This document shows, in pieces, positions 1 to 64,000 of a stretch of 64,000 nt of DNA. The DNA is taken from assembly GCA_046757925.1 (NCBI GenBank), contig JBHHZE010000011.1, positions 4,145 through 68,144 of the forward strand, in the 5' to 3' direction. The position numbers were made by a program, and so were the translations under genes. Source of the stretch: Gemmatimonadales bacterium (lineage in GTDB: Bacteria > Gemmatimonadota > Gemmatimonadetes > Gemmatimonadales > GWC2-71-9). The notes beneath the pieces are model-generated. The model ran no database searches and was not told where the DNA came from. It saw only the letters and a program-made list of their open reading frames with translations. Within the stretch, counting starts at the first letter, position 1. Each line of letters starts with the position of its first letter.

Positions 1-1
1 G

Positions 2-1564
2 AGTGACAGCACGGAACTGAACGTCCGCACCCTCACGAGCGCGCGGGGCGAGTTCACGCTCAGGGCGCCGATCCCCGGCCGGTACAGGCTTAAGTCAGCC
101 GTGATCGGGGTAAAGAGCAGGACCTCCCAGCCGATCGATCTTGCCGCAGGCCAAACCGTAGAGTTCGACTTCATCATTCGGGCTGTATCGATCACGTTGC
201 CTACAGTGGTGGTGAGGGGCGACAAGGCCTGTCACATCCGGCGCGAGGCGAGCTTGGCCGCAGCCACTTTGTGGGAGGAGGCGCAGAAGGCGCTCTACGC
301 AGTGGAATGGACCGAGGAGCAGGGAACTCTGCGCCACCGACTGGTTCAATACCAGAGATTGTTGGACCCGAGCTCACTGAGAACCCAGGATAGCCTGAGG
401 TGGTCTCAGTCGGGGATATACAGAGGCAGTCCGTTTCGCACGGTGCCGATCGATGAACTCGTGACTTCCGGTTTCATCAAGCAGACGGGCAAGCACGAAT
501 ACTACTACTACGGCCCGGACGCACGGATTCTGCTCTCGGAGCAGTTCGCGAATCTGCACTGCTTCTGGGTGAAGCAACGAGTGGAGGCGGGTCGTATGCT
601 CATCGGATTGGCGTTCAGGCCGGTAGCCAAGCGGTCCGTCCCCGACATTGAGGGGGTCCTCTGGCTCGACCAAGAGTCGGCCCGCCTGCAGTTCCTGGAG
701 TACGGATACACACGGGTTCCCAATCGAACGCGCAGCAAGCATCTCGGCGGACGGGTTGAATTCGAGCGCTTGCCCGACGGTCCCTGGATCGTCGGCAAGT
801 GGTGGATTCGGATGCCAGTTCTCGGTGTGCGCCAGGCTCAGTTCAGCGATTTCACGTCCGAGGCCTACCTGGCTGCCATCAAGGAGATGGGCGGCTGGGT
901 CAGAGAGATTCAGACCTTGGATGGTAAACCGATCGAGCGCGGTCTGGCTACCTCATTGGTTGGCAAAGTGGTCGACCTGGCAACCGCGGCACCGGTTCCC
1001 GGGGTCAGGATCGTTCTGCTGGGAACGAGCTACGAGACCAGAACCGACGAGAGGGGCCGCTTCTGGTTTCATGGACTGGCCGAGGATACTTACGAGATAT
1101 CTTTTGCACGCGAGTTTCTCGATAGCCTTGGGTTCGTGCCGCCAAAGCAAACGGCGACACTCCGCCTGGGCCATACCGCGACGGCGGGAATCGCCATAGC
1201 CTCGGCGAGCTCGCTCTGGGAGCGACTATGTCCCTCCGTCAAGCGCTCTGACAGCGTGGGGATCGTGGCAGGCTTCATTCGCGACGCTGCCAGTGGCAAG
1301 CCATTGCGAGACGCGGAACTCACACTTTCCGCCCGTTTCCCGGGGACGCCGCCCAAAGTAATCCGGCGGCACGCGCTTTCTGACTGGGCGGGCTATTATT
1401 ACGCCTGTGGGATTCCACAGCGTAAGGTGATCACGGTGCAGGTCAAGCTGGACGGCTGGTCCGGTGTCGCTACGTCAACGCAACTGTCCGCAGGAGACAT
1501 AATTCAGCTGAACTTCGAATTGAGCGAGTCGGGACGAACCGCTAGGCCAGTTCGTAGTCCTTGA
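2..1564 (+). CDS. CarboxypepD_reg (carboxypeptidase-regulatory-like) repeat protein; frame open to the left window edge, 5-prime end missing
   Basis: Frame 2 is open from nt 2. The N-terminal GEFTLRAPIPGRYRLKSAVIG matches the CarboxypepD_reg strand pattern. Further copies: GKVVDLATAAPVPGVRIVLLGTSYETRTDERGRFWFHGLAEDTYEISF and GIVAGFIRDAASGKPLRDAELTLSA. Function beyond the domain family is unknown. Confidence 0.6.
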   Translation, partial: SDSTELNVRTLTSARGEFTLRAPIPGRYRLKSAVIGVKSRTSQPIDLAAGQTVEFDFIIRAVSITLPTVVVRGDKACHIRREASLAAATLWEEAQKALYAVEWTEEQGTLRHRLVQYQRLLDPSSLRTQDSLRWSQSGIYRGSPFRTVPIDELVTSGFIKQTGKHEYYYYGPDARILLSEQFANLHCFWVKQRVEAGRMLIGLAFRPVAKRSVPDIEGVLWLDQESARLQFLEYGYTRVPNRTRSKHLGGRVEFERLPDGPWIVGKWWIRMPVLGVRQAQFSDFTSEAYLAAIKEMGGWVREIQTLDGKPIERGLATSLVGKVVDLATAAPVPGVRIVLLGTSYETRTDERGRFWFHGLAEDTYEISFAREFLDSLGFVPPKQTATLRLGHTATAGIAIASASSLWERLCPSVKRSDSVGIVAGFIRDAASGKPLRDAELTLSARFPGTPPKVIRRHALSDWAGYYYACGIPQRKVITVQVKLDGWSGVATSTQLSAGDIIQLNFELSESGRTARPVRSP

Positions 1565-3077
1565 TTTTCCGATACAGGGTGCGTTCGCCGATGCCTAGCT
1601 TTTCGGCCGCTTGACGTCTGTTTCCCCCGGTCTCGCGCAGCGCCGCATCGATTGCGGCGCGTTCTACATCGGCCATAGTCATTCCCGGTCGATAAATAAC
1701 GGTGTCTCGATCGGCGATCGAACCCACTCCAACGCTTGGCACGTCACTGTCGCGTGACAGTTCTTCGTATTCCGCCGGCACAACCCGTCCCACGTCTAAT
1801 ACCTCGACGCGCTGCGGGACATCATCAATGCGTCGGCGCAACTCTTCGACCTGGAGCTTCAACTCCACAAGGCTCCGGAATATGAACTCCAGTTCCTTGC
1901 CCTCGACGTTCGCGGGCTGGCGGGGGAGATGTACGGGCAGGAGCCGCGATCCTGCTTCTCGGATGTCACTCGGGATGTCGCTGGCGCGGATCTCTCGTCC
2001 ATGCGACAGTACAATCATCGAATCGATGAGGTTTCTGAGCTGCCTGATATTGCCCGGCCAATCGGCATTCATGAGAACTTCCATTGCTTCGGGAGAAATG
2101 CCCGAAAACCGCCGGCCGTGCTCCTCGCTCAACTCTTCAACGAACTGCTTGACCAGAATGGGAATGTCGTTCCTACGCTCCCTCAAGGGCGGGAGGTAAA
2201 TAGACAAGACGTTCAATCTGTAGTAGAGATCATCTCTGAACTCGCGTAACGACACCATTTCCTTCAACGGCCGATTGGTGGCAGCGATTACTCTCACATC
2301 GACCCGTATCGGTTCGCTCCCACCCACTCTGAAAAACGCGTGATTCTCGAGCACTCGAAGCAGCTTCACCTGGGTTGTGATCGGCATCTCGCCAATCTCA
2401 TCCAGGAAAAGGGTCCCACCGTCGGCCAGTTCGAATCGTCCCAGACGTCGCTCCGACGCCCCGGTAAACGAGCCTTTCTCGTGCCCGAACATCTCGGACT
2501 CCAGCAGCGTCTCGGGGAGAGCGGAACAATTGATGGCTATGAACGGCTGGTCTCTGCGTTCCGAGAGATCGTGGATCGCATGGGCGACCAACTCCTTGCC
2601 GGTCCCCGACTCGCCCTCGATCAGTACGGTACTCCTAACCGGAGCCATCAGCTCGATCTTGACCAAGACTTCCTGAATCCCCGAGCTTTCGCCGGAGATT
2701 CCGATGTGCTTCTGCAGCCGTCGGCGCTCGACGAGCCGTCTGGTGACGGCCGCGACCTCGGACGGTTCGACCGGTTTCCTGAGCCAGGCGGTGAGGCCGG
2801 TCCGGCGCGCAACCGCCTCGGGGTTTGCCACAGCCTCTTCGACGAGACCCAACGTCGAGATCGAGCGGTCCCGCGCGAGCGCGATAAGGGTTCTCGCCGT
2901 ATGCTCGCCAAGCGCTCCGGTGAGGACGACCGCCTCGGGATCGGACTTCTGCAGCACTCCGGCAACATCGTCGAGAGACGATACCAATACAGTATGAAAG
3001 CCCGCCGACTCGAGCTGTGCGTTTGCACGAACCGCCATCTCGAGATCGTCCATTGTCACGAGAACATTGGTACTCAT
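1542..3077 (-). CDS. Sigma-54-dependent transcriptional activator (NtrC family) with a degenerate receiver domain
   Basis: AAA+ sigma-54 interaction module ([21 protein letters not shown] loop, TLFLDEIGEM) and a C-terminal Fis-type HTH (AAEKLGIGERTLYRKIKDYELA). The N-terminal CheY-like region reads VVLTG where the phospho-acceptor Asp is expected. Its ATG overlaps the upstream stop (ATGA at 3074-3077). Confidence 0.85.
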   Translation of the reverse strand: MSTNVLVTMDDLEMAVRANAQLESAGFHTVLVSSLDDVAGVLQKSDPEAVVLTGALGEHTARTLIALARDRSISTLGLVEEAVANPEAVARRTGLTAWLRKPVEPSEVAAVTRRLVERRRLQKHIGISGESSGIQEVLVKIELMAPVRSTVLIEGESGTGKELVAHAIHDLSERRDQPFIAINCSALPETLLESEMFGHEKGSFTGASERRLGRFELADGGTLFLDEIGEMPITTQVKLLRVLENHAFFRVGGSEPIRVDVRVIAATNRPLKEMVSLREFRDDLYYRLNVLSIYLPPLRERRNDIPILVKQFVEELSEEHGRRFSGISPEAMEVLMNADWPGNIRQLRNLIDSMIVLSHGREIRASDIPSDIREAGSRLLPVHLPRQPANVEGKELEFIFRSLVELKLQVEELRRRIDDVPQRVEVLDVGRVVPAEYEELSRDSDVPSVGVGSIADRDTVIYRPGMTMADVERAAIDAALRETGGNRRQAAEKLGIGERTLYRKIKDYELA

Positions 3078-3562
3078 GAATGATCCGTGGGTTCGCCCCG
3101 CAACAGTTGCACGGAGTGTTCGATGAGCGGTTCGAGCGTGGCCACTCCGTCCCGCACGCCGCCCGGGCTTCCCGGAAGGTTGACGATCAACGTACTTCCC
3201 CGAACCCCTGCCACCCCTCGTGACAGGACGCTACGCGGCACTTTACCGCGGCCATCGGCACGTATGGCTTCTGCTATGCCCGGTGCCACCCGATCCAACA
3301 CCGCTCGCGTGGCCTCTGGGGTCACATCTCGGGCCGCCAGTCCGGTCCCACCGGTGGTGAGGATCAGGTCGGCCGCAGCGGTGTCGGCCCAGCATGCGAT
3401 CTTCGCGGCGATGACGTCGCTTTCGTCGGGCACGACCTCTCTGGCCGCCAACTCGAAACCTTTGTCGCGTACCCATCGCGCGATCGCGTCGCCCGAGTCG
3501 TCCGCACGCACGCCGCTGCTCACGCCATCGGACACGGTCAGTACGGCTACAGAGATGGACAT
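3074..3562 (-). CDS. MogA/MoaB-family molybdenum cofactor biosynthesis protein
   Basis: 162 aa. N-terminal VAVLTVSDGVS and the TTGGTGLAARDVTPEAT motif are typical of the MoCF_biosynth (MogA/MoaB) fold. Confidence 0.8.
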   Translation of the reverse strand: MSISVAVLTVSDGVSSGVRADDSGDAIARWVRDKGFELAAREVVPDESDVIAAKIACWADTAAADLILTTGGTGLAARDVTPEATRAVLDRVAPGIAEAIRADGRGKVPRSVLSRGVAGVRGSTLIVNLPGSPGGVRDGVATLEPLIEHSVQLLRGEPTDHS

Positions 3563-3577
3563 CTCATGATTCCAGAA

Positions 3578-4714
3578 TCAGGACGTCTTGGTCCTGACGC
3601 TTCCGTCCTTGTAAAACGGCATCGCCACAACTTCAGCAGGGACACGCTTGCCCCGACAATCGATCTCGATCGACGTACCCGGCGCGGTTGAATGAGTGGG
3701 CAAATAAGTCGTACCGATCGGTATCTGCAGGCTGGGACTGAAGCCACCACTTCTGACGATGTCGATTTTCCGACCGTTCAGATACACATCATATCCGTGT
3801 CTGGGGATTGCGCGCTGTCCGGTGACCTCATAACCAACCAATTTGCGCGTCGCGCCACCTGCACGCTTGATTCGCTCGAGCGCCGCCTTTCCCGTAAACG
3901 GGGCGCCCTTGGTCAGTTTAACGATCCAACCCAGTCTCGCCTCATATGGGTTGATGGTTTCGTCAATATCGTTGCCATAGAGCGGATATCCCATCTCGAG
4001 CCGGAGAGAATCACGAGCCCCCAAGCCGATCGGTTTGCCACGACCTTTCCCAACCAGGGAACGCCACATCACCTCGGCATGGGTGGGCCGGAAGTACAAC
4101 TCGAACCCGTCCTCGCCCGTATATCCGGTCCGAGCGATAAAGCAATCGATGCCTCCAACCTGTCCGACTTCTACGTGATAGTATCCAATCTTCGTCACGT
4201 CTGTGCGAGTCAATGAATCGATCAATCCCTCGCTCTCGGGACCCTGCACAGCCAAGAGAGCTACTTCATCGGAGATGTTCCTGACCCTCACGTTGATGCC
4301 GCCCTTCTTGCCTACTACCTGCTCCCAGTCCTTGGCAATATTGGCTGCATTGACAACCATCATGATTCGGTCGTCGAATCTGTAGATGATGCAATCATCG
4401 ATGAAAGTTCCATCGTTGGTAAGAAGTGCAGTGTACTGCGCCTGGCCATCATCGAGAGCCGCTACATCGTTGCACGTCAGTCTGTTCACAAATGCGTTGC
4501 GATCCGGACCCGTGATTTCGAATTGTCCCATATGAGAAACGTCGAAAACGCCGACCGATTCACGCACGGTTTTGTGTTCCTCCGTAATTTCGGTGCCATA
4601 CTGAACAGGCATCTCGAAACCGGCGAACGGGACGATCTTGGCGTTGTTCTCCACGTGAAAGCTGTAGAAAGGTGTTCGCTTCAGATTATCTCCACCCATA
4701 GTGATTCCTTTCAC
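3578..4714 (-). CDS. gcvT: Glycine cleavage system aminomethyltransferase (T protein)
   Basis: LKRTPFYSFHVENNAKIVPFAGFEMPVQY N-terminus, with length and C-terminal barrel typical of GcvT. The track start is a GTG at 4714 (GTGA overlap with argF stop). An ATG at 4699 preceded by AAGGA is the more likely true start. Confidence 0.9.
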   Translation of the reverse strand: MKGITMGGDNLKRTPFYSFHVENNAKIVPFAGFEMPVQYGTEITEEHKTVRESVGVFDVSHMGQFEITGPDRNAFVNRLTCNDVAALDDGQAQYTALLTNDGTFIDDCIIYRFDDRIMMVVNAANIAKDWEQVVGKKGGINVRVRNISDEVALLAVQGPESEGLIDSLTRTDVTKIGYYHVEVGQVGGIDCFIARTGYTGEDGFELYFRPTHAEVMWRSLVGKGRGKPIGLGARDSLRLEMGYPLYGNDIDETINPYEARLGWIVKLTKGAPFTGKAALERIKRAGGATRKLVGYEVTGQRAIPRHGYDVYLNGRKIDIVRSGGFSPSLQIPIGTTYLPTHSTAPGTSIEIDCRGKRVPAEVVAMPFYKDGSVRTKTS

Positions 4715-5625
4715 CCCAGTAAGGTCGCGAGTAATGCTTTCTGTACGTGCAATCTGTTTTCGGCCTGCTGGAAGACCCGCGATTGCTCACCTTCGATGAC
4801 CTCCGCGGTAACCTCCTCACCACGATGTGCCGGCAGGCAATGCAGAAAGATCGCTCCGTCAGCAGCGACACTCATTAGCTCGGCGTCGACCGTGTATCCG
4901 GCAAAGGCGTTCGCTCGATCCCGCGCCTCATCCTCCTGCCCCATCGATGCCCACACGTCGGTGTTCACTACGTCCGCGCCCGCAACCGCATCCCTCGGGT
5001 CTTCGAACAGGTAAACGTCAGCATTCCTCCGCGCGCGCTCGGCGAATTCGCCATTCGGCTGGTAGTTCTTGGGACACGCCAGTCTCAGAGTAAACCCCAG
5101 CGACCCGGCCGCATTGAGCCACGAATTGGCCATATTGTTACCGTCCCCAACCCATGCCACAGTTCGTCCCTCCCATCCACCCAACGCCTCAGAGATGGTG
5201 AATAGATCGGATAGGACCTGACAGGGATGGAGCAGGTCCGTCAGCCCATTGATCACCGGAACGGATGCGTGACGAGCCAACTCCACTACCTCCGCGTGAT
5301 CGAACGTTCTGATCATGATCCCATCCACATAACCGGATAGGACACGCGCAGTGTCTGCGATCGGCTCTCCCCGACCCAGCTGCATGTCTCGCGACGAGAG
5401 AAACAAAGCGTGACCGCCGAGCTGGTAAGTTCCGACTTCAAATGACACTCTCGTTCTGGTGCTGCTCTTAGCGAACACCATCGCCAGAGTTTTTCCCGCA
5501 AGCGGGCGTTCGTCGTATTTGCCGGATTTCATCCTTGCAGCCAGGTCCAGCAACTCGACGATCTCCGCCGGCGACAGGTCAGAGATCTCGAGAAAATCAC
5601 TTTTCGGCATACTTTTGCTCGACAA
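4711..5625 (-). CDS. argF: Ornithine carbamoyltransferase
   Basis: Motifs STRTRVSFE (carbamoyl-phosphate binding), HPCQ, DVWASMGQE and HCLPAHRGEE, in an OTCase-specific arrangement. Confidence 0.9.
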   Translation of the reverse strand: MSSKSMPKSDFLEISDLSPAEIVELLDLAARMKSGKYDERPLAGKTLAMVFAKSSTRTRVSFEVGTYQLGGHALFLSSRDMQLGRGEPIADTARVLSGYVDGIMIRTFDHAEVVELARHASVPVINGLTDLLHPCQVLSDLFTISEALGGWEGRTVAWVGDGNNMANSWLNAAGSLGFTLRLACPKNYQPNGEFAERARRNADVYLFEDPRDAVAGADVVNTDVWASMGQEDEARDRANAFAGYTVDAELMSVAADGAIFLHCLPAHRGEEVTAEVIEGEQSRVFQQAENRLHVQKALLATLLG

Positions 5626-5700
5626 TAGGTCAAAATGACAGACTGCGCTGGATTCTAGCGCGCCGTGGAGCTAGTTGCAAGGAGGGCTGTAGCGCCAGTT

Positions 5701-7233
5701 TTACAGAATGTATTTCCTGAGGTCTTCGTCCTCGACGATCCGGATCAGGCGATCACGCACTCTCGCTGCGTCAAACACGATCCGCTTCTCTGGCATGTCC
5801 GGGAGCTGGAACAGGAGATCTTCCAGAAGGGTGGTCATGACCGTGTGCAGTCGCCGGGCACCGATGTTCTCCATTGTGTCGTTCATGTGCATCGCAAGCC
5901 TCGCTATTTCGGCGATACCGTCGTCAGTAAACTCCAGTGTCGCACCCTCTGATGCACACAACGCCTGATACTGTTTCACCAGCGAGTTCTCGGGCTCAGT
6001 CATGATGCGGATGAAGTCATCCTGCGTGAGGCTGGACAGCTCGACTCGAATGGGAAATCGGCCTTGCAGCTCTGGGATCAGATCTGATGGCTTAGAAACG
6101 TGGAAAGCACCCGCCGCAATGAAGAGAACGTGATCGCTGCGCACATAGCCATACTTGGTCTGAATCGTCGACCCTTCGACGATGGGTAGTAGATCTCGCT
6201 GCACTCCCTCGCGCGAAACGTCTGGCCCAGCCTGCCCTCTTTCTCCCGCAATCTTGTCCAGTTCGTCAACGAATATGATGCCATGATTCTCCACGCGGTC
6301 GAGCGCTTCGTTCACAACGTCATCCATATCAACGAGCTTCTTCAACTCTTCGTCAATGAGCAGACGCCGGGCCTCGGCTATTCTGACGGTCCGCCGCTTC
6401 GTTCTCTTCGGCAGGAAATCCTGCAGCATTTCTCCGAAGTTGACGTCCGGCGAATCCATGCCTGGCTGCGGCTGCATCATGTCGATGATCGGGAATACGT
6501 GCTGTGACACTTCCACTTCGACCTCGCGGTCTTCCAATTTGCCATCCTTCAGCATCTTACGAAGCTTCTCGAGCGTACGACTGCGACGTTCGTCTCCCTC
6601 TGGTACATGGTCGGCGGGTTCCGGACGAACCTCGCCACTGCTCGAAACGACAAACAGTGGTGGCGCCGGTTCTCCATCTGCATCTGGAGACACAGCACTC
6701 GTCTGATCTCGACTTTCCGGTGCCGGTGTGGCTGCGGGCTCAGGTGGAATCGGAGGAGGAAGCAGCAATTCCACCAACCGGTCTTCAGCTCGTTGCTCTG
6801 CAATCGGATACACTTCGTCCTCACGTTCGCCCCGCACCATGTTTATGGCAGCATCGACGAGATCGCGAATCATCGATTCAACATCCCGGCCCACGTAGCC
6901 GACCTCGGTGAATTTGGAGGCTTCGACCTTGATGAACGGGGCTCCTGCCAACCTGGCGAGCCGGCGCGCGATCTCCGTTTTGCCCACCCCGGTGGGGCCT
7001 ATCATAATGATGTTATTCGGAAGTATCTCCTCGCGGATCTCTTCGGGCGCCTGTTGACGGCGCCAGCGATTACGTATGGCGATCGCCACTGCTTTCTTGG
7101 CGTCATGCTGACCGACGATATAGCGATCTAGTTCGATCACGATCTGCTTCGGCGGCAGCTCCTCGAGCCACGGGAGCGCATCCGGGCCCTTGTCGGCTAT
7201 TTGCAACTTCGGTTCAGATATGTTCGACTCCAT
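5701..7233 (-). CDS. hslU: ATP-dependent protease ATPase subunit HslU, with an extended I-domain insert
   Basis: [21 protein letters not shown], Walker [27 protein letters not shown], and C-terminal ED.DLRKYIL. Sits directly downstream of hslV. Confidence 0.95.
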
Positions 7234-7260
7234 AGCATCTACTCGTACAGGAGAAAGCCG

Positions 7261-7806
7261 TCACTTCAGTTCGAGAATATTGATGTTCTTGTTGGTGTAC
7301 ACACAAATATCTGCCGCTATCTCCAAACTTCGGTGAACTATGTCCCTGGCCGACAATTCACAGCTCGCCCGCAACGCACGCGCCGCAGCAAGCGCGTAGT
7401 TGCCGCCGCTCCCGATTGCCACTATTCCGTCATCCGGTTCGATCAACTCGCCACTACCGCTCACGATGAAAGAGTGTTCCTTATCACTAACCGCAAGCAG
7501 CGCTTCCAGCCGACGCAGTACACGATCGCTGCGCCACTCTTTGGCCAGTTCGACTACCGCCCGTGACAGGTTGCCTGGGGACCGTTTCAGTTTCTCCTCG
7601 AACTTCTCGAACAACGTAAATGCATCCGCCGCAGCTCCGGCAAACCCCGCGAGTACCTTGCCCTCACCAAGTTCTCTAACCTTGCTGGCGTTGGCTTTCA
7701 TGACTGTCTCGCCTACCGTGACCTGTCCATCACCGCCCATCGCCACTGTCCCTGCCTGACACACGCCGAGAATGGTGGTGCTACGAACAACTGAACCTTG
7801 CCGCAT
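7261..7806 (-). CDS. hslV: ATP-dependent protease peptidase subunit HslV
   Basis: STTILGV...[21 protein letters not shown] and [14 protein letters not shown] are HslV/ClpQ signatures. Confidence 0.95.
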
Positions 7807-7854
7807 GGTTTCTTCCTGGTCCTCCAGTCCTGCCGTTTCAGCAACCTTGATGCG

Positions 7855-8787
7855 TCACGCTCGAGGGTGTGCTTGGTGATAGATGCGCTTGAGCCGTTCC
7901 ACGCTGGTGTGCGTGTAGATCTGTGTTGTGCTCAGTGACGCGTGTCCCAATAGCTCCTGAACGGCTCGCAAGTCCGCCCCCGCATCTAGCAGGTGGGTGG
8001 CGAAACTGTGCCTCATACTGTGCACCTTGAAGCCCGAGCATTCATCGAGCACTCTAAGGTATTGCCTGACTATGTGCTGTACTCCCCTCACCGAAAGCCT
8101 GCTCCCCTTCATCGAAAGGAACACAGCTCGTCGGTCCCCTCTCGAACTCACTCGTGCCAATAGATCGTCGCGCTCCATGTAATATCGTCTCAACGCCCGG
8201 ACCGCGTGAGCCCCAATCGGTACTATCCTCTCCTTTTTCCCTTTTCCCCGCAACCGCACCTGCTCAGATACAATGTCTATGTGTGATAGGTCGAGACCGG
8301 ACAACTCTGAGAGTCGCATTCCTGTAGAGTAAAACATCTCCAGAATAGCCAAGTCGCGAATGGACTTGAAACCTCCATCCGCAGCTAGAGACTCCGCATA
8401 CTCGAACATCAGGTCAACCTGGGCCCGATCGAGAACCGCCGGAAGTTTCTTGTCGAGCTTTGGAAGACGGACGCTCGCCGCAGGGTCGGCCTCGATTCCA
8501 TAGCGGGTACTCAAGAATCGATAGAATGTCCGAAGCGCAGAGATGGCACGGGTCACCGACCGCTTCGCAAGACCGCGACGATTCAGTTCCCCCATGAATC
8601 CTCGGACTGCCAGCCGATCGACCGACATCCAGTTCCATGTCGAGCGGCCGCCGAAATATTCGTCGCAGAATTCGCAGAAACTACGAATGTCCCGGCAGTA
8701 CGCCTTGACTGTATACGGGGAATCGTTGCGCTCGTTCGCCAGAAAGTTGCGGAATGCGTCAACTTCTGGTCGATCTTCAGGATTCAT
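7855..8787 (-). CDS. xerC: Tyrosine recombinase XerC/XerD family
   Basis: An N-terminal SAM-like domain, then the catalytic region with RLSEL, HSMRHSFATHLL, GHASLSTTQIYTH. Lies in the topA-trmFO-xerC-hslVU housekeeping context. The C versus D assignment is not resolved. Confidence 0.85.
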   Translation of the reverse strand: MNPEDRPEVDAFRNFLANERNDSPYTVKAYCRDIRSFCEFCDEYFGGRSTWNWMSVDRLAVRGFMGELNRRGLAKRSVTRAISALRTFYRFLSTRYGIEADPAASVRLPKLDKKLPAVLDRAQVDLMFEYAESLAADGGFKSIRDLAILEMFYSTGMRLSELSGLDLSHIDIVSEQVRLRGKGKKERIVPIGAHAVRALRRYYMERDDLLARVSSRGDRRAVFLSMKGSRLSVRGVQHIVRQYLRVLDECSGFKVHSMRHSFATHLLDAGADLRAVQELLGHASLSTTQIYTHTSVERLKRIYHQAHPRA

Positions 8788-10097
8788 GTAGGTATGCTCA
8801 TGAGTCGCTCCGCAAACCCGCGCATCTCCGCCAAAGCTCTCTCGGCCAACAGGAGTCGTTTCCGACGCTTATCGCGTATCCGTTCATCGAGCGGGGGCAG
8901 CAGCCCAAAGTTGGCATTCATGGGTTGGAAGTTATTGGGGTCGGCGCGATTCACGTATCGCAGCAATCCACCGAGCATCGTGGTGGGCGGTGGGATGGCC
9001 GGTGGCATGTCATCCAGCAAACGCGCCAGATTCACACCTGCAAGGAGACCTGTGGCAAGCGATTCCGTATAGCCTTCCACCCCTACTATCTGACCGGCAA
9101 AAATCAGACGAGGATCGTCCTTCGTTGAAAGATGTGGCGTCAGCGCTGCCGGAGTGTTCAAGTATGTATTCCGGTGAATGCTCCCGTAACGGAAGAATTC
9201 GGCGTCGGAAAGACCCGGTAGCCTGCGCAGGATTCTCTGCTGCTCCGGAATCTTGAGTCTGGTTTGAAATCCGACCAGGTTCCACATCTGCCCGGCTCGG
9301 TCCTCCTGCCTCAGCTGCACCACGGCGAACGGCTCCTTGCCGGTTCGTGGATCCGGCAGGCCGACCGGCTTCATAGGCCCAAACCGGAGAGTGTCTCTAC
9401 CCCGCGATGCCATTTCCTCGACCGGCAGACAGCCCTCGAAATAAGGGGTCTCGTCGAAATCGTGCCCACGATATTGATCGCCCCCGACCAGGGCATCCAC
9501 CAAATCATAATACTGGTCACGATCCAGGGGCACGTTCAGATAGTCGTCGCCATCGCCCTTGCCGTATCGCGAAAGGCGGTACAACGGGGAATAGTCGAGC
9601 GAATCGGCGGCGACGATCGGTGCGATCGCGTCGTAGAACGCAAGCGCATCCAGTCCCAGATACTCCTTGATGCTCCTCGCCAACTCCGGCGACGTAAGTG
9701 GTCCCGTCGCCACGACCGCCGGACTGGGAAGATCCGCGATGTGAGCCCGACTTACCTCGATGTTGGGATGCTCCGACACCCGAACGGTAACTGCGCGGCT
9801 GAACTCGTCGCGGTCCACCGTGAGAGCGGCACCTCCGGGAATTCGAACGGTATCGGCCACACTCAGCAACAGACTGCCCAGTATCCGCAACTCCGCCTTC
9901 AGCAGCCCGTGCGCGTTTACCAGCTGCATGGACTTGAAACTGTTGCTGCACACGATCTCGGCAAGTCGGTCGGTCTTGTGCGCTTCGGTTCGTGCTAACG
10001 GCCGCATTTCGCAAAGCCGTACAGCCACCCCTCGCTCAGCCAGCGCCCAGGCAGCCTCACACCCCGCGAGGCCGCCGCCAATCACCATCGCGTTCAC
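8784..10097 (-). CDS. trmFO: Methylenetetrahydrofolate-tRNA-(uracil-5-)-methyltransferase TrmFO
   Basis: N-terminal FAD motif VIGGGLAGCEAAWALAERG, SNSFK, and Gid/TrmFO length and C-terminus. Conserved position after topA. Confidence 0.9.
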   Translation of the reverse strand: MNAMVIGGGLAGCEAAWALAERGVAVRLCEMRPLARTEAHKTDRLAEIVCSNSFKSMQLVNAHGLLKAELRILGSLLLSVADTVRIPGGAALTVDRDEFSRAVTVRVSEHPNIEVSRAHIADLPSPAVVATGPLTSPELARSIKEYLGLDALAFYDAIAPIVAADSLDYSPLYRLSRYGKGDGDDYLNVPLDRDQYYDLVDALVGGDQYRGHDFDETPYFEGCLPVEEMASRGRDTLRFGPMKPVGLPDPRTGKEPFAVVQLRQEDRAGQMWNLVGFQTRLKIPEQQRILRRLPGLSDAEFFRYGSIHRNTYLNTPAALTPHLSTKDDPRLIFAGQIVGVEGYTESLATGLLAGVNLARLLDDMPPAIPPPTTMLGGLLRYVNRADPNNFQPMNANFGLLPPLDERIRDKRRKRLLLAERALAEMRGFAERLMSIPT

Positions 10098-12355
10098 CTT
10101 GATGTCGCTGTTTCTACGCTCTCCGGAACGAATTCATGCTCGCAGTCCATGCATCGCCGATACTCACCGCGCACCTTGGTGGAGCGCTTCTCCGCGCCGA
10201 CGTATCCGCATGACGGACATACATCGGGTACCGGTCGATACCAGGTTGAGAAGTCACATTTCGGATACCGTATGCAACCGAAGAACGACCGACCGCGCCG
10301 CGTTCGCCTTTCGGTCAGGTCACCAGAGCGACAGCTAGGGCACTTCACGCCAAGCGGGACCGGGCGCGTGTGTTTGCACTTTGGATACTTCGTGCACGCT
10401 AGAAACTCGCCAAACCTGCCCGTCTTGATCACCATCGCTGAACCGCATTCGGCACACATTTCACCGGTGGGACGGTCAGGTACCTTGTCCTGTTTCAGTG
10501 GCTTCGTATGACGGCACTCGGGATAGTTGGTGCAGGCGATGAACGGCCCAAACCTCCCGCTCTTAACCGAGAGTTTGCCGCCACACTCTGGGCAAGGTTC
10601 TTTCTCCAGATGCTCCACGTCGAAAGCCTCGCGAATCATCGCCTCCGTATCGACATTCTCCAGAGCTTTGGCAAACGGAGCGTAGAAGGCCTCCAAGACC
10701 GCACTCCACTTTATCTCCCCTTCTTCGACCCGGTCGAGCTCGTTTTCCATTGCCGAAGTGAACTCGACGTTGAAGATGTCGGGGAATCGGCTGATCAGCA
10801 CACGGGTGACGGTCTCTCCCAACTCCGTCGTATGGAACCGCTTATTCGTGATCCGAACGTACTCTCGGTCCCGGAGTGTCGAGATGATACTACTGTACGT
10901 GCTGGGCCGCCCAATTCCGAGTGTTTCCAGTTCCTTGACGAGACTGGCTTCACTATAGCGAGGAGGTGGCTCGGTGAAATGCTGCTTCGGAGCAATCTCG
11001 AGCACGACCGCCTCATCACCCTTCTTCAGTGGCGGCAGTGGATCGAGATCCTCGAACGTTTGTCCCTCCTCAACCTCCTTGGCCTCAGCATACACGGCGT
11101 GGAAACCGTCGAAGACGGGTACAGACCCCGTGGCTCGGAACAGATGGCGACCGATCTTGAAGTCGAGCGTCATGGTATCGTAGACCGCCGGCGTCATTTG
11201 CGATGCCACGAACCTGCGCCATACCAAACGATAGAGCTTGAATTGGTCCGCCGTCAGGTGCTTGCGAATCAGTTCCGGAATTCGCGCAACGTCAGTTGGT
11301 CTGATCGCCTCATGGGCTTCCTGCGCACGAGCGGATTTTTTTGTCCTGTAGGCGTTTGGTTTTGCTGGCAGGTATTTCTTGTCGTACTTCCGTGCGATGA
11401 ACGACCGCACTTGATCAATCGCGCTCGAGCCTACACGAACCGAATCGGTTCGCATGTATGTGATCAAACCAACAGCCCCCTCCGCTCCCAACTCTATCCC
11501 TTCATACAGCTGCTGAGCACACGCCATCGTGCGCTTTGCCGAGAATCCCAGTCGCTTGGCCGCCTCCTGTTGCAGTGTACTCGTGATGAACGGCGGTGCC
11601 GGTCTTTTCTTCCGCTGCTTCTTCGCAACGTCCGATACGATGAACTTCTTGTGTTTGACGGCTGCCAGAATCTTCTTCGCCGCCTTTTCAGAACCGATCT
11701 CCGGCTTCTTGTCACCGATCTTGTGGAGCTTGGCGGTAAACTTCTTCTCCAACGCCTGCAGCTCTGCTTCGATCGACCAGTATTCGACGGGCTTGAAGTC
11801 GCGAATTTCACGCTCCCGCTCCACAATCAGCCTGAGAGCGACGGTCTGCACCCGGCCAGCGGAAAGTCCGGCTTTAACCGACTTCCATAGCAGAGGACTC
11901 GCCTTGTAGCCCACCAGACGATCGAGAATTCGACGAGCCTGTTGTGCCTCAACCTTCCGTTCATCTATCTCCGACGGGCGATCCATGGCCGTCGCGACCG
12001 CATCACGGGTGATCTCGTGAAACAGGACACGGTGTATGGATCCACCGTCGTCAAGCTGCTCGGCCACATGCCATGAGATAGCCTCCCCTTCACGGTCTGG
12101 GTCGGTGGCCAGGTAAATGGCAGACGCACTCTTGGCTGAGCGCTTGAGGTCGGCTAGCGTTTTTCCCTTGCCACGGATGGTGACGTATTTCGGCCGGAAT
12201 CCCTTGTCCACCTCGACGCCAAGCTCGCGCTGCGGCAGATCGCGCAAGTGACCGACCGTGGCCTTGACTGCATATCCCTTACCCAGGTACTTGCCAATCG
12301 TCTTAGCCTTGGTCGGTGATTCGACTATCACCAGGGCCTTCTTCTTAGCCGCCAT
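10094..12355 (-). CDS. topA: DNA topoisomerase I
   Basis: TOPRIM start KALVIVESPTKAKTIGKYLG, ATDPDREGEAISWH, and catalytic-Tyr region ITYMRTDS. Four C-terminal Cys4 zinc ribbons (CPECGG..CTNYPEC etc). The start is set at ATG 12355, which is preceded by GGAGA. The track start at 12379 adds 8 aa. Confidence 0.95.
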   Translation of the reverse strand: MAAKKKALVIVESPTKAKTIGKYLGKGYAVKATVGHLRDLPQRELGVEVDKGFRPKYVTIRGKGKTLADLKRSAKSASAIYLATDPDREGEAISWHVAEQLDDGGSIHRVLFHEITRDAVATAMDRPSEIDERKVEAQQARRILDRLVGYKASPLLWKSVKAGLSAGRVQTVALRLIVEREREIRDFKPVEYWSIEAELQALEKKFTAKLHKIGDKKPEIGSEKAAKKILAAVKHKKFIVSDVAKKQRKKRPAPPFITSTLQQEAAKRLGFSAKRTMACAQQLYEGIELGAEGAVGLITYMRTDSVRVGSSAIDQVRSFIARKYDKKYLPAKPNAYRTKKSARAQEAHEAIRPTDVARIPELIRKHLTADQFKLYRLVWRRFVASQMTPAVYDTMTLDFKIGRHLFRATGSVPVFDGFHAVYAEAKEVEEGQTFEDLDPLPPLKKGDEAVVLEIAPKQHFTEPPPRYSEASLVKELETLGIGRPSTYSSIISTLRDREYVRITNKRFHTTELGETVTRVLISRFPDIFNVEFTSAMENELDRVEEGEIKWSAVLEAFYAPFAKALENVDTEAMIREAFDVEHLEKEPCPECGGKLSVKSGRFGPFIACTNYPECRHTKPLKQDKVPDRPTGEMCAECGSAMVIKTGRFGEFLACTKYPKCKHTRPVPLGVKCPSCRSGDLTERRTRRGRSFFGCIRYPKCDFSTWYRPVPDVCPSCGYVGAEKRSTKVRGEYRRCMDCEHEFVPESVETATSR

Positions 12356-12553
12356 CGTTCTCCATTTCATCTGCCACACTTCTGTAACACGGTGCCATCA
12401 ACCAGCTATCAACAACCTGTACAGAAGTGAGCGAAAGGCCTAGTGGGAATCCGTCGTCCGGCCTAGGCCCATCGGATAACCGTATGATTTATAAATGCTT
12501 ACCGGCCACGGACCGCCTCGCCAGGCCACGTGGACGGGGGAGCATATTTATCG

Positions 12554-13066
12554 TTAACCGCGGGTCAGCGCAAGCGCAACCACGGCATCCGCTACCTCGG
12601 CAACACTCTTGAAGTCGGTTGAGATTCGGCACTGACACCGTGAATAGAACGGTTCCCGTTCGGCAAGCAGTCCTCTGAGGCGTGCTAGCAGATCTCCATC
12701 GTTCAGCAACGGCCGCGTGCTGTCACCCTCCAGCCTACCTGCCGAGACCTCAGGACTCGTTTCCAGATACACCGTCAGCGCCCGGCTCTTCAACCCAGCC
12801 AGATTGTTGGGTTGAGCGGCCCAACCACCGCCGGGAACGATGACTGCCGGAGGCTCCTGCAGGGCGCGAAGCGTTTCTTCACGTTCCATCGCACGGAACT
12901 CAGCCTCACCGATGGAAGCAAAGAGCTCACTGATCTTTTGACCGGTTCGCCGCTCAATGATGCTGTCGATGTCGAATAGCCGGCTGGTGAGTTTCCGCGC
13001 TAGGAGTCTACCAACACTCGACTTCCCCGAGCCGGAAGGGCCTACCAGTACCACGTGACACCTCAA
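12554..13066 (-). CDS. aroK: Shikimate kinase
   Basis: 170 aa with Walker A LVGPSGSGKSSVGRLLA, and an AroK-like DxD/ISELF region. Has a 4-nt overlap with the aroC stop. Confidence 0.85.
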   Translation of the reverse strand: MRCHVVLVGPSGSGKSSVGRLLARKLTSRLFDIDSIIERRTGQKISELFASIGEAEFRAMEREETLRALQEPPAVIVPGGGWAAQPNNLAGLKSRALTVYLETSPEVSAGRLEGDSTRPLLNDGDLLARLRGLLAEREPFYSRCQCRISTDFKSVAEVADAVVALALTRG

Positions 13067-14268
13067 TCTTCTTTCGCTCCCAGTTTACTCCAGCGCGCAT
13101 CCAGCGCCTCGAGGTAGCGCTCATAGTTGTCACGCATTTCCACGAGGGAGTCGCCGCCGAATTTCTCAGACATTGCATCAGCCAGCACCAACGCAGCCAT
13201 AGCCTCGGCGATCACTCCCATCGCCGGCACGGCTGTAACGTCCGAGCGCTCTGACTGGGCTTTTGCCTCTCCGCCGGTCTCGATGTTCACGGTATCGAGC
13301 GGCCGCCGCAGCGTAGATATCGGCTTCATTGCCACTCTCAGCACTACCGGCTCACCCGTCGTCATTCCTCCCTCCAACCCACCGGCTCGATTGGTAACTC
13401 TACTTACTCCGCCCCTCGGAATCTCCTGGCTTCGCATGATTTCATCGTGGACCTGAGAACCCCTGGTTCTAGCCGCCTCAAAACCCATACCGATCTCAAC
13501 GCCCTTGACCGCAGGAATGGACATGACCGCACCGGCGAGCCGTCCATCCAGCTTACGATCCCACGATACGTGTGAGCCCAATCCCACGACTGCGCCAGAG
13601 ACCACTATTTCTGCCACACCGCCCAACGTATCCCGCTCCTTCATGGCAAGATCCACTGCCTTCACCATTGCTTCACTGGCATCCGGGTCCAAGCATCTGA
13701 CCGGAGACACATCTGCTGCCTCGTTGAGTGGGTTGGGCAGTGCCGGCGGCACGTTAGCCTTCACCGGTCCCAACTCAATCACATGACTCCCTATCTCGAC
13801 CCCGAACTCCTTCAGCAGCCGTCGGGCTACGGCACCACAAGCGACTCGCGCTGCGGTCTCGCGCGCGCTTGCGCGTTCGAGGATATCACGGGCATCGCTG
13901 CGCGCATACTTCAACACTCCGGCCAGGTCGGCATGTCCCGGCCTGGGCCTGGTCACCCGTCTACGTCGCTTCGCCGATTCGACCTCGTCGGGTTCGGCAG
14001 CCATCACGTCGACCCAGTTGTCCCAATCCCGGTTGCGAATCAGAAGGCCGATCGGAGAGCCGAGCGTCTCCCCCGCTCGAACGCCCGAGATGAACTCGAC
14101 GGCATCGGACTCGATCTTCATTCTCGCTCCTCTTCCGTATCCCGCCATCCGGCGCCGGAGCTGATGGTCGATGTCGTCGGCTATCAATGGCAGGCCGGCA
14201 GGTACCCCCTCGAGGATCGCGACCAGGCCCTTACCATGTGACTCACCCGCGGTTGTGAATCTGATCAT
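13063..14268 (-). CDS. aroC: Chorismate synthase
   Basis: MIRFTTAGESHGKGLVAILEGVPAG, RPGHADL and GRSSARETAARVA-like motifs. About 400 aa. Confidence 0.95.
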   Translation of the reverse strand: MIRFTTAGESHGKGLVAILEGVPAGLPLIADDIDHQLRRRMAGYGRGARMKIESDAVEFISGVRAGETLGSPIGLLIRNRDWDNWVDVMAAEPDEVESAKRRRRVTRPRPGHADLAGVLKYARSDARDILERASARETAARVACGAVARRLLKEFGVEIGSHVIELGPVKANVPPALPNPLNEAADVSPVRCLDPDASEAMVKAVDLAMKERDTLGGVAEIVVSGAVVGLGSHVSWDRKLDGRLAGAVMSIPAVKGVEIGMGFEAARTRGSQVHDEIMRSQEIPRGGVSRVTNRAGGLEGGMTTGEPVVLRVAMKPISTLRRPLDTVNIETGGEAKAQSERSDVTAVPAMGVIAEAMAALVLADAMSEKFGGDSLVEMRDNYERYLEALDARWSKLGAKED

Positions 14269-14333
14269 GATGATAACTCTAGCGCAGGGTGTCAGCCTAC
14301 GCCAACAAAGTCTGTCATTGTGTTCAAACGAAC

Positions 14334-14355
14334 GAGCCCGGTTCAGGCCGGGCTC
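14334..14355 (-). terminator. Candidate intrinsic terminator after the pilMNOPQ-lipoprotein operon
   Basis: GAGCCCGG / CCGGGCTC 8-bp GC-rich stem with a 6-nt loop, about 50 nt after the stop at 14405. On the minus strand it is followed by GTTCGTTTGAAC, a modest T content. Confidence 0.4.
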
Positions 14356-14404
14356 GAGGATTGTCGCTACATGGGGTATGCAGCCCCACTGTTCACCAAC
14401 GCGC

Positions 14405-16861
14405 CTACCGCTGCGACATGCCGAATCCGGATACCGGGAACGTGTTGGTGATGCTCGGCAGCCTAACCGTTACCACACCGTTCGACGTAACACCGATCAA
14501 GATCTGCTCGTTGGTTGGCAGCTTGGCCACGCGCAGTGGCCCGATGATCGGGTCGCGAATCGGAATCGTGGCAACCTTCCCAAAGAAGAAGGTATCGAAC
14601 ACATCGATCTCGGGATCTTCGCTTGCGAGAAACACCAACCGATCATCCGGGTCCAAGCTCCCTCCAAAGGTGCCCGCGGTTCCTCCGACTCCGGCTTCGA
14701 ATGCGTGGTCGAAGTTGAGGTCCATGCCCGGGTTGATGCCGCTCTGTGCAATGAGACCTTTTAGACGCAGAGATTCGTTCAGCACGTAGACCGAATCCGT
14801 CGTGCGGACCATATTGGTCAATCCATTGAAGTTGACCGCGATCCCTGTAACACTCGTTGCCGTGTTGCTGATAAAGTCCCGCACCCGGAAACTCTGCGTA
14901 ACACCGTTGTCCTCCTCGAACGGACCGCTCAGAGAAATCGTATCGTTTGCAACTATGATGCTACCTACACAGGTTCCCGTCGTGAGGCCCGCCTGCGAAT
15001 TGTATCCTACCGCCTGGGCGAACGTCTGACCTCCCACGAGTCCCCCCTCACCGATCAGCGCGTGAGTAAAATCACCCGAGTTACGGACAAAGGTCGTATC
15101 TCGGAACACCAACCTGTCGATGTCGACCATGATCCCGCAGGCCGCGGCCAGAAGGGTATCTGGGTTGGTGCCTGCGCCTCGGTCGGCAATTACTCGGAGC
15201 GTGTCGAACTGCGGCGCGGGCAGTACCTGCGCATGCTCCCACAGGAAGTGCGACGAGGGCGTTGCAGAGGTGAGGTTCTCCCAACGCACCGACCCTCGTA
15301 CCGGCAAGGTTCCCTGGTCCGTCGTAGGCGTGGTTGAATAAACCGCTATGATCTGATCGGCGGCACAGGGACCGACACCCGGTCTACACGTCATCCCCAG
15401 GAACTGCGGCCGGTCGGAGAAATCGTGTCTGGTGAATTTGATTTGAATCACGTTCGTGGCGGCATCCAGCTCGGTCGTAACCTGGTCCACCAAGAAGTTG
15501 GGCAATGAGTGCCGCCGCACTTCCCTTCGCAACCGCAAGTCAACGATTGAGAGATCCGTTTCACCAGAGTTCGCAACTACAACCGTATCTCCGGCAGTGC
15601 CATTCGTTGCATCCTTGGGCCAAAGAGCGATACCCCACGGCCGTGAGCCAACAGGGATGCCGCTGGTAACAAACGACGAATCCACCACTTGGAATATCTC
15701 GAGTCTATTGAGATCCACATTCGTCATATAGATCTCGTTCAGGCTGCGGCTGTAGATGGCGTCGACGATGCGGCCTCCGGCGGGAAGAGGCTTGGTGACA
15801 CCGTTCACAACGATGACGGTATCGATCCGGACCGGACCGCCCACAGTGCCGTCGATCGTGGCGGATCCTGTATTCCCGGCTGCATCGGTGGCAGTCGCAC
15901 TCACGAGCAGGGTTTGGGGGAACACTGTAAAACTGAGATCGAGACCAAACGTCTGGCTCACATCTGTGAGGCCGCTAAATGCTGCCGTGGCACTCTTGAC
16001 GGGTGTACCGTCGAGAAGAGTTGCCGCATAAGTGATTTGCGTGACCCCGCTGGCATCAGTGGCCTGGACCGTAATGGAGTCGGTCACCTCCACTCGCTTG
16101 GCGATCTGGAAATCCACAGTTGGAGCTTGATTATCGGCTCCGATCGACTGGACCGTGACTGTCAGTGGGGTGGCGAGAGCGGTTCTGCCGGTCGAATCGG
16201 TGGCAAAGCCTACGATGTCGAACGTGCCATTTGATGTTCCCGACGGCACCGCAAGCGTATCTACGAAATCGACTGTATCGGGCAGCGGCGAACCGCGAGT
16301 GATAGACACGCTGTCGGTCACCACCCCGGTGACTACATACCCGACCTGAGTTATTCCATCCCGTTGAATTGCGAGGACCTCGACTGGCAACTGCAAGCCC
16401 GGCGAAGCAACGGCGCCAACATTCGGCTTCAGCATCTGGACCGACAGAGCGTCATCGTTCACCAGGAACACCGAATCTTGGGCGGTGGCGGTGAGATCAC
16501 TGCCATCAGTCGCGGTAGCCTGTATCGCGATCATGCCGCCAGCTGTGGAGTTAGCTGGAAGCGCAATACTGATTCCGAGCGCGATCGATGTTACCGCCGA
16601 GGTGAAGATCGTATCTATCTGCGTGCTGAAGCCACCGCTCAGGGTGATGGATATGCTCTTGATGCCAAGGTTATCCGAAGCATTGACCCCGAAAACGACG
16701 CCGCTCGCCAAACTCAGAGTATCGCCCGCTGTCTTATCGATGGCGATCGAAGGGCTAAACTGATCGCTCTCGAATCCCGGTTGGAACTGCTGTTCCCCAC
16801 AACCGATGGCGGCGAGCGTAACTACACCGGCCGTGATTCCGTTTAGTAATCGAGTTCGCAC
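14405..16861 (-). CDS. Large lipoprotein with N-terminal Ig-like repeats and a C-terminal YVTN-type beta-propeller-like region; last gene of the pilMNOPQ operon
   Basis: Signal peptide plus lipobox (VVTLAAIGC). Three Ig-like repeats, each with a D..G(I/V)..(I/V) signature (DNLGIKSISITLSGG; DGITQVGYVVTG; DASGVTQITYAAT). Then YVTN-like blades (IYMTNVDLNRLEIFQVVDSSFVTSGIPVGSRPWGIAL). It starts 25 nt after the pilQ stop. Confidence 0.6.
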   Translation of the reverse strand: MRTRLLNGITAGVVTLAAIGCGEQQFQPGFESDQFSPSIAIDKTAGDTLSLASGVVFGVNASDNLGIKSISITLSGGFSTQIDTIFTSAVTSIALGISIALPANSTAGGMIAIQATATDGSDLTATAQDSVFLVNDDALSVQMLKPNVGAVASPGLQLPVEVLAIQRDGITQVGYVVTGVVTDSVSITRGSPLPDTVDFVDTLAVPSGTSNGTFDIVGFATDSTGRTALATPLTVTVQSIGADNQAPTVDFQIAKRVEVTDSITVQATDASGVTQITYAATLLDGTPVKSATAAFSGLTDVSQTFGLDLSFTVFPQTLLVSATATDAAGNTGSATIDGTVGGPVRIDTVIVVNGVTKPLPAGGRIVDAIYSRSLNEIYMTNVDLNRLEIFQVVDSSFVTSGIPVGSRPWGIALWPKDATNGTAGDTVVVANSGETDLSIVDLRLRREVRRHSLPNFLVDQVTTELDAATNVIQIKFTRHDFSDRPQFLGMTCRPGVGPCAADQIIAVYSTTPTTDQGTLPVRGSVRWENLTSATPSSHFLWEHAQVLPAPQFDTLRVIADRGAGTNPDTLLAAACGIMVDIDRLVFRDTTFVRNSGDFTHALIGEGGLVGGQTFAQAVGYNSQAGLTTGTCVGSIIVANDTISLSGPFEEDNGVTQSFRVRDFISNTATSVTGIAVNFNGLTNMVRTTDSVYVLNESLRLKGLIAQSGINPGMDLNFDHAFEAGVGGTAGTFGGSLDPDDRLVFLASEDPEIDVFDTFFFGKVATIPIRDPIIGPLRVAKLPTNEQILIGVTSNGVVTVRLPSITNTFPVSGFGMSQR

Positions 16862-16886
16862 GGTTTCCCTCTCGTTAGCTCGCGGC

Positions 16887-18701
16887 CTACTGACCAGGCC
16901 GATCCAGCACGTGCGGGGTGACCAGTATCAGCAAATCACGCCGCTGTTCACGCCGAGTTGTGAACCCGAACAAGCCGCCCACAATCGGTAGGTCTACAAG
17001 AAACGGGATACCGCTCTTTGCCACAGTGACCTCCGTCACGGTCAGTCCACCGATGACTGCGGTCTCTCCATCGTCCACAAGAATCTGGCTGCCGGCTTCC
17101 TGGGTCTGGAAGGTAAATCCGACATCAGCAGGTGCGGCACGGACGGCCGAATTCTCCACTGTCACCTGCATCAACACCTGACGGTTATTGGTCACATGTG
17201 GCGTCACCCTGAGCTGCAAACCGGTCGGCACGATCGTGGTCACTGCACGGGGCGTTCCGGTACCCTGTCCGCCGGTCTGCGAACTCGCATCGATCTGTCG
17301 AATCGGAGTCCTCTCACCGACCAGTATGTACGCTTCGGTATTATCTGCGGTCGTTGTGAGAGGTTCGGCCTGGAGATCGGCAAGCTCGACCCGCTGGAGT
17401 GCGTCCACAAACGACGTCAGATTGAAACTCCCGATAGCTGTCGAGAAAATCAGTTGCAGCGCCGGCGAAGGCACCTCTGCGTCTGCGTTAGCGATACCGG
17501 ACAACGCGTTACCGCCCAGGTCCACGACGTTGATGTCCCGATCGAACGTGCCCGTTGCTCGCACGGCATCCGGCACTCCATCCCCATCCGTATCTACGGC
17601 CTCCGAAGTCGAAGGATCGGGACGTGCAACGAGCCTATTGAAGAATTGTTGTGACGTACCCAGGTCGTACTTGATTCCCAAGTCCTCGATGTCCGTTCGA
17701 TCGACAAAAATGAGCTTTGCCTGGATGGAAACCTGCGGTGTTCGTTTGTCGAGTTGGCTCACCAGACTCGTATCGGACGGTATCCGGCTCACGGCGTCGG
17801 TTATGATCAAACTGTTAGTTGTAGTATCAGCTACGATCTTTCCCCGACTCGATACGACTGATGCCATGGCGATCGCCAGTGCGGTAGCCCTTGCATAATT
17901 GACCGGCTTAACGACCGTTACCAGCGGCTCTGTCGAGTCGCGGGCAGCAAGCGACGCGCGACTATCCACTCGGATGATTCCCGGCGGGTCTTCCGTCGCC
18001 GTCAGGCCTTGGGATTCCAGAATGATTCTGAACGCCACGTCCCACGGCTGATTCTTGATGGTGGCGTTGATATAGGCATCGATATCTTGTCCAACTATGA
18101 TCGACTTGCTGCTGAACTCGGCAAATGCGTTGGCTACATCACGAAGGTGTGCTGAGTCATACGTAACCGTCACTCGGGGCTGTTGCGACTGCGGCAGTCC
18201 CGCGTTCGGTGGGGCAAACATCGTCGTGGCTACCGGCGTGGGCTCGGTCGCTTCCACCGGTGGCACGCGATCCGCAAATGACGCGGTCGACCACGCCCCA
18301 AAACTCCGATCCGACCCGAACGTTATCCTGATCGCATCGTCAGAATATTCCAGCTGATAGTCCTTGAGCGACTCCAGCGCCAGGACCACCCTCACAACGT
18401 CCGGTCGGAGTTGCGAGTACCGGACATCCAGGATTCCACCGCGGTTCTTACCATCGTATCGCGTTCCCGGAGCCCTCAACGTTGCAGTCGTGATGTCCAC
18501 AACGAGACGTGCCGGGTTCTCCAGCGTGAAATCCTGAACGCTTACCGTTCCGGTTACGTCTATGATGACCTGTGCGCGCCCAGGGCCCGGTAGAACGCTT
18601 ACCGCGGTCACCTCTCCGGGACCGGCAACCTCGCTCGGCCCCGCAAGGGCTCGGGGCGCGGCCATGGTCGCAACCACGGCAGCGAGAATCAACCGTTTCA
18701 T
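16887..18701 (-). CDS. pilQ: Type IV pilus secretin PilQ
   Basis: Signal peptide, AMIN domain (AQVIIDVTGTVSVQDFTLENPARLVVDI), N0/N1 domains, and a C-terminal secretin domain (GETAVIGGL...IPFLVDLPIVGGLFG...RDLLILVTPHV). Confidence 0.9.
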   Translation of the reverse strand: MKRLILAAVVATMAAPRALAGPSEVAGPGEVTAVSVLPGPGRAQVIIDVTGTVSVQDFTLENPARLVVDITTATLRAPGTRYDGKNRGGILDVRYSQLRPDVVRVVLALESLKDYQLEYSDDAIRITFGSDRSFGAWSTASFADRVPPVEATEPTPVATTMFAPPNAGLPQSQQPRVTVTYDSAHLRDVANAFAEFSSKSIIVGQDIDAYINATIKNQPWDVAFRIILESQGLTATEDPPGIIRVDSRASLAARDSTEPLVTVVKPVNYARATALAIAMASVVSSRGKIVADTTTNSLIITDAVSRIPSDTSLVSQLDKRTPQVSIQAKLIFVDRTDIEDLGIKYDLGTSQQFFNRLVARPDPSTSEAVDTDGDGVPDAVRATGTFDRDINVVDLGGNALSGIANADAEVPSPALQLIFSTAIGSFNLTSFVDALQRVELADLQAEPLTTTADNTEAYILVGERTPIRQIDASSQTGGQGTGTPRAVTTIVPTGLQLRVTPHVTNNRQVLMQVTVENSAVRAAPADVGFTFQTQEAGSQILVDDGETAVIGGLTVTEVTVAKSGIPFLVDLPIVGGLFGFTTRREQRRDLLILVTPHVLDRPGQ

Positions 18702-19180
18702 GGCATTCCCTCCTGCTTGCGCGCTCTTTGGCGCAGCACCACTTGACGTTCAGTTCCAAACTCAGAAACGATCACCACCACCTGACCCGGCTGTATCTCC
18801 GCCACTCTCATTCGACCCAACTCATCACCCACACGCACCGAGTACGCCTGGTTGTTACCGCTGGCGCTCGTATCGCGCAATACTGCCACGCTGGTAGCCG
18901 GATATCTTGGATCGTACGTGATACTCGTCACTCTGAGATCCTCCACCAGCGGACGCACCTCGCCCGATTGTATCAACGATACGAATGGGTTTCTCCCCGA
19001 TCCGCGATAAGAAAACACCTCACGTGACAACTCAGTCTTTCTGGCCTGGACCGTCGCCGTGTCGATAGGTGGCGGTGGCGGTGCAACACGCTCCGATATT
19101 GTCTGCTCCGCGCTACTTCCTCCACAACTCAGCATCAGTCCGCCACAGAAAGAGACCATCAGCGCCGTCTTAGCCGCCAC
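18698..19180 (-). CDS. pilP: PilP-like pilus assembly lipoprotein
   Basis: 160 aa with a probable lipoprotein signal (GGLMLSCGG). Matches the size and C-terminal beta-domain of PilP. Sits between pilO and pilQ with a 4-nt overlap. The call rests largely on position. Confidence 0.6.
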   Translation of the reverse strand: MAAKTALMVSFCGGLMLSCGGSSAEQTISERVAPPPPPIDTATVQARKTELSREVFSYRGSGRNPFVSLIQSGEVRPLVEDLRVTSITYDPRYPATSVAVLRDTSASGNNQAYSVRVGDELGRMRVAEIQPGQVVVIVSEFGTERQVVLRQRARKQEGMP

Positions 19181-19784
19181 CTTGACCTCCCTGGGCAGGC
19201 TGAGATTGTCGCTTCACATAGGTCCTCAGCTGAAAACGTGCTTCTACTGCGGCCCCGGTCGTATCGCCGAGCGTACGCTGATTGACTACACTGGCGAGCG
19301 TGAGTGATACATCGTAGGGCACCATTATTCGTGGCAGACTAGCTATATCAGACATCAGCACACCTATGTCATCGTAGTAGCCGTAAACAGTCCAGCGATA
19401 ACGATGGACGTCGAAGGACACTCCGCTCTCCACCGCGAGTGGATTGAACTCACCGACCTTGACACCGTTTTTCTTTGCTCGGTCCGAGATGTTATCGATG
19501 AGGGTCGCGACCTCGCTCCCACCCGTCGGCACCAGTAGCGACATACGCTGGAGCGTCGCCTCATAGTCTCTCACCTGCTGCCGAATGCTTTCAACCGTAC
19601 CCCTGGCAAGGTCGCTTCTCGCCGAGTCCACTACAGCTTGCAGAGAATCGTTGCGGAGTCGCAGATCCTGCTGTTGTTGGATGCTGTCCGCTCTCCAGTA
19701 CATCCAAAACGCGATACCACCACCTATCGCCGCTACAATGGCTACCCCCAGCAGTTGTTGCCGTTCTTTGGCCGTTATCGCCAT
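19170..19784 (-). CDS. pilO: PilO-like pilus assembly protein
   Basis: Single N-terminal TM (LLGVAIVAAIGGGIAFWMYW), a coiled-coil, then a ferredoxin-like C-terminal region. Positioned between pilN and pilP. Confidence 0.7.
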   Translation of the reverse strand: MAITAKERQQLLGVAIVAAIGGGIAFWMYWRADSIQQQQDLRLRNDSLQAVVDSARSDLARGTVESIRQQVRDYEATLQRMSLLVPTGGSEVATLIDNISDRAKKNGVKVGEFNPLAVESGVSFDVHRYRWTVYGYYDDIGVLMSDIASLPRIMVPYDVSLTLASVVNQRTLGDTTGAAVEARFQLRTYVKRQSQPAQGGQGGG

Positions 19785-19800
19785 ATCTTGGACACCCCCC

Positions 19801-20484
19801 TCAACGTACCGTCTCCTCGAGCGGCACCGTGCGAATGAACGCAGAGTCCGCCGTCTGGAAGGTGGCCGTAATAGTAAATGAGATCACCTGCTTGTCGTTG
19901 TCCAAAACCTGCTGCGTCCCACCCAGTTGCACGTCACCGATCCAAGGCGAGTTGGCGAGGTTCCGTGTGAATCGTGTATACCCACTCAAGTCGGCAGTGC
20001 GGCCCGCAATGGTGAAGCTCACCGGGGGCGTGCTGACCTCGCTCGGTTCTGCTGTGATGTCTGGAGCCGGAGCCGGCACGAATTCCAGACTCACCAACCA
20101 CGTAAAGTCCGGCAACGCTTTCGTCACTTCCTCTAATATGTGGGGCCAGATATAGCGCTCCGCATCGATGTCGCGGATCGACGCGAGTTCCGCCACCAGT
20201 GAATCACCCAGTCGCTGCTGCCGCTGTTTCGTGCGCAGAAGCGAACGGTATTGGCGAGCCAAACCCTCTATCCGAGTCGAATCTTCTTGTAGTACAGCAA
20301 GCTTCGCGCCCTCTGTGTAGTAAGTGTAGCCGACAAATGGCACCACGATCAGCCACGATCCGACCGCCGCCAACATGAGGGGATCACGGATCTTGCCAAA
20401 GAGTTCACCGAAATCTGGCAGTGCCAAGCCAGAAGCGGCTTTTCTCTTCTTCTTTTTACCGGGAAGTAGATTGATTTCAATCAT
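19801..20484 (-). CDS. pilN: PilN pilus assembly protein
   Basis: Canonical N-terminus MIEINLLPGKKKKRK (the INLLP motif that binds PilM), followed by one TM and a coiled-coil. Confidence 0.8.
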   Translation of the reverse strand: MIEINLLPGKKKKRKAASGLALPDFGELFGKIRDPLMLAAVGSWLIVVPFVGYTYYTEGAKLAVLQEDSTRIEGLARQYRSLLRTKQRQQRLGDSLVAELASIRDIDAERYIWPHILEEVTKALPDFTWLVSLEFVPAPAPDITAEPSEVSTPPVSFTIAGRTADLSGYTRFTRNLANSPWIGDVQLGGTQQVLDNDKQVISFTITATFQTADSAFIRTVPLEETVR

Positions 20485-20505
20485 TGGAACGCTCGGACTC
20501 GACGC

Positions 20506-21549
20506 TCAAGACCTGAGGGCCAAACCGGTGGCCAGCATCAGGAGCGGCGCCACTTCGTCCACGTTGATGGCGTCAAACACACCGTCCTTCACTTTCAGCC
20601 GTTGAATTGGATTCGCCACCTCCACAGGCAGGTTGAGTCTCTGACCGAGGACCTCGGTGAGACCCGGTATCCGTGCCCCGCCCCCACAGCAATAGACTCG
20701 CTGTATCGCACCGGCCTCCCGACTGGCAGACTGAAGGAAGGCCGACGCCCGCTCGACGCCGACAGCGATTTCATCGCCCCAGCTCTGGACGAACGGATCG
20801 AGATCCGGTGAGCGCTCGAAGCCCTTCAGAAGAGCGTCCGCGTCATCGGCAGAGAGCCCTCTCTCTCTCTGCAGATCCTCTCGGACCTTGCGCGTCCCAA
20901 TAGTGAGATCTCTCGTCAACAGTGGAATACCTTCATCCAAGACATTCACATTGGTGAGTTCGTGCCCAGTGTTCAGCAGGGCGGCAACCCCCTCCATGGC
21001 CTCCGGATGATTCAACCCGAAGGCGTTGTGCAGAGCGAAGGCATCAACGTCTACTATTTCCGCCTCCAGGCCTGCCTGCGCCAGCAGCTGAACCTTGTCC
21101 TCGACGAGGTCTCGCTTGGCAGCTACCAGTAGCACATCCATCTGGAGCCCCTCGCCCTCGGGATCCAGAATCTGAAAATCCAGCTCCACTGCCTCGATGT
21201 CGAACGGAACGTGCTGCTGAGCTTCCCAGCGAACCACCTCGAAGGCCTCCGATTCCTTCATCCGATCGACTTGGATCTTCTTGATAATCACGTCACGGCC
21301 CCCGACAGCGACCACGACCCTCTTCTGCTTTAGTCCGGCCGACTTCACAAGACCCTGGATCGTATCCGACACGATCCCCGGATCCATGATTTCTCCTTCA
21401 ACGATCGCGTCGGCCAAGACGGGGGTCACAGACACTCCACTCAGAATGGGCTCGCCCTTGGCGTGGTCAACCACGACAAGTTTTAGCAGTCCGCTTCCTA
21501 TGTCCAAACCAACCGTTCTAGAACTTCCACCAAGCCCGAAAAGCGCCAT
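20506..21549 (-). CDS. pilM: PilM, actin-like ATPase of the type IV pilus alignment complex
   Basis: VGLDIGSGLLKLVV N-terminus, FtsA/actin-like fold length, and C-terminal CCGGGARIPGL. Confidence 0.9.
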   Translation of the reverse strand: MALFGLGGSSRTVGLDIGSGLLKLVVVDHAKGEPILSGVSVTPVLADAIVEGEIMDPGIVSDTIQGLVKSAGLKQKRVVVAVGGRDVIIKKIQVDRMKESEAFEVVRWEAQQHVPFDIEAVELDFQILDPEGEGLQMDVLLVAAKRDLVEDKVQLLAQAGLEAEIVDVDAFALHNAFGLNHPEAMEGVAALLNTGHELTNVNVLDEGIPLLTRDLTIGTRKVREDLQRERGLSADDADALLKGFERSPDLDPFVQSWGDEIAVGVERASAFLQSASREAGAIQRVYCCGGGARIPGLTEVLGQRLNLPVEVANPIQRLKVKDGVFDAINVDEVAPLLMLATGLALRS

Positions 21550-21594
21550 ATCTGCCTACAGATCAACGAGATAAGTGTGGTGTGAAGGCAAACT

Positions 21595-21623
21595 ACAGTA
21601 GGGCCGACCGGCCAGTTTGTCAA
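21595..21623 (-). promoter_or_regulatory. Candidate sigma-70 promoter for pilMNOPQ (TTGACA-N17-TACTGT)
   Basis: The minus strand reads TTGACA (21623-21618), a 17-nt spacer, then TACTGT (21600-21595). This lies about 45 nt upstream of the pilM ATG. By-eye match only. Confidence 0.35.
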
Positions 21624-21673
21624 GCTCCAAGATACTTTAAGCAACCGGCAACAACCTGATGACTGGCCGGAAC

Positions 21674-22801
21674 TTACGGGATTTCTGCGCCCATCAGCCA
21701 ACCGCGTTCTCGCAGAAAAAACCCGGTGCCAGACCCCACGACCGCTGCGTGCATTGCACAGCTCGAGTAACGAAGCTCGCTCCCTCCGAGAACCTGGTTC
21801 GCTCTGCCCGACGACCCCAGTGATACGACGGCACCGAGAACCCGGGCGCCGTTAGCGCTGACAGAGCCGCTGGAGACAGCGAGACCGTCGTACTCCACTC
21901 CTGGCGCCAGCGAAAGATCACCGTCCACCACCAGAATCCCCTGACCCCGCCCCCCAATAAGTTGCAGGCTCCCCAGCGAGTAGACCAGAGGGAAGTAATC
22001 TCCACACGGACCCGAGCGATCATAAGGGTCGCCCCAATTCGTCGGGGCCGCTGTGACGCAAGTCGCATTCGACGAAATGGGCGCAACCTGGAAGCTCCCG
22101 CCATTGAATACTACCGTCGCGACATTCCGGAACTCGGCCAGGCCGGCTACTCCCAGGTCCCGCAGCAATGAGGGCGGCAATAGCGAGTCCAGCATGACTC
22201 CCAGGCCACCGCTCACGCAAGTTGGACACCCCGTCACCGCCGTCGACGACGAGTCGGCCGCGGGGATGCGGACGGCAGGAAATCGCGACGAATCGGGGGG
22301 ACATGTCCACCCAAAGGGTGAATGGTCGGAACCATCGATGATAGACCACCGGTCGATTTCCGTTGGTGCACTCGTGGTAAGAGCGGCCCGAGCTCTAAGA
22401 TCCAACGGCTCAATGCGGACCAGCGCCCCCAATCTCTGACCGGCCGCGCTAGGGCCCCCGATCCCTTCCGCGACAACGAGGAACAGCAGTTCGTTCATCC
22501 GGGTCAAACTCCCTCGAAACCCGCCCGACCCTGCTGTTTGACCGGCGAACGCAATGCTGTCACCTATCGACAGGCGATTGTAAACACCAGTGTTCCACCG
22601 CCGCACGGGTTCGACGAGACCGCGCTCTGCGACCGCAAGAGACTGCCGCAGACGGAGCAGATTGCGACCGATACGGTGCTCCGTTAGGCCTACCAACAGC
22701 GTGATGCTTACCAACGCGCCAACTACGAATAGGGCAAACACTGCAAGAGCGAGCGCAGCACCACGCTGCAAGCGACCAACTCTCACTGTCTGGTCAGCCA
22801 C
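21674..22801 (-). CDS. PilX-N-domain pilus assembly protein (large minor-pilin-like protein)
   Basis: N-terminus RLQRGAALALAVFALFVVGALVSITLL matches the PilX_N pattern (no Glu5). Has the C-terminal GQGILVVDGDLSLAPGVEYDGLAV motif common in this family. Follows the PilV/PilW-like genes. Confidence 0.6.
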   Translation of the reverse strand: MADQTVRVGRLQRGAALALAVFALFVVGALVSITLLVGLTEHRIGRNLLRLRQSLAVAERGLVEPVRRWNTGVYNRLSIGDSIAFAGQTAGSGGFRGSLTRMNELLFLVVAEGIGGPSAAGQRLGALVRIEPLDLRARAALTTSAPTEIDRWSIIDGSDHSPFGWTCPPDSSRFPAVRIPAADSSSTAVTGCPTCVSGGLGVMLDSLLPPSLLRDLGVAGLAEFRNVATVVFNGGSFQVAPISSNATCVTAAPTNWGDPYDRSGPCGDYFPLVYSLGSLQLIGGRGQGILVVDGDLSLAPGVEYDGLAVSSGSVSANGARVLGAVVSLGSSGRANQVLGGSELRYSSCAMHAAVVGSGTGFFLRERGWLMGAEIP

Positions 22802-22811
22802 GGCCGTTGCG

Positions 22812-23672
22812 TCATCGCATGGGGTTGTTGCGGAGGGCTATCAGAGTGCTGAGCGAATCTCGTAATACCGCACCCCCGGCTTGCGCCCGCTTGGGGGTAC
22901 GCGTGCCCACACCGACCAGCACAACTTGTATTGCGGCAACGTTCGCGGGAATCGCCGTGCGGTTGCCCACCCCATCGAGATAGGTGAAGCGCAGACCACC
23001 CGGCGCAAGCGGCCCAGCGACCGGCTGCGTACTTGTCCAACCACGTCCCTTCTTCCACTCGCCGACACCCAGCCAGATTTGTCCGTCTCCACCCCTATAC
23101 TGCAGATACCGAACCTGCTGGTACGCCCGGATGGCGCTTCCTGGGCGTACTGCAGCGAGTTCTGCCCTGGTCAGACCGGCAACTTGGACAGTGATTCCGG
23201 CCACCTTACCAGGGCACCCACGCGCGTAGCTGACCGATCGAATATCGGCGCGCAGCCATCTGTCGCCCGACACGCCGCCCGCGTCTCGGGCGACCCAAAT
23301 CAGAATCGAGTCTCTAGCCGGATCGATGTGACGCAAACCGAAGATCGGCACCCGCCCCATGATGACTTGGAAACGCCCGATATCGGGAGCCCTACAAAGG
23401 AATGCAACGCTTCTCACGACCTTCACCGTGAGCGAACCAGCCTCCATGTGGACGATATCGCTACCTAGAGAATCTCCTGCGTCGAGCCCCCGCAAATCCA
23501 TCTCGAGCGCAAACAGGCCTTCTCGAAGATTGGCACTGATGCCCGCCCGCTCAGTCTGTTGGCGGTAGAAGCGTTGACTCGCAATGACAACACCTCCAAG
23601 GGTGCTGGCGACCACAACGAGGAGCAGCATAGAAATGACTGATTCCACCAACGTGAAACCCTGCTGCTTCAT
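22812..23672 (-). CDS. PilW-like minor pilin (prepilin-type N-terminal cleavage/methylation domain)
   Basis: MKQQG|FTLVESVISMLLLVVV gives Gly-1, Phe+1 and Glu+5. At 286 aa its size fits PilW-type minor pilins. Confidence 0.65.
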   Translation of the reverse strand: MKQQGFTLVESVISMLLLVVVASTLGGVVIASQRFYRQQTERAGISANLREGLFALEMDLRGLDAGDSLGSDIVHMEAGSLTVKVVRSVAFLCRAPDIGRFQVIMGRVPIFGLRHIDPARDSILIWVARDAGGVSGDRWLRADIRSVSYARGCPGKVAGITVQVAGLTRAELAAVRPGSAIRAYQQVRYLQYRGGDGQIWLGVGEWKKGRGWTSTQPVAGPLAPGGLRFTYLDGVGNRTAIPANVAAIQVVLVGVGTRTPKRAQAGGAVLRDSLSTLIALRNNPMR

Positions 23673-24022
23673 GGGATGATCCGGCAGGGGATCGCCAACG
23701 CAAACGTGTCGCTGCGCTCGGGTGACGCGGAGGTTACTACTAGAAATCCGTCTGGCATTCCGTTACTGGAGACCCGCATCTGCCATTCTCCTCCTACAGA
23801 GCTTCGGCTCCACTCTCCCAAGGCATTCCCATTACAGCCCCTACTCCGCAACATGTCTGTTTGTGACCCGACCCAGAAGCTCTCTTTGGCAAGCTGGCGA
23901 CCTTCCGCAGCGGTATGTGCTACTAGTGCTGAACTGGACACAAGACCAAGCAGGCCCGCCGTCAAGAGAAGGATTGCCATCACGAGTTCGACCAGGGTGA
24001 CCCCCCCACTTGTACCAACCAT
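23669..24022 (-). CDS. PilV-like minor pilin (prepilin-type N-terminus)
   Basis: MVGTSGG|VTLVELVMAILLLTAGLLGL with Glu+5. The start is set at ATG 24022 because AGGAGG lies 5 nt upstream. The track ORF extends to 24133 through a non-pilin-like leader. Confidence 0.6.
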   Translation of the reverse strand: MVGTSGGVTLVELVMAILLLTAGLLGLVSSSALVAHTAAEGRQLAKESFWVGSQTDMLRSRGCNGNALGEWSRSSVGGEWQMRVSSNGMPDGFLVVTSASPERSDTFALAIPCRIIP

Positions 24023-24065
24023 CACACCTCCTAGAAGCCAAAAGCCTGTGTTCGACTTCACAATA

Positions 24066-24084
24066 CCGCCTCCCCAGGAGGCGG
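24066..24084 (-). other. GC-rich stem-loop between pilA and the minor-pilin genes
   Basis: CCGCCTCC / GGAGGCGG, an 8-bp perfect stem with a 3-nt loop (or 7 bp with a 5-nt loop). No adjacent T-tract. Possible attenuator or RNA-stability element. Confidence 0.3.
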
Positions 24085-24211
24085 GCCTAACCGATTTATT
24101 GCTGGGATGAACCTTTTTTTGCAGACCCCACACGATGGCGTGGGCGTCAACAACCGGACTGCTGCGGTTTGCGGGTAGGCTTTGGAAAAAGGGTGCCCCT
24201 CGGACAGTCCC

Positions 24212-24595
24212 TCAGTTGCAGGCCGGGCTGCCCTCCAATGTCGCAGGCGATGGTGGTGCGGCCGTGCCTACGAACATGGCACATGTGTTCGGGAGACCAG
24301 TGTAAGAAGCGGTAGCCGACCAACCGGCGATGTCTCCGCTTATCATCGTTATTACGACGTTCTTCGACGGTGTATAGGAGAACGCGGCATTCGGCACCGC
24401 ACCGTTGTAGTACGTGGCGTTGTCGTAATAGTAGCTCTCCTGGGCACTGGCCAGGTTCTTGAGATCGGTCTTCATGGTGGCCACGTAGGCCTTGCCCTTG
24501 GTCGAGGCGAACTTCGGCACCGCGACCGCGGCAAGGATTCCGATAATAACGACCACTATCAGCAGCTCTATCAGGGTAAACCCACGGCGGCTCAT
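24212..24595 (-). CDS. pilA: Type IVa pilin (downstream copy)
   Basis: MSRRG|FTLIELLIVVVIIGILAAVAVPKF is the class III signal peptide, with Gly-1/Phe+1/Glu+5. Has a C-terminal Cys...Cys disulfide loop (NTCAMF...GSPACN). RBS GGAGGGAGGGG lies upstream. Confidence 0.9.
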   Translation of the reverse strand: MSRRGFTLIELLIVVVIIGILAAVAVPKFASTKGKAYVATMKTDLKNLASAQESYYYDNATYYNGAVPNAAFSYTPSKNVVITMISGDIAGWSATASYTGLPNTCAMFVGTAAPPSPATLEGSPACN

Positions 24596-24616
24596 GCGGT
24601 CCCCTCCCTCCTGAAC

Positions 24617-24658
24617 GCTGCGCCGGATGGCACTGGTGCAAGTTTCATCCGGCGCAGC
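24617..24658 (-). terminator. Perfect 13-bp GC-rich hairpin between the two pilin genes (attenuator or partial-terminator candidate)
   Basis: GCTGCGCCGGATG (24617-24629) pairs perfectly with CATCCGGCGCAGC (24646-24658), with a 16-nt loop. It lies 41 nt after the upstream pilA stop and 21 nt before the downstream pilA ATG. No U-tract follows it. Confidence 0.45.
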
Positions 24659-24699
24659 AACTCAGCTAGCTCAAGGAAATGAGGATGTTTGCTAATACG

Positions 24700-25095
24700 T
24701 TACCAGCAAGCGACCTCACCCTCATTCGTAACCGCCGCGTTCGGGGGTGTCCCGTTCCCAACAAACACACCGCAGGTCTTGCCGGGTGCGCCGCTGTGGG
24801 TTGCCGTGGCGGCCCAGCCCGTAAGCGACGTTGCTCCACCGGCCATGTTCACGTCTTTCGTCGAGTTGAATAGGCTGTCAGCCTGAACCTGAGCCAACGT
24901 GCCATAGGTGTTGTGATCCGTGAAGTACGACTCTTCGGCGAGCACAAAGTTCTTGAGATCGGTCTTCATGGCGGCCATGTAGGCCTTGGACTTGGTACCG
25001 GCGAACTTCGGAATCGCTATCGCGGCCAAGATGCCGATGATGACCACAACGATCAGAAGCTCGATCAGAGTGAAACCCTTTTTGCTGCGAAGCAT
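24700..25095 (-). CDS. pilA: Type IVa pilin (upstream, promoter-proximal copy)
   Basis: MLRSKKG|FTLIELLIVVVIIGILAAIAIPKF, with a C-terminal disulfide loop (KTCGVF...GEVACW). RBS GGGAGG lies upstream, and it is directly downstream of a sigma-54 promoter. Confidence 0.9.
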   Translation of the reverse strand: MLRSKKGFTLIELLIVVVIIGILAAIAIPKFAGTKSKAYMAAMKTDLKNFVLAEESYFTDHNTYGTLAQVQADSLFNSTKDVNMAGGATSLTGWAATATHSGAPGKTCGVFVGNGTPPNAAVTNEGEVACW

Positions 25096-25164
25096 TTACC
25101 AACCTCCCGTGGAGTGAGATTCTTGCCTGCCCGTTCCGGGGACAATCGACCGTTGACGGCGAGG

Positions 25165-25180
25165 TGCAACCCGCATGCCA
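25165..25180 (-). promoter_or_regulatory. Sigma-54 (-24/-12) promoter of the pilin genes
   Basis: The minus strand reads TGGCATGCGGGTTGCA, which is TGGCAT-N5-TTGCA with GG and GC at the canonical spacing. It lies about 70 nt upstream of the pilA ATG at 25095. A PilR-type sigma-54 activator is encoded in the same cluster. Confidence 0.7.
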
Positions 25181-25205
25181 AATTAGGGCCTATAGCGTAA
25201 GTGAC

Positions 25206-25224
25206 TATAACACAAGATGTTATA
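25206..25224 (-). promoter_or_regulatory. AT-rich palindrome upstream of the sigma-54 promoter (possible bending or regulator site)
   Basis: TATAACA-CAAGA-TGTTATA, a perfect 7-bp inverted repeat about 26-44 nt upstream of the -24 element, in an otherwise GC-rich genome. Confidence 0.3.
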
Positions 25225-25263
25225 AGATAGACGCGGAGGAGGTTGATATCGGCAGCACCATCC

Positions 25264-25283
25264 TGCAAGGCTATTTGCAAGGC
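25264..25283 (-). promoter_or_regulatory. Tandem direct repeat TGCAAGGC-N4-TGCAAGGC (candidate enhancer/UAS for PilR)
   Basis: Two exact 8-mers with a 12-nt period straddle the stop codon of the TPR glycosyltransferase gene, about 85-105 nt upstream of the -24 element. A third partial TTGC follows. Confidence 0.3.
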
Positions 25284-27139
25284 GACTTGCTGTTCGCGAC
25301 CCTGGCCCTAAGCAATTCAATGGCCCGTCGCTCGGGCTCAGGTGCTAGTGTCAGGGCGGTGTCGGCCTGGGCAATTGCGGTGCGACAGGCTCCCGCACCG
25401 GCTGCCGCCTGAGCCGCCATTTTCCGGACCACCCAAGCTCGTGGCTCCCTGGCTATCAGTTCATCGAGAACCGAGGAGGCGCTGTCGAACTGCTTTGCCG
25501 CAAGCAGGACCTCACCCCTCACCAACGCGATCCCCCTTGTTTCACCGTGCAGTCGGGACATGGCATCCAAGACCCGGCTGGCCTCATCCGTGTGGCCAGA
25601 CCGCTCGAGCGCCAGAGCTAGAGGAAGCGCGGCCGATATGCGACCGGAATCGAGATCCACGGCGCGGGTCAGCAGCGTGATGGCCGGTTCATATAGATCT
25701 GAGGCAGCGTAACGTCGTCCCAGGTCTTCAAGCAATTGAGGATGATCTGGATTCAACCGGATCGCCATACGCATCTCTCGTTCTCCAAGGACCGAATCGC
25801 CACGCTCAAAAGCGTACCATCCGAGCGCCCAATGACTGCGGAACGAATTGGGAGCATCCTCTAGCAGATGGGTGAAAAAACCATCGTTGTCGTGCCAGAC
25901 CGTAGCACGTTGTATGCTTCGAGCCGCAAACAATACGCTGACGACCGCCACCACGACCCCCACCGGCACATGGGCGCGGTCCCTATCCAACGAAACAAGC
26001 CCCGAGTTCACGGCACCGCTCACCGCAAACGCCCAACCCACGGATGGGAGAAACAGCAGCCGTTCGGCAAGCAGTATTTCCAGCGGAACTACCACGTTGG
26101 ACACGACCGACACCGTCACGAAAAACAAGACCACACCGGCAACCAGCGGTGTCTCGTTTCTCTTCAGCCACAAGAGGCCCAGCAGTGCGGACCAAATCAC
26201 CACTGCCAATGCGTGATTCACCCCGAACGCCGGTTCGGGGACCAGCTCGAGTGGTGAGTAATCAGCCGATAGATGAATCGGAAGGAACAACAGCCTCAGC
26301 CATTCTAGGGATACCGGGAGCATCACCATGGCCCGCTGCACGACGGAGCCACGGCTGAGCCCACTGGCAAGCCCGCCCGCCGCAGTCGCGTCGCCTACAA
26401 CTTGATTTCTGAGCAGCAAATACACTGCGACCATCAGGACGAACGGCACTAGCGACAGCCACTCGCGCCGCACGATCGTCGTAAACTCGAGCTGTTTCTT
26501 CCGACCCACCAACATCCAGAGGAGCATCAACACGCCTGGAACGGTCAGCGCGTGCTCCTTCGCACCCAACGCAAAGGCAAACCCTGCGAGCGCCAACCCC
26601 AGCAGGCCGACCCGGGATCGAGCACTCTCCGCGATCCCTCTCTCCCACATCGCAAGCATGGCCGCCAGGTACCCAACCGCTGCCAGCAGCTCCGCCTGTC
26701 CCACCAAGTTCGCTGTTACCTCAACGTGCACTGGATGAACGGCAAACAGGATTCCCGATACCAACCCTACTGCCGGCGAAAACATCCGCGTCCCCAGGAG
26801 TGCCACGAGAAACGCAACGATTCCGTAGAGAACGATATTGACTGCGTGAAAAATCGTGGGACTGCCACCACCCACAGCCCACTCGATCGCAAGACTCACG
26901 AGTGTCCCGGGGCGCCACATCGCTCCTCCTCGATCGGGAGGCCAATAGCTCGATGTCACTAATGCCTTTAAGTCCAGGGTATGAACCACGTCGTTCTGTT
27001 GAATGATCCACACATCGTCGTACACGAATCCATTTACAATGGAAGGGAGAGCCACTACCAAAGCGACCGTCGAAGCGAGGATGCAGATGGAGAGTGTAGA
27101 ACTCGTAAACCGTTCGATCAGCCCGAGTACACCCTTCAT
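25271..27139 (-). CDS. Multi-pass membrane GT-C-like glycosyltransferase with C-terminal TPR repeats (TMTC/DUF1736-like)
   Basis: The first-loop motif NGFVYDDVWIIQQND is followed by about 10 TM segments, then a C-terminal TPR region (ERGDSVLGEREMRMAIRLNPDHPQLLEDLGRRYA...). The start is set at ATG 27139 (ATGA overlap with the upstream stop). The track start at 27235 adds 32 aa. Confidence 0.7.
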   Translation of the reverse strand: MKGVLGLIERFTSSTLSICILASTVALVVALPSIVNGFVYDDVWIIQQNDVVHTLDLKALVTSSYWPPDRGGAMWRPGTLVSLAIEWAVGGGSPTIFHAVNIVLYGIVAFLVALLGTRMFSPAVGLVSGILFAVHPVHVEVTANLVGQAELLAAVGYLAAMLAMWERGIAESARSRVGLLGLALAGFAFALGAKEHALTVPGVLMLLWMLVGRKKQLEFTTIVRREWLSLVPFVLMVAVYLLLRNQVVGDATAAGGLASGLSRGSVVQRAMVMLPVSLEWLRLLFLPIHLSADYSPLELVPEPAFGVNHALAVVIWSALLGLLWLKRNETPLVAGVVLFFVTVSVVSNVVVPLEILLAERLLFLPSVGWAFAVSGAVNSGLVSLDRDRAHVPVGVVVAVVSVLFAARSIQRATVWHDNDGFFTHLLEDAPNSFRSHWALGWYAFERGDSVLGEREMRMAIRLNPDHPQLLEDLGRRYAASDLYEPAITLLTRAVDLDSGRISAALPLALALERSGHTDEASRVLDAMSRLHGETRGIALVRGEVLLAAKQFDSASSVLDELIAREPRAWVVRKMAAQAAAGAGACRTAIAQADTALTLAPEPERRAIELLRARVANSKSPCK

Positions 27140-37209: not shown

Positions 37210-37823
37210 GGCACGATCACGAGCGTTTTGAGCCGAGCAATTGTGACACTTCCGATTCCTTTCACTCTCGCAAGATCCGCCAGTGAGTTGTACGGACCAT
37301 GGGCCTCGCGCTGGGCAACTATGGCCTTCGCCCTGATCGGCCCTATGCCGGGCAACTTGGCCAACACGTCTGCCGACGCCTGGTTGAGCCTTACCAGATC
37401 AGCCTTCGACTCAACCTGTCGCACCGGTCTTCGGCCCGAAAACACCGCGTACGGTTCGATCCCTGCCAGCAGGGCCGGTCCAACCCCACTCACCCTATCC
37501 AGCTCTGCCAACGATCCAAACGAGCCATGGGAATCGCGATCGGCGACGATTCTGGCAGCTAGTGCCGGCCCGACGCGAGGCAGTCGCAGCAGTTCCTGGG
37601 CCGAGGCACGATCCAGGTCGATTTTCTCTCCCTTGACCAAAGGTCTGGCAAGCCGGGCCGATCGCGCTGCGACGCTGTCGCGACTCGGACGTGGAACATC
37701 CGTGCCGCGATAGAGCACCGCCCCCGGAGCGTCACCAGATCCCAGAATCAACCGCAGCACCAGACCTATGCCGGCCAGCCCCAGCAACAGGGCCGCTGCC
37801 TTACGATCATCTCGAGTCGCCAC
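37206..37823 (-). CDS. ComEA-family helix-hairpin-helix DNA-binding protein with duplicated HhH modules
   Basis: N-terminal TM/signal anchor (AAALLLGLAGIGLVLRLIL). Two ComEA-type modules follow: DLDRASAQELLRLPRVGPALAARIVADRDSHGSFGSLAELDRVSGVGPALL and RLNQASADVLAKLPGIGPIRAKAIVAQREAHGPYNSLADLARVKGIGSVTI. Confidence 0.75.
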   Translation of the reverse strand: MATRDDRKAAALLLGLAGIGLVLRLILGSGDAPGAVLYRGTDVPRPSRDSVAARSARLARPLVKGEKIDLDRASAQELLRLPRVGPALAARIVADRDSHGSFGSLAELDRVSGVGPALLAGIEPYAVFSGRRPVRQVESKADLVRLNQASADVLAKLPGIGPIRAKAIVAQREAHGPYNSLADLARVKGIGSVTIARLKTLVIVP

Positions 37824-37920
37824 ACTCCAGGATGCTAGACGAAGTGGCTTGACACCACATCATTCCTACGCAGGCCGGTTCCAGAAATCGCGTGCACAAC
37901 TATCACGCCGGCCACGACAG

Positions 37921-38826
37921 CTACCTCACCAGTGCCACCGCCACGTCACCCACGATCTGAAGCGATCGCGCACTCACTTTGTCCAGGGTATCGTCCACGC
38001 TATGCCAGTAGCGGTTGTTCGGCCCATAGTCAAAATCGATCACGTCAATGGCTCTTATGCCGGCATCCCACAGCGAGACATGATCGTCAGTGATCGGGAA
38101 CCCTCTTTGCGACGGGAACACATGGCGGTATCCCAATCTCGCGGCCGTAGACCAGACCCGCTCCACCACCTCAGGGGCCTTTGCGAGCGACCCCGGCTCC
38201 TGTTGGAACGAGAGATCCTTGTCGCCCACCATGTCAAACACAATGGCGAAGAGGGGTTTTGGCCCGGATGGATCGAGATGCTCGGCATAGTAACGGGATC
38301 CAATCAGCACGTCCGTCCCCTCGCCGAAGTCTCCGAAGTCCTCCCCATCCACCAGCACCAGATCCACTCCGAACGCCGGCGGTCTCCGGGCTAGAACGTC
38401 CGCAACCCCCAGAAGGACCGCCACACCGGACGCCCCATCATTCGCACCGGGAAGAGGCCGTCTCTGATCCGCCAGGTTGGCGCTTTGATCGGCCTTAGGA
38501 CGCGTATCCCAATGGGCCAAGTACAGGATTCTATCCGTCAAGTCGGGCCGGAATTTTCCGATCAGATTTCTCAACTCCAGAGTGTCACCGCTCTCCGTGA
38601 CGTGCGTAAACGCCTGTTCTTCGACTGAATCTGCTGTTGCTCTAAGGTGCTGCAACATCCAGTCGCCGGCACGCCGGTGACCTTCGGTATTGGGTATTCG
38701 GGGACCGAACTCCATCTGGGTCTTCACATACTCATACGCTACGGCGCCGTCGAACTCCTGCGTCGCCCCAGCTCCTGCACTACAACCCAGCGTCACCACG
38801 AGAATCACTACCATCCGTACCCTCAT
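37921..38826 (-). CDS. M28-family metallopeptidase (glutaminyl-cyclase-like)
   Basis: Signal peptide/lipoprotein-like N-terminus (VVTLGCSAG). Metal-ligand regions HWDT, NDGASGVAVLL, FVDGEDFG and FDMVG are typical of M28. Confidence 0.8.
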   Translation of the reverse strand: MRVRMVVILVVTLGCSAGAGATQEFDGAVAYEYVKTQMEFGPRIPNTEGHRRAGDWMLQHLRATADSVEEQAFTHVTESGDTLELRNLIGKFRPDLTDRILYLAHWDTRPKADQSANLADQRRPLPGANDGASGVAVLLGVADVLARRPPAFGVDLVLVDGEDFGDFGEGTDVLIGSRYYAEHLDPSGPKPLFAIVFDMVGDKDLSFQQEPGSLAKAPEVVERVWSTAARLGYRHVFPSQRGFPITDDHVSLWDAGIRAIDVIDFDYGPNNRYWHSVDDTLDKVSARSLQIVGDVAVALVR

Positions 38827-38964
38827 CTGGCCTCACATGGCGCTAGTTTTTGGTCGCCAGGAACAAACCCAACATATGCCTCGTCCGCATGCATCTCGGT
38901 CCGCACGGCTGTAAAAGCGGCTATCCAATACTGGACAACTTTCAACGCCTGAGTGGGGTATGCC

Positions 38965-38993
38965 TTGTATAGCATGACCAACCAGAATATAAT
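38965..38993 (+). promoter_or_regulatory. Candidate sigma-70 promoter for the lptF/G-like operon (TTGTAT-N17-TATAAT)
   Basis: TTGTAT at 38965-38970, a 17-nt spacer, and a perfect TATAAT at 38988-38993, about 43 nt before the ATG at 39036. Located in the AT-rich divergent intergenic region. Confidence 0.4.
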
Positions 38994-39035
38994 GGACCAT
39001 CCAAGTCATTGTAGACCAGAAGGTTACACCAACAG

Positions 39036-40496
39036 ATGCGCATAGTTAGCCGCTACCTCCTGAAGCAGCATGCGGCCCCGTTCATTTTCTCTCTGCTCGC
39101 GCTCACGGGCTTCATGCTGTTGAACCAGATAGCCAAACGTCTGCCCCAACTGGTCGGCAAGGGTCTGCATTGGACCGTGATCGTGGAATTCTTTGCGCTC
39201 ACAGTCCCGTATCTGATAGCAATGACCCTATCCATGTCCGTGCTGCTGGCAGTCTTGCACACCTTCAGCCGCCTTGCCAACGACAGTGAGATAACCGCAT
39301 TTCGGGCAGGCGGGGTTTCGTTATTGCGCCTCATCAGGCCGGTACTATTCGCGGCCGCTGTGGTCACAGCCATAGCATTCGTTTTCGGAGATCAAATTCT
39401 GCCGCGCACGAATCACAAGTTACGCGTTCTGATGACCGACATTGGCCGTACGAAGCCGACATTCTCTCTGAAGGAGCACGTGATCAACGAAGTCCAGCCC
39501 GGCAGAGTCTTCCTGAGGGCAGCGCACATCGATCGAGCGACCTATGACATGCGCGATGTGACGATCTATCGCACCGCCAACATGAATAGCACTAGCATCA
39601 TATACGCGGACAGTGGACGAATGGCTTTCGCTCCGAATCACGAAGACCTCCAACTCATTTTGTTCAGTGGTTCCGTGCACGATTTCGATCGCTCGAATCC
39701 TGGATTGTTTCAGCGCACTAGCTACCAGCGCTATCTAATCCTGCTCTCTGGTGTGGGTAGCGAGTTCGTCCGAAGACAGGGTGACAACTTCCACGGTGAC
39801 CGTGAGCTGGGCGTATGCGAATTGGAGAAGGTAGCCCAAACCGCCCGGCGGAACGAGTGGCTCGCGGCCGAGCGTGCCCACGTTATCGAGATGAACGGAC
39901 TGCGTGTACTTGTGGGACTTCCGACGGTCGAGCCCGACACAATCGCTCCACGACGGCGTGCGAGCCTCTACTGCAGGTTGCGAGAGTCTTTGCTGCCGCA
40001 GCAGTTGGAAGCTCAGCAGACACCGCAGCACCAACCTGGTCTGGCTCATGGGCCAAGAAGGCTCTATGTGACCGCCCGCCCGCGCCAGAGCATGAGCGAA
40101 TCTCGCATGCAGGCCGATCGCGCTCGCGGATCGCGCATCAGAGCGGCCGTTTACTGGGTCGAGTTCCACAAGAAGTATTCGATTCCGGCCGCCTGCATTG
40201 TATTCGTGCTCGTGGGAGTACCTGTTGCGTTGAAATTCCCGCACAGCGGACTCGGCATGGTTATCGGAGTCGGAATGGGGGTATTCGGCATATACTACAT
40301 AGCCCTAATCGGGGGTGAGTCTCTGGCTAACCAACTCAAGATCCCACCGGCCCTAGCGATGTGGCTGCCCAATATGGTGTTCGGCCTCCTGGGCACGGTT
40401 GGGCTGTGGCGACTTTCGCGCCAGGGTGTGGCGCGCAGCGGGTCACCTCTTAGGGGGACAGGAACGGACCCCACCTCCAACCTATCGCAAGAATGA
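39036..40496 (+). CDS. LptF/LptG-family (YjgP/YjgQ) LPS export permease, long form
   Basis: MRIVSRYLLKQHAAPFIFSLLALTGFMLL is the canonical family N-terminus. Has three TMs, a periplasmic beta-jellyroll, then three C-terminal TMs. It carries about 70-100 extra residues before the C-terminal TM bundle. Confidence 0.75.
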   Translation: MRIVSRYLLKQHAAPFIFSLLALTGFMLLNQIAKRLPQLVGKGLHWTVIVEFFALTVPYLIAMTLSMSVLLAVLHTFSRLANDSEITAFRAGGVSLLRLIRPVLFAAAVVTAIAFVFGDQILPRTNHKLRVLMTDIGRTKPTFSLKEHVINEVQPGRVFLRAAHIDRATYDMRDVTIYRTANMNSTSIIYADSGRMAFAPNHEDLQLILFSGSVHDFDRSNPGLFQRTSYQRYLILLSGVGSEFVRRQGDNFHGDRELGVCELEKVAQTARRNEWLAAERAHVIEMNGLRVLVGLPTVEPDTIAPRRRASLYCRLRESLLPQQLEAQQTPQHQPGLAHGPRRLYVTARPRQSMSESRMQADRARGSRIRAAVYWVEFHKKYSIPAACIVFVLVGVPVALKFPHSGLGMVIGVGMGVFGIYYIALIGGESLANQLKIPPALAMWLPNMVFGLLGTVGLWRLSRQGVARSGSPLRGTGTDPTSNLSQE

Positions 40497-41575
40497 TTGG
40501 GCGTATTCTGGACCGCTACCTATTAGAGGAATGGTTCAAGATTTTTACGTTCACGACCGTAGGCTTCCCTCTCATAGTCATTCTCTTGGAGCTCACGGAC
40601 AACCTGGACGACTACTTGGCAAGAGGCATCACTCCCGGCGCAATCGCACTGGGATATCTCTTCAGCCTCCCCGACAAGTTGTTCCTCGTTTTGCCGGCAG
40701 CGGTGCTGTTCGCGACGATCTTCAGTCTCGGATCCATGAGCCGCCACTCAGAACTGACGGCGGCCAAGGCTGCCGGGCGGAGCTTCCAACGCACGGTACT
40801 TCCGATAGTGGCTGCCGCGATGCTTGCCACCGGGGCGGGTATTGCGGTCGGCCAACTGGCTCCGAGCGCCACCCGCCGGCAACTCGAACTCCACGGTGAG
40901 TTGGAAAAGAGATCGACCAACTCACGTCAGAACTTCGTTTATAGGGCAGAAGAAGGCTGGGTGTATTCGATACGTTCGCTGAACGTCAAGCAGCAGCAAA
41001 TGGCCAATCTGGTTCTCGAGCGTGAGGGGAGCGGAGCCAATTATCCCACAATCGCCGTACAGGCACGCATCGGTACGTATGATCCTACGACCGCCCGGTG
41101 GACGCTCCGCCAGGGCCGGATGCGGATGATCGCTCCCTCCACGGGAGAGGTGGCATTCAAGTTCGACTCACTACGGCTGCGCAATCTCACCGAGACTCCC
41201 GCCGATCTCCTGGTTGAGCCCAAGAAACCTGAAGAGATGACTTACTCCGAACTCGGCGGATACATAGAAGCTCTCGAACGGTCCGGAGGCGACGGGAGAC
41301 AACTCAGGGTGGACCAAGCTCTCAAGATATCGGTTCCCTTCACATGCTTCATTATCGCGATCTTCGGCGCCCCTCTCGCAATTACCGCTCCCAGGGCCAG
41401 CGGAGCCCTGGGTGTAGCGTTGGCACTGGGAACCACCTTGGTGTTTCTGGTTCTCATGCAGATGTCGCGGGCCATCGGGGGAGGCGGCATCCTACCACCG
41501 GCATGGGCCGCGTGGGCTCCGAACATCGCATTCGGGCTGGCCGGACTCTGGCTATTGAAGCGAGCGCGATCGTAG
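40493..41575 (+). CDS. LptF/LptG-family LPS export permease
   Basis: ILDRYLLEEWFKIFTFTTVGFPLIVILLEL N-terminus, 360 aa. Has a 4-nt overlap with the preceding paralog. Confidence 0.8.
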   Translation: MIGRILDRYLLEEWFKIFTFTTVGFPLIVILLELTDNLDDYLARGITPGAIALGYLFSLPDKLFLVLPAAVLFATIFSLGSMSRHSELTAAKAAGRSFQRTVLPIVAAAMLATGAGIAVGQLAPSATRRQLELHGELEKRSTNSRQNFVYRAEEGWVYSIRSLNVKQQQMANLVLEREGSGANYPTIAVQARIGTYDPTTARWTLRQGRMRMIAPSTGEVAFKFDSLRLRNLTETPADLLVEPKKPEEMTYSELGGYIEALERSGGDGRQLRVDQALKISVPFTCFIIAIFGAPLAITAPRASGALGVALALGTTLVFLVLMQMSRAIGGGGILPPAWAAWAPNIAFGLAGLWLLKRARS

Positions 41576-41703
41576 ATCGCTTACTCAACGGACTCCACGG
41601 CCTCCCGGCGCTTGTAGCATCTTCTCATTAGGTTCGGCGAGCGCAATCTGTACCCCGTGTTGCACCTGGGCGAACTGGATCGCGAGAACTATTTCAACTG
41701 AAG

Positions 41704-43131
41704 GTGGCATCCATGGACACATTCGGCTGGCTCTCGATCATCCCTCCAATCATTGCAATCGGGTTGGCGATCAAGACCAAGCAAGTTTACCTGTCACTCA
41801 TCTTGTTTGTGTGGATGGGCTGGACGATCATGAGCTCGTGGAATCCGGTCGAGGGACTGATACGATCGGTCGACGTCTTTCTAGCGAAAATCACGGAACC
41901 CGACAACGCGAGAGTGCTGCTATTCAGCGCCCTGATCGGTGCGATGATTACCTTCACTCAAGCTTCCGGTGGTATGGAAGGGTTTGTACGGTGGGTCGAG
42001 CATCGAGGACTCGCTCATTCAAAACGCTCTGTCGGACTCATCGCCGTATTCGTGAGTCTCAGTGTATTCCTCGAATCCAATTTCGGACTCCTGGTATCGG
42101 GTTCGGTAGCGCGGCCACTGTTCGACAAGTGTCGTATATCGCGTGAGAAACTGAGCTACCTCATAGACGCGACCTGCTCTCCCAAGTGCATCTTGATCCC
42201 ACTCAACGCGTGGGGGGCCTACGTAATCAGCCTACTTGCAGCTCAGGACGTGGCAAGGCCGGTTGCTTTGGTTGTCGCTGCCCTGCCCCTCAACTTCTAC
42301 GCCATCCTCGCCATCGTTCTGGCACTCGTAGTCGTAGTGGTAGAATGGAACATCGGACCCATGCGGGAGGCAGAACGACGAGTTGCCGAGGAGGGCAAGC
42401 TTCTCAGAGACGGTGCGGAACCGATGGTGTCAGCAGATGTGGCGACGGTCCAGCCAAAAGAAGGACTCCCCTATAGAGCCGTCAACATGGTAGTCCCCAT
42501 CGCAGTAATGGTTGCCACGGTACCTTCGGTTCTATGGATTACCGGGAACGGCGACATCATGGCGGGGAGTGGGTCACAAGCCGTCCTATGGGGGGTGATA
42601 GTGGGGCTTTTCGCAGCAGCAGTACTCTATAAGTTACAGGGCATCATGTCCATCAAGGAGTTGAACGACAATGTCATCCGAGGTATTCAGGGATTGATAC
42701 CTCTGGTAATTGTGCTTTCCCTAGCGTTTGCGATCGGTGAAACAACTAAGGCCCTGGGCACAGGTGTGTTCTTGGCTCAGGCAGCGCAGGCTACCGTGAA
42801 TCCCGGCCTGGTTCCCGCAATCGTCTTTGTCTTGGGTTGCTTCATCGCATTCTCGACAGGAACCTCCTGGGGCACCTTTGCAATCATGATTCCGATCGTC
42901 ATTCCCATGATTAGCCTGTTGGGTTTGCATCCAGGACTCACCTTAGGTGCCGCCCTGGGCGGCGGCATTTTCGGAGACCACTGCTCACCCATCTCGGATA
43001 GCACCATAGTGGCATCGATGGCTTCCGCCACTGATCACATCGATCATGTCCGGACTCAACTACCTTACGCCCTCGCCGCTGCCGGGGGCGCTACCCTGCT
43101 GTTCCTCACCTTCGGCTTCCTGCTCCGATGA
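41704..43131 (+). CDS. Na+/H+ antiporter NhaC family
   Basis: About 12 TM segments. Family-typical N-terminus (SIIPPIIAIGLAIKTKQVYLSL) and C-terminal GGGIFGDHCSPISDSTI. An alternative ATG at 41713 with GAAGGTGG upstream is possibly the true start. Confidence 0.85.
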   Translation: MASMDTFGWLSIIPPIIAIGLAIKTKQVYLSLILFVWMGWTIMSSWNPVEGLIRSVDVFLAKITEPDNARVLLFSALIGAMITFTQASGGMEGFVRWVEHRGLAHSKRSVGLIAVFVSLSVFLESNFGLLVSGSVARPLFDKCRISREKLSYLIDATCSPKCILIPLNAWGAYVISLLAAQDVARPVALVVAALPLNFYAILAIVLALVVVVVEWNIGPMREAERRVAEEGKLLRDGAEPMVSADVATVQPKEGLPYRAVNMVVPIAVMVATVPSVLWITGNGDIMAGSGSQAVLWGVIVGLFAAAVLYKLQGIMSIKELNDNVIRGIQGLIPLVIVLSLAFAIGETTKALGTGVFLAQAAQATVNPGLVPAIVFVLGCFIAFSTGTSWGTFAIMIPIVIPMISLLGLHPGLTLGAALGGGIFGDHCSPISDSTIVASMASATDHIDHVRTQLPYALAAAGGATLLFLTFGFLLR

Positions 43132-43144
43132 CCCAGGAATCGGA

Positions 43145-44059
43145 ATGAGACTCCTGAAACCCCTCGCGGTCACGACAGCGGCTTCGGCATTCGCCCTGGT
43201 CGCACTTTCGCCGCTCGTCCGCATCACCGATTCCGGCCTGGGATGCGGCGAGCACTGGCCCCTGTGCAACGGACATCTCATCCCCCCACTCGATAACGTA
43301 GAGGTCATGATCGAATGGGGACACCGCTTGGCTGCCGCTGCGGTGAGCACCTTGCTGCTCGTCATGACCGGCTATGCCTTCTTGTTCCGACACACCGTGA
43401 GAATTGCAGGCAAGCAGGGAGTTCTGAAGCTCGCCATCTTAGGTTGCATTCTCTTGGTAGTTCAAATCCTTCTCGGGGCGATAACCGTATGGAACAGCCT
43501 GCCGTGGGCCGTGACAGCCACGCACCTAGCAAACGCCATGGTACTGCTTGCAGTTCTGTCGGTGGCTGCGTTCCGCGCCCTTGAACTTCCACAAACGAGC
43601 CAAGGGAATCGGCATCACTTGTTCCGCGCCGCAGTTGCTTCCGTGGCGCTCGGTGCAAGTGCGCTGCTACTCGGGGCGATTACCGCCAACACAGGGGCCG
43701 GTCCAGCCTGTCAGGGGTTTCCACTGTGTAGCGGCCAGATATGGCCCACTGCGGCATCCAGCGCTCTTCCAACTGTTCATTGGATTCATCGCCTCGTCGC
43801 CTACGGCCTGTTTTTTCACATGTTGGGACTAACAATCAGGGTAGAACGCCAACCGACCCCAGCTGTCGTAAGAACGGCCACCCGCCTCACCTTCGGCCTG
43901 ACAGTTCTCCAGATTGCGGTTGCAGTAGTCATGGTCCTAGCGAGTCTCCCCACCGTGTGGCGCTCGCTGCACGCGGTGATCGCTACTGCGCTCTGGGTGG
44001 CGTTGATTCACCTCGCCTGGACGACTGCCACAATCGATCCCCAGACTTCGTCAGCGTAG
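43145..44059 (+). CDS. ctaA: Heme A synthase (COX15/CtaA)
   Basis: GLGCGEHWPLCNG motif, paired His-containing helices (WGHRLAA, HWIHRLVA), and a second GPACQGFPLCSG motif. The start is set at ATG 43145. The track ORF start at 43046 would overlap nhaC by 86 nt. Confidence 0.85.
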   Translation: MRLLKPLAVTTAASAFALVALSPLVRITDSGLGCGEHWPLCNGHLIPPLDNVEVMIEWGHRLAAAAVSTLLLVMTGYAFLFRHTVRIAGKQGVLKLAILGCILLVVQILLGAITVWNSLPWAVTATHLANAMVLLAVLSVAAFRALELPQTSQGNRHHLFRAAVASVALGASALLLGAITANTGAGPACQGFPLCSGQIWPTAASSALPTVHWIHRLVAYGLFFHMLGLTIRVERQPTPAVVRTATRLTFGLTVLQIAVAVVMVLASLPTVWRSLHAVIATALWVALIHLAWTTATIDPQTSSA

Positions 44060-44065
44060 CGGAAG

Positions 44066-45238
44066 CTATGTCGGGAGAAATAGCTGGGTTTGGCGCACCT
44101 TTGGAGTTACCTCAGGTCCACTGTCTCCCATAATGACATTGATCTCGCTCCGTACCCCAAAGCGCCCAGCCAGGTAGACACCCGGTTCCACGGAGAAGAC
44201 TACGCCGGGCACCAGTGTCCTCACATCGTGTGTCTCGAAGTCGTCCAGATGCGGACCGGAACCGTGCAGATCCTGATCGATAGAATGGCCGGTACGATGG
44301 CCGAACTCGGCGGCGTACCCCCGTTTCGCCAACAGATCACGTGCAGCCCTGTCGAGGCTAGCCCCGGTAATCGCCTGTCCTGCAGCACAGGCTGAATCCA
44401 GGTGCTCCACTACCGCGTCCCTCGCCGCCGTTACGGCGTCCCACACGTCGACAACCTCCTTGGGGGGAGTGTGCCCCGAAAAACCCATCCAGGTCTGATC
44501 CGCCCACGCCGCATGCTCACCTCTTGCCCACAGGTCGAGCAGGATCACCTCGTCTTTGAGCAGGGCTCGATCACCGCTTTGCGCGGTATTGTGGTGGGGA
44601 TCTGCCGCGTGGGCCCCGAAGGCTACAATCGGCGGATCTTCCACACTCAATCCGGCGCGCTCGAATTGCTCCATAACTCGCCGCTGGATATCTATTTCGT
44701 TTACCTGCCCGGCCTCGCATACCGCAACTTCCAACGTCGATCTCGCAATTTCTGCTACGATCTCGGCGGCGGCTCGATGGGCCGCGAGTTCCGCATTCGT
44801 CCAGCGCGCAGCGAAGTTCGTTACCAGTTGATCGGACGGTAGCACCTGGGCTCCAAGACCGCTCAAGAGTTCCACTACTCCGTGCGGGACCCTGTCGACG
44901 TAGGGCACGGTATTTCCGGGAGACACTTCCATGGCTACGCGTTTCCCGGTTACTAGTGTCTCGAGTTTCTGGTGCAGCTCTTGCCATGTAGTGTAAACAA
45001 CGGTTTTGCCAGCAAAGTCCTGCACGGCAGCTGCGTCTATCGAATGAACTATGGCCACGGGCGGACCTTGCGCCGGCAGCCAAACGAACACGCGTCTGGT
45101 GACCATGCCTTCGTATCCAATCACCCGCCGAGCTACAGGGTTCACTCCGTGAAAATCGTACAGCAACCAACCATCCGCTCCGGTAGTGTTCAACGCTTGC
45201 TCGAGTACTGTGGGATCGATTCGCTCTAACGCCTTCAT
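44066..45238 (-). CDS. M24-family metallopeptidase (Xaa-Pro aminopeptidase/creatinase fold)
   Basis: Pita-bread metal ligands are present (LLDLWA..., HRTGHSID, FSVEPGVY, SEINV). The start is set at ATG 45238 (ATGA overlap with the upstream stop). Confidence 0.85.
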   Translation of the reverse strand: MKALERIDPTVLEQALNTTGADGWLLYDFHGVNPVARRVIGYEGMVTRRVFVWLPAQGPPVAIVHSIDAAAVQDFAGKTVVYTTWQELHQKLETLVTGKRVAMEVSPGNTVPYVDRVPHGVVELLSGLGAQVLPSDQLVTNFAARWTNAELAAHRAAAEIVAEIARSTLEVAVCEAGQVNEIDIQRRVMEQFERAGLSVEDPPIVAFGAHAADPHHNTAQSGDRALLKDEVILLDLWARGEHAAWADQTWMGFSGHTPPKEVVDVWDAVTAARDAVVEHLDSACAAGQAITGASLDRAARDLLAKRGYAAEFGHRTGHSIDQDLHGSGPHLDDFETHDVRTLVPGVVFSVEPGVYLAGRFGVRSEINVIMGDSGPEVTPKVRQTQLFLPT

Positions 45239-45855
45239 CGCTGACCTCGCAGGTTGAGTTGCCACCTACATAGCTGGTCGCCTCTGCTGCAGCACGCTTC
45301 GTGCAACATTGCTCCGTCGAAATCCGTCAAGCGCCTCATGAGTTCCGCCAGCGCCACTCCGTAAAACTCACAGCCCTCACCCGCCGTACCTTCCGTCGAC
45401 GGAAGGTCGCATCCATGCGCTACGACACTGCCGTCATCATCCCTCATCTCGAGTCCGAACACCTTCGCAACCAACCCCCTGGCAGCTGCAAACCCCATGT
45501 GCGATCCCAGCGGCCCAATCCCAACTTTCCGAAGCGCCCGGATCGGCAGCGGTAGAATCCCAACAGCTCTCCGGGCTGCCCGTCTGCCCGCCTGGTTAAA
45601 CGTCAGTGCAGAATCGCTGCGCCGACTCACCAGTGTGAATAGCTGCACGACATCAATTGACTTCGTGTACCCACCCTTCCGTTCTAACTTGCGGTAGCGG
45701 TCAATTTGGGCGGCTACAGTCGGATTCATGCCCAGGCGTTTGGAAGCAATCTCGTCTCCGGGCGTGTCCATACCGAGCGGGACGGAGCCGTCAAGGAGGC
45801 GTACCGTTTCGAGTAGCGCAAGGGGAATTATGGCGTGTATTCTTGTTGTATGCAC
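45235..45855 (-). CDS. Hypothetical protein with a V4R-like (4-vinyl reductase) C-terminal domain
   Basis: The C-terminus GEGCEFYGVALAELMRRLTDFDGAMLHEACCSRGDQLCRWQL resembles the Cys-containing V4R small-molecule-binding domain. The assignment is tentative. Confidence 0.4.
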   Translation of the reverse strand: MHTTRIHAIIPLALLETVRLLDGSVPLGMDTPGDEIASKRLGMNPTVAAQIDRYRKLERKGGYTKSIDVVQLFTLVSRRSDSALTFNQAGRRAARRAVGILPLPIRALRKVGIGPLGSHMGFAAARGLVAKVFGLEMRDDDGSVVAHGCDLPSTEGTAGEGCEFYGVALAELMRRLTDFDGAMLHEACCSRGDQLCRWQLNLRGQR

Positions 45856-46019
45856 GAGGCCGAAGCAGCTGGATATGTGGCGGCGAGCAAGTTAGCCCGG
45901 AAACGGGAGATCTGCCAGGGACAGTTGCGCTACTCGGTTCCCGAGGCCATTCTATTGCATCCAGTCATGATGCATTTAGACGGTTCCGATCCCCACGAGA
46001 ACTCACTTGAGGTACCTGA

Positions 46020-46586
46020 GTGGTAGCACGTCCAGAGCGTAGACGACTCGCGTTCGAGGCCGAGGCGTTGCCCCATCTCGATGCGGTATATCGGGTAGCG
46101 CTTCGTTTGGCGGGTGACGAGTCGCAGGCCGACGACTTGACGCAAGAAACCATGCTCAAGGCGTTTCGCTCCTGGCATCAATACAAGCAGGGGACTAACG
46201 TGAGGGCGTGGTTGTTGACCATCCTCCGCCACACGTTCATTAACGATTACCGCAAGGCACGGCGTAGCGGGAGAATGGTCGACATCGCCGATGTCGAAGA
46301 GTTCCGAGTCTTCCATGAGGTCCAGGACGCCGATCCCGAGGGTACTTTCTTCAATCAGATTGTCGACGACGAGGTGTTGCGGGCGATCGACTCTCTGCCC
46401 GACGAGTTCCGCGAGACGCTCGTGTTGAGCGACGTGGAGCAACTGTCGTACGCTGAGATAGCAGAAGTTACTGGAGTACCCATAGGTACGGTGAAGTCCC
46501 GTCTATTCCGAGCGCGACAGGCATTACAGCAGCAGCTCTATGAATACGCCGTTGAGATGGGATACATCAAGGGGGCAGAACGGTGA
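46020..46586 (+). CDS. ECF (group IV) RNA polymerase sigma factor
   Basis: Region 2 (DAVYRVALRLAGDESQADDLTQETMLKAFRSWHQY...RAWLLTILRHTFINDYRK) and region 4 (LVLSDVEQLSYAEIAEVTGVPIGTVKSRLFRARQAL). Confidence 0.9.
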   Translation: MVARPERRRLAFEAEALPHLDAVYRVALRLAGDESQADDLTQETMLKAFRSWHQYKQGTNVRAWLLTILRHTFINDYRKARRSGRMVDIADVEEFRVFHEVQDADPEGTFFNQIVDDEVLRAIDSLPDEFRETLVLSDVEQLSYAEIAEVTGVPIGTVKSRLFRARQALQQQLYEYAVEMGYIKGAER

Positions 46587-46846
46587 AGCAAGAGCATGGA
46601 ATCGACTGTCACCAGGCGGCGCAACGACTATATGATTACCTGGACGGTGAACTGTCGAGCGATGATGAAAAGGCAGTGCGAGGTCATCTGCGCGACTGTG
46701 CTCCATGCTTCTCCCTTTTCAACTTCGAAGAAGCGTACGTCAAGTTCTTGTCCGCCAGGGCTAAGGCTCGCAAGGCTCCCGAACACCTCAAGCTAAAGAT
46801 CTTCGAACAGGTGATGCTGATGGGAGATGAAGCCGAGGAGGAGTGA
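46583..46846 (+). CDS. Soluble zinc-binding (ZAS) anti-sigma factor, RsrA-like
   Basis: 87 aa with no TM. IDCHQAAQRLYDYLDGEL...VRGHLRDCAPC contains the H-x3-C-x2-C ZAS motif plus an upstream Cys. GTGA overlap with the sigma gene stop. Confidence 0.75.
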   Translation: MKQEHGIDCHQAAQRLYDYLDGELSSDDEKAVRGHLRDCAPCFSLFNFEEAYVKFLSARAKARKAPEHLKLKIFEQVMLMGDEAEEE

Positions 46847-47631
46847 CCGTTGTCGTCGCCGGCGCGCTCGCGGGAACGTTGGCGCTGATAGGCCACGCAC
46901 TGAAGTGGCTCACTCGAGGAGGTACGATGGCTGCTGCCGGCGTTGGGACTGCGGTCCTTGCCGGAGCAGGACTGCGTGGCGCCAGCCTCCTGGCTCTGTT
47001 CTTCATCTCCGGTAGTCTCCTTACCAGATTCTCCCCAACGCTCGACCCTGCAGCTCGCGATCGTGCAGTAGGCACGCGCCGCAACGCCTATCAGGTGATT
47101 GCCAACGGTACCTGGGCAGCTGTTGGGGGACTGCTCCTCTGGATTCCCTCCCTCCTGGTGGGAGTGAACGGCTGGCCGCTGCTGACCGGCTCGCTGGCCG
47201 CCGCCCAAGGTGACACCTGGGCCACAGAAACCGGGGCGTTTTCGGCCAAACCACCCAGACTTTTCACCACAGGGAAAGCGGTCGCTCCCGGAACATCCGG
47301 TGGCACCACACTCCTCGGAACAATAGGCGGACTCACCGGTGTAGCCACTATGGCAGGACTCGCCATTCTGGTGGCGGTGCCCGACCGTGCGGTCGCCGGA
47401 TGCGTACTCGGCGGCGTCTCCGGTGTATTGATCGATTCCCTACTGGGCGCCACGGTCCAGGCTTCCTACTACTGCAGCTCCTGCGAAGAATCGTGCGAAA
47501 CGGCTCTACATAGGTGCGGGTTGGAGAGTGAACAGGTGCGAGGTTGGAGCAGGTTTAACAACGATGCGGTCAATTTCGTTGCGACGGGGGTGGGAGGCCT
47601 CATCTCGGTCGGTTACTGGCTGCTTCGGTAG
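46843..47631 (+). CDS. DUF92/TMEM19-family integral membrane protein (family of the plant phytyl-phosphate kinase VTE6)
   Basis: Motifs AAAQGDTWATETGAFS, VAPGTSGGTTLLGTIGG, IDSLLGATVQ and a Cys/His cluster YCSSCEESCETALHRCG, in a polytopic membrane context. GTGA overlap with the anti-sigma stop. Confidence 0.7.
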   Translation: MTVVVAGALAGTLALIGHALKWLTRGGTMAAAGVGTAVLAGAGLRGASLLALFFISGSLLTRFSPTLDPAARDRAVGTRRNAYQVIANGTWAAVGGLLLWIPSLLVGVNGWPLLTGSLAAAQGDTWATETGAFSAKPPRLFTTGKAVAPGTSGGTTLLGTIGGLTGVATMAGLAILVAVPDRAVAGCVLGGVSGVLIDSLLGATVQASYYCSSCEESCETALHRCGLESEQVRGWSRFNNDAVNFVATGVGGLISVGYWLLR

Positions 47632-47634
47632 CAG

Positions 47635-48870
47635 ATGCCAAACGCAAACACCAGGATGACCATGCCGATCTATGACGCGATCATAGTTGGTGCCGGGCCG
47701 GCAGGCAGCGCCACAGCTGCACTGTTCGCCAGGCGTGGGTTGCGAGTCCTTCTCGTGGAACGCTGCAGGTTCCCGCGCGCAAAGCCGTGTGCCGAGTATC
47801 TCAGCCCTCAGACATCTCAAATCCTCCAAAACTTGGGTGCTACCGAAATCCTCCGCCGCGAGTCTCCCGCCCGACTCCGTGGGATGCGGATCGTGAGTGC
47901 GGACAGAACATCGTTTACCGGCTGGTTTGACGGAGCGCACGGCTTTCGAGCTCACAGCAACTTTGGGATCGCACTGCCAAGAAAAGTTTTGGATGCACGC
48001 CTCGCGGAGGTCGCTGTCGATAGTGGAGCCACATTACTGGACGGAACTACGGTGGAACGCATGAGTCCGGCCGGCCCGCGGTGCCGGCAGCTATTGATCC
48101 GCCAGGGACACAGGGCATCTATAGTTTCAGGCCGACTGATCGTTGGAGCGGACGGCATAAATTCGCATATCGCCAAGCAGATGGGAGTGAGTAGACGGGG
48201 CCGTCTGCGACGTATTGCCCTAGTATCACACGCACATGACGTGGCAGGAATGCACGACATAGGAGAAATGCACGTTGGACGCGTCGGATATGCGGGCATA
48301 GCTCCCGTGGGAGGAGGGCTCACCAACCTCTCGATCGTGATAGACCTCAAACACGCCAGAGTATCGGGCGCTTCCGTGCTCGTCATGCAGGATCTTCTGC
48401 GACAATTCTTTCCGGAGATAGCCGCTCGCATGGCCGACGCGCGGTTCGTCTCTCCAGTGCTCGGAGCCGGTCCGTTCTCACGCCACACCACAACCGCTTG
48501 CAGCGACCGCGCACTGCTGGTAGGTGACGCGGCTGATTTTTATGATCCGTTTACGGGCGAAGGCATCTTCACCGCGCTGCGTGGAGCGGAACTTCTTGCC
48601 GGTCAGGCCCTAGCGGCGATAGAGACCGACAAACTGTCTGCATCTGATCTCACCTCCTATGACACAGTCCGGCGGCACGAGTTCGGTGGTAAATGGAAGG
48701 TCGAGCGCATGGTTGCTTGGTTCGTCGGACACCCACTGGCACTCAACCACGTGGCACGGCGTCTGGCTGCCAAGCAACGCCTCGCGGATCTCCTAATCGG
48801 AGTCGCCGGCGATTTCGTGCCGCCTGGTCAGGTGCTTCGTCCACAGTTTTTTTGGCAACTGGTCCGATGA
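47635..48870 (+). CDS. Geranylgeranyl-reductase-family FAD-dependent oxidoreductase
   Basis: YDAIIVGAGPAGSATA (GxGxxG), KPCAEYLSP, GADGINS and VGDAADFYDPFTGEGI. No WxWxIP halogenase motif. Confidence 0.8.
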   Translation: MPNANTRMTMPIYDAIIVGAGPAGSATAALFARRGLRVLLVERCRFPRAKPCAEYLSPQTSQILQNLGATEILRRESPARLRGMRIVSADRTSFTGWFDGAHGFRAHSNFGIALPRKVLDARLAEVAVDSGATLLDGTTVERMSPAGPRCRQLLIRQGHRASIVSGRLIVGADGINSHIAKQMGVSRRGRLRRIALVSHAHDVAGMHDIGEMHVGRVGYAGIAPVGGGLTNLSIVIDLKHARVSGASVLVMQDLLRQFFPEIAARMADARFVSPVLGAGPFSRHTTTACSDRALLVGDAADFYDPFTGEGIFTALRGAELLAGQALAAIETDKLSASDLTSYDTVRRHEFGGKWKVERMVAWFVGHPLALNHVARRLAAKQRLADLLIGVAGDFVPPGQVLRPQFFWQLVR

Positions 48871-49364
48871 CCCACGGGGAGCAGCGGGTCACGCCGTCCG
48901 AGTTCCGCACCCTAATAGGGAGCTTTGCGTCAGGCGTAAGCGTCATTACAGCGACCGACGGCAACGGCCGTGCTACCGGAATGACTGCTACCGCGGTAAC
49001 GGCCGTCTCGCTGGACCCGCCACTCATATCAGTATGCGTCAACAACAGCGATCCTCTCCATACGATCATGCGCGGCGCCACGATATTTGCTGTGAATATC
49101 CTCGCAGAAGGCCAGGTGACGATGTCGCGACGGTTCGCCGGCGAACACGCTCTGCGATTCCACGAAGTTGCCTATACCGAGGGTCTGCACGGCGTACCTC
49201 TCCTGGACAGCGTCGTAGCTCAGATACTGTGCAAGCCATGGAAGGAAATCGAAGCAGGTGATCACTCGATGTTTCTGGGACTGGTCACTGCCGGTTCAGT
49301 TTTCGAGCGGCTACCGTTGCTGCATTATCGCGGTCGATACGGAACCACGAGGGACTTGGCATGA
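48867..49364 (+). CDS. Flavin reductase (FMN-binding split-barrel, HpaC/ActVB-like)
   Basis: EFRTLIGSFASGVSVITATDGNGRATGMTATAVTAVSLDPPLISVCV... is typical of the Flavin_Reduct domain. The start is ATG 48867 (ATGA overlap). The track ORF begins upstream in the same frame, inside the previous gene. Confidence 0.8.
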   Translation: MTHGEQRVTPSEFRTLIGSFASGVSVITATDGNGRATGMTATAVTAVSLDPPLISVCVNNSDPLHTIMRGATIFAVNILAEGQVTMSRRFAGEHALRFHEVAYTEGLHGVPLLDSVVAQILCKPWKEIEAGDHSMFLGLVTAGSVFERLPLLHYRGRYGTTRDLA

Positions 49365-50050
49365 CGCTGGGCGCGATTTCACGAATCGGCCACGAGGCGC
49401 TCGACACACGCCAATGTGAACCCGGCATAGCACGGGCCACATTGCGCGATATCGCTCGGGCGAACGCTCTGTTCGGGGGAACAGCGGCCGTTGGATTCGG
49501 CGTGGCCAAGCTTCTGGGTGGGAAGAAGAGCGGCGCCCAACTCAGCCTGCTGGACGCCGGTGCGGGTGCGGGTGACATAACGGCGCATTTGAGTCGCAAG
49601 AGTCCTCGCCGTGAAGTCGCAATCAAACCATATACTCTAGACTTCAATCGTGAGGCAGTGCGAACATGCAGTAGTAGAGGACTTGTCACGGTGATGGGAG
49701 ACGTGCATTCCATCCCCTTTCGCGACGATAGTTTCGACATAGTGGTGGCAAGTCAGCTGTTGCATCATTTCGCTCGTCCTGCTGCAGCCACCATCCTGCG
49801 AGAGTTCGCGCGTGTCGCGCGGCGCGGCGTAGTTGTTGCAGATCTCGAGCGTGCAAGCCTGGCGGCGGCTGGTATTTGGGTGGCGTCTCTCCTGCTGGGT
49901 TTTCACCCGGTCACGAGACATGATTCCGTGGTCTCCGTCCAACGTGGATTCTCGCCCCAGGAACTCTCGGCGCTGTTGCGCTCAGCCGGCATGCACACCC
50001 GGGTCTATCGCCGTCCTGGATATCGGCTCGTTGCGGCGTGGAGAGCATGA
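49361..50050 (+). CDS. Class I SAM-dependent methyltransferase
   Basis: Motif I LLDAGAGAGDIT, post-I acidic residue, and FDIVVASQLLHHF. ATGA overlap with the previous stop. Confidence 0.75.
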   Translation: MTLGAISRIGHEALDTRQCEPGIARATLRDIARANALFGGTAAVGFGVAKLLGGKKSGAQLSLLDAGAGAGDITAHLSRKSPRREVAIKPYTLDFNREAVRTCSSRGLVTVMGDVHSIPFRDDSFDIVVASQLLHHFARPAAATILREFARVARRGVVVADLERASLAAAGIWVASLLLGFHPVTRHDSVVSVQRGFSPQELSALLRSAGMHTRVYRRPGYRLVAAWRA

Positions 50051-50051
50051 C

Positions 50052-50507
50052 GTGGAAACCATCGATCGCATATCGGTGCAAGCTCCGATCAAGCGTGTAT
50101 TCGAAGTGGCAGTAGACGTAGAGCGATGGCCCGAGTTTCTAAGCCATTACCGTTGGGTGCGGGTACTGGAGCGATCGGAACATGATCGTCTGGTTGAAAT
50201 GGCGGCATGGCGACCGTTCGGGCCGGTCCGTTTTCCCACTTGGTGGCTATCACGGATGCGTGTAAGCCACGACGCACACATCATACATTACACACACGTG
50301 CGCGGCCTAACGAATGGCATGGACGTCGAGTGGCAGCTGGTTGCCCGCCCACATGGCGTCGAGATCGTAATAACTCACTATTGGAAGGGACTGCCCGTGC
50401 CCGTCATCGGCTCTTTGGTGGCCAGCTGTGTCATAGGACCGGTCTTCATTCACGGAATCGCGTCTCGTACGTTGGCGGGCGTCAAGCGCAGGGCCGAATG
50501 GACGTGA
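50052..50507 (+). CDS. SRPBCC (START/polyketide cyclase-dehydrase-like) family protein
   Basis: IDRISVQAPIKRVFEVAVDVERWPEFLSHYRWVRVLE... is a typical SRPBCC N-terminus, about 150 aa. The start is set at GTG 50052, 2 nt after the methyltransferase stop. Confidence 0.6.
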   Translation: METIDRISVQAPIKRVFEVAVDVERWPEFLSHYRWVRVLERSEHDRLVEMAAWRPFGPVRFPTWWLSRMRVSHDAHIIHYTHVRGLTNGMDVEWQLVARPHGVEIVITHYWKGLPVPVIGSLVASCVIGPVFIHGIASRTLAGVKRRAEWT

Positions 50508-51736
50508 CAGGGGTATCCATCACCGGGCTTGGCATGGTGACGCCGATCGGCACCGGGGCCGATCAGTTCTGGGCCGGCCTGAAGGCCAGACGATCGGCCG
50601 TGCGCGAGATTACTCGATTCGACCCTACACCATTCAGCAGCCACGTGGCGGCCGAGATAGACGACTTTCACCCGGCCGATCATCTTAGTCGCAAGGCAGT
50701 CCGTCGATACGATCGATTTTCACAGCTTGGCGTTACTGCGGCCCGCCTTGCCGTCCTGGACGCCGGGCTCGACCTTCCGCGTGAAGAACCGGGCAGCGTC
50801 GGAGTAATGATGGGTTCGGCCTTGGGCGGAGTGGCCTTCGCCGAACACCAGTCGGCAGTCTACATGAGAGACGGAATCCGAGCTGTAGCGCCGACACTTG
50901 CGCTCTCGGTATTCGGTGGAGCGGTCTCCTGCAACATCGCCATCGAGTTCGGTATCACGGGACCCAACTCCACCAATGCGATGTCGTGCGCCTCCGGTAC
51001 GATTGCCATCGGCGACGCCTTGAACGTAATTCGTTCGCACAAGGCCGATGTGATGTTGGCGGGAGGTTCCGAAGCCCCGTTGGCTCCCCTCTGCTTCGGC
51101 GCGTTCGCCATCATCCGCGCGATGTCCAGCCGAAATAGCGAGCCGGCGCGGGCGTCGCGGCCCTTCGACATCGACAGAGATGGTTTTGTCATGGGGGAGG
51201 GAGCGGCTGTCATCGTGCTCGAAAGGAAGGATCATGCTGTCGCGAGAGGAGCCCACATCTACGCCGACATCGTCGGATACGCCGTGACCAACGATGCTCA
51301 CCATATCACAGCACCCAGACCCGATGCCAGAGAAGCTGCCCGCACGATCAAGCTCGCACTGGACGATGCCAAGATCGAGCCCAAAGAGGTTGCGTACATA
51401 AATGCGCATGGATCCTCAACTCCACTCAACGACAGCACCGAAACGCTGGCGATCAAGACCGTATTCGGAGCCCATGCATACCGTCTGGCCACGAGTGGAA
51501 CAAAGGGCTACTATGGACATCCACTCGGCGCGAGTGGAGCCATCGAGGCCAGCGTATGCGCCCTGAGTATGTCCCGAGGATGGATGCCACCGACGCTTAA
51601 CCTGGATGAGCCCGGTCCTGATTGTGACATCCACTACCTCGCGGACGGGGGCTTCGAGGGGCAACCCGCTGTGGCCATTTCCAATTCGTTTGGTTTTGGT
51701 GGAATCAACGCTACGTTAGTGTTCAGGCGATCCTGA
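50498..51736 (+). CDS. Beta-ketoacyl synthase, KAS I/II (FabF-like) with Cys-His-His triad
   Basis: VSITGLGMVTPIGTG, active-site NAMSCASGTIAIGDA, DAHHITAP, INAHGSSTPLND, and C-terminal SNSFGFGGINATLVF. The start is ATG 50498 (or GTG 50504), overlapping the SRPBCC stop. The track ORF start at 50207 is out of context. Confidence 0.9.
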   Translation: MDVTGVSITGLGMVTPIGTGADQFWAGLKARRSAVREITRFDPTPFSSHVAAEIDDFHPADHLSRKAVRRYDRFSQLGVTAARLAVLDAGLDLPREEPGSVGVMMGSALGGVAFAEHQSAVYMRDGIRAVAPTLALSVFGGAVSCNIAIEFGITGPNSTNAMSCASGTIAIGDALNVIRSHKADVMLAGGSEAPLAPLCFGAFAIIRAMSSRNSEPARASRPFDIDRDGFVMGEGAAVIVLERKDHAVARGAHIYADIVGYAVTNDAHHITAPRPDAREAARTIKLALDDAKIEPKEVAYINAHGSSTPLNDSTETLAIKTVFGAHAYRLATSGTKGYYGHPLGASGAIEASVCALSMSRGWMPPTLNLDEPGPDCDIHYLADGGFEGQPAVAISNSFGFGGINATLVFRRS

Positions 51737-51762
51737 ACAGTGAACACTGAGAATGGAGACTC

Positions 51763-52449
51763 TTGATGAACACGACGGTCATCCGTCCGCTGGCGGCAGA
51801 ATGCCTGGGAACCTTTGGGCTCATTTTCATCGGCGCCGGCGCTGTCCTCATGGACAGCCATACCGGTGGTGCGCTCGGCCTCCTGGGCGTGGCCCTGGCC
51901 CACGCGCTGGTCCTCTCCATTATGGTGACGGCGACAATGAACATCTCCGGAGGGCACGTCAATCCCGCCGTTACGCTGGCACTCTTTCTAGCCAAGAAAG
52001 TCGACGGGAAGCTCGCCGGTATGTATGTGCTGGCCCAACTGCTGGGCGCGGTTGCAGCGGCACTCTTGGTTCGATGGTTGCTTCCGTCCGCTGCCGGCGA
52101 ACTCACGAGTTATGGGGCCCCAAAAATCGCGCCGGAAATCAACATGCTGCAGGCGATTGCAATCGAGATGGTCCTTACGTTCTTCCTCGTGAGTGCCGTG
52201 TTCGGTACCGCCGTTTCATCCGAAGCGCCAAGCGTTGGCGGCTTCGGCATTGGATTAGTACTCTTATTCGACATCTTGGTGGGCGGTCCCTTGACCGGAG
52301 CAGCCATGAACCCGGCAAGGGCATTCGGGCCGGCGCTGATCTCCATGGACTTCGAGGGACACGTGGCATATTGGGCCGGTCCATTGCTCGGAGGAGCGCT
52401 GGCTGCCGGATTGTGGGCAGGAGTGTTGCTACCCCGGAAAGCGGCATAG
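51763..52449 (+). CDS. aqpZ: Aquaporin / MIP-family channel
   Basis: Two NPA boxes (SGGHVNPAVTLA and GAAMNPARAFGPA), six TM segments, 228 aa. Confidence 0.9.
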   Translation: MMNTTVIRPLAAECLGTFGLIFIGAGAVLMDSHTGGALGLLGVALAHALVLSIMVTATMNISGGHVNPAVTLALFLAKKVDGKLAGMYVLAQLLGAVAAALLVRWLLPSAAGELTSYGAPKIAPEINMLQAIAIEMVLTFFLVSAVFGTAVSSEAPSVGGFGIGLVLLFDILVGGPLTGAAMNPARAFGPALISMDFEGHVAYWAGPLLGGALAAGLWAGVLLPRKAA

Positions 52450-52494
52450 CAGGGAAGACCGAGGGATAGCAACTACCGATTGGGACATCACTCG

Positions 52495-52584
52495 CTATTC
52501 CATCTTCCTTGTCCTAATCACCAAGGACAACGCATACCCAAGTACCACTACGGCCGCAATCACGTAAGCCGCCACCATGTACAC
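52495..52584 (-). CDS. ccmD: Candidate heme exporter protein CcmD (small ORF absent from the ORF track)
   Basis: My own translation of the minus strand, 7 nt after the ccmC stop: (V)YMVAAYVIAAVVVLGYALSLVIRTRKME*. This is a single TM helix followed by basic residues, like CcmD, and in the canonical position after ccmC. Start is GTG 52584 or ATG 52578. Confidence 0.45.
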   Translation of the reverse strand: MYMVAAYVIAAVVVLGYALSLVIRTRKME

Positions 52585-52591
52585 GCCGTTA

Positions 52592-53293
52592 TCAGGGTAT
52601 CCCACTCGAGGCTTCCTCCTTTACCTCCACCAAGACCGCCAACGCATACCTTTGCATCAGAAATCCCACATACAAGCACGTGAATATGGTGAGAGACAGT
52701 AGCAACGTGAGCAGCATGTCTCCCGGCAGAGACGGCGTGCTCGGCTTCAGAACGACTGGGGCCGGGTGCAACGTCCGAAACAGGTATACCGTCATGTGGA
52801 TGAACGGCACAAGGACGAGCGCCATGATACCCAACACCGCCGAATACCTCGCCCGCATCTCTGGATCGTTCAACGCACCTCGTAGCACCAAATACCCTAT
52901 GAAGAGCAGGAAAATGAAGAGGGTCGACGTGAGGCGCGCATCCCAGGTCCACCACGTGCCCCAAATAGGCTTACCCCAGATTGGGCCAGTGGTGAGCATC
53001 ACCAACGAAAACCCAATCCCAACCTCGGCCGACGATGCAGCTATCGTATCGAGTTTGCGATCTTTGAGCCAAAGGTACAGAACGCTCGCAACCCCGGTTA
53101 CACCAAACGCCAGCAGCGCCGACCAGGCTGCCGGGGCGTGAACGTAAAAAATCTTCTGCGCCGGTCCCTGGACTCTCTCAATGGGAGTGAACGCCAACGC
53201 CCGCACGTAAACACCTCCCAGTCCGAGAAGCGCCAGCGCCGTGATCCAACCACCGCGTCTGGAAATCGCCCGTGCCCTTTCATACCGCGTCAT
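52592..53293 (-). CDS. ccmC: Heme exporter protein CcmC
   Basis: Trp-rich heme-handling motif WGKPIWGTWWTWDARLTS, flanking His residues, and six TMs. Confidence 0.9.
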   Translation of the reverse strand: MTRYERARAISRRGGWITALALLGLGGVYVRALAFTPIERVQGPAQKIFYVHAPAAWSALLAFGVTGVASVLYLWLKDRKLDTIAASSAEVGIGFSLVMLTTGPIWGKPIWGTWWTWDARLTSTLFIFLLFIGYLVLRGALNDPEMRARYSAVLGIMALVLVPFIHMTVYLFRTLHPAPVVLKPSTPSLPGDMLLTLLLSLTIFTCLYVGFLMQRYALAVLVEVKEEASSGIP

Positions 53294-53973
53294 TCTTCCA
53301 GAGTCGCCTCAAACAGTAGAAAGCAAAGCCCGAGAAAGATAATGTCGAACGCCCCAAGCAACTTAAGCCAGCCAGCCAACTCGCTCAATGGCCGAGCCGC
53401 TAGAATCCGTGACGTGAGTTGCACAGCACCCACTACCGGAGGTAGCAAGAACGGCAGCAGTAATATCGGAAGCATGAGTTCCGCAAACCGGGTTTGTACA
53501 ACCATCGAACTGAGCAGTGTTCCAACAGCAACGAACGCGAGCGTAGTCATCGCAGTGACAGCCAGCAACGCAGGGAGCTGTTTCCAAATGGGTAGGTCGT
53601 AGAACAGTACGAACAATGGTAGCGATATCAGCTCCACCACACTAACAAACGCTAGATTGCCGATCAGCTTTCCCATGAATACGGCTGTTCTTGATACGGG
53701 ACTCAGTAGAATGCCATCCAACGCACGATTCTCCCGCTCGATCAAGAACGCCCTATTGAGGCCCAGCATCGCCGCAAAGGTAAAGGTCACCCACAGTGCG
53801 CCTGGGGCGACGTCGATCGCAAGTACAACCGTCGGATCACGGGCCAAATAAAAAACCGCGAGCACGAGCACTGCAAACACCATCGACGACGCGAAAGCGG
53901 TCCGCGTTCTCCACTCAACCCTCAGATCTTTTCCGGCTACTGCAAGCGCCGTAGCCCAAAATGAGCTACCCAC
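53290..53973 (-). CDS. ccmB: Heme exporter permease CcmB
   Basis: Six-TM ABC-2-type permease positioned between ccmA and ccmC (FWATALAVAGKDLRVEWRT...). The start is set at GTG 53973. The track start at 54066 overlaps ccmA by 101 nt. Confidence 0.8.
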   Translation of the reverse strand: MGSSFWATALAVAGKDLRVEWRTRTAFASSMVFAVLVLAVFYLARDPTVVLAIDVAPGALWVTFTFAAMLGLNRAFLIERENRALDGILLSPVSRTAVFMGKLIGNLAFVSVVELISLPLFVLFYDLPIWKQLPALLAVTAMTTLAFVAVGTLLSSMVVQTRFAELMLPILLLPFLLPPVVGAVQLTSRILAARPLSELAGWLKLLGAFDIIFLGLCFLLFEATLEE

Positions 53974-54625
53974 TCGCAACCTCCCGGTAACGTTCGGTGA
54001 CAGCAGTACAGTCGCGTCCGTTGACCGGCTCGAATGCGGCGAGTTTGCCGCCCACGAGGTACGCAACCGAACCCACCAGTCCTACCAACTCCGCTATTTG
54101 GTGGGTCGAGATCAGAACGGCCTTGCCCTGTGACCGCAAATCCGCGAAAAGCTGACAGGCTATCGCAGAACCATCGGGATCCAGTCCCGTCAGTGGCTCG
54201 TCCATCAATAGCAGATCCGGGTCGGGCAATAGCGCCCGTGCAATGGCCAGCCTTTGAGTCATTCCCCTGCTGAACGTACCTACTCGACGGTCCGCGTACT
54301 GCATAAGGCCCAGCCTCTCCAAGACCTGGTCGATCCGCGACGCATCTGGTGAGCCGTGCAGTCGTGCGGCAAACGATAGATTCTCTCTCGCGGTGAGAAC
54401 ATCATAAAGCATCGACTGGTGTGCTACCATCCCCATTGTTCCCGTTCTGCTCACCGTCCCCGAACTGGGTCGCAGCAGACCGGCTAGTAGCCTGAGAAGA
54501 GTAGTCTTGCCTGCGCCATTGTGACCCAGCAGAAGCACTCCATCTCCCGACTCGAGTTGGAGCGACACTTCGTCCACGACTGTGCGGTACCCGAAGCGCC
54601 GCGTGACGCGTTGGGCTATCAGCAT
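53966..54625 (-). CDS. ccmA: Heme ABC exporter ATP-binding protein CcmA
   Basis: Walker A GHNGAGKTTLLRLLAG, signature FSRGMTQRLAIA, Walker B LLLMDEP. The start is set at ATG 54625 (MLIAQRVTRRFG). Confidence 0.85.
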   Translation of the reverse strand: MLIAQRVTRRFGYRTVVDEVSLQLESGDGVLLLGHNGAGKTTLLRLLAGLLRPSSGTVSRTGTMGMVAHQSMLYDVLTARENLSFAARLHGSPDASRIDQVLERLGLMQYADRRVGTFSRGMTQRLAIARALLPDPDLLLMDEPLTGLDPDGSAIACQLFADLRSQGKAVLISTHQIAELVGLVGSVAYLVGGKLAAFEPVNGRDCTAVTERYREVASG

Positions 54626-54712
54626 TGACCGGGGCCGCTTGTAGTCGGGACGGCTTTCAGAAAAGGAGGCATATCGACGGCCCCAATATAGCACGGTGGC
54701 TCCGTACAAACG

Positions 54713-55039
54713 CTACATGTCTTCGGCCATCTCGATTTCGAACAGATCTTCCAACTTCGTCAACGCCAGCAGAAATCTCAATTCCTGACTCAGGCCACGT
54801 AGCTTGATCGCAATGCGGGATTCCGCGGCTTTGCGCTGAACTACGATAAGCGCGCCGAGCCCCGAACTGTCCACCGAACGCGTGGACGAAAAATCGATCA
54901 CCAGCACGCCCCGCTTCAGCGCGCCCGCTTCGATCACTTCGATTGCCTCGAAAGCCGCGCGGCGAAACTCCATCCGCGAATCCAGACCGAGTTCCTCGGG
55001 CGCAACTACAACCCGGCTCTCGACGGTCGGCTTACTCAC
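54713..55039 (-). CDS. STAS-domain protein (anti-sigma-factor antagonist family)
   Basis: 108 aa. VLVIDFSSTRSVDSSGLGALIVVQRKA contains the conserved DSSGLG phospho-Ser loop. Confidence 0.75.
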   Translation of the reverse strand: MSKPTVESRVVVAPEELGLDSRMEFRRAAFEAIEVIEAGALKRGVLVIDFSSTRSVDSSGLGALIVVQRKAAESRIAIKLRGLSQELRFLLALTKLEDLFEIEMAEDM

Positions 55040-55301
55040 AAATGGCCTCTATTCACAATAGAATTCATGTTGCTCCCAGGCACTTCCTAGACGCGCTCAT
55101 GCTTCCCCTCGTACCTCTGGAGCAAGAGTCGGTACCAATACCGTAAGTACATATGGCACAACGAATTAGCAACGGCGGCGTGAGCCACGTCACGGGCTCG
55201 ACCTATGGCACTTCGCCCCTCAACCCGTCTATTGCAATGGCGCTCGCAGGCCAATCCGGGTTAAATATGAACCCCAAAAAGCCCCCTGCGCCAAGCACCC
55301 T

Positions 55302-57281
<1,980 letters not shown>

Positions 57282-57283
57282 GT

Positions 57284-57721
57284 CTAAGGAACCGTCTTCG
57301 CCCCAGACGTCGAACGCAGGCCCACCAGTGCAGTTAGTAGAACGGCTGCGATGACCAGAGCCGAGGCAACGCACCAGCGACACCATGCGTGGATTACGGC
57401 CGCTTCCAGATAGGTGAGGTACGCGGCAAAGCTCACGCCGCCGGTAGCCAGTACAACGATCACGACTGTGGGGGCCCGGCTGGCTACCCAGCGGGGCTGC
57501 AACCCAACTACGCTGACAACCAAGAGTGCGAGGTATCCGAGAACTCCTAGTAGGGCTACCGGCACTCCCATAAACACGGCGTACCTGCTCAACTGGACCG
57601 TCTCGCACCCACCGCTACCGCACATCATCGGCCCCATCAATCCGAGTTTCCAAAGCCAAAGATACAGAGACAAGAAGAATCCCAGGAGCGAAAGGACGGC
57701 TATCACCATCCGGTGGGTCAC
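57284..57721 (-). CDS. Vitamin K epoxide reductase (VKOR) family membrane protein
   Basis: Four TMs, a loop Cys pair (MMCGSGGCETV) and the CxxC active site in a TM helix (HAWCRWCV). Has a 4-nt overlap with the upstream DsbA-like gene. Confidence 0.8.
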   Translation of the reverse strand: MTHRMVIAVLSLLGFFLSLYLWLWKLGLMGPMMCGSGGCETVQLSRYAVFMGVPVALLGVLGYLALLVVSVVGLQPRWVASRAPTVVIVVLATGGVSFAAYLTYLEAAVIHAWCRWCVASALVIAAVLLTALVGLRSTSGAKTVP

Positions 57722-58392
57722 TGCTTGGCGCCCGCCGCCTTTACCAGGGCCTGAAGGCTGTCAAACGGAATCGCTCCCGAGACGCGGAACTGTCCCACGT
57801 CAAAGCTGGGGGTCGACCGTATCCCAAGCTTCATGACTTCCTGTTTGGTGGCCTGAATGCGACTTGCGTACCGGGCCTCCGACATGCACTGATTGTAGGC
57901 GCCCACATCGATACCGATCGTCTCTGCGTACTCCTGGAACTTCCGCAGCGGACGACTGGAAAAAGACCAATCGCCCTGGTGAAAGTAGAGCTGATCGTGC
58001 ATTCCCCAGAACTCCCCCTGCTCGTCGGCACATGCAGCGGCGTGGTGGGCAAGGAGGGTCTTGTCGTGGGCATCGAGTGGGAAATCGCGGAACCTCCAGC
58101 GCACCTCACCCGTCTTGACCAACCGTTCCCGCACATCCGGCCCCGCGAGCACCGCAAAGCTCGCACACGCCGGACACTGGAAATCCGCGTATTCCACCAC
58201 CTCTACGGGTGCGGAATCACTCCCCATCACATATCCCGGAAACGCCGCAGTTCCCAGCGGAACCGGTGCCTCCAGTATCTGCGTCATTTCCTTGTTACTT
58301 CTGGCAGCCAACAGCCACATCCAGCCCGCTCCGGCCAGGGCGATCACCGCAAGCCCGATATAGAACGGTTTCAGGTTCACTTGCCCAGCCAT
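57718..58392 (-). CDS. DsbA-family thiol:disulfide oxidoreductase, membrane-anchored
   Basis: N-terminal TM anchor and a thioredoxin fold with the active site YADFQCPACASF. Confidence 0.85.
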   Translation of the reverse strand: MAGQVNLKPFYIGLAVIALAGAGWMWLLAARSNKEMTQILEAPVPLGTAAFPGYVMGSDSAPVEVVEYADFQCPACASFAVLAGPDVRERLVKTGEVRWRFRDFPLDAHDKTLLAHHAAACADEQGEFWGMHDQLYFHQGDWSFSSRPLRKFQEYAETIGIDVGAYNQCMSEARYASRIQATKQEVMKLGIRSTPSFDVGQFRVSGAIPFDSLQALVKAAGAKQ

Positions 58393-58703
58393 GGTAAATC
58401 CTCCTCGGGATCCCTGAAGTCTAGTTCTCCTGCCTGCTTGCGGGCTTGTTCCACTATCTTGCGATGCTCCGCGACTTCTGGCGTATCATATGTCGCCCGC
58501 ACCTCGAAGTGGAATAACTCACTCCTGGCGTCGCCCATCAGTCTCATCAATTCCGGCCCGGCCGACAGCAGCTCTGCATCACTCTCGAGCTCTTGAATTC
58601 GCGCAGCGAGCGCCCGCAGCAATTCCCTCAGCCGCCTCGCTCGTTCAGGATCGTATACCGGTTCGCTTACACTCATTTGGTTGAATCCGTTCGGAAGTTC
58701 CAT
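58377..58703 (-). CDS. Hypothetical helical protein, first gene of the dsbA-VKOR operon
   Basis: 108 aa, charged and helical (RARRLRELLRALAARIQELESDAELL). Overlaps the dsbA start by 16 nt. No family recognised. Confidence 0.5.
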   Translation of the reverse strand: MELPNGFNQMSVSEPVYDPERARRLRELLRALAARIQELESDAELLSAGPELMRLMGDARSELFHFEVRATYDTPEVAEHRKIVEQARKQAGELDFRDPEEDLPWLGK

Positions 58704-58781
58704 GATGCTCCATTGCGCAGTTGCGTACTCCCATACTATACTTTGCGGTTACGTCAATTGACATCAAAGGAGCGGAGGACC

Positions 58782-59057
58782 GTGGCAGAAAACAATTCCA
58801 CATACACAAAAGACAACAACTTCAACCCATTTGACAAGGCCCGCGACGAACTCTTCAGCCACATCCTCCAGTGCGACGTCCTGCGCGCCAAACCCCAACA
58901 CCAAAAGGCATGGTTTGACGACACAATGGAATACCTGGCAGAACGCTACTCGAATCTGTCCAAAAACGAATTGCGGGCGATTCGCTCCGTGGGGGAAAGA
59001 TACTGCCAGCCGGTCATTCAGCACGGTAGCGGACAGGCCGGCACCGTAACGAGCTAA
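58782..59057 (+). CDS. Hypothetical protein
   Basis: GTG 58782 is preceded by AAGGAGCGGAGG. 91 aa (AENNSTYTKDNNFNPFDKARDELFSHILQCDVLRAKPQHQKAWFDD...). No family recognised. Confidence 0.45.
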   Translation: MAENNSTYTKDNNFNPFDKARDELFSHILQCDVLRAKPQHQKAWFDDTMEYLAERYSNLSKNELRAIRSVGERYCQPVIQHGSGQAGTVTS

Positions 59058-59497
59058 CGTACCCGGCCGCGGCTCCGTCGCAAGCGGACTCCCGCAGCCA
59101 GGCGAAAGCCCCCACCTAGGCCGCCCTCCAGAAACCACGCCATGGAGCCTTCGCCACCCCGTTCCACACCCAGAAACAATACGACATACGCGCGAGTGCG
59201 GCTACCACTCAGTTCTACCGCCACTCCACCTCCAACATAGGGCCACGGATTGCTCAGCCGCCCAACACCTAGGTTGTAGGCAGCTGTCACCTCTGACCGC
59301 ACGGCCACGCCACCCTCGAGCTCACCAGGACTTACCGCCACACCGAATCTCGTTCGACCGCCGGTTCTGACCGCAAGGCCTCCGCCAGCACCGATGAACT
59401 CGCTCGCACCGGTGGTCGCTATCCCCTGGGCCTGCCACTCCAATGATTGGGCGATCGCCGCACTCCTGCTCCACGACACTAAAGCGATCGCTACCAT
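59054..59497 (-). CDS. Hypothetical secreted Gly-rich beta-strand protein (small outer-membrane-barrel-like)
   Basis: Signal peptide MVAIALVSWSRSAAIAQS. Alternating Gly/hydrophobic strands with the repeated pattern GGG(L/V)AV(R/E). The start is set at M18 (59497) to avoid a 44-nt overlap with the osmC-like gene. Confidence 0.45.
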   Translation of the reverse strand: MVAIALVSWSRSAAIAQSLEWQAQGIATTGASEFIGAGGGLAVRTGGRTRFGVAVSPGELEGGVAVRSEVTAAYNLGVGRLSNPWPYVGGGVAVELSGSRTRAYVVLFLGVERGGEGSMAWFLEGGLGGGFRLAAGVRLRRSRGRVR

Positions 59498-59504
59498 TAG
59501 CCCC

Positions 59505-59927
59505 CTACGCAAGTTCGATCTCGTGGTCCACCACAATGTCGGGTGCAAGGGAATGCACGACGGAACAGTACTTCTCCAAGGATAACACGACCGCTCGTCG
59601 CGCCTTCACCAAATCCAATCCGTCTCCCGCAATGCGATAGAAGAGTTTCAATCGGCTGTATCTCTGCGGATCTCCCTCACGCCGCTCACCTGTAACGTCG
59701 ACAGTCAGACTAGCCACCACAACTCGCATCTTCTGCAGCATCGAGATGACGTCGGACGCGGTACACCCTGCACAGGCCAGCAACAATACCAGCATGGGGC
59801 TGGGAGCGGATTCCCCATCACCGTCCACTTCGATCGTCGGGGTCTCGGGGACGGTGCCGCCGCCGCGAAATCGCAGACCCGACCCACACCATTCAAGTCT
59901 AACCGCGCGCTTGTTGGCCACTTTCAC
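59505..59927 (-). CDS. OsmC-family peroxiredoxin-like protein
   Basis: 140 aa with two conserved Cys regions (LLLACAGCTASDV and LEKYCSVVHSL). Confidence 0.8.
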   Translation of the reverse strand: MKVANKRAVRLEWCGSGLRFRGGGTVPETPTIEVDGDGESAPSPMLVLLLACAGCTASDVISMLQKMRVVVASLTVDVTGERREGDPQRYSRLKLFYRIAGDGLDLVKARRAVVLSLEKYCSVVHSLAPDIVVDHEIELA

Positions 59928-59941
59928 TCAATCCCTTCCGT

Positions 59942-60463
59942 CTAAACGGCTGACCCTTCGCCATCAGCCCCACGTCCGCGCTCCAGCCCCCACTGTACGT
60001 AATCCGCAATGGCATAGAGCGAGATTGCCGCCGTCGCCCAGGCGAGTGGCCGCAGCAGATCGGAGCCCGCCAGAAAAGCGACCAGCGTGAGTCCCTGACA
60101 CACCGTCACCGCCTTGCCGCCGGCTCTTGCCGGTAGAGTCTTCGGTCGGCGCAGCACCACCGTCCACAAAAAGCTGCCGGCAGCGACTACATCCCGCAAC
60201 AACACCCCAAGGATCTCGATGGGCGAAATGAGATTGCTGCGCAACACGACCCAGAAGGCTGATGCCATGAACAACTTGTCCGCCACGGGATCGAGGACCG
60301 TCCCTACTCGAGAACCTCCTATGCGTCGCGCCCAGACGCCGTCCGCAACATCGGTCACGCCCACTACCAGCAGGATCAAGAACCGAATGCCTGCATGCTC
60401 TACCAGGAAAAACGCGATCGCCAGCGGTACCCTGATGCCGGTGAGAATATCAGGCTTCCTCAT
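59942..60463 (-). CDS. CDP-alcohol phosphatidyltransferase family protein
   Basis: Signature D-x2-DG-x2-AR-x8-G-x3-D-x3-D is present (TDVADGVWARRIGGSRVGTVLDPVADK). The start is set at ATG 60463 (MRKPDILTGIRV). The track start at 60541 would leave no intergenic space before the divergent gene. Confidence 0.8.
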   Translation of the reverse strand: MRKPDILTGIRVPLAIAFFLVEHAGIRFLILLVVGVTDVADGVWARRIGGSRVGTVLDPVADKLFMASAFWVVLRSNLISPIEILGVLLRDVVAAGSFLWTVVLRRPKTLPARAGGKAVTVCQGLTLVAFLAGSDLLRPLAWATAAISLYAIADYVQWGLERGRGADGEGSAV

Positions 60464-60541
60464 GAGCGGCCTGGCTTGCCGTGTATCTCCAGGACCTGTA
60501 GCTTCAGGCTTGTCGGACCCAGTCCACTGGGGAGAACTCAA

Positions 60542-61000
60542 ATGGACCTCGACCTATTAAAGAACGCCGGTATCTTCGCAGATCTCGAATCTAGCGAACT
60601 CGAGCGCGTCGCCGAGATCTGCAAGCCGGTAGAGTTCAAATTTGGACAAACCATATTCAACGAGAACGAGCCGGGCAATCGTCTCTACATCATCTCTGAC
60701 GGAGAGGTGCGCATATCGCGACAGGTGCCAGGATCCGGAGAGGAAGCACTCGCGGTTCTCAAGCCCGGTGCCTGCTTTGGAGAAATGGCGGTGCTGGATC
60801 GTTCAAAGCGTTCCACCGATGCGATCGCGAACACCGACTGCGTTCTCCTCACCATAACCCGGTCCGACTTCGAGATGCTGTTGGACTTCGACCGTGATCT
60901 CGGATACAAGGTCCTCTGGTCCGTCGTGCGGCTGCTCTGCAGTCGGCTACGCGTGACCAACGACAACCTGCGTTCGTTTCTCGCCATGTCTATGTTCTAG
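60542..61000 (+). CDS. Cyclic-nucleotide-binding (cNMP/CAP effector) domain protein, stand-alone
   Basis: LLKNAGIFADLESSELERVAEI...IFNENEPGNRLYIISDGEVRISR...GACFGEMAVLD...RSTDAIA is a typical cNMP_binding beta-roll with the FGE...R(S/T)A phosphate-binding cassette. No output domain. Confidence 0.8.
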   Translation: MDLDLLKNAGIFADLESSELERVAEICKPVEFKFGQTIFNENEPGNRLYIISDGEVRISRQVPGSGEEALAVLKPGACFGEMAVLDRSKRSTDAIANTDCVLLTITRSDFEMLLDFDRDLGYKVLWSVVRLLCSRLRVTNDNLRSFLAMSMF

Positions 61001-61033
61001 CTGGCCACATACCGCATAACACCTCATCACTTA

Positions 61034-63628
61034 TCACTTGCCCCTGACAACGTATTCCGCTCGTCTCCCGGCTCCGAAAACCTCATACGATACCCGCCGA
61101 ACATCTTCGGCGGTCACACTCCGCAACTGGTGTGCCCTCTGGGAAAAGTCGGAGGCGGAACCGTTGAGCCACGCCCGCAGGATCTCACCCGCTACCGACT
61201 CGCTTCTCTGGCGCTGGATTTCCACCAGGCCGGCCGCATAGTTACGTGCCCGATCCAGTTCGTCTTCCCGCACCGACTCCGCCGACAGGTGGCTCAGCTC
61301 GGCCAACATCGCGGCCCGTGCTTCGTCCTCGCGTTCGGGAGACATCGCGATGTACGTCATCACTACACCGGCTCTCCTTCTGAGCCACGGCATCGCGGCC
61401 ACCGTATAGGCGAGCGACCGCTTCTCTCGCAGTTCTGCAAAAAGCCTCCCCGCAAGCCCGCTCAAGAGAGCGCACATTACGGAGATCGCATGCCGGTCGG
61501 TTGATCCACCGCTAGCGGCCGGAAAAGCCATAGCCAAAGCAGTTTGCTCCTTCACGCGATCCTCGAGACCGCAGTCGGATTCGAACTGTGGCGCTGGCAA
61601 GCCCGACTGTCCCGATCCCGATCCAGCGGGCCAATCGGACAGCGGGCCTAACGAACCGAGTAAGTCTTCAATACCGAGATCGCCGACCGCGGCAGCGACG
61701 GCGCGATGCCCTTTCACTTGCTCATGCCATGTGCGGATGTCTTGGTCCGTAATCGCACTGACAATTTCCGCATCACCCAGCGCCGGGAGTCCGTACGGGT
61801 CAGGACCGTATGCTTGGGACAGGACGCATTGCAGTGGATAGCCGTACATATCATCACGCAATCGACGAGCGTCCCCGGCCTGCAGCGCTCGCTCCACCTC
61901 GATGTCTTCGCTGCACAAGCTCGGCTCGAGGGCGATCGTACGAAGAAGCCGTGCCGCCTGGCGGGCTGACTCCGCGCGGACCGTGGCGCTCCATCCCAAT
62001 CCATCCACGGATACCGACGGCCCGATTCCACCTCCCAGTAGCTCGGCGGCATAGAAGAGTCGATCGCGCTCGAGTCCTCCGGCGCCCTTGAGCGCCACTC
62101 GCGCTAGAAGACTCGACACCCCCGCCGTGGTTTCTGTCTCCATTTCCGGTATACCAGGTACCTGCAGGGCGATCGAGACCAAACCGGCCCCGCGTTTGGG
62201 AAATACCAGAAGATCGATTCCTTCGAACGCTACATGGGCAATGCCACCCAGATCAGTGACCTCCCGTGATACGGTCGCTGCTGAGGATTCATGCCGCGGC
62301 AAGCGAACGCTTTGTGGAGCCGCGAGATCGCAGTTTGCTGACCTAACCGGCCACCTGCCGTCATCCCAATCCGTAGTGGCGCCGTCTGGGAGATAGAAAG
62401 CTGCCGATGCATCTGCAGGGCGGAGATACTTTGTGAACGCGTTCTTCACATCGGCGGGCGTCACGCGCATCGTCTGGTCAAACAGATTCTGAGCCAGTTC
62501 ATACCCGCCTAGTGCCTCTGCTTCGCACAGCACAGCCGCCCGCCCATCCACCGACTCGAATCGTCGAGCCCAGCTTGCCGCAACCAGCGAGCGCGCCCGC
62601 TCGAGTTCAACTGCGTCAACTTCCTCCTCGATCAGTTGCTCTACGATCCCAAGGCTGCGCTCGACGGCTTCGTCCAAGGTACGTGGCTCACTCTCGAGCG
62701 AAATACCGAATACTCCGAGTTCGGTAGGCGTGTAGTGCGACGATCCAACCGCGTTTGCCAATCCCGCCGATCGGACTCCACGATACAGGCGGGATCCTCT
62801 ACCGGCTCCCAGCACAACCGCAGCGACATCCAGAGCAGGCGTAGTCTCGTGCAACGCATCGACTGTCCGCCACCCAACCACCACCAGCGGCCGAGCCACA
62901 TCTCCGCTCAGGACACAGACTGACGCCGGAGTCCGATCGGGCTCTTTCGGGGAACCCTCAACGCTCGCCTCCGGTCTATTCCATCCTCCATAGGCTTCTT
63001 CCGCGAGACGCAACGCCGTATCTGCGTTCAGATCTCCCACTATCCCCACGATGATTCTGCCGGGGGTGTATCGCGTGGTGTAGTAAGAGCACAGATCATC
63101 TGCCGTCAGCTTCCTGAGTCCTTCCTCGCTCCCGACTCGCCAACGGCGCATGCGGTGCCTAGAGAACAACAGGCTGTAAAGTGTCTCACCCACCACCGCC
63201 GCCGGCGCATCGAGCTTTCTCCTCGCCTCCTGAACGATCACCTCGAGCTCACGTCTCAGTTCACCGCCATCCAGTGCGGCGTTGATCAGAGCATCGGATT
63301 GGATGTCCAGCGCGCGTTCCAAACCGCCTCCGGCGGCCGGCAGGACCGTGTAGTAGACGGTCTTATCATAAATCGTAGCTGCATTGAGATATCCGCCCAG
63401 CAACTGAGTGTCGCGAGCGACTTCGCCCGGTTTCCGCCGCGCCGTTCCCTTGAAAAACATGTGTTCCAAGACGTGGGCAATGCCAACCCATTCGTCTGGT
63501 TCATCGAAATAACCTGCTTTGACATGAGTTACCACGGCTACGACCGGTGCAGATGTATCCTGCTGTACCACAACGGTGAGCCCGTTGGGGAGCACTTCCC
63601 TGATGACACCCTCTGTCCACGACATCAC
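61034..63628 (-). CDS. M16-family (pitrilysin/insulinase) zinc peptidase, fused double-unit form
   Basis: Inverted zinc motif HVLEHMFFKG in the first half. A second, inactive M16-like half follows (864 aa in total). Confidence 0.9.
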   Translation of the reverse strand: MMSWTEGVIREVLPNGLTVVVQQDTSAPVVAVVTHVKAGYFDEPDEWVGIAHVLEHMFFKGTARRKPGEVARDTQLLGGYLNAATIYDKTVYYTVLPAAGGGLERALDIQSDALINAALDGGELRRELEVIVQEARRKLDAPAAVVGETLYSLLFSRHRMRRWRVGSEEGLRKLTADDLCSYYTTRYTPGRIIVGIVGDLNADTALRLAEEAYGGWNRPEASVEGSPKEPDRTPASVCVLSGDVARPLVVVGWRTVDALHETTPALDVAAVVLGAGRGSRLYRGVRSAGLANAVGSSHYTPTELGVFGISLESEPRTLDEAVERSLGIVEQLIEEEVDAVELERARSLVAASWARRFESVDGRAAVLCEAEALGGYELAQNLFDQTMRVTPADVKNAFTKYLRPADASAAFYLPDGATTDWDDGRWPVRSANCDLAAPQSVRLPRHESSAATVSREVTDLGGIAHVAFEGIDLLVFPKRGAGLVSIALQVPGIPEMETETTAGVSSLLARVALKGAGGLERDRLFYAAELLGGGIGPSVSVDGLGWSATVRAESARQAARLLRTIALEPSLCSEDIEVERALQAGDARRLRDDMYGYPLQCVLSQAYGPDPYGLPALGDAEIVSAITDQDIRTWHEQVKGHRAVAAAVGDLGIEDLLGSLGPLSDWPAGSGSGQSGLPAPQFESDCGLEDRVKEQTALAMAFPAASGGSTDRHAISVMCALLSGLAGRLFAELREKRSLAYTVAAMPWLRRRAGVVMTYIAMSPEREDEARAAMLAELSHLSAESVREDELDRARNYAAGLVEIQRQRSESVAGEILRAWLNGSASDFSQRAHQLRSVTAEDVRRVSYEVFGAGRRAEYVVRGK

Positions 63629-63733
63629 ACAAACCTAACGAGATAGAAAGACTCGCACTCGAGGGTCGTTTGTTTTGCGGCAAGAATCAATTGGCGTGTG
63701 GTGGACGTACCGTCGTCGGCGGCAGCGAGACAA

Positions 63734-64000
63734 TCAGCGAATTATCGTCAACAGTCCAGCCGCCGCAGCTCCCCGAACGAAGCTCTCGGCGTCTGTTATC
63801 GGAATCGCCAGTCCTGTCTCGGTACGACTGCGTCGTGCAATCCATCGCATGTACTGATCCATGGAAGACTCGCTCAGCTCGCGGTCATCCATTTTCATCT
63901 GCAGAACGATTTCTTCCCAGGCGCCCGCGTAGGTGACACCGCCTGTCGTCTTCACGCGGTGAGATTCGCTCGGATTGCGCCGCAACTGCATCCCCTGCAG
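63734..64000 (-). CDS. Hypothetical protein, frame open to the right window edge (5-prime end possibly outside)
   Basis: The minus-strand frame stays open from 64000 to the stop at 63734. Codon usage looks coding-like. No family recognised. Confidence 0.35.
   Translation of the reverse strand: MQGMQLRRNPSESHRVKTTGGVTYAGAWEEIVLQMKMDDRELSESSMDQYMRWIARRSRTETGLAIPITDAESFVRGAAAAGLLTIIR

Follow-up and report, generated by a model that had tools for sequence, protein, structure and literature searches.

The window analysed here, a stretch of 64,000 nucleotides, carries the type IVa pilus operon pilMNOPQ on its minus strand, where the gene behind the secretin gene pilQ encodes a protein with an Ig-like stalk and a beta-propeller. 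This predicted lipoprotein and its gene (14405..16861, minus strand) are both called X below. The features at the locus, in the direction of transcription, are the following.

18698..21549, minus strand: pilM, pilN, pilO and the gene of a PilP-like lipoprotein (Pfam PilM_2, PilN and PilO; PilP-like lipobox LMLSC)
16887..18701, minus strand: pilQ secretin gene, directly upstream of X (Pfam Secretin, AMIN and Secretin_N)
16862..16886, minus strand: pilQ–X spacer of 25 nt with a GAGGG Shine-Dalgarno-like site (sequence)
14405..16861, minus strand: X, coding sequence of 818 aa with a GTG start (ORF list and translation)
16799..16861, minus strand: signal peptide and lipobox of X, residues 1-21, ending in LAAIGC, with Cys21 as the predicted lipidated residue (read from the sequence)
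16460..16750, minus strand: Ig-like domain 1 of X, residues 38-134 (AlphaFold2 (AF2) beta-sandwich; Big_7 matches in homologues)
16151..16444, minus strand: Ig-like domain 2 of X, residues 140-237 (AF2; weak PDB profile match to 9kvu_A, a bacterial Ig domain, E=0.04)
15857..16120, minus strand: Ig-like domain 3 of X, residues 248-335 (AF2 model)
14462..15823, minus strand: C-terminal beta-propeller head of X with insertions, residues ~347-800, the most conserved part (AF2 and Foldseek)
14333..14356, minus strand: GC-rich hairpin with a 9-bp stem, a loop of 6 nt and TTCGTTTG behind it (seen by terminator scan and RNA folding)
13063..14268, minus strand: aroC, the next gene after X, encoding chorismate synthase and separated by 136 nt from the X stop codon (Pfam Chorismate_synt)

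The initial annotation had placed the X reading frame 25 nt past the pilQ stop codon on the same strand, with a LAAIGC lipobox at its N-terminus and a hairpin behind it; these three points were borne out, respectively, by the ORF list and the sequence, by the conservation of the lipobox Cys21 (at least 90% among 59 homologues), and by a terminator scan combined with RNA folding. X is a genuine gene and evolves under purifying selection. The best NCBIfam match of the PilQ protein was TIGR02515 (type IV pilus secretin PilQ) at 215 bits, under the 284-bit cutoff of that model, and the Shine-Dalgarno-like site in the spacer between pilQ and X reads GAGAGGGAAAC. On the other side of X, the hairpin has the sequence CGAGCCCGG-CCTGAA-CCGGGCTCG. 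A strong hairpin was present within the first 150 nt past the X stop codon (or within the whole gap where this was shorter) at 77 of 77 loci, a conserved stem of the form AGCCCGR...YCGGGCT was found upstream of aroC at 89 of 104, and an Rfam search of the 12-26 kb part of the window returned no RNA family for it. The hairpin is probably an intrinsic terminator. Since it lies just ~25-40 nt ahead of the aroC start in many relatives, read-through from X into aroC–aroK may occur, in which case X would not be the last gene transcribed; a promoter-like site was also seen before aroC, at 14295-14267.

The N-terminus of X, VRTRLLNGITAGVVTLAAIGC, was read as a signal peptide with a lipobox, and the sequence VRTRLLNGITAGVVTLAAIG, followed by C, contains the positively charged n-region, the hydrophobic h-region and the lipobox Cys by which lipoproteins are predicted. 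Distant orthologues carry the lipobox as VWAC, VYAC or VFAC, and AIGC and VFGC also occur as variants in the family. In the AF2 model of the 85-kDa, all-beta protein (pLDDT 86.7), three beta-sandwich domains precede one large all-beta domain, which confirmed the three Ig-like repeats that had been read from the sequence. Matches to PF17957 (Big_7) were obtained for 28 of 59 family members (best E=2e-7), while the protein of the window did not reach E<=0.1. The number of Ig domains appears to vary widely, from three in the window protein to roughly 10, judged by protein length, in the longest relatives; in these long forms (1040-1620 aa) the added length is N-terminal, inserted after the lipobox and ahead of the conserved core, and shows Big_7 and DUF4625 matches. 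The Ig part also evolves faster than the head, with mean pairwise distances of 0.98 and 0.73, respectively, and most of the 68 invariant columns of the alignment fall within the propeller. X is thus predicted to be a lipoprotein precursor, in which a lipidated Cys is followed by a short flexible linker, an Ig stalk of probable Big_7 type and a conserved propeller head.

The fold of the head emerged from structural comparison. A Foldseek search of the whole chain against the PDB returned just multi-Ig proteins (complement C3 and alpha-2-macroglobulin, TM ~0.14) and was uninformative, and the C-terminal domain was therefore modelled alone, which gave a pLDDT of 90.6 and a pTM of 0.90 (AF2). Foldseek matched this modelled domain to WD40 and YVTN propellers, many of them 7-bladed and with a probability of 1.0, at target TM values of up to 0.73, which identifies it as a generic beta-propeller at the level of the model. 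A profile search of PDB sequences with X gave nothing significant, the best match being a bacterial Ig domain (E=0.04) and propellers following at E ~0.3 or worse. The propeller proposed in the initial annotation was thereby upheld, but its assignment to the YVTN type was not. Two YVTN-like blade motifs can be recognised in X (IYMTN...LEIFQV and VVVANSGETDLSIVDL), yet YVTN, WD40 and other propeller models of Pfam and NCBIfam matched none of the 59 members tested, the JGI label "YVTN family" was attached to 2 of 120 homologues among the matches listed, and an hhalign comparison of the propeller profile with the YVTN-family protein YncE of E. coli gave a probability of 0.7%, on which membership of the YVTN family was rejected.

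Two surface proteins share parts of this design. The archaeal S-layer protein 1l0q (YVTN propeller and PKD) likewise combines Ig-like domains with a propeller of the 7-bladed type (Foldseek rank 9, E=1.2e-9), and the Leptospira lipoprotein Lp49, a weak profile match, has an Ig-like and propeller architecture and is itself a lipoprotein. Both differ from X in the order and number of their domains, show no significant sequence similarity to it, and have no link to a pilus operon.

At E<=1e-3, 581 homologues of X were retrieved, and all those checked came from Gemmatimonadota; the full-length homologues that were aligned are 43-84% identical. X itself matched neither Pfam (at E<=0.01) nor NCBIfam, and the family is annotated in the sources as "hypothetical protein". 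All named matches were metagenome-assembled genomes, no cultured species carrying X being found among them. Giant proteins of 2.7-2.9 kaa were considered as distant paralogues and rejected, because their matches were limited to the Big_7 repeats and their neighbourhoods were unrelated. Neither Gemmatimonadota pili nor a propeller lipoprotein encoded in a pilMNOPQ operon turned up in the literature searched. As judged by these searches, X represents a large, uncharacterised family found only in Gemmatimonadota.

The coupling of X to pilQ, which the initial annotation had proposed to follow across related genomes, proved tight in both directions. Each of the 61 X-anchored loci, as well as four further distant contexts (locus L086 among them), had pilQ directly upstream of X, and X lay directly downstream of pilQ in 70 of 74 PilQ-anchored loci. 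In relatives the two genes lie 0-50 nt apart, with a site of the GGAG type, and L086 shows an overlap of 4 nt. With its start 0-50 nt past the pilQ stop codon, X would thus be made together with the secretin. Unlinked homologues, or a terminator separating the two genes, had been named at the outset as evidence against a tie to the pilus; the terminator scan found no terminator-like site in the 25-nt gap, and the more than 130 loci covered, which included very divergent lineages and some with changed flanks, contained no propeller-bearing member of the family at a distance from pilQ. On this conserved gene order, X is predicted to be the sixth gene of the type IVa pilus operon in Gemmatimonadota, which then reads pilM-N-O-P-Q-X.

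Conserved adjacency does not, however, prove a shared function of X and pilQ. In Proteobacteria, the adjacency of pilQ and aroK is conserved without a known functional link. In the genomes studied here synteny extends over the entire stretch from pilM to topA, and the linkage of X to aroC is therefore nearly as conserved as its linkage to pilQ. This would be expected if X were a pilus-independent protein of the surface or envelope, whether an adhesin, an enzyme or an S-layer-like protein, that was fixed in the ancestor of the Gemmatimonadota as the 3'-terminal gene of the pil operon and was kept there by operon inertia, a possibility that we consider rather unlikely. The combination of a lipoprotein signal, an Ig/PKD-like stalk and a propeller is one commonly seen in generic surface proteins such as 1l0q and Lp49, and agrees with such an origin. 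It is more difficult to explain in this way why none of the sampled loci, even with altered flanks, has an orthologue off the pilQ-adjacent position, why the start-stop overlap and the short junctions point to coupled expression, and why X still adjoins pilQ at three loci (L008, L009 and L011) from which aroC and aroK are absent.

X is absent from one sub-clade of PilQ (L091, L095, L097 and L101), which is nested among X-bearing lineages. At L095, the sole one of these four loci with the whole operon on the contig, the pilM–pilQ reading frames are intact and the same hairpin directly follows pilQ. X has thus been lost cleanly while pilMNOPQ was kept, which makes it an accessory rather than a core component and also agrees with a pilus-independent protein. 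The loss left no recognisable signature in PilQ: the X-less clade showed 8 clade-specific changes, compared to 1-21 in control clades that keep X, the same positions (377 and 379) included. Co-evolution was assessed by a mirror-tree analysis of 26 loci, with partial correlations controlling for AroC and TopA. The values for X were 0.48 with PilQ, 0.46 with PilM, 0.23 with PilN and 0.04 with PilO, and within PilQ, 0.46 with the N-terminal half and 0.31 with the secretin core. As the value for PilM was near that for PilQ, the signal was regarded as non-specific, again in keeping with a pilus-independent X, and a claim of co-evolution between X and the secretin was dropped.

These data also bear on whether X might face the periplasm as a partner of the secretin. 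It would then be an outer- or inner-membrane lipoprotein whose propeller binds the AMIN, N0 or N3 domains of PilQ, PilP or peptidoglycan and aids targeting, assembly, stability or gating, and would be a functional counterpart, of non-TPR type, to the PilF/Tgl pilotins, to the TsaP ring or to the Slk plugs. BamB, the beta-propeller lipoprotein of the BAM complex, whose propeller binds the POTRA domains of BamA, would be a precedent for such binding; it shares with X the propeller and the lipoprotein nature and has no Ig stalk. The two-way coupling to pilQ with its short or overlapping junctions is consistent with this role, and so is the propeller being the conserved part of X, as for a fixed protein partner. 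The somewhat higher correlation of X with the N-terminal half of PilQ than with the secretin core points the same way. Nor did the cluster offer another candidate, since the absence of PilY1, TPR-lipoprotein pilotin and LysM/TsaP genes reported in the initial annotation was borne out among the cluster ORFs scanned. The only TPR protein there, at 25271-27235, was considered as the missing pilotin and rejected, because it is polytopic in the membrane, carries its TPR region at the C-terminus and is probably a glycosyltransferase-like protein.

Nevertheless, a periplasm-facing partner appears unlikely. A stalk of 3 to roughly 10 Ig domains (by length) is a poor fit to a periplasmic machine of fixed dimensions, and in the known cases secretin assembly generally depends on the pilotin, whereas a clade with intact pilMNOPQ (L095 being fully sampled) does cleanly without X. 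The absence of X is not accompanied by a specific change in PilQ, and the mirror-tree signal of PilQ was no better than that of PilM. The pilotins PilF, PilW and Tgl resemble X in being predicted outer-membrane lipoproteins tied genetically to the secretin, but they are small, all-helical TPR proteins; X, with its size and all-beta fold, had no TPR match in Pfam or NCBIfam and was essentially all-beta in the AF2 model, and we know of no pilotin that shares its fold. TsaP and the Slk plugs are, like X, lineage-variable and non-core, but X has another fold, a predicted lipid anchor and no LysM domain, for which neither X nor any of the 59 homologues gave a match. The Slk plug proteins and TsaP have been described as lineage-variable, secretin-associated periplasmic accessory proteins acting at the PilQ channel, and new secretin-binding proteins of this kind, such as SlkA and SlkB, are still emerging (PMC13392014), which in turn speaks for such a role.

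The initial annotation had also suggested that X could be an analogue of PilY1, a reading that the comparisons did not favour. In such a role, the propeller would contact either the pilus tip or the priming complex of minor pilins, and X would promote pilus assembly and adhesion. PilY1 has a conserved C-terminal propeller and a variable N-terminal part, and the same can be said of X, which like PilY1/PilC is a large pilus-linked protein and is the sole propeller protein of this cluster. The minor-pilin genes (22812-24641) are followed not by a PilY1 gene but by a 375-aa gene (21674-22801) and then by pilM; the 375-aa product has an N-terminal hydrophobic segment and a PilX-like look, without a Pfam match. 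However, the PilY1/PilC model PF05567 matched neither X (E<=0.01) nor any of 59 members (E<=0.1), and no PilY1 chain was found among the top 50 Foldseek matches of the C-terminal domain. The N-terminal part is an Ig stalk in X and a vWA or adhesin domain in PilY1/PilC, and X is encoded after pilQ rather than among the minor pilins. Moreover, a PilY1-type protein would be secreted and non-lipidated and could sit on the pilus, while the conserved lipobox Cys of X predicts a lipid anchor and hence a poor fit to a protein that travels on the pilus tip. A PilY1 analogue is therefore very improbable, and by all these comparisons X appears to be a homologue of neither PilY1, the PilF/Tgl pilotins nor TsaP.

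The reading that we prefer, tentatively and with somewhat less than even confidence, is that X is an outer-membrane-anchored accessory factor for pilus-dependent surface interaction, with a surface-side propeller serving as a binding module at the secretin. X would be anchored in the outer membrane beside the secretin and would display its propeller, most probably on the cell-surface side, where it could bind ligands or mediate short-range adhesion at the site of pilus exit; it would thus be accessory to the interaction of the pilus with surfaces and no core structural or assembly subunit. The surface-side placement is proposed because the length of the stalk varies so widely, which is circumstantial evidence for exposure. 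A periplasmic orientation is equally compatible with the lipoprotein signal, and to our knowledge no signal for the surface export of lipoproteins has been described for Gemmatimonadota. A more far-reaching proposal is that X forms a new class of secretin partner, an outer-membrane lipoprotein whose conserved propeller docks at the pore, either on PilQ or on the pilus as it emerges. In this position X could be a pilotin or stabiliser of non-TPR type, an external cap or gate, or a counterpart of PilY1 tethered to the membrane. We regard this as doubtful; if true, the Gemmatimonadota type IVa pilus machine would be a six-component PilMNOPQ-X system.

Type IVa pilus machines are commonly described as a fixed core to which a few lineage-specific secretin helpers are added, among them PilF/Tgl, TsaP, FimV, the Thermus PilW and the recently described Slk plugs. 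The Gemmatimonadota, which are abundant in soils and sediments, have a different and far larger extra component hard-wired to pilQ, and we know of no pilus accessory protein with the design of a lipid anchor, an Ig stalk and a propeller. Should X be unrelated to pili, it would be one further uncharacterised surface lipoprotein. Binding to PilQ or to the pilus would make it another way of building or using a secretin pore, and as an adhesin made along with the pore it would exemplify short-range adhesion coupled to pilus retraction. Either way, X is a target that can be tested concretely in a phylum that has been little studied, and the family is worth naming.

The gene for X, the predicted lipoprotein, lies on the same strand as pilQ, and exactly 25 nt separate its start from the stop codon of the latter. 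The arrangement is as follows:

20506-21549 (-), PilM, upstream ORF on the same strand as X
19801-20484 (-), PilN, upstream ORF on the same strand as X
19170-19784 (-), PilO, upstream ORF on the same strand as X
18698-19180 (-), PilP-like lipoprotein, upstream ORF on the same strand as X
16887-18701 (-), PilQ secretin with AMIN, Secretin_N and Secretin domains
14405-16861 (-), X, ORF of 818 aa with a GTG start
14333-14356 (-), GC-rich hairpin with a 9-bp stem, 48 nt after the X stop, then TTCGTTTG

The spacer between pilQ and X (...GAGAGGGAAACC-GTG) holds a Shine-Dalgarno-like site, and the window scan found no terminator-like structure in these 25 nt. Between the hairpin and the next genes, aroC, aroK and topA, lies a weak promoter-like site. 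Farther upstream, the window contains a complete type IVa pilus cluster: pilB, pilT, pilC, pilS, pilR and pilA, three minor-pilin-like genes, and genes for two large polytopic membrane proteins, a GT2 glycosyltransferase and a 375-aa protein whose N-terminal segment is hydrophobic. The ORF, spacer, hairpin and cluster layout thus confirm every factual element of what the initial annotation had described here.

Several features of the surroundings deserve mention in their own right. The aroC-aroK pair (12554-14268 (-)) follows the pil operon, as it does in the related loci. A pilMNOPQ-aroK-aroB arrangement is known from Proteobacteria, and the analogous order suggests that the link between pil and aro genes is old, although no functional reason for it is obvious. 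The region between pilR and pilA encodes the GT2 glycosyltransferase (29127-29858 (-)), a 688-aa protein (27136-29202 (-)) with no Pfam match and a weak STT3-like NCBIfam match, and a 654-aa polytopic membrane protein (25271-27235 (-)) whose C-terminal part has TPR repeats; as a group, these genes (25271-29858 (-)) resemble a module for glycosylation of pilins or the envelope. Beside pilB lies the gene for a ComEA-like helix-hairpin-helix (HHH_3) protein (37206-37823 (-)), a hint of a possible additional role of the pilus system in DNA uptake. Finally, PilQ residues 370-378 (17568-17594 (-)), located between the N3 domain and the Pfam Secretin domain, read DTDGDGVPD and resemble a thrombospondin-type-3 calcium-binding motif; the surrounding stretch is conserved across Gemmatimonadota PilQ.

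X itself is predicted to be a lipoprotein that carries a propeller head on an Ig stalk. Its N-terminus, VRTRLLNGITAGVVTLAAIG-C, is a predicted lipoprotein signal, as the initial annotation had proposed. In an alignment of 59 sequences the lipobox cysteine is at least 90% conserved, and it is kept in distant orthologues as VWAC, VYAC, VFAC or VFGC. The full-length AlphaFold2 model built from this alignment (mean pLDDT 86.7) predicted a disordered linker after the cysteine, three beta-sandwich domains (residues 38-134, 140-237 and 248-335), in agreement with the three Ig-like repeats noted initially, and a large all-beta C-terminal domain. The window protein had no Pfam or NCBIfam match, and the Ig domains of the family are of the Big_7 type (PF17957, matched by 28 of the 59 homologues). 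Since a full-chain Foldseek search was uninformative, returning mostly multi-Ig proteins, residues 340-818 were modelled alone (pLDDT 90.6, pTM 0.90). With this model, the Foldseek probability was 1.0 for hundreds of beta-propellers; 7-bladed WD40 domains scored best (target TM up to 0.73), and the archaeal S-layer protein 1l0q (YVTN propeller and PKD) took rank nine. The suggested YVTN-type propeller therefore holds, on the model, as a propeller but not as YVTN: that impression stems from two blades (IYMTN...LEIFQV and VVVANSGETDLSIVDL), and hhalign against the YVTN-family propeller YncE of E. coli gave a probability of 0.7%. As nothing significant was found among PDB sequences either, and neither propeller-repeat nor PilY1 models matched any of the 59 homologues even at E<=0.1, the propeller is an orphan by sequence comparison. 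Nor was a PilY1 chain present among the top 50 Foldseek matches of residues 340-818. X is not homologous to PilY1/PilC, PilF/Tgl or TsaP, and a role like that of PilY1 at the pilus tip is highly improbable given the lipid anchor.

A word-indexed search yielded 581 homologues; 328 clusters at E<=1e-30 came from an exhaustive profile search across 1.84 billion representatives, and 283 relatives from a scan in which each GTDB species was represented by one genome. All taxon-named matches belong to Gemmatimonadota, except two records, one whose labels conflict and another named just "bacterium". The 80 loci retrieved in the species scan all come from Gemmatimonadota metagenome-assembled genomes. 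X is a real, conserved and Gemmatimonadota-specific gene, annotated as "hypothetical protein", "Ig-like domain-containing protein" or, in two cases among the matches listed, "YVTN family".

Of the 80 loci, 61 extend more than 2.5 kb upstream of X, and pilQ is its direct upstream neighbour in every one of them (61/61), as it is in four much more divergent members checked individually, including variants of 1049 and 1410 aa. The only strong matches in other genomic contexts were proteins of 2.7-2.9 kaa, which were rejected as members since they match through Big_7 repeats alone. The family junctions span 0-50 nt with a GGAG-type site, and in the locus L086 the two genes share 4 nt, where the end of pilQ overlaps the start of X. 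X also directly follows pilQ where aroC and aroK are absent from this position (L008, L009 and L011). To avoid circularity, loci were also retrieved through PilQ, by a metagenome scan with a 14-sequence PilQ alignment. In 69 of the 74 loci that continue for at least 400 nt beyond pilQ, X was identified by tblastn, and reading the sequence of one more (L111) revealed a divergent lipoprotein start and an Ig domain, giving 70/74. The position of X is closely tied to pilQ, and the two genes are probably coupled in translation too; the short junction of the window, in which no terminator-like structure was found, supports the proposal of a shared operon.

In the remaining four loci (L091, L095, L097 and L101), pilQ leads straight to aroC. 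Their PilQs are mutual nearest relatives nested among X-bearing lineages, which looks like one secondary loss. L095, the only one whose contig spans the whole operon, retains pilM, N, O, P and Q as intact ORFs and has the same GAGCCCGGC...GCCGGGCTC hairpin directly after pilQ, so that X behaves as a self-contained module placed between pilQ and the terminal hairpin of the operon; the hairpins of the other three differ from the conserved one. Present in about 95% of the sampled lineages and dispensable in at least one, X is accessory, not universal.

The strong hairpin downstream of X is almost universal, and 77/77 spacers to the next gene (median 109 nt) contain a strong one. This is compatible with the initial placement of X as the terminal operon gene, but the U-tract is weak and in many relatives the hairpin lies only ~25-40 nt before the aroC start (...CGGGCTCGCCTGTTATAGGAGG...ATG), so that termination may be incomplete and aroC and aroK may belong to the same transcript. 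It is conserved in sequence as well as structure (window 14333-14356 (-); equivalents in the related loci L004-L169): the stem AGCCCGR...YCGGGCT occurs within 300 nt upstream of aroC in 89/104 related loci and only once elsewhere in their 1.47 Mb, and the near-equivalent GAGCCCG-N(4-14)-CGGGCTC once in the 64-kb window. Covariation is seen in the outer stem pairs (GAG/CTC, AAG/CTT, GGAG/CTCC) and in the inner R:Y pair, and in one large subclade the hairpin precedes a conserved GC(G/C)TGTTAT and the aroC ribosome-binding site. No Rfam match was obtained. The hairpin may be more than a plain terminator, e.g. part of an aroC leader or promoter.

The propeller is the conserved part of X, with most of the invariant columns and a mean pairwise distance of 0.73, against 0.98 for the fast-evolving Ig region (PilQ, 0.51; PilN and PilO, ~0.75). 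Many members reach 1040-1620 aa, the surplus lying between the lipobox and the conserved core; its Big_7 and DUF4625 matches indicate additional stalk domains. Long variants of 1049-1619 aa (L085, 8001-11150; L086, 8001-12233; and the proteins P0051, P0122 and P0137) carry such Ig-like domains N-terminal to the same core and are likewise encoded directly after pilQ.

We infer that X works with the pilus machine at the outer membrane. A lipid anchor, a stalk of freely variable length and a conserved distal head are typical of a membrane-tethered binding module, and our tentative preference is for an outer-membrane-anchored, probably surface-exposed module of this kind, co-produced with the secretin. 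A periplasm-facing factor for secretin assembly, stability or gating, which would account for the pilQ linkage, seems rather unlikely: a stalk of ~3 to, judging by protein length, perhaps 10 Ig domains would fit the cell surface more easily than a fixed-size periplasmic machine. On its own, a conserved gene neighbourhood is a weak argument for shared function; the pilQ-aro linkage is itself widely conserved and has no known functional reason. Specific evolutionary coupling between X and PilQ was found neither by mirror-tree partial correlations (PilQ 0.48 vs PilM 0.46) nor in the X-less clade, whose PilQ has no more clade-specific substitutions than control clades. A pilus-independent surface protein held in the operon by history would be compatible with this, and is in our view unlikely, given the near-constant position after pilQ.

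Known secretin-associated accessory proteins have folds quite different from that of X (PMC13392014). No literature on a propeller lipoprotein component of this sort in a pil operon was found. The fold elements of X are common ones; its family is large and unnamed, and the linkage to pilQ is striking. The type IVa pilus operon of Gemmatimonadota carries an additional, uncharacterised, phylum-specific component.
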